Origin: Oscillospiraceae bacterium
Lineage (GTDB): Bacteria; Bacillota; Clostridia; UBA1381
Assembly: GCA_022508725.1 (NCBI GenBank)
Contig: JAFLUR010000001.1
Coordinates: 1-43,060, forward strand
Length of the DNA stretch: 43,060 bases
Reading direction: 5' to 3'
How positions within the stretch are numbered: the first letter of the stretch is position 1; each line of letters starts with the position of its first letter. Below the pieces are notes generated by a model that worked only from the letters and a program-made list of their open reading frames with translations, ran no database searches and was not told the origin of the DNA. Positions 1 to 43,060 of the stretch are shown here, one piece after another. The position numbers and the translations under genes were made by a program.

Positions 1-234
1 AACCAAATCGCTGAATGACGGCTCTGTGCCACGCTCAATGTAGTACATTTTTGCTGATCTCAACAACTCGGATACTGTTGAAACGTCTGTGTTGATCTTT
101 GAACGGTGCTGATAACTCATGTAGTTAGGAATAGCAACCGCAGCGAGTACTGCCAAGATGGCAATAACAACGATAAGTTCTACAAGTGTAAAACCTTTTT
201 CATTTTTGATTGTGTTTTTGATTTCTGTGTTCAT
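1..234 (-). CDS. type IV pilin / pseudopilin with prepilin-type N-terminal cleavage-methylation domain (3' end runs off the window start)
   Basis: Absent from the ORF track because it is open at the window edge. Reverse translation from ATG 234..232 gives MNTEIKNTIKNEKG|FTLVELIVVIAILAVLAAVAIPNYMSYQHRSK..., i.e. a short leader, the G/FTLxE prepilin peptidase site and a hydrophobic helix. AAGGAGGAG RBS at 244..252, 9 nt upstream. Confidence 0.85.
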   Translation of the reverse strand, partial: MNTEIKNTIKNEKGFTLVELIVVIAILAVLAAVAIPNYMSYQHRSKINTDVSTVSELLRSAKMYYIERGTEPSFSDLV

Positions 235-314
235 CTTAGAAATCTCCTCCTTAATATAAATTTATTTTTTTATAACAGCAACGGAATCATTTCCGCTGCA
301 TATTATCCCCTTTA

Positions 315-1532
315 TTAACCTATTGCTTCAGTCATTGTGAACATCGGCATGAGTATAGCCAAAGCAACCGTACCTATGCAGCCTGCCATTACAACGATCA
401 TAAGCGGTTCAAGAACCGATACAAGGTTTCTTATACAAGTATTAAGCTCTTCCTGATAATAATCGGCGACATCATCGAGAATACCGTCAATGGCACCCGA
501 CGCCTCACCTATTTTAATCATAGACGTATACATGCTCGGAAAAAGACCTGCTCTTTCCATCGCCTTACCGAACTGTACGCCCTGACTTATCTCCTGTCTG
601 ACTTTAACAAAAGCATCGCGTCCCACAACATTTCCCGCAACCCTTGAAACAATAACCAACGCATCAACAAGGCTTACACCGCTTGCAAGCATGATGGCAA
701 GCGAACGTGCACTTCTGAACGTCATACCCGTCATTTCAACATTTTTTACGACCGGTATTCTCAGCTTTAATCTGTCAAACGCAAGTCTTACCATCGGCAG
801 TCTTGAAATTCTTGTGCAGAGCGCAACGAGAATCGCTATACCGCCGAATACCAAATACCAATACTTAACCAACATATTGGAAACAGTCATAAGCCCTTTT
901 GTAAGAGCCGGAAGCTCCGCGCCGGTATCCTCAAATATTTCCACGAATGTCGGCATTACAAACATAAGGATAAAAGCAACCATCACAACCGTCAATATAA
1001 GGAGGACGGTCGGATAAATCATCGCCGATTTTACTTGGCTTACGGTTTTGTATTCATTTTCATAATACTCGGCAAGACGGCGCATAACCTCTTCAAGATT
1101 ACCCGTAACCTCACCGGTTTCTATCATACTTACATACAATGACGGAAAGTCATTTTTATATCCCTCAAGCGCTCCGGAAAACGACGTACCCGCCGCAACC
1201 ATTTCATGCACTTCATGCAGAATATCCCTCATCTTCGGATTAAGAGCCTGCTGGGCAACCGTTTCCAAGCAATCGAGTATACTTATACCTGCGTGCAGCA
1301 TAACATAAAACTGTCTGCATGAAAGATACAAATCCTCACCCGTTATCTTTGAAAGCGGATTTTTGAAATCCAAAAGGGAAGCACCTTTTACCTTTGCGCC
1401 TTCGCTTATTTTTATGGGATACAAATTTTGTGTGCTCAAAAATTTGACAACGTCTTGTTTTGTTTCGGCTGCAATGTTGTTTTCAACACGTTTGCCGCTT
1501 GAGTCCATAGCAATGTATGAAAAAACAGCCAT
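315..1532 (-). CDS. pilC: type IV pilus / T2SS inner-membrane platform protein (GspF/PilC family)
   Basis: 405-aa ORF with duplicated T2SSF-type cytoplasmic domains, each followed by hydrophobic TM segments (AMIYPTVLLILTVVMVAFILMFVMPTF; LEPLMIVVMAGCIGTVALAILMPMF). ATG at 1532 has an AAGGAG RBS and starts 12 nt after the pilT stop. Confidence 0.9.
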   Translation of the reverse strand: MAVFSYIAMDSSGKRVENNIAAETKQDVVKFLSTQNLYPIKISEGAKVKGASLLDFKNPLSKITGEDLYLSCRQFYVMLHAGISILDCLETVAQQALNPKMRDILHEVHEMVAAGTSFSGALEGYKNDFPSLYVSMIETGEVTGNLEEVMRRLAEYYENEYKTVSQVKSAMIYPTVLLILTVVMVAFILMFVMPTFVEIFEDTGAELPALTKGLMTVSNMLVKYWYLVFGGIAILVALCTRISRLPMVRLAFDRLKLRIPVVKNVEMTGMTFRSARSLAIMLASGVSLVDALVIVSRVAGNVVGRDAFVKVRQEISQGVQFGKAMERAGLFPSMYTSMIKIGEASGAIDGILDDVADYYQEELNTCIRNLVSVLEPLMIVVMAGCIGTVALAILMPMFTMTEAIG

Positions 1533-1544
1533 TATAACAACTCC

Positions 1545-2594
1545 TTATCTATTTTTTCTGAAAGCCTCGGGATCTACAGCGTATTCGATCGCCGTGTCGA
1601 AATCAACGGCTCCCGACCGTACAATATCGGAAAGAGACTTATCCATAAGAGTCATACCGTACTGTGCGCTCGTCTGCATTGTCGAATAAAGCTGATGTAT
1701 CTTTCCTTCACGGATAAGGTTTGAAATAGCCGGAGTTTTAGTCATTACCTCAAATGCCGCAACACGTCCCGAGCCGCCGATTTTAGGCAGCAGCTGCTGT
1801 GATATAACAGCCTCAAGGACACCCGATAGCTGAGTTCTTATAACGTCCTGCTTTTCAGCCGGAAATATTCCGACTATACGGTCGATGGTCTTGGGTGCGC
1901 TTACCGTATGAAGCGTTGAAAAAACCAAGTGACCGGTTTCAGCCGCCGTCAAAGCTATTTCTATTGTTTCCATGTCACGCATCTCACCGATAAGAATAAC
2001 ATCCGGATCCTCACGAAGAGCCGCGCGAAGAGCGTTGTTAAAGCTGCCCGTATCCGCGCCCACTTCTCTCTGATTCACTATACTGAGCTTGTTTTTGTGA
2101 ACATACTCTATAGGATCCTCAACCGTTATTATATGTTCGCTTCTGTTGGAGTTTATGTAATCCATTATGGATGCGAGCGTAGTGGACTTACCGCTTCCCG
2201 TAGGTCCCGTTATAAGGACGAGTCCTTTATGTTTGCAGGCAAGAGTTTCATACACGGCGGGAAGTCCGAGCTCCTCCGCTTTGGGTATGGTCGTTGTGAT
2301 AATACGGGCCGCAATACCGTAATGCCCTCTCTGCTTATAAATATTCACACGAAATCTTGTGCCTGCCTGAGTTGTATATGAAAAGTCAGACTCACCCACC
2401 TCTACAAATTCTTCAAATCTCTGCGGCGGTGAGATCTGTTTTACAAGTACCTCTGCCATTTCATGCGTTACCACGACATTTCCTATCGGGGAAAGATGAC
2501 CGTGCACACGCATCATCGGCGGTGAGGATACGGTAATATGCAGATCGGAGCCTTTCTCTTTTTCAAGATATGTAAGCAGCTGATCTATATGCAT
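1545..2594 (-). CDS. pilT: PilT-type (retraction-type) type IV pilus ATPase
   Basis: GspE-family ATPase with Walker A GPTGSGKSTT and the PilT-specific C-terminal signature AISNLIREGKIHQ. Its ~349 aa matches PilT rather than ~550-aa PilB. The ORF-track start at 2720 is rejected because ATG 2594 (MHIDQLLTYLEKEKGSDLHI...) has a GGGAGGG RBS and the predicted -10 box lies at 2722..2727. Confidence 0.88.
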   Translation of the reverse strand: MHIDQLLTYLEKEKGSDLHITVSSPPMMRVHGHLSPIGNVVVTHEMAEVLVKQISPPQRFEEFVEVGESDFSYTTQAGTRFRVNIYKQRGHYGIAARIITTTIPKAEELGLPAVYETLACKHKGLVLITGPTGSGKSTTLASIMDYINSNRSEHIITVEDPIEYVHKNKLSIVNQREVGADTGSFNNALRAALREDPDVILIGEMRDMETIEIALTAAETGHLVFSTLHTVSAPKTIDRIVGIFPAEKQDVIRTQLSGVLEAVISQQLLPKIGGSGRVAAFEVMTKTPAISNLIREGKIHQLYSTMQTSAQYGMTLMDKSLSDIVRSGAVDFDTAIEYAVDPEAFRKNR

Positions 2595-2721
2595 ACAGAA
2601 CCCTCCCGAATAACTCATAATCATACAACCGAAATCAATCAAGAATAACCGGACCGAATCCGATATTATACGAGCCGATCCGACCTCCGAAACCGGAACG
2701 CCTCCGTTATTCTTTATCAAT

Positions 2722-2750
2722 AGTATATATCATTTTATTATGTTTGTCAA
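2722..2750 (-). promoter_or_regulatory. sigma-70-type promoter for the pilT-pilC-pilin operon
   Basis: On the minus strand: TTGACA (2750..2745), a 17-nt spacer, then TATACT (2727..2722). It sits in an AT-rich spacer and implies a ~120-nt leader. Confidence 0.5.
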
Positions 2751-2955
2751 TAGCATTATCAAAAAAAATTTAAAAAATTATTAAAAAATTGTACATTTTT
2801 TTTATGCACAATAGCAGAAAATGTTTTTATGTAAATATAACAATTGTTAAACCTGCATAAAAAAAAATATAAATACGCCAAATAATTACAAAAAATCATC
2901 CTGCCGCCGGCATAACCCCGAATTTAAGTAAACCGACCTTTCGGATATGTCGTTT

Positions 2956-3708
2956 TCAGCCTATAAGATCACTCATATTATACATACCGGCAGCTTTTCC
3001 CTTCATAAACTTGGCAGCCGACAGCGCTCCCACGGCAAACACCTCTCTCGATGCCGCATGATGCGATATTTCTATAACCTCGTCATTTCCCGCAAAGATA
3101 ATCCGGTGGTCGCCGACTATCGTTCCGCCTCTTACAGCATGTATGCCGATCTCGTTTTTGCGTCTTTTTCTTCTCACCGAATGACGGTCGTAAACAAATT
3201 CGGACGGATTTTTCAGTGTTTCGTCGATCGCCTCGGCTATGGCAAGCGCCGTTCCGCTGGGCGCGTCCAATTTTTGGTTATGGTGACGTTCGACTATTTC
3301 GATGTCAAAGCCGTCCTCCAGTATCTCCGCCGCCTTTTTTGCAAGCGCGGTTATCAGATTTATTCCCAGACTCATATTTGCCGAAAAGAATATCGGCACC
3401 GATTTTGACGTTTCCGAAAGCAAATCCCTCTCTTCCGCCGACAGACCGGTCGTCGCTATCACGGCAGGAATATTTTTTGCCTTTGCACAGTTCAAGATCC
3501 CCTCCAAAGAAGACGGATGCGAAAAATCGATTATAACATCGGCGGCAATATCACATTCCGCCGGGTCGGAAAAGACGGGATATGTGTTTTTTATGTTGTC
3601 GTTTATATCAAATCCCGCAACGATCTCCGCGTTTTCATCTTCCGCGGCAAGACGTGTTATCACCTGTCCCATTCTGCCGTTGCAGCCGTTCATTATTATC
3701 CTTGTCAT
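2956..3708 (-). CDS. dapB: 4-hydroxy-tetrahydrodipicolinate reductase
   Basis: 250 aa with N-terminal dinucleotide-binding MNGCNGRMGQ and the diagnostic ERHHNQKLDAPSGTA motif. ATG 3708 has an AAGGAG RBS. Confidence 0.95.
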   Translation of the reverse strand: MTRIIMNGCNGRMGQVITRLAAEDENAEIVAGFDINDNIKNTYPVFSDPAECDIAADVIIDFSHPSSLEGILNCAKAKNIPAVIATTGLSAEERDLLSETSKSVPIFFSANMSLGINLITALAKKAAEILEDGFDIEIVERHHNQKLDAPSGTALAIAEAIDETLKNPSEFVYDRHSVRRKRRKNEIGIHAVRGGTIVGDHRIIFAGNDEVIEISHHAASREVFAVGALSAAKFMKGKAAGMYNMSDLIG

Positions 3709-3784
3709 AAGTAATATCTCCTTATTTCAGTAATATTTTATCGGTATTTTTTAAAAAATACAATTTTTGAAAAACACCGGTTCA

Positions 3785-3912
3785 AGAGCTTGTTCGGTAT
3801 CCGGAAATCATTTTTCTGCCGTCAAAGCGCAAAATTCGATTGTATTTCAAGAATTCCGCGCTTTGACGTGGAAAACAAAAAGATGATGATCGGAAGATGC
3901 GGGACAGGCTCT
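3785..3912. repeat. palindromic intergenic repeat element, family A, copy 1 (MITE/REP-like, 128 bp)
   Basis: Alignable end to end with 15267..15432. Shared blocks are AGAGC(T/C)TGTT..GTATCCGGA, TTTTTCTGCCG.CAAAGC, GTATTTCAAGAATT and GATGC...ACAGGCTCT. Contains an internal perfect inverted repeat, GTCAAAGCGC...GCGCTTTGAC. The termini are inverted (AGAGCTTGT / ACAGGCTCT), and the last base overlaps the dapA stop codon. Confidence 0.65.
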
Positions 3913-4802
3913 CAGTGTTTCTTTACTCCGTAAGCCTCAAGCGCCCTTTTGATCTTTTCAAAATTCGCAGGTTCGGGATCGCACAGCGGCATTCTTAAAT
4001 TCCCCACATTATAGCCGAGTATCTTCATAGCCGTCTTGACCGGCACGGGATTTACCTCGCAGAAAAGCGTATTTATAAGATCAAGCATATCAAGCTGGAG
4101 CCTAAGCGCCCCCGCCGTATTTCCGCCGATAAATTCAACGCATATATCGTGCGTTTCTTTCGGAAGAATATTCGCGACAACCGAAATAACGCCCTTTCCT
4201 CCGAGTGACATGACAGGAACTATCATATCGTCATTTCCCGAATATATGTACAGCTCGGGCACCTCGGCGGCAACCTTTGCCGTATAGCTTATATTTCCGC
4301 TCGCCTCCTTGACAGCGACGATATTTTCGACGGCGCTCAGCTCTTTCAGAGTCTCGACCGAAATATTCACGCCTGTTCTCGACGGAACATTATACAGAAT
4401 CACCGGAATTTTCACCGCGCTCGCGATTTCCGAAAAATGCTTTACAAGACCTTTCTGAGTACATTTATTGTAATACGGAGTGACCTGCAAAAGTCCGTCC
4501 GCGCCCAATTCCTGCGCCTCCTTTGAAAGCTCGACCGCATGATGCGTATCGTTGCTGCCCGTTCCGGCTATTACGGGAATTCTTCCGTTTGTCTTTTTTA
4601 CGGTATATTCGATAGCCGCAAGATGCTCCTTGTCGGGCATTGTCGATGCCTCTCCCGTTGTTCCGCATATAATGATCGCGTCGGTCGAATTTGCCGTGTG
4701 CATTTCTATAAGATTTCCAAGCTCTTCATAATTTATCCCGGTATCGTCAAACGGTGTTACAACAGCGACCCCCGAACCGGTAAACGGTAATATTTTAGCC
4801 AT
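3912..4802 (-). CDS. dapA: 4-hydroxy-tetrahydrodipicolinate synthase
   Basis: 296 aa of the DapA/NAL family: GTTGE, YNVPSRTG, and the Schiff-base Lys context VAVKEASGN. ATG 4802 has an AGGAGG RBS. Confidence 0.95.
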   Translation of the reverse strand: MAKILPFTGSGVAVVTPFDDTGINYEELGNLIEMHTANSTDAIIICGTTGEASTMPDKEHLAAIEYTVKKTNGRIPVIAGTGSNDTHHAVELSKEAQELGADGLLQVTPYYNKCTQKGLVKHFSEIASAVKIPVILYNVPSRTGVNISVETLKELSAVENIVAVKEASGNISYTAKVAAEVPELYIYSGNDDMIVPVMSLGGKGVISVVANILPKETHDICVEFIGGNTAGALRLQLDMLDLINTLFCEVNPVPVKTAMKILGYNVGNLRMPLCDPEPANFEKIKRALEAYGVKKH

Positions 4803-4819
4803 TATCTGTTCCTCCTTTT

Positions 4820-5923
4820 TTAATCCATATAACCCTTTGCCGTCAAAAGCTCCGCGAGAAGGACCGCTCCTCCCGCCGCTCCTCTCAATGTATTGTGACT
4901 CATTGAAACCATTTTGTAATCAAACTGCCGTGATTCTCTGAGACGTCCGCATGAGATTGCCATGCCCCCGTCAATTTCTCTTGCCGTTTTGATTTGAGGC
5001 ATATCCGGCTCATCCTTTTCGGTGTAAACGTGTATAAACCGCTTGGGCGCGTTTGGGAGATCAAGCTTTTGCGGTTCTCCCGAATAATCCGCCCACATTT
5101 TTTCTATCTCCTCAACAGACGGCTTTTTAACGCCCTCTTTAAAGGAAAAGAATATCGCCGCCGTATGACCGTCCGACACCGGCACTCTGTAGGTCTGACA
5201 TTCTATGCTGAGTTCATTCGACGGAACTATTTCCCCGCCCTCTATCTTTCCGAGTACCTTGTTCGGCTCGACCTCCGATTTCTGTTCCTCACCGCCGATA
5301 TACGGTATCAGATTATCGACCATCTCGGGCCATGTTTCAAAGGTTTTTCCCGCGCCGGATATAGCCTGATATGTTGTAACTATCGCCCGGTCTATCGGAT
5401 ATTTCATATTGATTACCGCCATGGCGGGCAGATAGGACTGCAATGAGCAGTTTGATTTTACGGCGATAAAGCCTCTTTTTGTTCCGAGTCTTTTGCGCTG
5501 CGCCGGAATAATTTCAATATGATGAGGATTGATTTCCGGGATGATCATGGGAACATCGGGCGTATGACGGTGCGCCGAATTGTTTGACACGACCGGACAT
5601 TCCGCCTTTGCATAGCGTTCCTCAAGAGCCTTTATCTCATCCTTTGACATATCGACCGCGCAGAATACAAAATCGACCTCCGCCGCGATTTTTTCAACGT
5701 CGGCTGTTGCGTCCGCTACCGTCATATCGGCGACATTTTCCGGTATTTCGGTATTCATAGCCCATTTTTTGCCCACGGCATCCCTGTATTTTTTTCCGGC
5801 GCTTCTCGGTGATGCCGCGACAACCTTTATATTATACCACGGATGCTCCGACAGAAGAGTTACAAACCTCTGTCCCACCATTCCCGTGGCGCCTATTATA
5901 CCTATATTATACTGCTGTTTCAT
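4820..5923 (-). CDS. asd: aspartate-semialdehyde dehydrogenase
   Basis: GATGMVGQR NAD(P) motif, catalytic Cys context KSNCSLQ, and C-terminal HNTLRGAAGGAVLLAELL. The start is moved from the ORF-track 6016 to ATG 5923 (MKQQYNIGIIG...), which has a GAGGAGG RBS. The upstream extension would read through the riboswitch terminator. Confidence 0.9.
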   Translation of the reverse strand: MKQQYNIGIIGATGMVGQRFVTLLSEHPWYNIKVVAASPRSAGKKYRDAVGKKWAMNTEIPENVADMTVADATADVEKIAAEVDFVFCAVDMSKDEIKALEERYAKAECPVVSNNSAHRHTPDVPMIIPEINPHHIEIIPAQRKRLGTKRGFIAVKSNCSLQSYLPAMAVINMKYPIDRAIVTTYQAISGAGKTFETWPEMVDNLIPYIGGEEQKSEVEPNKVLGKIEGGEIVPSNELSIECQTYRVPVSDGHTAAIFFSFKEGVKKPSVEEIEKMWADYSGEPQKLDLPNAPKRFIHVYTEKDEPDMPQIKTAREIDGGMAISCGRLRESRQFDYKMVSMSHNTLRGAAGGAVLLAELLTAKGYMD

Positions 5924-5940
5924 AAATAACCTCCTCAAAA

Positions 5941-5969
5941 CAAATAAAGACAGCCTTGCGGGGGCTGTC
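5941..5969 (-). terminator. intrinsic terminator forming the expression platform of the lysine riboswitch
   Basis: On the minus strand: GACAGCC-CCCGCAA-GGCTGTC followed by TTTATTTGTTTT, immediately 5' of the asd RBS. Confidence 0.65.
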
Positions 5970-5999
5970 AAAACGATCTTCCTGTAATAAAGAAATAAA

Positions 6000-6213
6000 C
6001 GATAGCCCTCCATCAAATACCGGAAACACCGATTTATAAAAAAATCAATGCTTCCCAGATGACAGTCATATTGCTCTTAACAATATGCCCAACGAAAAAG
6101 CCCGCGGCGGCTTAACGTTTCGGCGTTTTCCCCTTTCGATTACCGTTCGGATAATATCTGCCGGCTGCCGCAGCCTGTGATAATCTACTCTTGAAAAACG
6201 CGCCTCTATCCGT
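6000..6213 (-). promoter_or_regulatory. lysine riboswitch (L-box) aptamer
   Basis: The minus strand reads GATAGAGGCGCG..CAAGAGTAG..CAGGCTGCGGCAGCC..CGAAAGGGGAAAACGCCGAAAC..ATGACTGTCATCTGGGAAGC.., matching the conserved L-box blocks (AGAGGCGC, GAGTA, GAAAGGGG, GCCGAA, ACTGTCA). There is a 14-bp P5-like hairpin (GGAAGCATTGATTT/AAATCGGTGTTTCC), and a closing CTATC pairs with the 5' GATAG. Location upstream of asd-dapA-dapB fits lysine control. Confidence 0.85.
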
Positions 6214-6231
6214 AAATATATTCTCAAATAT

Positions 6232-6260
6232 ATAATATCACTGTTGTATGCCTGTGTCAA
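6232..6260 (-). promoter_or_regulatory. sigma-70-type promoter driving the L-box leader and asd-dapA-dapB
   Basis: On the minus strand: TTGACA (6260..6255), a 17-nt spacer, then TATTAT (6237..6232), roughly 20 nt upstream of the aptamer 5' end. Confidence 0.55.
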
Positions 6261-6293
6261 GCAATATTTTCGTGTCCGAAACCGAAAGCCGGC

Positions 6294-6578
6294 TCAGCTT
6301 TCCAATGCCTCACTCAGCCAGAAAGTACCTATATCGAGCGCCCTGTACAGATTTTCGCGTTCGGTTTTTCTGTAGGTTTTTCCCGTTCCGAGCACTCCGT
6401 CGTTATCCTGTATCTCGACCTTTACTTTTGTCGCAGCATTCACGCCGTTCATTTCCGCCGCTTCCAAAACCGTCAGCGTAAGAATATATCTGTCGTCAAG
6501 ATTTCCGTAAAAAATGCGATCACCCTTTCGTATAATAGGTTTTCCGCGATACATAAACGCCTTTTTCGCAGCTGCCAT
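6294..6578 (-). CDS. small hypothetical protein (94 aa) co-oriented with the oxidoreductase operon
   Basis: ATG 6578 has an AAGGAGA RBS and lies 25 nt after the gamma-subunit stop. The composition is coding-like (MAAAKKAFMYRGKPIIRKGDRIFYGNLDDRYILTLTVLEA...). I recognise no family. Confidence 0.55.
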   Translation of the reverse strand: MAAAKKAFMYRGKPIIRKGDRIFYGNLDDRYILTLTVLEAAEMNGVNAATKVKVEIQDNDGVLGTGKTYRKTERENLYRALDIGTFWLSEALES

Positions 6579-6603
6579 AAAATCATCTCCTTTTAACTCA
6601 TAC

Positions 6604-7134
6604 TTAACTCATATATCCCGCCGTAACCACTTTTATATCGATTTCGGCCAATCCCTGCTTTGTTTTCGGTATATTGTTTATAATGGCATCCTTTATCTCA
6701 TCGACGATAAACAGACCCGTTTCCTTCAAAAACGCGCCGAGGATCACCATATTCGCGAGCGCGGCATTTCCGAGTTCCATTGCGATTTTGGTTGCCTCGA
6801 TGTATTTGACCTTAATATCCGTTCTTTCAACCTTGCGCAATACCAACGACTTATCCACAAATACCATTCCGCCGGCGGCGACCTTATCCTCAAATTTATC
6901 CAGTGACGGCGTGTTCATCGTTATAAGTATATCGGGATTCGTTACTATGGGCGAGCCTATAGGTTCATCCGATACCACTATATGACAATTTGCCGTTCCG
7001 CCCCTCATTTCGGGGCCGTAGGACGGAAGCCATGATATTTCTCTGCCTGACTTCATAGCCGCATAAGCCAGCAATTTCCCGGCAAAAAGTATACCCTGTC
7101 CGCCGAAGCCGGCTATAATTATATTCTTTTTCAT
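6604..7134 (-). CDS. 2-oxoacid:ferredoxin oxidoreductase, gamma subunit (Kor/Vor type)
   Basis: 176 aa. The N-terminal IIIAGFGGQGILFAGK motif is typical of OFOR gamma subunits. Confidence 0.9.
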   Translation of the reverse strand: MKKNIIIAGFGGQGILFAGKLLAYAAMKSGREISWLPSYGPEMRGGTANCHIVVSDEPIGSPIVTNPDILITMNTPSLDKFEDKVAAGGMVFVDKSLVLRKVERTDIKVKYIEATKIAMELGNAALANMVILGAFLKETGLFIVDEIKDAIINNIPKTKQGLAEIDIKVVTAGYMS

Positions 7135-7242
7135 AGTTGCAACAGTTTAACTCCCTTCATACAGTTTAGGAAAATACCCGCAAAATGCGGTCGATATGCA
7201 TATTCCGTATCCCGTCAAAATTAAAAGCTTCCGTTATATATG

Positions 7243-7971
7243 TTATAAATCCTTATACACCCCGAGAGGATAATAAGGCACCATATTTTCGCTGACCCAT
7301 TTCATGGCATCGGCGGGTGTCATTCCCCAGTTTGTGGGGCAGGTCGATAAAATCTCCACCAGCGAAAATCCCTTTTTGTCTATCTGATTTTGAAACGCCT
7401 TTTTTACCGCTTTTTCCGCCTCTTTTATATGAGGTATGCTGTCAAGCGCAACCCGGGCAATATAAGACGGACCGTCAAGAGTTGAAAGCAGCTCGCACAT
7501 ACGCACGGGATTGCCCTGTACCTTCGGATCACGTCCGTAAGGCGAGGTTTGCGTCACCTGACCCGGAAGCGATGTCGGCGCCATCTGTCCGCCCGTCATT
7601 CCGTAGATGGCGTTGTTTATGAATATTATCGTTATATTTTCGCCTCTTGCGGCGGCGTGTACCGTTTCCGCCGTTCCTATAGCCGCCAGATCGCCGTCGC
7701 CCTGATAGGTAAACACGATATTTTCGGGCAAAACCCTTTTTATGCCCGTTGCGACGGCGGGCGCTCTGCCGTGAGCCGCCTCCTGCATATCGCATTCCCA
7801 GTAATCATATGCGAAAACCGCGCATCCCACAGGCGCTATCCCGACGGTCTTTGAACATATATCCAGATCATCAAGCACCCGCGCAATGATTTTATGCGCT
7901 ATTCCGTGCGTGCATCCCGGGCAGTAATGCATAGGCACATCACACAGCGACCTCGGTCTTTCATATATCAC
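7243..7971 (-). CDS. 2-oxoacid:ferredoxin oxidoreductase, beta (TPP-binding) subunit
   Basis: CPGCTHG cluster ligands and TPP motif YQGDGDLAAIG...FINNAIYGMTGGQ. The GTG start at 7971 overlaps the alpha-subunit stop (GTGA) and has a GGAGGTG RBS. Confidence 0.9.
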   Translation of the reverse strand: MIYERPRSLCDVPMHYCPGCTHGIAHKIIARVLDDLDICSKTVGIAPVGCAVFAYDYWECDMQEAAHGRAPAVATGIKRVLPENIVFTYQGDGDLAAIGTAETVHAAARGENITIIFINNAIYGMTGGQMAPTSLPGQVTQTSPYGRDPKVQGNPVRMCELLSTLDGPSYIARVALDSIPHIKEAEKAVKKAFQNQIDKKGFSLVEILSTCPTNWGMTPADAMKWVSENMVPYYPLGVYKDL

Positions 7972-9035
7972 TTCCGTTCACCTCCGATAATCTCCTTTAT
8001 CCCGTCGGCAACTTCGGACGGAGTGGGAATAACGCCGCCCGTTCTTCCCATAAAATACACAGGCGCCTTTCCGTTCACCGCAAGACGCACATCCTCCACC
8101 ATCTGTCCCATGCTCATCTCGACCGAGAAGAACATCCTTGCCTTATCCGCCGCCTTATTCAAAGCCTCATAAGGGAACGGCCACAGTGTAATCGGGCGTA
8201 TCGTTCCGATTTTTATTCCCTCCGCCCGCAAGCCTTCGACCGCGGTCTGAACGACTCTGCTGGTCGTTCCGTAGGAACATACTATATATTCGGCATCATC
8301 CGCATAAATGCTTTCATACCGAACCTCATTGCTTTTTATCAAATCGTACTTCTTTTCTCTCTCCACAACCGTATATTCCAGATCCTCCGGAGTCATGTAG
8401 AGAGTATTTATGACGTTATGCTTTCTCCTTCCGCCCGTTCCGACGGTCGCCCACGGCTTTTCGGGGATATCGGGCTTGTAATCATCGTCAAACACAACAG
8501 GCTCCATCATCTGACCGAGCGTTCCGTCACCAAGTATCATGACCGGGCATCTGTAATTATCCGCCAGATCAAATGCCTTCATTGTAAGCTCGGACAGCTC
8601 CGGAACGGAGTTCGGCGCAAGCACGAGCAAATGATAATCGCCGTGTCCGCCGCCCTTTACCGCCTGAAAATAATCCGACTGAGCCGGCTGTATTCCTCCC
8701 AATCCGGGGCCTCCTCTTACCATATTAACGATAACACACGGCAGATCGGCTCCGGCAATATACGATATACCCTCCGCTTTAAGGCTTATTCCGGGGCTTG
8801 ACGAGCTTGTCATAACACGCGCTCCGGCACCCGCCGCGCCGTAAACCATATTTATCGCTGCCACCTCGCTCTCCGCCTGCAAAAACGTACCGCCTATCTT
8901 AGGCATTCTTTTTGCCATATATGCGGATATTTCGGTTTGCGGTGTAATCGGATAGCCGAAAAAGTGCCTGCATCCCGAGCGGATGGCGGCTTCGGCTATT
9001 GCCTCATTACCTTTCATCAAAACCTTTTTTTCCAC
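7968..9035 (-). CDS. 2-oxoacid:ferredoxin oxidoreductase, alpha subunit
   Basis: The MKGNEAIAEAAIRSGC..FFGYPITPQTE N-terminus is typical of OFOR alpha subunits. I prefer GTG 9035 (GGAGGA RBS 9 nt upstream) over the ORF-track TTG at 9086, so the 5' end is uncertain by 51 nt. Confidence 0.88.
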   Translation of the reverse strand: MEKKVLMKGNEAIAEAAIRSGCRHFFGYPITPQTEISAYMAKRMPKIGGTFLQAESEVAAINMVYGAAGAGARVMTSSSSPGISLKAEGISYIAGADLPCVIVNMVRGGPGLGGIQPAQSDYFQAVKGGGHGDYHLLVLAPNSVPELSELTMKAFDLADNYRCPVMILGDGTLGQMMEPVVFDDDYKPDIPEKPWATVGTGGRRKHNVINTLYMTPEDLEYTVVEREKKYDLIKSNEVRYESIYADDAEYIVCSYGTTSRVVQTAVEGLRAEGIKIGTIRPITLWPFPYEALNKAADKARMFFSVEMSMGQMVEDVRLAVNGKAPVYFMGRTGGVIPTPSEVADGIKEIIGGERK

Positions 9036-9087
9036 AGCATTAAATCCTCCGTTTCCACAACACTGCAATTCCGACCGGCGAAACAAG

Positions 9088-9291
9088 TCACGCCTCGACG
9101 GTTATGACCGCATCGGGGCATATTACCGCGCATGACGCACATCCGATGCATTTATCCGGTTCGACAATTTCGACAGGCTTAAATCCGAGAACATTTATTT
9201 TCTCCGCCTGCTTCAATAATTTTTTCGGGCATACCGAAATACAAAGCTCGCAGCCCTTACACCTCGACTCATTGAATATTACCTTTGCCAT
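9088..9291 (-). CDS. 2-oxoacid:ferredoxin oxidoreductase, delta subunit (2x[4Fe-4S] ferredoxin)
   Basis: 67 aa with two CxxCxxCxxxCP motifs (CKGCELCISVCP; CIGCASCAVICP). It is the first gene of the delta-alpha-beta-gamma operon. Confidence 0.88.
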   Translation of the reverse strand: MAKVIFNESRCKGCELCISVCPKKLLKQAEKINVLGFKPVEIVEPDKCIGCASCAVICPDAVITVEA

Positions 9292-9322
9292 AACAAAACC
9301 TTCCTAAAAACAATATGCCGGA

Positions 9323-9970
9323 TCACTGTTCCCACGGCTTTTTCATATAAATATCAAGTCCGAAAAAGTCTTTCTCTCCGCGGCCGATACTCTTTATTCC
9401 CGAGTTAAAAGCCACCCCGAGTCCCTTTTTCGCGCACACCTCGTCGATAACATACCTTCCCGACATAAGCGTGTCATAATCGGTATTCTTTCCTATATTT
9501 GTATTATTAACAATATCTGTTATTTTTAACCCCGATGCCGCCTCGATTTTTTCCATAAGCTCGATTATATCCTCCGCCGTTTCGGTAAGCGGACGCTTTG
9601 TATTTACAACGAAGTGCATTTCATATCCGTATTTTTGAAATAAATTCCTGTATACGCCGAGAGCATATGCCCCGTCCTCATCTCCGCCAACATCAAACAC
9701 ACAATGCAGACTCTCATCATAAAAAACCTTTGCGGCAGACGGCACAAGTATCGGAATATCGACATTCGACGCCGCGAAATCCGAGCAAATGACCTCTATC
9801 CCGCATCTTTCAAGCCGGTTTTTAAGCTCAGCTGTTCTGAAATACGGATTTACCGTGTCCATATCGACAATAACCGTTCCCGGGTTTGCGGATCGCACCG
9901 CGAAATTAACGGCGACCTCGGTTTTTCCGCTGCCGAAATGCCCCGTAAAAATATGAATACGAGAATTCAT
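9323..9970 (-). CDS. uncharacterised P-loop NTPase
   Basis: N-terminal Walker A GHFGSGKTE and a Walker-B-like VFDVGGDEDG. The start is set at ATG 9970 (MNSRIHIFTGHFGSGKT) rather than 9985. Confidence 0.7.
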   Translation of the reverse strand: MNSRIHIFTGHFGSGKTEVAVNFAVRSANPGTVIVDMDTVNPYFRTAELKNRLERCGIEVICSDFAASNVDIPILVPSAAKVFYDESLHCVFDVGGDEDGAYALGVYRNLFQKYGYEMHFVVNTKRPLTETAEDIIELMEKIEAASGLKITDIVNNTNIGKNTDYDTLMSGRYVIDEVCAKKGLGVAFNSGIKSIGRGEKDFFGLDIYMKKPWEQ

Positions 9971-10080
9971 AACACTCCACTCCACCGTGCGGCGTATCCG
10001 TTTCTCCGCACATTATTTGCAAATCCCGCAGCAATTGCGATATAACCGCGATAATCGCGGCGACCGGATATTTTATTATC

Positions 10081-10109
10081 ATTATAACACACTTTATTTT
10101 ATTTTACAA
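10081..10109 (-). promoter_or_regulatory. candidate promoter for the P-loop NTPase / oxidoreductase genes
   Basis: On the minus strand: TTGTAA (10109..10104), a 17-nt spacer, then TATAAT (10086..10081) with an upstream TG. It overlaps the RseC stop codon. Confidence 0.4.
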
Positions 10110-10502
10110 GATGTTATGCACAATTAATGTATATTTATCTTTAAGTTTTTTATCGGCGGCATGAACCGCGGCAAATGACACACACAGCGCCGCCACCGAA
10201 ACAGCCGCCGATATATTTTCCCGTCCCGTCACGGAAAATACCGCGGCATAAGCGGCAAACAAAACAATAAACGGAACGATATACACCAAAAAAGCCGCAA
10301 ACAGGACCTTTGATGCGGACATTTTCATAACCACCCTGCTGCCCTCTTTTGCGCCCACGCTGTTCAGCACCCGCACCACACGGCCGTTTCCGCCGCCGCA
10401 GCCGCCGCAGCTTCCGCAGTTTCCGCCGCAAGCGGATTCCCGGTCTATCCTGACATTTATATATCGTCCGTCAACCGACTCGACAATACCTAACGTTTCC
10501 AT
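10104..10502 (-). CDS. RseC/MucC-family (SoxR-reducing system) membrane protein
   Basis: 132 aa. An N-terminal soluble segment carries a Cys/Gly cluster (CGGNCGSCGGCGGG), followed by two hydrophobic helices (VLFAAFLVYIVPFIVLFAAYAAVF; AAVSVAALCVSFAAV). ATG 10502 has a GGGAGGG RBS. Confidence 0.78.
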   Translation of the reverse strand: METLGIVESVDGRYINVRIDRESACGGNCGSCGGCGGGNGRVVRVLNSVGAKEGSRVVMKMSASKVLFAAFLVYIVPFIVLFAAYAAVFSVTGRENISAAVSVAALCVSFAAVHAADKKLKDKYTLIVHNIL

Positions 10503-10786
10503 AATATCCCTCCCGAATACAATCAGTCAAATTCAGCGGGAGTATAGTCTCCCGCTGAGTATAAAAGCTTTCCGCCGTTACGAAAACACCGATTTATACT
10601 AATCCTTGAAACGTCAGCAGACAAAGCCGGCGGAAGAAATTTCGTATGTCAAGGCAGCTGCCGCAAGACAGGCGGAATTTATGTCGTTGGATTTGTCTGC
10701 TGTTGTTTCGAGGATCAGTATTAAAGGTAATCAAAAATATCCGGTGTTTCCTTATATATTATTCCGCGCCGCTTTGCCATGTTTCC

Positions 10787-12460
10787 TTATTTTTTCATTT
10801 TTTCCGCATGACTGAGCATTTCGGCGGCATGACGCACCGCCGCCTCGGTTATATCGCTTCCGTCGATTATCCTTGCAAGCTCGCATACACGGTTATCATG
10901 ATCGAGCCGTTTGAGGGAAGTCGATGTTTTTCCGTCTTTTACTTTTTTTTGTATAAGATAATGGGCGTCCGCCATCGCCGCGACCGACGCAAGATGGGTT
11001 ATGCATATGACCTGACGGTGATGCGCGATATGCGACAGCTTTGACGCGATTTTCTGCGCCGCGCTGCCCGATACGCCGGTGTCTATCTCGTCAAATATAA
11101 GCGTGTCAACATCGTCAACATCGGCAAGTATCGATTTTATCGAAAGCATGACCCTTGACAATTCTCCGCCGGAAGCCGTTTTTACAAGCGGCTTTAACGG
11201 TTCTCCGGCATTTGCGCTTATAAGGAATTCCACCTCGTCTCTTCCCGTGGGGGAAAAATCTCCGGAATTCTTTATATCCACGCAAAAGCCGGCGCCCTTC
11301 ATATCAAGCTCATGCATCGACCTTTCTATTTCTTTTCGCAAAACCTCGCCCGCTTTTTTCCTTGATGCGGTAAGCTTTGCCGCGATGCCGGAAAGCTCGG
11401 CAAGCTTTTTTTCATATTCCGCTTTAAGCTCCGCCTTAAGCTCATCGCCGTGCGTTATATTTTCAAGAGCTTTTTTCGCGTTTTCGCAAAATTCCAGAAC
11501 CGCCTCCGTCGTGCCGCCGTATTTCATCTTCAGCCTGTTTATAAGATCGAGTCTGCCCTCGATCTCATCAAGCATATTCTCGTCATATTCCACACCCCTC
11601 GCGTAATCGTTAAGCTCGCGGGTGCAGTCCTCAAGGTCATACATTATACCGGAAAGCTTATCGTAAATCGCCTGTATTTTCGTATCGTATTCGGTTATAT
11701 CTTCAAGCGCCGATACCGCAATGCTTATCCCGTCGTAAGCCGGACGTATTTCGGAAGAATCATACAAATTTCCGTAAGCCGTATTGACCGCAAGGCTTAT
11801 TTTCTCGGCATTCGATATAACCGCCCTCTGCTCCTCCAAAAGCTCATCCTCGCCCTTTTTGAGCTTGGCGTTCTCTATCTCACCGACCTGAAATGTCAAA
11901 AAATCGATTTTTTCCGCCCTTTCCTTTTCGTCCGTATCAAGCTCCTTTATTTTTCTTTTTATATCGGCAAGCTCTCCGTAGCATACGCCGTATTCCTCCA
12001 AAAGACTGCCGTTTCCCGCAAATTTATCAAGGAACTCGATATGCTTTGCCGGATTCAAGAGATTTTGATTATCCGGCTGACCGTGTATATTAACCAGCCT
12101 TTGTGCAACGGCGCGGAGCGTCGAAAGCGGTGTTATTGCGGAATTTATACGGCAGACGCTTTTCCCGTCCGCCGTTATATCGCGTCTTATTATTATCTGA
12201 CCGTCCTCCGCGTCTATTCCAAGCTCCTCAAAATACGGAAAGCCTTCTCCGACGTCAAATACAGCCGTAACGCTTGCCTTATCGGTTCCGTAACGCACAA
12301 GAGATTTGTTTGTTCTCGCTCCCGATATAATATTGACGGAATCTATTATCATCGATTTTCCCGCTCCGGTCTCGCCGGTAAGAACACACATTCCGTCCGC
12401 AAACTCAATCTCCGTTTTTTCTATCACGGCTATATTCTCAATACACAAATTTGTAAGCAT
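10787..12460 (-). CDS. recN: DNA repair protein RecN
   Basis: 557 aa, SMC-like: Walker A GETGAGKS, a long coiled-coil middle, signature ASGGELSR, and Walker B LIFDEIDTG. Confidence 0.95.
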   Translation of the reverse strand: MLTNLCIENIAVIEKTEIEFADGMCVLTGETGAGKSMIIDSVNIISGARTNKSLVRYGTDKASVTAVFDVGEGFPYFEELGIDAEDGQIIIRRDITADGKSVCRINSAITPLSTLRAVAQRLVNIHGQPDNQNLLNPAKHIEFLDKFAGNGSLLEEYGVCYGELADIKRKIKELDTDEKERAEKIDFLTFQVGEIENAKLKKGEDELLEEQRAVISNAEKISLAVNTAYGNLYDSSEIRPAYDGISIAVSALEDITEYDTKIQAIYDKLSGIMYDLEDCTRELNDYARGVEYDENMLDEIEGRLDLINRLKMKYGGTTEAVLEFCENAKKALENITHGDELKAELKAEYEKKLAELSGIAAKLTASRKKAGEVLRKEIERSMHELDMKGAGFCVDIKNSGDFSPTGRDEVEFLISANAGEPLKPLVKTASGGELSRVMLSIKSILADVDDVDTLIFDEIDTGVSGSAAQKIASKLSHIAHHRQVICITHLASVAAMADAHYLIQKKVKDGKTSTSLKRLDHDNRVCELARIIDGSDITEAAVRHAAEMLSHAEKMKK

Positions 12461-12474
12461 AATGTCACCTTTTC

Positions 12475-12912
12475 TCAGAATATTCTTTTTATCCTTTCAA
12501 GACATTCCTCCGCTTTTTCGGGAGTCCGGCATATAACAAGCACGGTATCGTCCCCCGCGACCGTTCCGAGTATGCGCGGCTCGTTTGCCGAATCGATCAC
12601 CGCTGCGGCGGCGGAGGCCACACCCGGCAGAGTCTTTATAACGATCGTATGCATTGCGCATACAATACTGACAATTCCTCCCGGCATAATCGCTATCCCG
12701 TCGGTTTCCGTCGTTTTTGTTTCTCTTGCCGAATATCTGTATCCGTTTTCGGAAGGCTGTTTTATAAGCATAAGCTCCTTTATATCCCTCGACAAAGTTG
12801 CCTGCGTGACCCGAAATCCGCTTTTTTCAAGCTCCTCCTGCAAATCCTTTTGAGTATTTATCTCCTTTTGCTTTATTATACCGAGTATCATGTTCTGACG
12901 CTTATATTTCAT
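12475..12912 (-). CDS. argR: arginine repressor
   Basis: 145 aa with an N-terminal winged-helix (QKDLQEELEKSGFRVTQATLSRDIKEL) and the C-terminal GTVAGDDTVLV arginine-binding/oligomerisation motif. It sits in the classic nadK-argR-recN arrangement. Confidence 0.9.
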   Translation of the reverse strand: MKYKRQNMILGIIKQKEINTQKDLQEELEKSGFRVTQATLSRDIKELMLIKQPSENGYRYSARETKTTETDGIAIMPGGIVSIVCAMHTIVIKTLPGVASAAAAVIDSANEPRILGTVAGDDTVLVICRTPEKAEECLERIKRIF

Positions 12913-12921
12913 AAAATCACC

Positions 12922-13761
12922 TCAGCTCAACTTCATTATAAGGGTATCGTAAAAGGAGCGTCTTTGTATTTTGATAAGCTCGGCAGTAAGCTCCGACTTT
13001 CTTATGACCACCCTCGCCGATGTATCTATATCCTCCAGTATATCGCCGTCAACCGAGACACTCATACGCGAATCATATACCGGATCGAATGTCAGTGTTA
13101 TCACTTTGTCGGCGGACATTATCATTGTCCGTGCCGTCAGCATATGAGGGCATACCGGAGTTACTATAAACATCCGCATAAGCGGATCGACCACCGGTCC
13201 GCCCGCCGAAAGCGAATATGCCGTAGAGCCGGTCGGCGTTGCCGTAATAACTCCGTCCGCAGTATATGTATTCACAAGCTCATCCTGCGAATAAACCATT
13301 GTATGCGGCATCTTTGAGCCCGGTTTTTTGGAAATAACAATATCGTTAAGGGCATGATAGCTCGTTTTACGGTTATTGTGATACACATCGACCGTCATCA
13401 TCATACGGCTGTTCACCTCGTATCTGCCCGAAAGCAGTCTTTCAACCGCCGTTTCGATTCCCGCGGGCTCCACCTCCGACATAAATCCGACGGTACCGAG
13501 ATTTATTCCGAGTACGGGTATCTTTTTCCCGGCACATTTACGCGCCGTTTTAAGGATAGTCCCGTCACCGCCGAGAACAATAACCGTTTCGACGGTGTCG
13601 TAAATCTCGTCCTCGGGAATATACTCAGCGCGTATGCCGCTTCCGGAAAAAATATCCTCCATATATACCTCCGCTCTTCCGTTTATCGCGTTGACTACGC
13701 GTTTTGCGTAGGTAAGTCCCATATCCTTATCCTTATTCGGCATAACAGCTGTTTTTTTCAA
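12922..13761 (-). CDS. nadK: NAD kinase
   Basis: Motifs VLGGDGTIL, NDIVISK and TPTGSTAYSLSAGGP. The TTG start at 13761 has AAGGAGAG 7 nt upstream, and ATG 13743 is the alternative start. Confidence 0.9.
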   Translation of the reverse strand: MKKTAVMPNKDKDMGLTYAKRVVNAINGRAEVYMEDIFSGSGIRAEYIPEDEIYDTVETVIVLGGDGTILKTARKCAGKKIPVLGINLGTVGFMSEVEPAGIETAVERLLSGRYEVNSRMMMTVDVYHNNRKTSYHALNDIVISKKPGSKMPHTMVYSQDELVNTYTADGVITATPTGSTAYSLSAGGPVVDPLMRMFIVTPVCPHMLTARTMIMSADKVITLTFDPVYDSRMSVSVDGDILEDIDTSARVVIRKSELTAELIKIQRRSFYDTLIMKLS

Positions 13762-13819
13762 AAAAAATCTCTCCTTTGCCCGTAATTCTCTCCGTTAATA
13801 TCCGTTGTCCGTCAATATA

Positions 13820-13848
13820 ATTATATCATACCGTATTTTTTTTATCAA
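13820..13848 (-). promoter_or_regulatory. sigma-70-type promoter for nadK-argR-recN
   Basis: On the minus strand: TTGATA (13848..13843), a 17-nt spacer, then TATAAT (13825..13820). Confidence 0.6.
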
Positions 13849-13890
13849 GTCTTTTTAAGGAAAGTTTCACACGGTATTCGCCTTGCCGCG

Positions 13891-13927
13891 CATAAAAACA
13901 GCGTGACGGCCGTTAAAACCGCCACGC
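13891..13927 (-). terminator. intrinsic terminator downstream of the flavodiiron gene
   Basis: On the minus strand: GCGTGGCGG-TTTTAACGG-CCGTCACGC (one G-U pair) followed by TGTTTTTATG. Confidence 0.5.
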
Positions 13928-14014
13928 CGAAAGATCTTCCGCCAGTGATAAAAATTCATCACTCATTGCGGGATCGGATAAATGTTATTCATATATTCCG
14001 TCCCCGCCGCCGGA

Positions 14015-15169
14015 TTATCTGCAAAGCTCCCCGGCAAGAGCCTCTATCTCATCGATATTGACCTGCTTCACCGCTGATTTTATGCTCACGACATTCTCGG
14101 CAAACGTGATATTTTTGGATTTCTCGAACATCGCCTTCATTGCCTTTGCCGCCGTAGGCACCCATGAACCGTTCTCAATAAACGCGATGGTTCTGTTTTG
14201 ATAATTCTTCTCGGTAAGCTCGTTTATAAATGTGTGCATGAACGGAAAGATACCGCCGTTGTATGTGGTTGTCGCAAGAACGAGCTTTCCGTATCTGAAC
14301 GCGTCCTCGACAGCCTCCGGCATATCATCCCTTGCCAGGTCGGTAACGGTGACTTTGGGACATCCCTTTTCAAGCAGCTTTTTCTCCAGCATCTCCACAG
14401 CCTCTTTCGTATGCCCGTAAACCGATGTATACGCTATCACAACGCCCTCGCTTTCAACCTTGTATGATGACCATGTATCGTACAAGCCGAGATAATATCC
14501 GAGATTTTCCGTAAGCACCGGACCGTGCAGCGGGCATATGGTCGAAATATCGAGCGCGGACGCTTTTTTGAGCAGGCTTTGCACCTGAGCGCCGAACCTT
14601 GCGACAATACCGAAATAATATCTTCTTGCCTCGCACGCCCAGTCCTCGTCCGCATCAAGCGCGCCGAATTTACCGAAACCGTCCGCCGAAAACAGAATCT
14701 TATCGGTGCTGTCATAGGTGACCATGACCTCCGGCCAGTGTACCATCGGCGCGAATACGAATGTGAGCGTGTGTTTGCCGAGCGAAAGCGTTCCGCCGTC
14801 CGAAACGACTGTTTTATTGTCTCCCAAATCGATATCAAAGAAATTATTTATCATATTAAATGTCTTTTCGTTTCCCACAATTTTTGCGGACGGATATTTT
14901 TCGATGAAATTTTTTATATTTGCCGAATGATCCGGCTCCATGTGCTGTACTATGAGATAATCCGGGCTTTTTCCGCCGAGCGCCTTTTCCGTATTCGCCA
15001 GCCACTCGCTTCCGAAACGCGCGTCCACCGTATCGAGCACGGCGGTCTTTTCATCGATTATTACATACGAGTTATACGCCATTCCGTTGGGAACGTCAAA
15101 CTGTCCCTCAAACAGATCGATCTCATGATCGTTGACACCCACATAAATTATATCGTCCTTAATTTTCAT
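14015..15169 (-). CDS. FprA-family flavodiiron protein (metallo-beta-lactamase-like diiron domain + flavodoxin domain)
   Basis: Diiron ligand motif VQHMEPDHS in the N-terminal MBL-like half and a flavodoxin-like C-terminal half (VVIAYTSVYGHTKE...). ATG 15169 (MKIKDDIIYVG) is preferred over the TTG at 15175. Confidence 0.85.
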   Translation of the reverse strand: MKIKDDIIYVGVNDHEIDLFEGQFDVPNGMAYNSYVIIDEKTAVLDTVDARFGSEWLANTEKALGGKSPDYLIVQHMEPDHSANIKNFIEKYPSAKIVGNEKTFNMINNFFDIDLGDNKTVVSDGGTLSLGKHTLTFVFAPMVHWPEVMVTYDSTDKILFSADGFGKFGALDADEDWACEARRYYFGIVARFGAQVQSLLKKASALDISTICPLHGPVLTENLGYYLGLYDTWSSYKVESEGVVIAYTSVYGHTKEAVEMLEKKLLEKGCPKVTVTDLARDDMPEAVEDAFRYGKLVLATTTYNGGIFPFMHTFINELTEKNYQNRTIAFIENGSWVPTAAKAMKAMFEKSKNITFAENVVSIKSAVKQVNIDEIEALAGELCR

Positions 15170-15266
15170 TTTCAATCAACCTTTCTTTTTGCAAAATCAA
15201 AACACCGGAAAAACGTAATCCCGGAAACAGCGGCAGACAAATCGGTTTTCCGCAGAATACTTTTTC

Positions 15267-15432
15267 AGAGCCTGTTTAGTATCCGGAGATTACCGGATTT
15301 TTGAGCGGATTTTTCTGCCGGCAAAGCAAAAAATTCGCAGGAATACTTTGTGTATTTCAAGAATTTTTTTTTGCAAAGCAGGCGGGAAAAGATGCCGAAA
15401 AGACGGTGATTGAAGGATGCTAAACAGGCTCT
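15267..15432. repeat. palindromic intergenic repeat element, family A, copy 2 (166 bp)
   Basis: Perfect 13-bp terminal inverted repeats, AGAGCCTGTTTAG...CTAAACAGGCTCT. The interior aligns with 3785..3912 and shares the central GTATTTCAAGAATT. It sits in the divergent fprA / U32 promoter region. Confidence 0.7.
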
Positions 15433-15521
15433 TAATGAAACATTAACGAAAATGCCTACGCGTGCCGCGCCGTAGGTTTTATTTGTGCCTTGCGGCGCGG
15501 CGGAAAGGAATGGTTGCAAAA

Positions 15522-16760
15522 ATGAATAAAAAACCCGAACTGCTTGCGCCCGGGGGAAGTCTTGAAAAGCTGAAAACAGCCGTAATATACGGGGCAGATG
15601 CGGTTTATATAGGCGGTGAGGCATATTCGCTGCGCGCCGCCGCCGAGAATTTTTCGGCGGAAGACATGCGCCGTGGGCTCGATTTCGCCCATGAACGCGG
15701 AAAAAAGGTCTATCTTACCGCCAACATTATTCCGCATAATAAGGATATTGACAATCTTAAAGCCTTTACCGACGACCTGCGCGGTCTTGAATTTGACGGA
15801 ATACTTGTTGCCGATTTGGGTATGTTTTCGCTTTTTCGGGAATATATGCCCGATATGCCTCTGCATATAAGCACGCAGGCAAATAACGTAAACTATGCAA
15901 GCGCCCGTATGTGGCATCGGCTGGGCGCGAAAAGGGTAGTCCTTGCCCGCGAGATGAGCTTGGATGAAATCAAGGAGATACGCAGCAAGGTTCCCGGCGA
16001 TCTGGAGCTTGAAGCGTTTGTGCACGGCGCAATGTGCATATCCTATTCCGGGAGATGCCTTTTGAGCAATTATATGACCGGCAGGGATTCCAATATGGGG
16101 CAATGCGCCCATCCGTGCCGCTGGAATTATTCTTTGACCGAGCAGACCCGGCCCGGGGAATACTTTGACATATACGAAAACGAGCGCGGCAGCTTTATAT
16201 TCAATTCAAAGGATCTGTGTACCATCGCTCATATTCCCGAGCTTGTAAAAAGCGGTATAGACAGCTTTAAAATAGAGGGACGCGTCAAAACCGCGTATTA
16301 CACCGCAACCGTTGTCAAGGCATACCGGGAGGAAATCGACCGCTATTTCGAGGATCCCCAAAATTATGCATTTGACGAAAAACAGCTTGAGGAGCTCTGC
16401 AAGGTCAGTCACCGCCCGTATTATACAGGCTTTTATTTGGGCAGACCGGATGAAAACGCGCAGGTATACGCATCAAGCTCATATATAAGGGATTACGACA
16501 TAATAGGCGTGGTCCGGGAATATGACGAAAAAACGAAGCTTGCGGTAATAACACAGAAAAACAGATTTTTTGAGGGCGATGAAATTGAAATAATGCAGCC
16601 GGGCAAACCGTTTTTCAAACAAACCGTGCGCGACATGAAGAACGAAAACGGCGAAAGCATAACGGTCGCACCCCATGCGGCAATGACAGTTATCATGCCG
16701 ACAGACGAGCCTGTCACGGAAAATGCCGTAATACGCAAGAGAATAAACAGGGCGAATTAA
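15522..16760 (+). CDS. peptidase U32 family protein
   Basis: N-terminal PELLAPGGSLEKLKTAVIYGADAVYIGG and the U32 signature EAFVHGAMCISYSGRC. The start is set at ATG 15522 (MNKKPELLAP), and the ORF-track extension to 15462 lies inside repeat-flanking sequence. Confidence 0.85.
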   Translation: MNKKPELLAPGGSLEKLKTAVIYGADAVYIGGEAYSLRAAAENFSAEDMRRGLDFAHERGKKVYLTANIIPHNKDIDNLKAFTDDLRGLEFDGILVADLGMFSLFREYMPDMPLHISTQANNVNYASARMWHRLGAKRVVLAREMSLDEIKEIRSKVPGDLELEAFVHGAMCISYSGRCLLSNYMTGRDSNMGQCAHPCRWNYSLTEQTRPGEYFDIYENERGSFIFNSKDLCTIAHIPELVKSGIDSFKIEGRVKTAYYTATVVKAYREEIDRYFEDPQNYAFDEKQLEELCKVSHRPYYTGFYLGRPDENAQVYASSSYIRDYDIIGVVREYDEKTKLAVITQKNRFFEGDEIEIMQPGKPFFKQTVRDMKNENGESITVAPHAAMTVIMPTDEPVTENAVIRKRINRAN

Positions 16761-16805
16761 ACCGGTTTAAAGGTAATCAAAAAAATCAACATCGGAGGAT
16801 ATAAA

Positions 16806-18362
16806 GTGAAAATTACTGTAATAGGCGCCGGACCCGCCGGCATCACATCGGCTTACGAGCTTATAAAAAGAAACAACAGCGATGATATTACCGTTATCGA
16901 GGCATCACCCCATATAGGGGGAATATCCCGGACGGTAAATCACAACGGCAACAGAATGGATATAGGCGGTCACAGATTTTTTTCGAAAAGCGACCGCGTG
17001 ACCGATTGGTGGTATGAAATTCTTTCACCTCAGGGCGCGCCGTCTGCGGACGACAAACTTCTGAACAGAGAAAAATCATACGACGCCGCGGGAGCTGATC
17101 CGGAAAAAACCGATACCGTCATGCTGAAAAGACACCGTGTATCGAGAATATACCACAAAAATAAATTTTTCGACTATCCCATTTCCATGAAACTCGCAAC
17201 GATAAAGAATATGGGATTTGCAACAACGGCGGCGGCGGGATTTTCATATCTGAAATCATGTATGTTCAAACTGCCCGAAACCTCTCTTGAAAATTTCTAT
17301 ATAAATCGTTTCGGCAAAAAACTGTATTCCATGTTTTTTGAAGGATATACCGAAAAGGTCTGGGGCAGACACCCCTCTCAAATTTCGGCGGACTGGGGAG
17401 CTCAAAGGGTAAAGGGGCTCTCGGTACGCGCTGTATTGAAGGATATGCTCGGAAAGCTCACGGGCAGCGGCAAGGAGGTCGAAACATCGCTTATCGAAGA
17501 ATTTTACTATCCGAAATACGGTCCGGGACAGCTTTGGGAAACAGCTCTCGAAACAGCCGTAAGCCGTGGGGTAAAGCTTATAAAGAACGCCGAAGTCATT
17601 AGGCTGAACACATCCGGCGGGCGGATAACCGGAGTGACCTATTCCGAAAACGGCGAGGAAAAAACGCTTAATTCGGATATAGTCATTTCATCAATGCCGA
17701 TAAAGGATCTGATCGCGGCAATCGACGCGCCCGTACCGGATGACACAGCAAAGGCGGCGGACGGACTTCCTTACCGCGATTTCATAACGGTGGGGCTTTC
17801 GCTCAACAAATTAAAGCTCGAAAATACAACCGATATTCCGAACTTTAACGGCCTTGTTCCGGACTGCTGGATATATGTTCAGGATACAAGCGTTAAACTC
17901 GGACGTATTCAGATTTTCAACAACTGGTCGCCGTATATGGTAAATGATTTTCAAAACACCGTATGGATAGGTCTGGAATATTTCTGCAATGAGGGCGATG
18001 ATATGTGGACGACTCCCGATAAGGAGTTTATCGATTTTGCGGCGGACGAGCTTGAAAGGATCGGGATCATCTCAAAGAGCGATATTCTCGATTCGCATAT
18101 CGAACACATAAAAAAAGCGTATCCCGCTTATTTTGACACATACAGCCGCATGGACGACATAAAAGCATATCTTGACGGCTTTGACAATCTGTTCTGCATC
18201 GGAAGAAACGGTCAGCACAGGTATAACAATATGGATCACTCCATGATCACCGCTTTTGAAACGGTTGATGAGATCATATCGGCGGCATCATCGGGCAGAG
18301 CGTACAATAAGGATAAAATATGGAATGTAAATGCGGAGAAGGATTATCATGAAAAAAAATAA
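16806..18362 (+). CDS. NAD(P)/FAD-dependent oxidoreductase (amine-oxidase / UDP-galactopyranose-mutase-like superfamily)
   Basis: The N-terminal Rossmann fingerprint [15 protein letters not shown]...[10 protein letters not shown] is of the GxGxxG-x17-E type. 518 aa. GTG start at 16806 with a GGAGGA RBS. Confidence 0.8.
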
Positions 18363-19848
18363 TATAAACGACACACTCAAAAGCCCCCGGCTGCCTGTCG
18401 CCGTCCTTTGCTTTATCCCGCTTCTGTCGGTAATTGCGGCGCATTGTCTGAACATCACCGACGAGGCAAACGTAATGTTTCTTATGCGCTGCGCGATTTT
18501 ATGCGTGGGACTGTGCGCGGTCGCGGACGCATACAAGGGCAGACTTACAAGCGAAAAAATCATATTTCTGCTCCTGTTTATCGGAGTTATAATGCGCTGC
18601 GGCTATACGGTATATACCCATGCGTTCACAAGATCGCACGACATAGGCGTAAACAACGAAACCGGCGTCGGACACTGGGGATACATCAATCATGTTATGA
18701 ACGGACGGCTCCCTCCGAGCAACGAATATCAGTTCTATCAGCCGCCGTTTTATTATATGATCTCCTCCCTGTTCATACGGATCGCAATGATATTTACGGG
18801 CAGCCGGAAATGGAGCGATTTTATGTTTATGGCTCAGACGGTATCGTGCACCGCCTCGGTCATAGGGCTTATCACCCTGCCCGCCGTTATGAACAAGCTG
18901 AATATCAAAAAAAGCGCGCAGATAATCCCCGTTGCCGTTACCGCTCTCTATCCGGTCCAATTTATGACGGCCGGGAGCATGAACAACGACGCGCTCGTTT
19001 TTATGTTTATGATGCTTTCGCTTTACAGCACCCTGCTTTGGGCGAGGGAACGCAGGCTTAAATATATAATTTTCATAGCGCTGTCAACAGGCTTCGGTAT
19101 GATGACGAAAATCAACTGCGGAGTGACCGCGCTCATAACCGGTCCGATAATGCTTTATTTCCTTTTCACCGGTATTTGTTCCGGCAAACGCTGCGAGCTG
19201 AAAAGCTTGATATTTCAATTATGCGTGTTTGCCGTAATCGTATTTCCGCTCGGTCTGTGGTATCCGATAAGAAATCTGATACTGTTCGATCAGCCGCTTA
19301 ATTATGTTCATATTCTGGGAACAAACTCGTTCGTTTATACGGGCGACGCATCGTGGTATGACAGATGGCTCAACATACCCTTTTTCGATTTTATCAAAAA
19401 TCCCTATACCGATATGGGCAGCGACACGAGCATATGGATGCTTCTGATAAAGACCGGCGTTCACGGCGAATGGTCGTTCGATTGGCTTGCGCCCGCGGCG
19501 GCATGGCTCATCGAATACGTTCATGCCGCGGTCATACTGATGACGGTCATTTCGGCGGTATTCTCCGTGATACGCCTAAAAGGGAATAAAGCCGCCGTAT
19601 ATTCCTCCGGCGCCGTTTGGGGACTTATGACGATATTATATATAATGTTCAACATACAATATCCTTACAGCTGTTCCGCCGATTTCCGCTATATGCTTTT
19701 ATGGCAGGTATCGGGCGCGGCGCTTACGGGCATATTCGCGGAATATCTTAAAAATACCGGAAATAAGCTCTCCGTATGCGCATATAACACGATATGCGTT
19801 TTAACCGCCTCATTCTGTATACTGAGCGTCATACATTTTTGCAGGTAA
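18349..19848 (+). CDS. polytopic membrane protein, GT-C-fold (PMT_2 / ArnT-like) glycosyltransferase candidate
   Basis: About 499 aa with more than 10 hydrophobic segments. The first extracytoplasmic loop carries HDIGVN...[10 protein letters not shown], resembling the Asp plus (K/Q)PPL motif of the ArnT/PMT family. ATG 18349 (GGAGAAGGA RBS) overlaps the upstream gene by 14 nt. Confidence 0.65.
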
Positions 19849-19863
19849 AAAATATTCCCGTAC

Positions 19864-19907
19864 AAAAAGCCTTGTTCCGCATAAAAGCTTGCGGAACAAG
19901 GCTTTTT
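19864..19907. terminator. bidirectional intrinsic terminator between convergent genes
   Basis: AAAAAGCCTTGTTCCGC-ataaaagctt-GCGGAACAAGGCTTTTT. This is a 12-bp GC-containing stem flanked by A-run and T-run sequences. Confidence 0.85.
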
Positions 19908-19915
19908 CCTTAAAA

Positions 19916-22657
19916 TTACTTCCTTATAATAACGACGCTCTTTGATATTCCGCCGTTATCATCCTTTTCACTGCTGTGGATTACCACATCTATCGCCATA
20001 TCTCCCGAGACTTCTGCGTCAAGCGGTATTTTGATCTGTCTGCCCCATCGGCAGTCGCCCTCAAACACACATTCTCCGTTGATATAAACATATCCCTTGT
20101 TTCCTTTCAATTCATTGAATACTATCTCGTGACTTCCCTTCTTGTCAAGCGTCACGGTCGTTTTGTAAAGTCCGTATCCCGTCTTTCCGTCATACCGGGG
20201 ATCGTCTCCGCTGCCCGAGGTATACACGCCCCATGTATTCATATCATGATCGGCTATCTTTTCACCCGGGTCGGGCATATCCTCCGACAATTCCAATTTC
20301 GATCTCCATGTCGTTACATATATTTCCGATACCTCGCCGAGCCAGCGTATCTTATCCGCGCTTTCCCTAACGCCGATAACCGCCTCTCCCGTCTCGAGTC
20401 CGTCCGAACGGACCGTTACCCGTATCTCCTTTGCTCCCGTATGCTCTATTACAGCCTGCGCATAGCCGTTGAACAAATGTCTTTGCTCCGCCTTGTCGCT
20501 CTCATGACTGTTGGGATCGCCGTTTCCGACTCCTATAATCTTCGCGCCCTCCGCGGATATCTTCATAAGATTATCCGCGCACGGAACGATAACGCCGTTT
20601 TTATCCGTCGTCCAGATATTGACTATCGCCGTGTCGCGCCCGCTGTCATAAACATAATTTCTTGCCGGCTTCACGATTATCTTTGCCGGCTCCTCCGCCG
20701 TTCTTACCTCTGCCGCAGCCGCCTTTTCCCCGTTTTTGTAGCCGTACATGAGAAGCGCGCCCTTTTCGTAAGGCACCTCCCACTCCTGCATATCATACCT
20801 ATCCACACTCTTTCTTCCGAGTGATTTCCCGTTGAGGAAAAGCTCCGCCTCCTCGCAGTTTGTATGTGTCATTACCTTTATCGGCGTGCCCTCCGGAACG
20901 TCATGCGTCCAATGCGGCAGTATATGGATCATGGGCTTATCGGTAAAATACGCCTTGTTCAGATAAAACGCGTCCTTTTTAAAGCCGCAGGTATCCATAA
21001 TTCCGAACTGCGTTCCTATACTCGGCCATTTGTACGGAGTCGGCTCGCCGCGGTAATCAAATCCCGTCCATATAAACAATCCGATCATATAACCGCGTTC
21101 ATTTATTTGACGGAAACCGTCCCTGTGCGTGTTTCCCCACGGCGCCGCCTCGGTATCGTAGCAATCTATGATATGCTTGTCGTTATCGGTCTTGTAGACC
21201 CCTCTCGTCTGGAACGCGCTGTTATTCTCCGAGCCTATCATCGGCTGATACGGATATTTTTCCCTAAACTCGTCAAGAATTTGAGTGTTGTAATTGAAGC
21301 CCGTAACATCCAAAAGCTCGCCGCAGCCGTCCTTTTCAAAAAATCCGGTATTCATCGCGCCCGTAAGAAATCTCGTATTGTCAAGCTTTCGCACCTCACA
21401 GGCAAGCCTCGACGCTATTTTGTATCCCGTCTTTGTTCCTTGATGCGGCTCTTCGTTAAACAGCGAATACATAATAACCGACGGATGATTCCGGTCACGC
21501 TTTACCATCGACCTGACGTCTCTTATCCCGTCCGGCGATGAATTGAAATTCCTGTTTTCATCCATAACAAGCAATCCGTATTTGTCGCACATATCCAGCA
21601 CATAGCTGTCCGGATTTCCGTGCGCGCATCTGTATGCGTTGGTTCCCATTTCCTTTAAAAGCTGTATTCTGTACTCATTCACATAATCCGGCACCGCGAC
21701 GCCCACTCCCGCGTGATCCTGATGATTGCACGTTCCGTAAAGAGTCACCTTGCGTCCGTTTAGGAAAAATCCGTCGTTCTCCGATATTTCGATCGTTCTG
21801 TAGCCGAAAACCGTTTCGGTCCTGTCAACGCTTTTTCCGTTGTCATACACAGCACATATCAGCTTGTAAAGATTGGGCGAATCTATATCCCACAGCTTGG
21901 GCAGATGCATTTCTATGTTGAGATTTGCCAAAGCCCTGCTGCCCGACGCCACCTTGACAAACCTGTTCACCTTTGAAGACACCTCCGCTCCGCTCTCGTT
22001 TACGATATACGCCTCGACCTCCACGCTTTTTCCGTTATAAGAGGAATTTTCGACCTCGACCTCGATCCGTGTGTCCCATATATTATCGGAAACCTTTCTC
22101 GGATTTACAAAAACCCCCCCGTGCGCTATATGGATCTTATCCTTAATATACAGATCGACATGACGGTATATACCGGCGCCCTCATACCACCAGCCCTCTA
22201 TGCTGTCCGCATCAACATGAACGACAAGCGTGTTGACATTCTCCCCGAACACCGCCATATCGGATATATCGCATACAAAGGACGTATATCCGCAGAAATT
22301 TCTTCCCACCGCAGAGCCGTTGCAGAAAACCTCGGCATGAGTCGCCACTCCCCCGAACTCGACAAGCACCTGTTTCCCCTCATCCTTTTTATCGAGATGA
22401 AATCTTCTCGCATACCACGCTCTGCCCCTGTTCTTATAGCCTCTCGCGGGTCCCTCTTTCTCGTCGAATTCATGCCCCACCGCAAAATCATGCGGCAGAT
22501 CGACCTTCACCCAGCCCTCGGCTCCGAAATCGGCGCTCGACTCGGGATGTCCTCCCGCCTTTGACGCCATATAAGTATAGGTATGACCCCTGTCCGAATT
22601 TGTCTCAAGCTCTCCCTCGTGAAAGAACCAGCCGTTATCCATTCTGTATTTCTTCAT
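19916..22657 (-). CDS. glycoside hydrolase family 2 (beta-galactosidase / beta-glucuronidase-like)
   Basis: 913 aa. The N-terminal sugar-binding domain is followed by a TIM barrel with NHQDHAGVG, the acid/base context SLFNEEPHQ and the nucleophile region MIGSENNSAF, then C-terminal beta-sandwich domains. ATG 22657 has a GAGGGAG RBS. Confidence 0.88.
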   Translation of the reverse strand: MKKYRMDNGWFFHEGELETNSDRGHTYTYMASKAGGHPESSADFGAEGWVKVDLPHDFAVGHEFDEKEGPARGYKNRGRAWYARRFHLDKKDEGKQVLVEFGGVATHAEVFCNGSAVGRNFCGYTSFVCDISDMAVFGENVNTLVVHVDADSIEGWWYEGAGIYRHVDLYIKDKIHIAHGGVFVNPRKVSDNIWDTRIEVEVENSSYNGKSVEVEAYIVNESGAEVSSKVNRFVKVASGSRALANLNIEMHLPKLWDIDSPNLYKLICAVYDNGKSVDRTETVFGYRTIEISENDGFFLNGRKVTLYGTCNHQDHAGVGVAVPDYVNEYRIQLLKEMGTNAYRCAHGNPDSYVLDMCDKYGLLVMDENRNFNSSPDGIRDVRSMVKRDRNHPSVIMYSLFNEEPHQGTKTGYKIASRLACEVRKLDNTRFLTGAMNTGFFEKDGCGELLDVTGFNYNTQILDEFREKYPYQPMIGSENNSAFQTRGVYKTDNDKHIIDCYDTEAAPWGNTHRDGFRQINERGYMIGLFIWTGFDYRGEPTPYKWPSIGTQFGIMDTCGFKKDAFYLNKAYFTDKPMIHILPHWTHDVPEGTPIKVMTHTNCEEAELFLNGKSLGRKSVDRYDMQEWEVPYEKGALLMYGYKNGEKAAAAEVRTAEEPAKIIVKPARNYVYDSGRDTAIVNIWTTDKNGVIVPCADNLMKISAEGAKIIGVGNGDPNSHESDKAEQRHLFNGYAQAVIEHTGAKEIRVTVRSDGLETGEAVIGVRESADKIRWLGEVSEIYVTTWRSKLELSEDMPDPGEKIADHDMNTWGVYTSGSGDDPRYDGKTGYGLYKTTVTLDKKGSHEIVFNELKGNKGYVYINGECVFEGDCRWGRQIKIPLDAEVSGDMAIDVVIHSSEKDDNGGISKSVVIIRK

Positions 22658-22840
22658 AAAATCTCCCTCTCAGCCTGTATAATTTAATTATATCCTTATT
22701 ATACAATACCGGCGCAAAAAAATCTATAGTTTTTTTATTTTTTATTGTATAATATATATAATTCTCTCCGAAAACTTTGCCTATATCTGTTCAATTATCA
22801 GATATTTTTAACTTTTTATGAAAAATTATCGTTTAAGGGA

Positions 22841-22869
22841 TTGACAAACGAGTAAAAAGTATGTATAAT
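22841..22869 (+). promoter_or_regulatory. consensus sigma-70 promoter
   Basis: TTGACA (22841..22846), a 17-nt spacer, then TATAAT (22864..22869). Both hexamers are perfect. It implies a ~165-nt leader before ATG 23042. Confidence 0.7.
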
Positions 22870-23041
22870 TTGATGTGGAAGATTGATTTCGGAATATCTG
22901 TGTTCCTTAATCGATAAAATAAGTATACACTATGCAGTTTGACTTTATGAGTATAACATTTGCCTGCACTTATTTATAAAGTAAACGCGCATTATGGTAT
23001 ATATAAAAATATTTTTTAGAATTTTAGGGAGGAAAAACAAA

Positions 23042-24688
23042 ATGAAAATGTTAAAAAAAGCAGTTACCGCTGCTGTAACATTTGCTCTCGCCGTAAGCTC
23101 GGTAGCGGCTATGGCGTGCAGCAACGACTCATTCTTGGGCTATGATCAGGATAATATCTATTCAAGCAATTACGGCAAGCTCTATTACTGCCCGGAATCG
23201 AATACAACTTATGTAGACGGTTATGCGGGAAAGGTTGAATGGAAGCACGCTTATTTCGAGGCTGACTATCCGTTCCTTGAAGTTGTTGAGCTTTATCTCG
23301 ACGACAAACCGACAGGCAAAACTCAGTATGCGGGACTTCCCGATTCCGAAACGGTTTTGAAGCCGGAATTCTGGGAAGCAAAATATCCTTATCAGATCTA
23401 TTCAAGACTTTATGCAGGTCTTTCATCCGCAAACAAGGCAACCGACTGGGTTGTTAATTCGGGCGAAACCGAAAATGTTGTAGGCACATTTGATTACGCA
23501 GGTTTCGATATTTACGCTTGGGTAAACGGAGCTGTTAAAGATGTAAGCTTCCTTTACGCGGAGCATGCAGAGAAATTCGGTGTTGTTACCGATAACCCCG
23601 TAAACAACTTCGGTGTGGACGGCGGTATGTGGGCATTGGCTGACGCTTATTATTCGGCGGCTACATACTTGGGCGCCGACGGCAACTATTACTTCACCGA
23701 TGCGTTCCTTTCCGGCGATACAATGTTCAAGGATTTCGTTGATAATAGCATCGACAATTATGTAAGAAATATCAATTGGCTCAAGCTTGCAGGTCCCGAT
23801 TATTATACAGGCGGCACAAGATATGTTGATACCGTAAACGATATCATCAACGGCAAGCCGTGCACATGGTATGACGAGATTCTTATTCTCGCAGGCAATC
23901 CTGTTGATTATGAGTGGAAGACGGTAGGTTATGAGGCTGAATATCCGTACAGATATTATCAGATCCTTTATGTAGACGGTGTTCCCATGGACGGTGCATC
24001 AGTTGAATTGGTTGGTTCATGGTCTTTTGTTGAAGAAGACATCAACAAGACATATCCTTCGGAATCCGAGTACATCAAGACTGTTACCGTAGATCCCGTA
24101 ACCAACGCTCAGATATATGTTGATTCGGCTGTTCAGGTTCCCGCTAACGGTTTGATCAAGCAATACAAGCTTAACTCGGTAGCTGACAGATCGCACTTAC
24201 CTTATATCTTCAGATACACAGGCGGCTGCGCTTCGCCTAAGGTAGAGTGGAAGTATGCATTCACAGAAGCTGCTTATCCGCACGCTATAATCGAGCAGTT
24301 GTTCCTCGACGGTAAAGCAACAGAGTATTGGCGTAAATCCGGTGAGAACGCTGCTTCGAAACCGGAGCTTGAGTACAACTCAAACAATCCGAGATATTAC
24401 AAAGTAAATATCACAAGTCCGTATGCTGAAGAGATCCTTCAGAAGTTTGTATCATCATATTATCCGCTTCACGATTATAACTGCATCGTAGCAGGTGATG
24501 ATTATTACATTCCGTTCTCTGTAACACAGCTTTATGACGGTCATACAAAGTATACATGGTATTCGACACAGGTTGACAATGTAGCTAAGGTTGTTGCTGA
24601 AGATTTGGGTGTAAAGAGCGATGATATCGAATTCCTCGGTGCTTTCTATGATTACGCTGTTCAGCAGGGTATGATTTATGTTCAATAA
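23042..24688 (+). CDS. secreted (possibly lipid-anchored) Tyr-rich protein of unknown function with three internal repeats
   Basis: Signal peptide MKMLKKAVTAAVTFALAVSSVAAMAC with a GGGAGGA RBS. Three copies of a ~30-aa module: KVEWKHAYFEADYPFLEVVELYLDDKPTGK, DYEWKTVGYEAEYPYRYYQILYVDGVPMDG and KVEWKYAFTEAAYPHAIIEQLFLDGKATEY. I recognise no family. Confidence 0.75.
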   Translation: MKMLKKAVTAAVTFALAVSSVAAMACSNDSFLGYDQDNIYSSNYGKLYYCPESNTTYVDGYAGKVEWKHAYFEADYPFLEVVELYLDDKPTGKTQYAGLPDSETVLKPEFWEAKYPYQIYSRLYAGLSSANKATDWVVNSGETENVVGTFDYAGFDIYAWVNGAVKDVSFLYAEHAEKFGVVTDNPVNNFGVDGGMWALADAYYSAATYLGADGNYYFTDAFLSGDTMFKDFVDNSIDNYVRNINWLKLAGPDYYTGGTRYVDTVNDIINGKPCTWYDEILILAGNPVDYEWKTVGYEAEYPYRYYQILYVDGVPMDGASVELVGSWSFVEEDINKTYPSESEYIKTVTVDPVTNAQIYVDSAVQVPANGLIKQYKLNSVADRSHLPYIFRYTGGCASPKVEWKYAFTEAAYPHAIIEQLFLDGKATEYWRKSGENAASKPELEYNSNNPRYYKVNITSPYAEEILQKFVSSYYPLHDYNCIVAGDDYYIPFSVTQLYDGHTKYTWYSTQVDNVAKVVAEDLGVKSDDIEFLGAFYDYAVQQGMIYVQ

Positions 24689-24873
24689 GAGCAGGCAAAT
24701 ATAATAGGGTAATATTCCTATTATAAAAAAGACTCATTAATATTAAAGAAAATACCGTTCTGTTATATTTTATATATGGCAGATCGGTATTTTTAATAAT
24801 GAATAGTATATAATAATTATTATGCACGGTTTTTGATATGTTATCCCTCTATTGCAGTTTTCAATATATCTTA

Positions 24874-25019
24874 GGAAACACTGATGTAAAGGTAATCAAA
24901 AAATAATTTACGAAAAAATATACGCTATTCCCGGTTGCATGAGCGACCGGTAAAACGGAGTTTTACGACCGGTCCCGGTTGCCAAATTATTTTTTGATAT
25001 TGATTTATTCAGTATTTCC
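24874..25019. repeat. palindromic intergenic repeat element, family B (146 bp, self-complementary arms)
   Basis: The left arm GGAAACACTGATGTAAAGGTAATCAAAAAATAATT (24874..24908) matches 26/35 positions of the reverse complement of the right arm (24985..25019). The centre holds one inverted copy of the 44-bp unit, with the hairpin GACCGGTAAAAC..GTTTTACGACCGGTC. The first 53 nt recur at 43008..43060. Confidence 0.75.
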
Positions 25020-25116
25020 CTTATATGCTGCCCAAAACCGGAGGAATAAATACGGCAGATAAATTTCGATGCAAATTCCGTTTTAAATAAATATTTTGGA
25101 GATGGATTTTAATACT

Positions 25117-26040
25117 ATGAAAAAGACTATATCAAAAAGTATAACAATTTTTATCCTTTTATTTTCATTAACGATCCCGCAAGTTTCGGCGGCATCCGGA
25201 TTATTGATTCCCGTAGCGGGCTATTCTTCGCTCACAAACGACAGCAAAGATAAATATTACGCGATAATACGATATTATTCATCCCTGCGCGTTCCGGGAA
25301 TTATGTACCACAAAATAACATCCGACCCGAATGAATGGTCTGTATATTCGATATCTCCGCAAACGTTGCGTGAAGATTTTCAGACAATGAAAAATTTGGG
25401 CTATACTCCCATAACTCTTTCGGAATATGCCGAAATATTGTACGGCTACAGCTGTTTGAGTAATAACACCGCAGACATAGACTATCTGTACAATCTTGTT
25501 ACGGCTCATCCAAAGCCTATTTTGATAACTGCGGATGACGGTTATCTGGGAATTTATACAGATTTCATGCCCTTATTAAAAGAATTCGGATTTAAAGCCA
25601 ATTTTATGATATACGGAGAGGTCGTTGACTCAAATCATCCGGAATATGTTTCATGGGAACAAATTACCGAAATGCAGCAGTCAGGGCTTGTTGAGTTTGG
25701 AAATCACACCTATTCGCTTCATAATTATCCCAACTCGGATCTTATCGGGCTTTATTTTTCACAGCCCGAATTTTGCAAAAATGATATTGAATTGAACAGA
25801 GCAAAGCTTGAAGCGGCGACAGGCGTACCGTGTACAACATTCGCTTATCCATATGGTATAAGGAATACCTTTTCAAGTGCGATAATAGATCAATGCGGAT
25901 ATACAAAAATATTGAATACCGATTACAGAACCAATATTATAGGCAGCGGAATTTATAATATAGCGCGCGTAAATCGTGATAACACCACAACATCTCAGGC
26001 TTTCTTTGCGAGATTATCCTCTCTTAAAGCGACGGTATAG
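25117..26040 (+). CDS. polysaccharide deacetylase (CE4 / NodB-homology) with N-terminal signal/anchor
   Basis: Hydrophobic N-terminus SITIFILLFSLTIPQVSA and NodB motifs ITADDGYLG and GNHTYSLH. The gene is visibly AT-richer than its surroundings. The start is uncertain between ATG 25117 (preferred), ATG 25102 and the TTG at 25096 from the ORF track. Confidence 0.82.
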   Translation: MKKTISKSITIFILLFSLTIPQVSAASGLLIPVAGYSSLTNDSKDKYYAIIRYYSSLRVPGIMYHKITSDPNEWSVYSISPQTLREDFQTMKNLGYTPITLSEYAEILYGYSCLSNNTADIDYLYNLVTAHPKPILITADDGYLGIYTDFMPLLKEFGFKANFMIYGEVVDSNHPEYVSWEQITEMQQSGLVEFGNHTYSLHNYPNSDLIGLYFSQPEFCKNDIELNRAKLEAATGVPCTTFAYPYGIRNTFSSAIIDQCGYTKILNTDYRTNIIGSGIYNIARVNRDNTTTSQAFFARLSSLKATV

Positions 26041-26044
26041 CTAA

Positions 26045-26079
26045 GGAAATACTGAATAAATCAATATCAAAAAATAATT
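26045..26079. repeat. 35-bp arm of family B element, perfect inverted copy of 24985..25019
   Basis: GGAAATACTGAATAAATCAATATCAAAAAATAATT is the exact reverse complement of 24985..25019. It begins 5 nt after the deacetylase stop codon. Confidence 0.9.
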
Positions 26080-26086
26080 CAGCCAT

Positions 26087-26210
26087 CTGCCCGGGTTGGT
26101 CGTAAAACTATGTTTTACTGCTCACCCATGCTGCCCGGGTTGGTCGTAAAACTATGTTTTACTGCTCACCCATGCTGCCCGAGCCGGTCGTAAAACTATG
26201 TTTTACTGCT
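26087..26210. repeat. 44-bp tandem direct repeat, 2.8 copies
   Basis: The unit CTGCCCGGGTTGGTCGTAAAACTATGTTTTACTGCTCACCCATG occurs at 26087..26130 and identically at 26131..26174. A diverged 36-nt third copy follows at 26175..26210. Each unit contains the hairpin GTAAAAC-tat-GTTTTAC. Confidence 0.9.
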
Positions 26211-26226
26211 ATAAAAACGCACAAAT

Positions 26227-26258
26227 AAAACTCTTGAAATCGAATTTCAAGAGTTTTT
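26227..26258. terminator. bidirectional intrinsic terminator
   Basis: AAAACTCTTGAAAT-cga-ATTTCAAGAGTTTT, a perfect 14-bp stem with T-runs on both strands. It lies between the deacetylase cassette and the convergent SLH gene. Confidence 0.85.
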
Positions 26259-26296
26259 GCCGTTTATACGGTTTAAAATAATCTTCCCGCTTTCTT

Positions 26297-26890
26297 TTAT
26301 TTTCCGATATCATATAAGCGCACGATCGTAACTATCGCCTGTTCCTTTGTATATCTGCTTTTCGGGGCAAATATGCCGTCGGACATACCGTTCATTACAC
26401 CGCAGCTGTACATTTTATATACATATGACCTTGCCCATTCCGAAATATTCGCATCATCGTCAAACACAAAGCCTGTGGATGTGCCGCTTATATCCATGAA
26501 CATTGCAATTCTTGCGAGTATTGTCGCCGCCTCTTCGCGGGTTATACTATCATTCGGCGCAAAATATTTCTCGGATTTACCGTTCACTATACCCATTGTA
26601 TGCAGCGCATTGACCGCCTTAGAATCGGTATCTTTGAATACTCCCGAGGATATTTTGGTATCTATCCCCCATTTTAAAAGCATATTATATACTATTTCGC
26701 AAAAATCGCCTCGTGTTATATATTCCGTATATCCCGACTGCATACCGCTGTCTAAAAATCCCTCATTGATCGCTGTTTTTATATATTTGGAAGACCATTC
26801 CGACGACTCCGAAACGGCATATACAGACTGAGTATACGGTCTGGCTGTGAAAATCATAACAGCCGTCAACAATATAAAAGCATACCTCAA
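26297..26890 (-). CDS. small S-layer-homology (SLH) domain protein (signal peptide + three SLH repeats only)
   Basis: Three SLH-like repeats: SEWSSKYIKTAINEGFL...ITRGDFCEIVYNML, FKDTDSKAVNALHTMGIVNGKSEKYFAPNDSITREEAATILARI and ISEWARSYVYKMYSCGVMNGMSDGIFAPKSRYTKEQAIVTIVRL. TTG 26890, with GGGAGG 7 nt upstream, is preferred over the ORF-track start at 26992. Confidence 0.78.
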   Translation of the reverse strand: MRYAFILLTAVMIFTARPYTQSVYAVSESSEWSSKYIKTAINEGFLDSGMQSGYTEYITRGDFCEIVYNMLLKWGIDTKISSGVFKDTDSKAVNALHTMGIVNGKSEKYFAPNDSITREEAATILARIAMFMDISGTSTGFVFDDDANISEWARSYVYKMYSCGVMNGMSDGIFAPKSRYTKEQAIVTIVRLYDIGK

Positions 26891-27035
26891 ATATATACCT
26901 CCCTGCTTAATTATCTTGTTATCCGATAAAATATTTAACTTGCAGCCGGCACCGCGCATATTACGGATCACAAGGTAAAAATGCAAGACCATTCTTTTTT
27001 AAAGAATGGTCTTACAAATTTAAACTCCAAAAAAA

Positions 27036-28535
27036 TTATTTAAGCGCATTATAAGCGTCATTAATTTCTTTAATGTATTCATCGCCGCCCTGGCTTCTCC
27101 ATTTTTCGATTTCTTTCTTATAAGCAGCCTCATCGATCTTACCTACGATAAACTTAGTGTTGGCAGACGAAATAATTTCATCAAGCTGAGGACCTTTCAT
27201 TGAATAGGTATCGGATACCAAAGGCTCTGCCGGATTGGATACGATATATTTCTCGTTATCCTTCATTACAATATCGGCTTTCTCGGCAACATCCGTCGAA
27301 TATCTCTTTTTGAGCTGAGTCTCAATGATACCCGTTGCAACCTGGTTAAGGTCCGCATACTCTTTACCGATAGAAGTATCCTCCGAAATTTTTGCAAATC
27401 CGTCCTCTTCTATTTCATAGTGTCTGCCCTTGATACCGAAGTTCATAAGGTTCAAAGCTTCCTGATCATTCATCTTATCCATCTTATCAAGGATAAAATC
27501 AAGATCCGACTCCTGCGGAACAGCGGGTTTCGGGAATACATAAAATCCCTTCCAACCGGATGTGGGAAGAGTTCTTGCTTCCGAACCGGCATCTCTCTTT
27601 ACATAGCCTATAACGCCAACCTTAGCTTTGGGTGTGCTCTTAGCCATATTCTCGGCAATTCTTCTTGAACGGTCGGCAACGTCGATAATTACGCCGGCTC
27701 TTGAAGAAAGGAACTGCTCATCCCATTTAGCGCCGTCATATGTCGCAAAATCCTGATTGATAAGCTCTTCTTCATAAAGAGTTCTGAGGAATTTCAAGCA
27801 TTCAAAATATTCGTCAAACATAAAGTCGGGCTGCAAAGTACCGTCTTCAGCCTCGCCCCACTTGTTGGGCGCTCCGAACCAAACAACCATAGCGTCAAGA
27901 GTTGTTGATGCTGTTGTCATTATCATTCCGAAGGTATCCGCCTGTCCGTTGCCGTCGGGATCCTTTTCCTTAAACGCTTTCAGAACCTCATGGAACTCAT
28001 CCATTGTTTCCGGCATACTCATACCGAGAGTTTCAAGCCAGTCCTCTCTGATACACATACCGCTTCTTCCGAGAGTTCTTGCTCTGTAAAGACCGTATAT
28101 TTTACCGTCGATGGAAGTATTGTTCAAAACAACGTCATTTGCCTGTGAAAGATTGGGATATTTTGCGGAATCCTTAATTTTGTCCGTAATATCCCAGAAA
28201 GTGCCTCCGCGGGCATTCTGAATAATACTTGCCGTCTTGGTTTCCACGAGCATTACCATGGGATATTCACCCGAACCCATAGTCGCGGTAACCTTTTCAC
28301 CGTATCCGCTTGCCGGGATAAAGCTGATCTGAAGTCTTGTTCCGAGATACTGCTCAAGAGCCTCAAGAACGGGACTGTCCTCCGATGCGGGCTCCGGCTG
28401 AGCCGCTGAAGTCATAATTGTAATGACGGGATCGTCGGGATCTATGGATCCTTTGCCTCCTTTGCACGCCGTAAGACCTGTTGTGAGAAGCGCCACAGCA
28501 CAGCCCACCGTTAAAATACGCTTTAACTTTGTCAT
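27036..28535 (-). CDS. ABC transporter extracellular solute-binding lipoprotein (LplA/YtcQ-like, carbohydrate)
   Basis: 499 aa with lipoprotein signal MTKLKRILTVGCAVALLTTGLTAC (lipobox LTAC). Its size and position next to two CUT1-type permeases support the call. GGAGGT RBS. Confidence 0.9.
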   Translation of the reverse strand: MTKLKRILTVGCAVALLTTGLTACKGGKGSIDPDDPVITIMTSAAQPEPASEDSPVLEALEQYLGTRLQISFIPASGYGEKVTATMGSGEYPMVMLVETKTASIIQNARGGTFWDITDKIKDSAKYPNLSQANDVVLNNTSIDGKIYGLYRARTLGRSGMCIREDWLETLGMSMPETMDEFHEVLKAFKEKDPDGNGQADTFGMIMTTASTTLDAMVVWFGAPNKWGEAEDGTLQPDFMFDEYFECLKFLRTLYEEELINQDFATYDGAKWDEQFLSSRAGVIIDVADRSRRIAENMAKSTPKAKVGVIGYVKRDAGSEARTLPTSGWKGFYVFPKPAVPQESDLDFILDKMDKMNDQEALNLMNFGIKGRHYEIEEDGFAKISEDTSIGKEYADLNQVATGIIETQLKKRYSTDVAEKADIVMKDNEKYIVSNPAEPLVSDTYSMKGPQLDEIISSANTKFIVGKIDEAAYKKEIEKWRSQGGDEYIKEINDAYNALK

Positions 28536-28669
28536 TCTTCCTACCTCCTAATAATAAAAACAAATTCATTTAAAATGTCGCACATAAAATCAATTTACTT
28601 ACCGTGCATTTCTATATTGGTATCACGCAAACGCACATACACCGACATTTTATGGATAGCCTTAAGTAC

Positions 28670-28698
28670 ATTATACAATATTTTCATATAAAATGCAA
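28670..28698 (-). promoter_or_regulatory. internal promoter for the solute-binding protein gene
   Basis: On the minus strand: TTGCAT (28698..28693), a 17-nt spacer, then TATAAT (28675..28670). It lies in the 190-bp gap between the permease stop and the SBP start. Confidence 0.5.
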
Positions 28699-28726
28699 GT
28701 ATTTTTGCAAAAATACACCAAAAAGA

Positions 28727-29593
28727 TTAACCCTTTATAGCTCCGACCATTACACCTGCCGCGAAGTGCTTCTGCAGGAACGGATATACGCACAAAATAG
28801 GAACGGTACCGACAACGATCATTGCCATTTTGAGTGTTTCCTGAGGAACGAGATCGTCCGGATCCTGAGCGGTCTGCTCAAGCATTACAAGGTTACGGAG
28901 AACCAGCTGGAACGGATATTTCTTTGCATCTTCCAGATAAAGGAGAGCTCCGAAGTAGTTATTCCAGTGACCTACCGCATAGAACAAACCGAAAGTCGCA
29001 AGCATGGGAAGCGAAAGCGGCAAAGCGATCTTCCAGAATATACCCAGATCACTGCATCCGTCGATCGATGCAGCCTCTTCAAGTCCGGCAGGGAGCTGCT
29101 GGAAGAAGTTCTTTACGATGATCATATTATACGCACTTATAGCGCCCGGCAATATAAGTGCCGCATATGAATTATACATACCCAAAGACTTAACAACGAT
29201 GAACAGCGGGATCATACCTCCCGAAAATACCATTGTGAAAAGCACGCAGTTAAGTATAACGTTTCTGCCTTTGATAGGCTTTGCAAGAGCATAAGCCATT
29301 GTTGTTGTAAAGAAAAGGTTTGTGATCGTACCTACCAATGTTATAAATATGGACGAACCCAAGCTTCTCAATACGGTCATGCCGTATTCTCTTCCGAAAA
29401 TTCTTATATAAGCCTCCAGAGTAGGCTCCCGCGGAATTATGAACAGCGGTCTTGTAAGAATTTCATGCTCCGACGCAAACGATGCCGCGATAACGTATAC
29501 GAACGGGATTACCGTTGCGATAGCCGCTGTTGCAAGAAACAGATATATAATTATATCGGCTATAACATCGCCGACAGTTCTTCTTTTTAACAT
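28727..29593 (-). CDS. carbohydrate ABC transporter permease (LplC/YtcP-like)
   Basis: 288 aa with six hydrophobic segments and the EAA loop LEEAASIDGCSDLGIFWKIALP. Confidence 0.9.
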   Translation of the reverse strand: MLKRRTVGDVIADIIIYLFLATAAIATVIPFVYVIAASFASEHEILTRPLFIIPREPTLEAYIRIFGREYGMTVLRSLGSSIFITLVGTITNLFFTTTMAYALAKPIKGRNVILNCVLFTMVFSGGMIPLFIVVKSLGMYNSYAALILPGAISAYNMIIVKNFFQQLPAGLEEAASIDGCSDLGIFWKIALPLSLPMLATFGLFYAVGHWNNYFGALLYLEDAKKYPFQLVLRNLVMLEQTAQDPDDLVPQETLKMAMIVVGTVPILCVYPFLQKHFAAGVMVGAIKG

Positions 29594-29616
29594 AATTCAA
29601 ATTCACCCCGACTTTC

Positions 29617-30606
29617 TTAGAACAAGCTTGTTTCGCTGACTTTTTTCGAAATAAAGTTAGCTGTCTGAATACAAGTGATACTTACAAGAGATTTAAACAG
29701 ACCGACTGCCGTCGAATAACCGTAATTACCGTTCACTCTACCCATGTCATACACATATGTATCAAAGGTATTTGTTGACGATCTGTTAAGGTTGTTCTGC
29801 ATAAGCAATATCTGTTCAAAGCCTGTATCGAGCACGGAACCCATTCTCAGAATAAGCATGATTACTATCGTGCTTGAGATAGCGGGGAAGGTGATATATA
29901 CCATCTGCTGGAATCTGTTTGCGCCGTCAACGATAGCCGCCTCATACTGCTCAACGTCAACACCGGCAAGCGCCGCAAGGAATATAATGGTACCCCAGCC
30001 TGTTTCCTTCCAGATCGCCTGGAAAAGGAGTATCCAGTAAAATCCCACCGTATCACCGAGAATATTGTAATCCGAACCGGTAAATTTATTTATTATATCA
30101 TACAGCGCACCGCCGTGATAGCCTGACATTGAAGGCTGTTTCAAAAGCATGAACGAGATAGACGCAATGACAACCCACGATACGAAGTGAGGAACGTATA
30201 TCATCGTCTGGATCGAATTTTTATACCACTGGACCTTAAGCTCATTGAGCAGGAGCGACAGAAGAATAGGCAGCGGGAAGTAAAATATAAGGTTCATACC
30301 CGAAATTATAAGCGTATTCTTCAACAGCATCAAGAAGCTCGAACCGGTAAAGAACGTCCTGAAATGTTCAATGCCGACCCACTTTGATGCGGCAAACGAA
30401 TTTCCCGCATAATAATTTTTAAATGCAATAAGCACACCCCACATAGGCGCAAACTTGAATATAATGAAGTACAATACGCCCGGCAGCACAAGAAGATACA
30501 ACCATCTGTCTTTTATGAGTTTGTTTTTTGTTCTTACACGCATAGCCTTTTTTTCCGCCGGAGAAAGTGTGGGCTTTGCTTGTTTTACTTGTTTTTTTGC
30601 AGCCAT
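29617..30606 (-). CDS. carbohydrate ABC transporter permease (LplB/YteP-like)
   Basis: 329 aa with a basic N-terminal extension and the EAA loop YEAAIVDGANRFQQMVYITFP. AAGGAGGT RBS. Confidence 0.9.
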   Translation of the reverse strand: MAAKKQVKQAKPTLSPAEKKAMRVRTKNKLIKDRWLYLLVLPGVLYFIIFKFAPMWGVLIAFKNYYAGNSFAASKWVGIEHFRTFFTGSSFLMLLKNTLIISGMNLIFYFPLPILLSLLLNELKVQWYKNSIQTMIYVPHFVSWVVIASISFMLLKQPSMSGYHGGALYDIINKFTGSDYNILGDTVGFYWILLFQAIWKETGWGTIIFLAALAGVDVEQYEAAIVDGANRFQQMVYITFPAISSTIVIMLILRMGSVLDTGFEQILLMQNNLNRSSTNTFDTYVYDMGRVNGNYGYSTAVGLFKSLVSITCIQTANFISKKVSETSLF

Positions 30607-30961
30607 TATTTGACCTCCTTAATATAAATATTGTCCAATCCCAAGCATAATAAGCTTCCCCTGTCAAAACCGATTTCCGGCTTTTGCCGCGAGGCATCCG
30701 GTCTTATGCCTTAATTGGAAACCCTATATTTATATTATATTTGATTTTCTTAAATTTTGCAATAGAAAATTTCAAATTTTTATTGAAATTATATTATTTT
30801 TTTTATTTTTTTTGTGGAATATAACCAATTTACATTTTTTGCATACAATATATTTACATTTCTGCATTTTTCGTTCTTTTTTTCTGTTGATATTTTAAAC
30901 ATAATTTACATAAAACATACAGACTGTTTTTGTATACATTGACTATTCACATTCAACAAAA

Positions 30962-33115
30962 TCATTTGCTCAAAAAATCCTCAAGTCTTATCACTTCAAT
31001 GCCGGCGAGCATAACTATACCGGTTCCGTGAGTATCGTTCAAATTCCAGCCGAGTTCATATTTGTAATAGTCCGGAATAAACGCAAATTCCGAACCGCGG
31101 CATACTCCGTAAACATTTCCGTCCGCATCGACCGATGTCTTTGTGATCGCCTCCCAGCCCTTATATATCGCTTTTACATATTTCTCCGGCTCTTTAAGCC
31201 ATCCGAAACGCACGCCTCTTGAAAATGCGTATATAAACATACTTGTGCATGATGTTTCGGGATACGACTCGTGATCGTTAAGCACCTGATGCCACATACC
31301 CTCGTTATCCTGAAGCTTGAGATAGCCCTCGCAGAGAGTGTTGAGCATTTCGATAAGGCCCGCACGCTTGGGGTGATTTTCGGGAAGCACCTCCAAAAGC
31401 TCCGTCATGGAAAATACTACCCAGCCGTTTCCTCTTCCCCACGGCACATTCGTCTTTGTATCATATTTGAAATCATACACATGGCTCATTATATTTTCTT
31501 CCGGAATAAAAAGACGCTCTTTAAATCCGAAGAATTGATTTGCCGCATCATCCGCATATTTTTGATCGCCGGTAAACTTATAATATCTTGACAGGAACGG
31601 AACGCTCATATACAGGTCATCCGCCCACATGGTCATATTATGGAAGCTGTGCATCTGATCCTTGCGGTAGAAACAGCCGTCGGGCAGTCTGCTCTGCTTG
31701 TTTGAAATATAATCGCCCACATAGTCGGCTATTTCCTTTACATTATCTATCTTGAGATATTTGTTTGCCTCAAGCAGCGCCGACGCAAACGAACCGCAGT
31801 CATCAAGGCTGTCTATGCTTGTCAGCAGATTATGTATGCTTGTCGCGCCGCCGTATTGCTCTTTATCCCAGAGCGCGTATTCAAGCGTATCACAGCAAAG
31901 CTGCATATGATCCTGTATATACTGCTTTATATCCTCCGAGCCGATGACCATGGCCGCGTGAAGAAGTCCGTAGATCGTCACGCCGAGAGGATAGCTCCAT
32001 CTGCCGAACAATGTGTTCTCATTGTACGGACGAACGAATGTATCGGGCGCGTCGATCCTCCAGTATTTCTTATCATCCGCTCCCACAACATGAAGCATAT
32101 CGAACGCCTTATCCCATTCAAAATCATAGCTCTGCGGGAATGTTCCTATATATATATACTTATCATCGGTACCCTTTACGCCGACGGGATTTGAAAATTC
32201 AACTCCGTCACATTCAAAGGATGAATAACCCCAGTCATCGCTTTCGCAGAATGATTTTATCGCTATGTCATGATTTCCGAAAGAAAGTCTGACCTTGAAG
32301 CTTTCCTCCTTATCGGCGGTGAACACTTCTTTTTTGTCGATATAAACGATGCATTTTCCTTTGGGCGCGATTTTAAATGTATATTCCGCCTCGCCGCGCC
32401 CGGTGAAAAATCCTTTTGTCCGGGCTACCGCATACTCGCCGCTTTTGTTTCCGAACATACGCGCCATTTGGCATTTTTTGCTTTCCTCTGCCGACCATTG
32501 TGTTTGGGGATACCATTTTACGCCGGTTTCGGACTCTTTAAGCGACAAATCGGTTTTGGGAATCACGTCGCCGGAGACCGGTCCGGTATACAAAAAGCCT
32601 TCCTGACCCTCTCTTTCGGCTGTGGGCATAAGGAAATAAAAATCCCATTTTCCTATCCACGTTCCGAAATGACCTCCGAATCCGGCTTTTGTCTTTTGGA
32701 ATTTCACAACGATATTATTCCAACCCGCGTTAAGAGGCAAATCAACGCGCACCCCGTTTTCGCTGTAGCGTTCCTTGAAAATATCCGACTTATACGCGAT
32801 TTCATCGTTTACATATATAGTCATCGGTCCGAAGCAGTTTACCGTTATGCCGAGCGCGCCCTTTCCCTTTGAATAAAACTTGGACCATGCCCATACGCAG
32901 TCCTTATCCTTTGCCTCCGGGTATATCTCATTCCAGTCAACCTTGTAACGGTAATCGGTCGTTCTCATAACACCGTGATTGACGAATGCCCTGTAATACA
33001 AGCCGTGTTTTATGTTCTGCCCCATATATCTGTTTGCGAGAGCCGATATGATCGCCTTCGGAGCGGTACCCTCATAAGCGTTGATACTTACCGTATCATC
33101 AAAATAATATCCCAT
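30962..33115 (-). CDS. glycoside hydrolase family 105/88 (unsaturated rhamnogalacturonyl/glucuronyl hydrolase-like) with a large N-terminal extension
   Basis: The C-terminal ~370 aa carries WADDLYMSVPFL, WGRGNGW and HGTGIVMLAG, as in YteR/UGL (alpha/alpha)6 enzymes. The N-terminal ~340 aa is unassigned. The start is set at ATG 33115 (GGAGGG RBS) rather than 33160. Confidence 0.8.
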   Translation of the reverse strand: MGYYFDDTVSINAYEGTAPKAIISALANRYMGQNIKHGLYYRAFVNHGVMRTTDYRYKVDWNEIYPEAKDKDCVWAWSKFYSKGKGALGITVNCFGPMTIYVNDEIAYKSDIFKERYSENGVRVDLPLNAGWNNIVVKFQKTKAGFGGHFGTWIGKWDFYFLMPTAEREGQEGFLYTGPVSGDVIPKTDLSLKESETGVKWYPQTQWSAEESKKCQMARMFGNKSGEYAVARTKGFFTGRGEAEYTFKIAPKGKCIVYIDKKEVFTADKEESFKVRLSFGNHDIAIKSFCESDDWGYSSFECDGVEFSNPVGVKGTDDKYIYIGTFPQSYDFEWDKAFDMLHVVGADDKKYWRIDAPDTFVRPYNENTLFGRWSYPLGVTIYGLLHAAMVIGSEDIKQYIQDHMQLCCDTLEYALWDKEQYGGATSIHNLLTSIDSLDDCGSFASALLEANKYLKIDNVKEIADYVGDYISNKQSRLPDGCFYRKDQMHSFHNMTMWADDLYMSVPFLSRYYKFTGDQKYADDAANQFFGFKERLFIPEENIMSHVYDFKYDTKTNVPWGRGNGWVVFSMTELLEVLPENHPKRAGLIEMLNTLCEGYLKLQDNEGMWHQVLNDHESYPETSCTSMFIYAFSRGVRFGWLKEPEKYVKAIYKGWEAITKTSVDADGNVYGVCRGSEFAFIPDYYKYELGWNLNDTHGTGIVMLAGIEVIRLEDFLSK

Positions 33116-33272
33116 ATAAATTCCCTCCTGTTTTGTAATATCGGTATTTGTCGGAAACATTTATTCCAAAATCTTGTTTTTGCCGATCTCTATATTGTAA
33201 ATTATGAATAAATCACACAAAAAATTCACCGTTTCTTTGTTTATTTTTTGGCAAATTTCACATATAACAAGA

Positions 33273-33301
33273 CTATCCCATACTGCAAAAGTATGGGATA
33301 G
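33273..33301 (-). terminator. intrinsic terminator after the 780-aa SLH protein gene
   Basis: CTATCCCATACT-gcaaa-AGTATGGGATAG, a perfect 12-bp stem, followed on the minus strand by TCTTGTTATATG. Confidence 0.6.
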
Positions 33302-33332
33302 CTGTATAATAAATACATGACCGTGATTATGA

Positions 33333-35675
33333 TTACTGCAGGTTATATATTCCGTAGATCATCTTTGCGGCAACCGCTCTTGACGCCGTTGCTTTGGGAG
33401 CAAATTCGGTGTCGCTTACACCGGTTATAATTCTTGCTCTCTGCAAAGCATTTACCGCTTCCTTGGCGTAATCGTCTATCTGATCCTCATCGGTAAATTT
33501 CACTTCTTCCGCCACTATGGGTAATGTATAATTCATTGCCTTTGCGGCTCTGTAAAGGAGGACCGCCATATCCTGTCTTGAAATATTGTCATTTACACCG
33601 AATCTGCCGTCGCCGTAGCCTGTTATAACGCCCTTGCGGAACGCCGATGCCACTGCGCTGTAATACCAGTCGCTTTCCTTAACATCCGAGAAATCCGAGG
33701 TCTGCGCGTTCGGATCCGTAAGATTAAGTGTATTAACAAGAATTTTTGCGAATTCCGCTCTTGTAATGTTGTCATTCGGAGCAAATATGCCGTCACTCTT
33801 ACCGCTTATGATACCTCTTTCGGCAAGATTGTTTATAGCCTCCACAGCCCAGTCAACACCGTTAAGATCTGTAAATTTTAAAGAAGTCGCACCGACCTTG
33901 TCAAGATTTTGAGCCTGATTTGTCTTATTCGGAACAGCATTCGGATCGGCAGACTGAACGGGATTTATAAGCGTTGTTGTAACAGGTGTGTAGAATTTGT
34001 ATGAATCACCGCCCGTATTTCTCGAAGCGCTGTTGCTTGACGAACCGCCGCCACCGCCTGATGTTGTCTTTTTCTTTTCAACGAGAACGTCAAATTTTTC
34101 CTTAACGACCTCTCCGCCGTTTTCGAGAGTAGCGGTCAATGTAACGGTCTTGTCTGTAGACTGTCTTGTAACCTCACCCTTTGTCGAAATTATTGACGGA
34201 CTGCTTGATGTCCATGTGATGGTAGAAGCATAGGTACCCTTTTTCGGAAGCTCGAAATCCTTTGTTACTTTCTCATAATCCTCCATATACTCTCTCAATT
34301 CCTCAAGATCGAGCTGAAGCTGATCATCCGGATTTGATATGTTTACCAGGAATGTCTTTTCCGCGGAAGCGGAACCGTCCTTGCTCATAACGGTTGCAAC
34401 CAATTTAAGCTTTCCGCTGAAGCCTTCCGTTACGGTATATTTTCCGGTCTCGGTATCTATAACGTCTGTTTCTACCCAGTCATTGCCTTCCTTTGCAAAT
34501 ACTTCCCAAGTAATCGTTACATAATCATCGCTCTGCGGAAGAACAAGATCTGCCGTTGTTGTGAATGTACCCTTGCTGTTTCCCGACGCATCGAGCTGGA
34601 ATACCTTTCCTGTCGTATCGCTGATCGTAAGCGCTTTAACCGCGTCACTCACAACATCCTCCGCGGAAGCCGCTTCTTTATTTATTGTGATCTGCATATC
34701 CGCCGTTGATGATTCCGAACCCTCAATAGCCGCCGTAAGAGTAAATGTTGTTTTGCCGCCCGGAGCCTTGGAAAGAATAATAAGCTCATTGCCGGATACC
34801 GAAATACCCGGAATGTCTTCCTTTATGCCGTATACCACGCCGTATTTTGTAATATCGCTTGCAAGCGAATATACCGCGCCTGCAGCCGGAACCGAGAATA
34901 CATCATTTCCCGCGGCATTAAGCAAAATATCGGTCTTTGTCACAATTTCCGGCTCTTCCGAACCCTCTGCGGCTTCCTCAACATCCGCCGATGCGACCGT
35001 AACGTTTATATCTGTCGGACCCATTGCAAAAGTCTGTCCGTTTTCAAGCTTGATACTTGCCGGTGTATTCGCATCCTTTGCGGCGAGTGTCATAACTATC
35101 TGCGCAAATCCCGCGTTTGCCGCGCCGTTGGTTATATCGGAGAAGTTACGGCAGGGGAGCTGATCCCTTTCAACGATGGTATTTCCGTTCTCATCCGTTA
35201 CAACGAGCTTTGCGGCAGCTCCCGTTCCGTCACCGACGTGTGAATATATCATATCATATTTATACTTTTTGCCGACCTCAACGCTTGCGCCCATCTCGGT
35301 ATCCGATTTTTCGTTCCAAATAACGGGATATGCGTTTTGGGTTGCATCATAAGCGCCGAGCTTCAGAAAACCGCTTACCTTATTGCTTCCGTTACAAGTA
35401 AGCGTAAAGCTGTTATCCGCGATAATGCTGTCCACGGTCAATTCAAACGAAACAACAAACGAGCCTGTAAGCGTTGAATCAAAAGCCACGGTCTTTGATT
35501 CGGATGAAGTTTTTGTTACCGACCAATCCTTCAGATTAACGTTCGTTGCGTCAACATAAACCGCTCCGTTGATCGGTACAGCGCTTACCATGGGCGCGGA
35601 AAGCATAAACTGAGATGCGGCGATCGTTACGGCAGCAAGTACCGAAATTATTTTTTTTACATTTCTTTTTGCCAT
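33333..35675 (-). CDS. cell-surface protein with Ig-like repeats and three C-terminal SLH domains
   Basis: Signal peptide MAKRNVKKIISVLAAVTIAASQFMLSAPMVSA (AAGGAGG RBS at ATG 35675). Ig-like modules are present (e.g. ITWTSSSPSIISTKGEVTRQSTDKTVTLTATLENGG), followed by a Gly/Ser linker. The C-terminal SLH repeats are FTDLNGVDWAVEAINNLAERGIISGKSDGIFAPNDNITRAEFAKIL, FSDVKESDWYYSAV... and FTDEDQIDDYAKEAV... Confidence 0.85.
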   Translation of the reverse strand: MAKRNVKKIISVLAAVTIAASQFMLSAPMVSAVPINGAVYVDATNVNLKDWSVTKTSSESKTVAFDSTLTGSFVVSFELTVDSIIADNSFTLTCNGSNKVSGFLKLGAYDATQNAYPVIWNEKSDTEMGASVEVGKKYKYDMIYSHVGDGTGAAAKLVVTDENGNTIVERDQLPCRNFSDITNGAANAGFAQIVMTLAAKDANTPASIKLENGQTFAMGPTDINVTVASADVEEAAEGSEEPEIVTKTDILLNAAGNDVFSVPAAGAVYSLASDITKYGVVYGIKEDIPGISVSGNELIILSKAPGGKTTFTLTAAIEGSESSTADMQITINKEAASAEDVVSDAVKALTISDTTGKVFQLDASGNSKGTFTTTADLVLPQSDDYVTITWEVFAKEGNDWVETDVIDTETGKYTVTEGFSGKLKLVATVMSKDGSASAEKTFLVNISNPDDQLQLDLEELREYMEDYEKVTKDFELPKKGTYASTITWTSSSPSIISTKGEVTRQSTDKTVTLTATLENGGEVVKEKFDVLVEKKKTTSGGGGGSSSNSASRNTGGDSYKFYTPVTTTLINPVQSADPNAVPNKTNQAQNLDKVGATSLKFTDLNGVDWAVEAINNLAERGIISGKSDGIFAPNDNITRAEFAKILVNTLNLTDPNAQTSDFSDVKESDWYYSAVASAFRKGVITGYGDGRFGVNDNISRQDMAVLLYRAAKAMNYTLPIVAEEVKFTDEDQIDDYAKEAVNALQRARIITGVSDTEFAPKATASRAVAAKMIYGIYNLQ

Positions 35676-35701
35676 AATTGAACTTATCCTCCTTAAATTA
35701 C

Positions 35702-35736
35702 GGTATACAGCAAGCCCTGCGGACCTGCTGCATACC
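35702..35736 (-). other. imperfect hairpin between the two large SLH genes (possible partial terminator/processing site)
   Basis: GGTATaCAGCA...TGCTGcATACC with one mismatch and no clear T-run. It is located 16 nt after the upstream stop and 27 nt before the downstream start. Confidence 0.3.
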
Positions 35737-35751
35737 ATTGTTTATATTAAA

Positions 35752-38700
35752 TTATTCAAATCTGATTGCAAATACTTCTCTTACATTCATTCTGTAAGTT
35801 CTTACAACAATGAGATCACCCGTACCGTCATCATCGTCATAAGGAATAAGGTCACTTACAAGCTCGCCTTCCTCAACCTTGCCTGTTCTTGTATTGTAAA
35901 TATCAACATAGTAGCCCGGATCAAGCGCGATGTTGCTTCCGCCTCTGATCGCGATTGTGAGCATATCGTCCGCATCAACATCATCGATCTTACCTGCGCC
36001 GAAACCGTCACGACCGTTGAGGTCACCGTTTGTGAGACAGGTGATGGAGCTCGGGATAACGCCGAGATCAAGCTCCTCCGCGTCTTTCGCGTCAACAAAC
36101 TTAACCATTGTGTTTACTTTGTTGCCCGATGTCTTAACACCTACTATATCTCCGACTTTGATAGCGTCCTTTATATCCTTACATTCCGGAGAATCCTCAC
36201 CGAGATTGTATTCCGACTTAACCGCTGACCACAGCTTCTTATATGCATACGATCTGTTATCGGTTGCCGAACCGCCCGTTGCGTTACACATTGATATGGA
36301 TGTGGTCTTTGATGTTGTATATGTCACCTTGTTGCCGTTTGCATAGCCTGTGATCTTATAAACATCTCTCTCGTCATCCTCATCGTATACCTGCTGGATC
36401 TTGGAGATCATCATAAGCGGTGTATCGTCTGCCGAGTTATAGTTGTAATCGGACGGATCGGACGATGAACCCACATACTCGATAACAAGCGTAGGCTTCT
36501 TTCCGTCAAATTCCGCGAGGAAGTATGTCTTTGACACACCCTCACGCGCAACATAGCTTGTTCCCGCAACCTTGTCATATGCGTAAGTGGATGTATCGTT
36601 TACATCATCTATCTTTTCGGGCGCCGTGAAACGAACGAGCTCATTTGTCATCAAATATCTGTTATCGATAAGGTTCGAACCGCCGTCCACACCGTCCATG
36701 TTGATGTTAAGAATTACCGGACGGTCATCATCTTCATACTGATAATTTGTTGTAAGGATCGGCATTGACAATTCCTTGATCCTGCCCTTTGAATCGGTGT
36801 TGTATCTTACGAGCTTCATCTGATAAGCGTTGCTTGCGAGCTGCATTTCAATAACGTCCTCAGCCATCATAAGCTCTTCCCAGTCAGACTCGTCATCGTT
36901 TACCCTAAGAGTTCTTTCGCCGTCCCACTCAGCCTTCTTGAGTTGAGACAGGCTCCATCCGCTGTATTTTGAAAGCTCCTTTTCAAGCTCTTCTTCCGTC
37001 TTTGATGAAAGATTTGTAACAACCTGATCCTTTTCCGGTCCGTAGAACGAAAGCCTATCCGCAATTTCGAATGTCTTTACCGAACCCGACTGAGTGAACA
37101 TCTTTATTGTCTTGTTCTGTGTGGAAGAATCCTCTTTTGCCCATATCATCCAGCCGTATTCCTGACCGCTTGACAGCTTGCTGCCCGATGTGCCTTCAAC
37201 AGCGGCTATTCTGCCGAGCGAGTCAAGGTGGAACACGCCCTCGTCGCCCACTTCTATATCACCGGAAAGAGCGAAAGTCTCATCGATCTCATACTGCTTG
37301 CCGTCGATCTTTGCAAAATAATCTCTTTCTTCCTTATCCGCATCATATTCGGTAACCTTACCTTCAATGGTCTTTGTGCTTACCTGAATATTCATAATTC
37401 TGTCGCCGGTCTTGTTTGCGCTCTCGAGAACCGTGAGTATATCCCACTTTTTAAGTCTCTTGGCGTCTATCTTGCTTCCGTCCTTGATTATCGTAAGATC
37501 GAGATCGTCGTCCTCAAGGTCAACGTTAAGCTTCTTCGAGCCGTTTACTTCATATTTGGCGGTAATCGAAGAATCGGTAGCGCTTGTTACGACATAAGTC
37601 TTGTAGCTGTCTATAAATATAACATCGTAATATCCGTCGTTATCATAGTCGTTGAGGACCACCTTGCCCACTTCCGGAGTAATGAACTCTTCGAGAGTCT
37701 TATCGGAAGGAACGTCCTCAGCCGTTATTATCTTTCCGTTATAGATTATAACGGGAGCTTTGCATTTAGCCGCCTTTGTCTTTGTTGTGGACTTGTTTGC
37801 GTAATAGTTGATCTTACCGCTGTCAGATCTTATATCCTCGATGCTTTCCACATCATCGCCGTCGATCGTGAGCGTATCCTGCTTTGTCTTGGGAACGGCA
37901 TATACTATCTCTCTGAGTCCGTTGCCGTCATGCTCATAGTAATAAGCCTTTACCTTATAGCCGACAAGACCGTCCGCCTCGAAGCTGCCTTTGTAATAGA
38001 TTTCGCCGTCGATAAGGATCTGATCGTCCGCCGGATCCGCCGCGGAGTCGATGGACATCTTGCTTGTAGCCGTGATTATACCCTCGACCTCATAAATCTC
38101 AAGAAGCTCGGACGCAAGAGTTCTGCCCTGCTCGGTCTTGAACTCAACGCCGTCCGCCGTAAGACCGCTGCCCGTGGGATAAAGTGCGTTGAGAGTATTG
38201 TAGATCATCTTTATAACAACGCCTCTTGTCGCGGGAGTGGTTCCCTCGAAACCGGACGCATTCTTTGTTATTTCTATATTCTTCTGACCTGCCGCCGTAA
38301 GATAACCGGACGGGAAGCCGCCCATGTTTATGGCAAGCTGATCGTATTTCAATGCGCACACAAGCATTTTCACAGCCTGCGCGTATGTAACGTTTGCATC
38401 GGGAGCGAATGTTCCGTCGCCCATACCGTTGATAATACCCATATCATATGCAGTCTGGATATAATTTGCCGCCCAGTGCGATGATGTCACGTCCGTAAAC
38501 GCGTTCGTATAAGCGCTCGAAACCGTGTCTATACCCATCATTCTGAGGATCATTGTAGCCATTTCCGCTCTTGTGATCGTGTTATCCGGTCTTATCGAGC
38601 CGTCCTCGTAGCCCTGTACGATATTAAGAGCCGTCACCAAACCGACCGCCTCGTTATAATACGAGTCCGTCGATGTATCCGCCTGTGCCGCAGGCGCCTG

Positions 38701-38889
38701 TACCGCAGGTGCTTCTGCCGGTGCTTCCGTTGCCTCCGCCGGTGTTTCCGCCGCCTGCTCTGTTGACTCCGTCGTTTCCGCAGCCGGTGCCGTTTCCTCA
38801 TCCGCTGCCGAAACGGTAATTCCGGCAGCGCTTGACAGCACGCCTATTGTTAAGAGTAAACTAATGGCTTTTTTTAAGTTTTTACTCAT
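35752..38889 (-). CDS. large S-layer-type protein with three N-terminal SLH domains
   Basis: Signal peptide MSKNLKKAISLLLTIGVLSSAAGITVSA (GGAGG RBS at ATG 38889), then an Ala/Glu/Thr/Pro-rich linker. SLH repeats follow (YYNEAVGLVTALNIVQGYEDGSIRPDNTITRAEMATMIL; FTDVTSSHWAANYIQTAYDMGIINGMGDGTFAPDANVTYAQAVKML). The remaining ~770 aa is unassigned. Confidence 0.85.
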   Translation of the reverse strand: MSKNLKKAISLLLTIGVLSSAAGITVSAADEETAPAAETTESTEQAAETPAEATEAPAEAPAVQAPAAQADTSTDSYYNEAVGLVTALNIVQGYEDGSIRPDNTITRAEMATMILRMMGIDTVSSAYTNAFTDVTSSHWAANYIQTAYDMGIINGMGDGTFAPDANVTYAQAVKMLVCALKYDQLAINMGGFPSGYLTAAGQKNIEITKNASGFEGTTPATRGVVIKMIYNTLNALYPTGSGLTADGVEFKTEQGRTLASELLEIYEVEGIITATSKMSIDSAADPADDQILIDGEIYYKGSFEADGLVGYKVKAYYYEHDGNGLREIVYAVPKTKQDTLTIDGDDVESIEDIRSDSGKINYYANKSTTKTKAAKCKAPVIIYNGKIITAEDVPSDKTLEEFITPEVGKVVLNDYDNDGYYDVIFIDSYKTYVVTSATDSSITAKYEVNGSKKLNVDLEDDDLDLTIIKDGSKIDAKRLKKWDILTVLESANKTGDRIMNIQVSTKTIEGKVTEYDADKEERDYFAKIDGKQYEIDETFALSGDIEVGDEGVFHLDSLGRIAAVEGTSGSKLSSGQEYGWMIWAKEDSSTQNKTIKMFTQSGSVKTFEIADRLSFYGPEKDQVVTNLSSKTEEELEKELSKYSGWSLSQLKKAEWDGERTLRVNDDESDWEELMMAEDVIEMQLASNAYQMKLVRYNTDSKGRIKELSMPILTTNYQYEDDDRPVILNINMDGVDGGSNLIDNRYLMTNELVRFTAPEKIDDVNDTSTYAYDKVAGTSYVAREGVSKTYFLAEFDGKKPTLVIEYVGSSSDPSDYNYNSADDTPLMMISKIQQVYDEDDERDVYKITGYANGNKVTYTTSKTTSISMCNATGGSATDNRSYAYKKLWSAVKSEYNLGEDSPECKDIKDAIKVGDIVGVKTSGNKVNTMVKFVDAKDAEELDLGVIPSSITCLTNGDLNGRDGFGAGKIDDVDADDMLTIAIRGGSNIALDPGYYVDIYNTRTGKVEEGELVSDLIPYDDDDGTGDLIVVRTYRMNVREVFAIRFE

Positions 38890-39034
38890 GTTATTACCTC
38901 CGCTTAAATATTTTTTTGGGTTTATAATATCAATACGGAATTTGTCCGTATTATACACAAAATCAATTATATATCATAAAAAAACTATTTGATATACAAA
39001 ATTCAGTGTTTTAAGTTTAAATTTCAGTGTTTAA

Positions 39035-40195
39035 TTATCCGCTGCGAGATATTTTGGAAATTTCCTTATATACTACCGGCGAAAAACCCGTATACTTTTT
39101 AAATACTTGGCTGAAATACTGAGAATTGGATCCGTAGCCTACCTTTTCCGCGACCTCGTATATCTTGTCTTTTTTATCCCCCATAATGAGGACCTTGGCT
39201 ATCTCCATACGTTTTTCCATGACATACGCCGAGAAATTTTTTCCCGTCTCACGCTTGAAAACCTTTCCGAGATAATCTACGTTTGTATACAGAACATTCC
39301 CGGCTATCCAGCTCAGAGTAAGATTTTCATTGCTTATGTTCTTTTCGATTATATCAAGGGTATCCCTTGTGAGCTTGCTGTAATTCTTGTTGCCCGGCAG
39401 CGAATTTCCCTCGACTATCTCATCGGCAGTGCCTATTATGTACTCCTTTATCTCAAACAGCGTTTTCATTTCCTGCAAAAGGGTCAGACCCTTCATATAT
39501 TTGCCTATCCTCTCGCTTTCGCAGCATCTTATAACGCACACGAAAAGCTCCATGCAGTATGTTCTTGCAATGATCGGTTCGGGTCTGCTGCGTTCTATAT
39601 TGCGGAAAAGCTCGAAAATAAGATAATGCACCTTGGACAGATCGCCGCATCTGAGTGCGCGCTCGACCGCCCCGCAGTCCGGCTCTATGACCCGTTCCTC
39701 CGCCGGACCCATCGCGTCACCGTTTATAAATGTGCTGCCGGATTTTGTATAAAAGCAATAATCCAGACATTTCACGAGATGCGTATATATCTCCGGCAGC
39801 TCTTTCAGGCTCTTTCCGCCGCTGTATGCCGCCGTGATTGTGCCGTCTATCCTGCCCCGGCGCTGCATTTTTTCAAGTCCGGGAATTATGACCGTTTCCG
39901 GAACCGACGCGACAACGATAAGCATATCCGAAAAAACGGTACACAAAAGAAGCTTGTCCTCGTCCGTCGTTTCGCTTATTATATTCTTCAGATACGCGAA
40001 TTCCGAATATTCCGCGCCCTTTTCTCTCATGATCAACAGTGTAACGCTCATCCCGTCGGGAATATCGAACATATCCTTGTAAAGTTCCAGAAAAGCGTTT
40101 TCCGTTCCGACTATGTACTCCTTAAGAAGCTGTTCCTTTAAAATGACCCCCAGCACCTCTTGTTTAACAGTATCCGCAAATTCATAGCTGTCCAT
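39035..40195 (-). CDS. AraC-family transcriptional regulator
   Basis: C-terminal double HTH (...LSWIAGNVLYTNVDYLGKVFKRETGKNFSAYVMEKRMEIAKVLI...IYEVAEKVGYGSNSQYFSQVFKKYTGFSPVVY). The N-terminal ~270 aa is unassigned and has no receiver-domain motifs. AAGGAGAGGA RBS. Confidence 0.85.
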   Translation of the reverse strand: MDSYEFADTVKQEVLGVILKEQLLKEYIVGTENAFLELYKDMFDIPDGMSVTLLIMREKGAEYSEFAYLKNIISETTDEDKLLLCTVFSDMLIVVASVPETVIIPGLEKMQRRGRIDGTITAAYSGGKSLKELPEIYTHLVKCLDYCFYTKSGSTFINGDAMGPAEERVIEPDCGAVERALRCGDLSKVHYLIFELFRNIERSRPEPIIARTYCMELFVCVIRCCESERIGKYMKGLTLLQEMKTLFEIKEYIIGTADEIVEGNSLPGNKNYSKLTRDTLDIIEKNISNENLTLSWIAGNVLYTNVDYLGKVFKRETGKNFSAYVMEKRMEIAKVLIMGDKKDKIYEVAEKVGYGSNSQYFSQVFKKYTGFSPVVYKEISKISRSG

Positions 40196-40383
40196 CGGGC
40201 ATCCTCTCCTTTGATTCGTTACCGCACATTATCAATTTCATCTCATACCTCTCGGCCTGCAGCTCAAAACGAGTCGGGAGATACCGCATTATTATATCTG
40301 ATACTATTATAATCCCTTTTTCAACGAATTTCAAGTATATTTATTTTACATTTATGTTTCAAAACCGGAAAAAGAGAGGAATT

Positions 40384-41025
40384 TTACGGCTGCATCATCA
40401 ACTCTTCCCATGACATAATGTATTTGTCAGCCTCATGCATTATCCGGCGGGCGTCGCTTTGCGCCGACGCGTCATAAACGCCGACCGTTTTCATTCCCGC
40501 CTTTTTCGCCCCGCATATTCCCGGAAGAATATCCTCGTAAACCGTACATTCCGCGGGTTCGACTCCCAATCTTTCGGCAGCCAGCAAATATATATCGGGA
40601 TTTGATTTATCCTTTCCCGTTTCAAAGGAATAAGCCTTTGCCGAAAAAAGCTCCCACACGCCGCATCTTTTCAGAGCCGCCTCGGCAAGCTCGGGAAATC
40701 CGGACGTTGCGACCGCAAGCTTTACCCCCTCCTCATGCAGCTTCGCAAGATATTCCGCCGCGCCGCTTTTCAGCGGTATATTATTCAGGTATTCCTCCGC
40801 CGCGGTACGCTTCGCCTCATCCATAATCTCTTCGGGACTTTCGGACAAGCCGTAATACTCCTTAATGAATTTGCAAGCCTCGGGCAAAGTAATATCCTTT
40901 ACCTTGTTCATAATTTCATCATTTGCGTCAATGTCTCTTTTTTTCAATATTTTGCCGGTTATGACATACCATACCGACATGGAATCGAGCAGAGTCCCGT
41001 CAACGTCAAATATCGCTCCCCTCAT
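40384..41025 (-). CDS. HAD-superfamily hydrolase (subfamily IA, beta-phosphoglucomutase/phosphatase-like)
   Basis: Motif I FDVDGTLLDS, then VATSG and a C-terminal GICGAKKAGMKTVGV. The start is set at ATG 41025 (GGGAGGA RBS). The ORF-track extension to 41082 is merely the translation of a hairpin. Confidence 0.85.
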   Translation of the reverse strand: MRGAIFDVDGTLLDSMSVWYVITGKILKKRDIDANDEIMNKVKDITLPEACKFIKEYYGLSESPEEIMDEAKRTAAEEYLNNIPLKSGAAEYLAKLHEEGVKLAVATSGFPELAEAALKRCGVWELFSAKAYSFETGKDKSNPDIYLLAAERLGVEPAECTVYEDILPGICGAKKAGMKTVGVYDASAQSDARRIMHEADKYIMSWEELMMQP

Positions 41026-41042
41026 AACAATCCTCCCCCATA

Positions 41043-41089
41043 CCGATCGTTGAAAAACGCCGGCAGACAGCCGGATTTTCAACGATCGG
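41043..41089 (-). other. long hairpin immediately upstream of the HAD gene RBS
   Basis: CCGATCGTTGAAAA...TTTTCAACGATCGG, a 14-bp perfect stem with an inner CCGG..CCGG stem. Its 3' end (minus strand) lies 5 nt from the GGGGGAGGA Shine-Dalgarno sequence. Confidence 0.45.
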
Positions 41090-41156
41090 CATAAATTAAA
41101 ATAACGTGACTATTTTAACATATTCTCCGCCGTCCTGTCAAGCAAGATTAAAACGA

Positions 41157-41204
41157 AAGCAGACTTTTCCCGAAAAATCGGAATTTCCGGAAAAGTCTGC
41201 TTTT
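41157..41204 (-). terminator. intrinsic terminator after ptsI
   Basis: AAAGCAGACTTTTCC...GGAAAAGTCTGCTTT, a 15-bp perfect stem, followed on the minus strand by CGTTTTAATCTT. Confidence 0.6.
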
Positions 41205-41233
41205 CATATATTTTCGTTTTCTCATTTCCGTTA

Positions 41234-42901
41234 TCATTCAAGCTGCGCAAGCATTTTATCCTTTATTTCCGAAACATCCGTTTTCACGACTATTTCTTTG
41301 AGAGGCAGTATCATATCGGGAACGACCGAAAGTTCGTCAATGCCCATGGAAAGAAACATTCCGGTAAGCGATGTATCCGCCGCCATATCACCGCATATCC
41401 CCACCCGTATCCCATGCCTGTGCGCGTTATCCGCCGCAGTCTTTATAAGCCTTAAAACCGCCGTATTGCGGGCATCGCGGAAATCCTCCTCCGCGCTCAG
41501 CCGGTCGGACGCAAGGGTATACTGCGTAAGGTCGTTTGTGCCTATCGAAAAGAAATCGACCTCCTCCGCAAGCTTATCGCTTATTACTGCCGCCGCCGGA
41601 GTTTCTATCATTATCCCCATCTCAATATCCCCGCCGAACGGCACGCCCTCCTCCGCAAGCTCGCCGCACACCTCCGCGCATATTTCCTTTATTCTCCTTA
41701 TCTCGCTCACCGAGGTTATCATGGGGAACATGACCGCGATTTTTCCGTATGCGGCGGCGCGGTATATCGCCCTGAGCTGCGTTTTGAACATCGACGTTCT
41801 TGTCAGGCATATCCTTATCCCCCTCACGCCCAGCGCCGGATTTTCCTCCTCCGGCATATCAAAATAATCCGCTTTCTTATCCGCCCCCATGTCAACGGTC
41901 CTTATTACCACTCTTCTTCCCGCAGCCTTCACCGCGGCTCTTCTGTAAGCCTCAAACTGCTTTTCCTCCGACGGATATGTTTCGCTTTCAAGGTATATGA
42001 ATTCGCTTCTGAAAAGTCCCACGCCCATCGCGTCATTCGCGCAGACCGCCGTCATATCCTCGGGTGAACCGATATTCGCGCAAAGCATTATCTTCCTGCC
42101 GTCGCGCGTGACCGGCTTTACGCCTTTAAGCCTCCGGAAAAGCCGCCTGCTCTCATCCGCCTTTTGTTTTTTCCTGCGCATTTCAAGAACGGTATTCATA
42201 TCGGGGTCTATATAAACCCTTCCGGAAAATCCGTCCACTATCACATCGCAGCCGTTGTTTTCTTCTTTGATGATCCCCTCCGCCTCCACGACAGCCGGAA
42301 TTCCCATAGTGCGCGCAAGTATCGATGTATGAGAGCTTTCGCTGCCCTTTTCGGTCACAAACGCAAGTATATCCGATCTGTCAAGCTGCACCGTTTGGGA
42401 CGGGACCAGATCGTCCGCCCCTATGACCGCCGGTCCGCCCGGGCTTATGCTTTTTTTCTCCGCGCCCTCCAGCACCGATATTATTCTTTCCGACATATCG
42501 CGCACATCCGCGGCTCTTGCGCTCATATAGCTGTCCTCCATGGCGTCAAACATTTCGATAAATCCGTCCGCCGCCGCTGCCGCCGCGCCTTCGGCGCATA
42601 ATCCGCGGTCGGTTATGTTCGTTTTTACCGAATCAAGATAATACATATCCTCGATCATCATTTTGTGTATATCGAAAATCATCGCGTTTTCTTCACCGAC
42701 CTCGACGACCGCTTTTTTGTAAAGCTCATCAAGCTGACGCTTTGCCCGTTCCGCCGCCCGCTCGAAACGCTCCCATTCCCTCTCCGGATCGTCCGCTCTT
42801 TTGCGCTCCTTTCTTTCTTTTCTTTTTAATATCTCCAGTCTGCCGAACGCAATCCCGCCGCAGACACTTTTCCCCATTATCATAAGCATGGCCTCAAACA
42901 C
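41234..42901 (-). CDS. ptsI: phosphoenolpyruvate-protein phosphotransferase (PTS enzyme I)
   Basis: Phospho-His region GSESSHTSILARTMGIPAV and PEP-utilizer C-terminal signature FFSIGTNDLTQYTLA. The 5' end is uncertain (GTG 42901, ATG 42889, 42883 or 42877). Confidence 0.92.
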   Translation of the reverse strand: MFEAMLMIMGKSVCGGIAFGRLEILKRKERKERKRADDPEREWERFERAAERAKRQLDELYKKAVVEVGEENAMIFDIHKMMIEDMYYLDSVKTNITDRGLCAEGAAAAAADGFIEMFDAMEDSYMSARAADVRDMSERIISVLEGAEKKSISPGGPAVIGADDLVPSQTVQLDRSDILAFVTEKGSESSHTSILARTMGIPAVVEAEGIIKEENNGCDVIVDGFSGRVYIDPDMNTVLEMRRKKQKADESRRLFRRLKGVKPVTRDGRKIMLCANIGSPEDMTAVCANDAMGVGLFRSEFIYLESETYPSEEKQFEAYRRAAVKAAGRRVVIRTVDMGADKKADYFDMPEEENPALGVRGIRICLTRTSMFKTQLRAIYRAAAYGKIAVMFPMITSVSEIRRIKEICAEVCGELAEEGVPFGGDIEMGIMIETPAAAVISDKLAEEVDFFSIGTNDLTQYTLASDRLSAEEDFRDARNTAVLRLIKTAADNAHRHGIRVGICGDMAADTSLTGMFLSMGIDELSVVPDMILPLKEIVVKTDVSEIKDKMLAQLE

Positions 42902-43007
42902 TGACTCCTTTCCCCAAACCGAACAAACGCGGAAATTTCCTCAAACGACCGGTTTAAAAAAATCTCCGCGGTCTTTGCGGTAATATTTTGACATTCAAAT
43001 TTTTCAG

Positions 43008-43060
43008 GGAAACACTGATTTAAAGGTAATCAAAAAATAATTTACGAAAAAATATACGCT
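43008..43060. repeat. second copy of the left arm of the family B element (truncated by the window end)
   Basis: GGAAACACTGATTTAAAGGTAATCAAAAAATAATTTACGAAAAAATATACGCT is identical to 24874..24926 except for one base (T vs G). It is in the same orientation, and the window stops inside it. Confidence 0.85.

Follow-up and report, generated by a model that had tools for sequence, protein, structure and literature searches.

A perfect inverted repeat that brackets a single gene resembles a phase switch or a mobile cassette, and such a repeat encloses a polysaccharide deacetylase gene in a 43,060-nt stretch of DNA from an Oscillospiraceae bacterium (contig JAFLUR010000001.1 of GenBank assembly GCA_022508725.1), the whole of which is referred to here as the window. 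A first-pass annotation had described the bracketed segment as a candidate invertible or mobilisable single-gene cassette. Here we ask whether the deacetylase is indeed cargo that can be flipped or moved. We find that the gene is most likely flanked by two members of a small, modular, non-coding interspersed repeat family lying in opposite orientations, and that the segment is unlikely to be an invertible or mobilisable unit. The locus is a cautionary case, as comparison with relatives reveals dispersed repeats around an old resident gene behind what looks like a switch.

The exact 35-nt reverse complementarity noted at first was reproduced between 24985-25019 and 26045-26079 (35/35 nt), and a search with the 35-nt pattern, allowing up to three mismatches, picked out exactly these two sites in the window, with no match in any of 100 dinucleotide-preserving shuffles. 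Inverted homology continues outward from this core, with 85% complementarity between 24968-25019 and 26045-26096 and 78% between 24930-24970 and 26098-26138, and a gapped local alignment of the reverse-complemented left side with the right side (24937-25023 and 26042-26131) scores 92, where the best of 200 shuffles reached 28. The total length is about 87-90 nt, made up of the perfect 35-nt core and about 52 nt at about 75% identity with indels; the inverted homology claimed by the first-pass annotation is thus real, but shorter than the roughly 100 bp given there. Its placement of the features was accurate, with the right arm starting at the fifth nucleotide after the TAG stop codon (26038-26040), the left arm ending 97 nt before the ATG at 25117, and three 44-nt tandem units at 26087-26218. 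The features discussed below are collected in the table.

Table. Repeat modules and neighbouring features in the window (positions in nt; a full stop in the strand column is as reported)
Feature	Position	Strand	Description
Possible degenerate remnant	10713..10750	.	..TAAAGGTAATCAAAAATA..GGTGTTTCC/TTATAT; 37 nt downstream of recN stop; weak, nhmmer E = 9
Conserved non-coding block after the upstream gene (context, not repeat)	24683..24814	+	covarying hairpin, invariant GACTCATTAATATT, intrinsic terminator 24742-24800
Left element, complete MITE-like repeat	24874..25019	.	outer arm, spacer, one hairpin unit (reverse orientation), inner arm; 146 bp
Outer arm ('C-type')	24874..24909	+	GGAAACACTGATGTAAAGGTAATCAAAAAATAATTT; about 75% similar to inner arm; nhmmer E = 1.9e-7
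Single hairpin unit	24930..24984	-	core GGTCGTAAAAC-TCC-GTTTTAC; about 75% identical to right-hand units; nhmmer 24934-24978 E = 3.4e-13
Left inner arm ('A-type')	24985..25019	-	perfect inverted copy of 26045-26079; no mismatches, none expected by chance
CE4 polysaccharide deacetylase gene	25117..26040	+	signal-peptide-like N-terminus; Pfam PF01522, E = 6.7e-23
Right element	26045..26218	+	inner arm and three hairpin units; 174 bp; second arm absent
Right inner arm ('A-type')	26045..26079	+	immediately preceded by a TAA aligned with the orthologues' stop codon
Three tandem 44-nt units	26087..26218	+	two identical; third 77% identical, 3' end diverged
Perfect 14-bp hairpin	26227..26257	.	A-run on one side, T-run on the other; likely bidirectional intrinsic terminator
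Third copy, outer arm and spacer	43008..43060	+	52/53 identical to 24874-24926; nhmmer E = 1.3e-7

Overlooked at first was that the left flank is a self-contained unit of 146 bp, with another inverted copy of the arm, 75% similar, as its outer end (24874-24909). The termini at 24874-24909 and 24984-25019 form an imperfect inverted repeat of 36 nt with 75% complementarity, and the tetranucleotide CTTA is found on both sides (24870-24873 and 25020-25023), a possible target-site duplication that rests on this one element. As DNA the element is predicted to fold at -27.8 kcal/mol (z = -5.4) and its hairpin unit at -19.7 to -22.7 kcal/mol. The left flank taken alone, with its small size, imperfect terminal inverted repeats, AT-rich arms, strong fold, lack of coding sequence and CTTA flanks, displays the hallmarks of a MITE, and it is 100% identical in a second assembly. 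Read as its reverse complement, it runs from arm through one unit and spacer to outer arm.

The right element begins with the same arm and continues into the tandem array, which starts 47 nt past the deacetylase stop codon. Each 44-nt unit holds an imperfect palindrome of about 35 nt, GGGTTGGTCGTAAAAC-TAT-GTTTTACTGCTCACCC, with a predicted fold of -14.8 kcal/mol per unit. The number of units is three in the window versus two in a contig of ERZ27293321 that is 99.95% identical over 20.8 kb; the species is also present in SRR13619860. A second arm was not found in the window by pattern or nhmmer profile searches, and no target-site duplication is evident around the right element. Because it is placed between the stop codon and the hairpin at 26227-26257, the right element would lie inside the deacetylase 3'UTR; that terminator is likely common to the convergent deacetylase and SLH genes, and in relatives an analogous terminator lies much nearer the deacetylase stop.

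Arm sites occur in the window at 24874, 24985 (minus strand), 26045 and 43008, with one hairpin unit on the left and three on the right. The repeat is thus dispersed over three loci (24874, 26045 and 43008) and a possible remnant, a count of about three and a half copies that comes from only 43 kb of genome. The additional outer arm and spacer at 43008-43060, at the contig end, had not been noticed before. This third copy is situated 17 kb from the left/right pair, shows no target-site duplication, and is cut off by the end of the window contig exactly where the copies diverge, which indicates that further copies exist in the genome; the other assembly reads past 43060 into the stop codon of a convergent ORF. 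Near-identity of the modules is family-wide rather than peculiar to the pair around the deacetylase, as outer arms 17 kb apart agree at 52 of 53 positions.

Neither the left (146 bp) nor the right (174 bp) element contains an ORF of at least 40 aa in any frame, and a protein-database search with the longest open frame, the only one across the unit array, gave no match. Recombinase and transposase domains had been described as missing from the window, and Pfam scans agree: none were found among 25 window ORFs, and the precomputed Pfam annotation of the other large genes (on L011 and L035) has none either, nor was a transposase that could serve as the partner of the repeat found in the window. 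The exact 35-mer had no match in representative genomes, a degenerate arm pattern had none in viral contigs, and BLAST searches with both elements against plasmids and with the left element against phages were likewise negative. At the gathering threshold, the sole Rfam match in the window was a lysine riboswitch elsewhere, and a permissive scan of 24690-26300 returned generic hairpin noise far below threshold, with no family for arm or unit. Such a lack of further copies in collections of genomes, metagenomes and viruses is in keeping with a lineage that is seldom sampled. 

Several apparent matches were discarded. A hairpin-core pattern, GGTCGTAAAACNNNNGTTTTAC, had ten matches in genomes of unrelated taxa, which is chance level; the one in L004 lies inside coding sequence and the one in L003 bears only a weak resemblance (nhmmer E = 0.0016). 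All 19 matches of the degenerate arm pattern in JGI metagenomes were low-complexity chance hits, none continuing into an element, and an apparent arm at 30783-30811 is low-complexity promoter DNA. Readings of the repeats as integron attC sites (no integrase), as a CRISPR array (tandem units without spacers) and as riboswitches (no Rfam match) were also dropped.

The history of the deacetylase gene itself can be followed in four species-level relatives (L031, L032, L033 and L034), which at about 75% nucleotide identity are too diverged for the exact insertion point of the elements to be placed. In all four, an unknown gene of about 550 aa is followed by the deacetylase in the same orientation, the window being the fifth lineage with this arrangement. 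The orthologous intergenic region lacks the left element in four of four lineages, and the right element is missing from L031 and L034; the left intergenic spacer measures 190-331 nt in the relatives versus 428 nt in the window, and the right gap 75 nt (L031) and 124 nt (L034) versus 257 nt. Deacetylase proteins are 72-75% identical, in line with the 73-81% of their neighbours (upstream gene 76-79%, GH2 73%, SBP 81%). The gene is AT-richer than the genes around it, as the first-pass annotation had pointed out, but only modestly (GC 0.387 versus 0.440 for the upstream and 0.412 for the downstream gene), and the same lower GC is seen in orthologues that have no repeats; horizontal transfer of the gene on the strength of its low GC was rejected on this ground. 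Since its divergence matches that of its neighbours and the GC offset is common to repeat-free orthologues, the deacetylase was not captured or imported. By sequence comparison it is a resident, vertically inherited gene, and not the 'only cargo' of a repeat-bounded unit, a description that is at odds with conserved synteny in four lineages and with divergence and GC like those of its neighbours.

The relatives also bear on the age of the right arm. In L032 a related inverted-repeat element begins at the deacetylase stop codon, with arm scores of 33-38 that exceed all of 588 background windows and 1000 shuffles, and in L031 a weak arm-like sequence directly follows the stop (score 27, 99th-99.9th percentile). 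Arm-like sequence at this position in L032, and weakly in L031, suggests that the right arm may be old at the site. If so, its 35/35 match with the left arm calls for gene conversion or a second insertion, or could alternatively stem from selection on the pair. Another, weaker arm-like match in L032 (8025-8056, 2.9 kb upstream; nhmmer E = 0.57, not significant alone) is possibly a solo arm.

Upstream of the left element, a perfect TATAAT at 24809-24814 coincides in position with -10-like hexamers in the relatives and is a candidate promoter element for the deacetylase; a strict consensus scan gave no plus-strand promoter here. Were this TATAAT used, the left element would be part of the 5'UTR.

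In the repeat family that we propose, the terminal inverted repeats resemble those of MITEs, and the order of the modules (inner arm, n hairpin units, spacer, outer arm) follows the plan of BOX elements. Its elements would spread, or would once have spread, with transposition activity supplied in trans, perhaps into YTWA-like sites close to stop codons, and the length of the unit array would change through slippage or unequal crossing-over. The perfect 35-nt repeat would then arise since both copies carry one young or gene-converted arm module, and would not be a recombination site serving the deacetylase gene. The likeliest current effect on the deacetylase mRNA would come from structured hairpins in its 3'UTR, perhaps with pairing between 5' and 3' UTRs, altering stability or processing.

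The proposed cassette finds no support in these observations, as the gene occupies its ancestral place and orientation and the segment has one orientation in both assemblies. For a whole-gene inversion, one of the mechanisms first suggested, a recombinase from another part of the genome, or else RecA working on the 35 identical base pairs, would have to flip 25020-26044 and so uncouple the deacetylase from an outside promoter, making deacetylation of the wall phase-variable. Other gut and anaerobic bacteria are known to have invertases that act in trans, and a recombinase acting in this way is conceivable here; as in invertons, the segment is bracketed by a perfect 35-nt inverted repeat, which encloses exactly one gene, the arms agree at 35/35 against about 75% in the adjoining homology, as expected of arms kept alike by recombination, and no strong promoter was found within the bracketed segment. 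Typical invertons, however, flip a promoter or part of a gene rather than a whole resident gene, show both orientations in reads, and usually have inverted repeats that are unique to the switch or shared across a regulon with one invertase. Here the inverted repeats are modules of a dispersed repeat that also occur singly (at 43008, and possibly as the solo arm of L032), and their identity needs no inversion, since copies 17 kb apart are equally near-identical. No recombinase lies within 25 kb to the left or 17 kb to the right, and both assemblers crossed the region unbroken. The only two assemblies of the species, which are independent, have the segment in the same orientation, and this orientation relative to the partner gene is ancestral across five lineages; exact look-ups of the flanking proteins, made to find strains whose middle part differs, led to no contig but the same ENA one. 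Inversion, which if true would be considerably more interesting, with a mobile repeat recruited into a whole-gene phase switch for cell-wall modification, is on this evidence very unlikely. Under that reading, a dispersed MITE-like repeat would have been co-opted to make the cell-wall deacetylase phase-variable; a milder version has the pair act as a dsRNA clamp between the 5' and 3' UTRs that controls the mRNA. Capture of the gene between two MITE copies, with the whole moved as a unit by a transposase in trans, is extremely improbable, even though the first-pass annotation was right about the MITE-like nature of the flanking repeats and MITE pairs around mobilised cargo are documented, for example around class 1 integrons in Acinetobacter (PMC10969869). 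In those composites the two MITEs are identical and complete, a duplication flanks the whole, and the cargo turns up in new contexts. At the deacetylase locus, the cargo likewise sits between two MITE-like copies, but its position and orientation are ancestral in four other lineages and its divergence is that of its neighbours, so that the composite reading is largely refuted by synteny. The two perfect arms are the outward-facing, gene-proximal termini of distinct elements, which places the gene outside either one: the left element ends in ...ATTTCC at 25019 and the right one begins with GGAAAT... at 26045. The right copy is incomplete and has no second terminus, leaving a single competent outer end where a composite has two complete elements; no duplication surrounds the whole unit, the gene is neither anomalous nor seen in varied contexts, and no arm-flanked copy of it was found elsewhere.

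Two further explanations concern what the arms might do in place. The arm of about 35 nt could be a non-mobile cis-acting site, either bound by a protein or serving as an outward motif with a -35 hexamer, that recurs after stop codons and was paired here by duplication or gene conversion. Arm-like sequence just past the stop codon of the deacetylase gene (in L032, and weakly so in L031), the solo arm at 43008, the weaker match at 8025-8056 in L032, and the outward-facing TTGATT/TTTACA -35-like hexamers that the arms carry all point this way. We nevertheless regard a purely non-mobile origin as quite improbable, as the paired termini of the left element and its CTTA/CTTA flanks are typical of transposition, the copies are near-identical within the genome and diverged between species, as expected of recent spread, the contig break points to more copies, and no known regulator motif or RNA family was matched. 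Pairing between the untranslated regions is compatible with the dispersed-repeat explanation, and the capacity of a transcript across both repeats to form a long 5'/3' duplex, rightly raised in the first-pass annotation, is thermodynamically plausible by the predicted folds. In this scenario the mRNA would start upstream of the left element, and its 5'UTR arm would pair with the 3'UTR arm into a perfect 35-bp dsRNA, extended by unit-unit pairing, that circularises the message and, as an RNase III substrate or an exonuclease shield, sets mRNA half-life or translation. Both the minimum free energy and the centroid folds of 24860-26262 pair the arms, as well as the left unit with a right unit; the two elements co-fold at -131.2 kcal/mol versus -45.9 and -45.2 separately, and the arm duplex is predicted at -43.5 versus -23.2 for the left element's own arms. 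If the 26227-26257 hairpin is where transcription stops, the 3'UTR certainly includes the right element. No convincing promoter was seen in the 97 nt between left arm and ATG, and the perfect TATAAT with its counterparts in relatives stands upstream of the left element. For the MITE hairpins of Correia elements, moreover, processing of the transcripts by RNase III is documented (PMC2649163). Yet the left element can form its own fold during transcription, roughly 1 kb ahead of synthesis of the 3' arm, and the 3' arm begins 4 nt after the stop, where a ribosome in termination would mask its first bases. On balance such a clamp appears unlikely. As the relatives manage without either element, any effect of it would be lineage-specific, maybe neutral or mildly deleterious, and not that of a designed regulator.

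Under the preferred reading, that of a dispersed modular repeat, the closest architectural parallel is the BOX element of Streptococcus pneumoniae and S. suis, which has the structure boxA-(boxB)n-boxC and varies between strains in the copy number of its boxB array (PMC3049150). The deacetylase elements share the A-(B)n-C plan, in which two different, mutually complementary end modules enclose a tandem internal module of about 45 nt (44 nt here), with arm, one unit, spacer and outer arm on the left and an arm followed by three units on the right. The internal module is also strain-variable in number (three versus two) and, as in BOX, is predicted to fold on itself; both kinds of element lie between genes, are often part of a gene's transcript as 3' adducts, and have predicted stem-loops (PMC3049150). 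The right copy differs in having no second end module, and the host belongs to a different lineage, uncultured and probably clostridial. The likeness to BOX, which exists in more than 100 copies, is one of architecture only, and membership of the streptococcal family is not claimed.

The left element, for its part, compares well with the Correia elements (CREE) of Neisseria and with prokaryotic MITEs (PMC2649163, PMC10969869) in its size of about 150 bp, its terminal inverted repeats (about 26-36 nt), AT-rich arms and possible short flanking duplication, as well as in its position next to a gene, its outward -35-like hexamers and its hairpins, which if transcribed would be potential RNase III substrates. 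CREE duplicate a TA and have an IHF site, neither of which is demonstrated for the left element, and an expandable tandem hairpin array is unusual in MITEs. Both elements are small (<500 bp) and non-coding, as MITEs are; terminal inverted repeats bound the left one, and the right one has a single terminus. With regard to presence or absence among strains, no empty site was found, the one near-identical strain carrying both elements.

The array itself recalls REP/BIME sequences, the repetitive extragenic palindromes of Proteobacteria, since each 44-nt unit contains an imperfect palindrome of about 35 nt and the units are arrayed in the 3'UTR after the stop codon and before the terminator. REPs located just past a stop codon stabilise the upstream mRNA and can affect translation termination. 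The units described here differ in being direct tandem repeats rather than alternating ones, and nothing in REPs corresponds to the arms; the unit lacks a GTAG head and, as regards RAYT association, no IS200/IS605-like gene is present in the window.

These elements represent a modest addition to the known repertoire, a previously undescribed MITE/BOX-like modular element from a rarely sampled, probably clostridial lineage, and the repeat may influence the expression of those genes whose UTRs hold it. The hairpin array, which differs between near-identical strains, could in addition be used as a strain marker.

The 35-nt inner arms flanking a CE4 polysaccharide deacetylase gene (PF01522, E = 6.7e-23) are exact reverse complements of each other, the left arm (AATTATTTTTTGATATTGATTTATTCAGTATTTCC) ending 97 nt 5' of the ATG and the right arm starting at the 5th nucleotide past the stop codon. 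Allowing up to 3 mismatches, the window contains just these two matches to the 35-mer; 100 dinucleotide-preserving shuffles gave no match. Weaker inverted homology extends outward (inverted-repeat pairs I1-I3 and I6), and when the left flank is reverse-complemented and aligned locally, with gaps, to the right flank, 24937-25023 pairs with 26042-26131 at a score of 92, versus a shuffle maximum of 28. By this alignment, the inverted repeat of about 100 bp described in the first-pass annotation resolves into the perfect 35-nt core and some 52 nt more in which identity drops to roughly 75% and indels occur. The distances given there are correct and the three tandem 44-nt units are real; no recombinase or transposase domain turned up, either in a Pfam scan of 25 window ORFs or, for the other large genes, in precomputed annotation. 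The observation is thus confirmed, while its interpretation is partly supported: MITE-like repeats and possible UTR pairing stand, but a mobile cassette and a switch are not supported. We consider it probable that the resident deacetylase gene is flanked, in opposite orientations, by two copies from a family of small, modular interspersed repeats of MITE/BOX-like type.

The left element, whose self-contained nature had been missed, reads in reverse complement as inner arm, 6-nt linker, one hairpin unit, a spacer of about 20 nt, and outer arm. The outer arm (GGAAACACTGATGTAAAGGTAATCAAAAAATAATTT) is a second arm copy, 75% similar and inverted relative to the inner arm (pair I4), giving the element terminal inverted repeats and a predicted long-hairpin fold (z = -5.4); CTTA borders it at both ends. 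The right element, placed between the deacetylase stop codon and a terminator, consists of inner arm, 7-nt linker, and three hairpin units, with no second arm found in that flank. Each unit contains an imperfect palindrome of about 35 nt, GGGTTGGTCGTAAAAC-TAT-GTTTTACTGCTCACCC, with a predicted folding energy of -14.8 kcal/mol.

Repeat modules and associated features in the window
Feature	Coordinates	Strand	Description
Left element	24874-25019		self-contained, 146 bp
Outer arm	24874-24909		within left element
Left inner arm	24985-25019	-	35 nt
Right inner arm	26045-26079	+	35 nt
Tandem units	26087-26218		three, 44 nt each
Terminator hairpin	26227-26257	bidirectional	perfect 14-bp, 3' of right-flank units
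Third copy, outer arm and spacer	43008-43060		52/53 identical; end of window contig
Deacetylase gene	25117-26040	+	CE4
Upstream gene	22994-24688		about 550 aa, no Pfam match
Non-coding block	24683-24805		directly 3' of upstream gene stop
Possible remnant	16768-16784		exact 17-nt match to outer-arm core (TAAAGGTAATCAAAAAA)
Possible remnant	10713-10750		37 nt past recN stop
Lysine riboswitch	5995-6216	-	RF00168, 98 bits

Only four close relatives of the deacetylase were found among about 5.8 billion proteins (75, 72, 72, and 66% identity). In all four other lineages (loci L031 to L034) the same Pfam-less gene lies directly 5' of it in the same orientation, and in L031 and L034 convergent SLH, SBP, and permease genes follow downstream, as in the window. 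The left intergenic region measures 190-331 nt in the relatives versus 428 nt in the window, and the right one 75 nt (L031) and 124 nt (L034) versus 257 nt; the left element is absent from all four, and the right arm with its units from L031 and L034. The deacetylase shares 72-75% protein identity with its orthologues, in line with its neighbors (upstream gene 76-79%, GH2 73%, SBP 81%, SLH 54-55%), and the low GC content of the gene recurs in repeat-free orthologues (0.33 vs 0.40 in L031; 0.39 vs 0.44 in L034). Because of this synteny, the shorter repeat-free spacers, the neighbor-like divergence, and the shared GC offset, the deacetylase is considered a vertically inherited resident, with the repeats as additions to its intergenic regions.

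Apart from the third copy in the window and those in relatives described below, no convincing copies came from scans of public genome, metagenome, and viral collections or from BLAST against plasmids and phages. The window contig stops at the very point where the copies begin to differ, after the repeated 53 nt, a break that is the expected product of a multi-copy repeat. Since the sequence past 43060 in a second assembly (L035 1-195) encodes the end (..GGY*) of a convergent ORF, the third copy adjoins a stop codon or overlaps it. Copy flanks resemble YTWA (CTTA, CTAA, TTAA), and we infer that such targets would naturally put insertions at or near stop codons. The 9 nt 5' of two arm copies (24865-24873 and 26036-26044; TATATCTTA, TATAGCTAA) are 7/9 identical, the others being preceded by TTAAG or CAG, which may reflect an AT-rich, YTWA-type target preference or coincidence. 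Two statistically weak matches, one between the U32 peptidase and amine-oxidase genes and one resembling a degenerate element, may tentatively be remnants.

Related copies occur elsewhere. In L032 (GCA_964561265.1, a different species), an inverted-repeat element of about 110 nt starts at the deacetylase's own stop codon, and both of its arms score 33-38 against the window arm, above all 588 background windows and all 1000 shuffles; in L031, a weaker arm-like stretch past the stop scores 27 (99th-99.9th percentile). The repeat family therefore predates the window species, and the site just 3' of the deacetylase stop either was occupied long ago or is favored as a target. An arm-like match in L032 (GGAAATACATTGAAACGGAATCAAAAATAATT, 8025-8056, minus strand), between GH2 and the 550-aa gene, is not significant alone (nhmmer E = 0.57); it is a possible solo arm and, if real, would suggest dispersal there too. 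No Rfam family matches the repeats. Clustering at 90% identity leaves every window protein a singleton, and the lineage is poorly sampled.

One other assembly of the species is available, ENA ERZ27293321, and its contig k141_1346276 (99.95-99.98% identical over 20.8 kb) was the sole result when each flanking protein was looked up by exact match. In it the orientation is that of the window, the left element is identical, and two units are present versus three. The differing unit counts show directly that the array varies in length, a behavior described for boxB modules in the BOX elements of pneumococci (PMC3049150).

With one orientation, the ancestral one, in both assemblies, the proposal that the arms serve inversion of the deacetylase segment is not supported. 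Perfect arm identity does not require it, because outer arms 17 kb apart are equally near-identical (52/53); the arms belong to a dispersed repeat and also occur singly, and no recombinase lies nearby, so that we regard inversion as very improbable. Capture or mobilization of the gene as a composite cassette is hardly credible: the flanking repeats are indeed MITE-like, but synteny puts the deacetylase in its ancestral position, it lies outside both elements (the left ends ...ATTTCC at 25019, the right begins GGAAAT... at 26045), and the right element has no second terminus.

Pairing of the 5' and 3' UTRs is physically plausible on folding predictions, the arms being paired in both MFE and centroid folds of 24860-26262, with a co-fold of -131.2 kcal/mol versus -91.1 for the elements folded separately. 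The position of the right element ahead of the terminator is compatible with it, as are a strict scan that found no promoter between left arm and ATG and a perfect TATAAT (24809-24814) after the conserved upstream terminator, with -10-like hexamers at the equivalent position in relatives. A real regulatory effect, which would be a consequence of the insertions rather than their reason, nevertheless seems unlikely to us.

Under the favored explanation, repeats added beside a resident gene, the perfect inverted repeat would be a by-product of both copies belonging to one family, whether they spread recently or were homogenized by local gene conversion, and the likely present-day consequence would be structured UTRs on the deacetylase mRNA and an array of hairpins that is hypervariable. 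Among known repeats, BOX elements are closest in architecture and unit-number variation (PMC3049150), Correia elements and MITEs generally in size, terminal repeats, and effects near genes (PMC2649163; PMC10969869), and REP/BIME in having hairpin arrays past stop codons; membership in those specific families is not claimed.

Several other features accompany these loci. The upstream gene and the deacetylase form a co-oriented pair in 5/5 lineages, retained in L033 despite an SLH/ABC block on the other side and two adjacent LytR-CpsA-Psr genes, a hint that both may function in anchoring cell-wall glycopolymer or SLH. The non-coding block between them comprises TCAATAAGAGCAGGCAAA, a hairpin whose stem sequence covaries across lineages, GACTCATTAATATT, which is invariant, and an intrinsic terminator. 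The block has equivalents at L031 1395-1545, L032 9802-9915, L034 1688-1800, and L033 9682-9790, is conserved well above the roughly 75% nucleotide identity of its coding flanks, and may connect the two genes as a 3'UTR or attenuator-like element. At L034 2899-3038, a 70-nt stretch taking in the terminator region and SLH gene 3' end is tandemly duplicated (83% identity), and the lysine riboswitch upstream of asd-dapA-dapB is an ordinary feature. At about 11095-11230 in L032, a near-consensus promoter (TTGACA-17-TATAAT) precedes a structured transcript of about 100 nt with a terminator, possibly a small RNA, whose 5' end carries a unit-like hairpin (TAAAACGGTTTTGACCG) and which may be related to the repeat family's hairpin unit.
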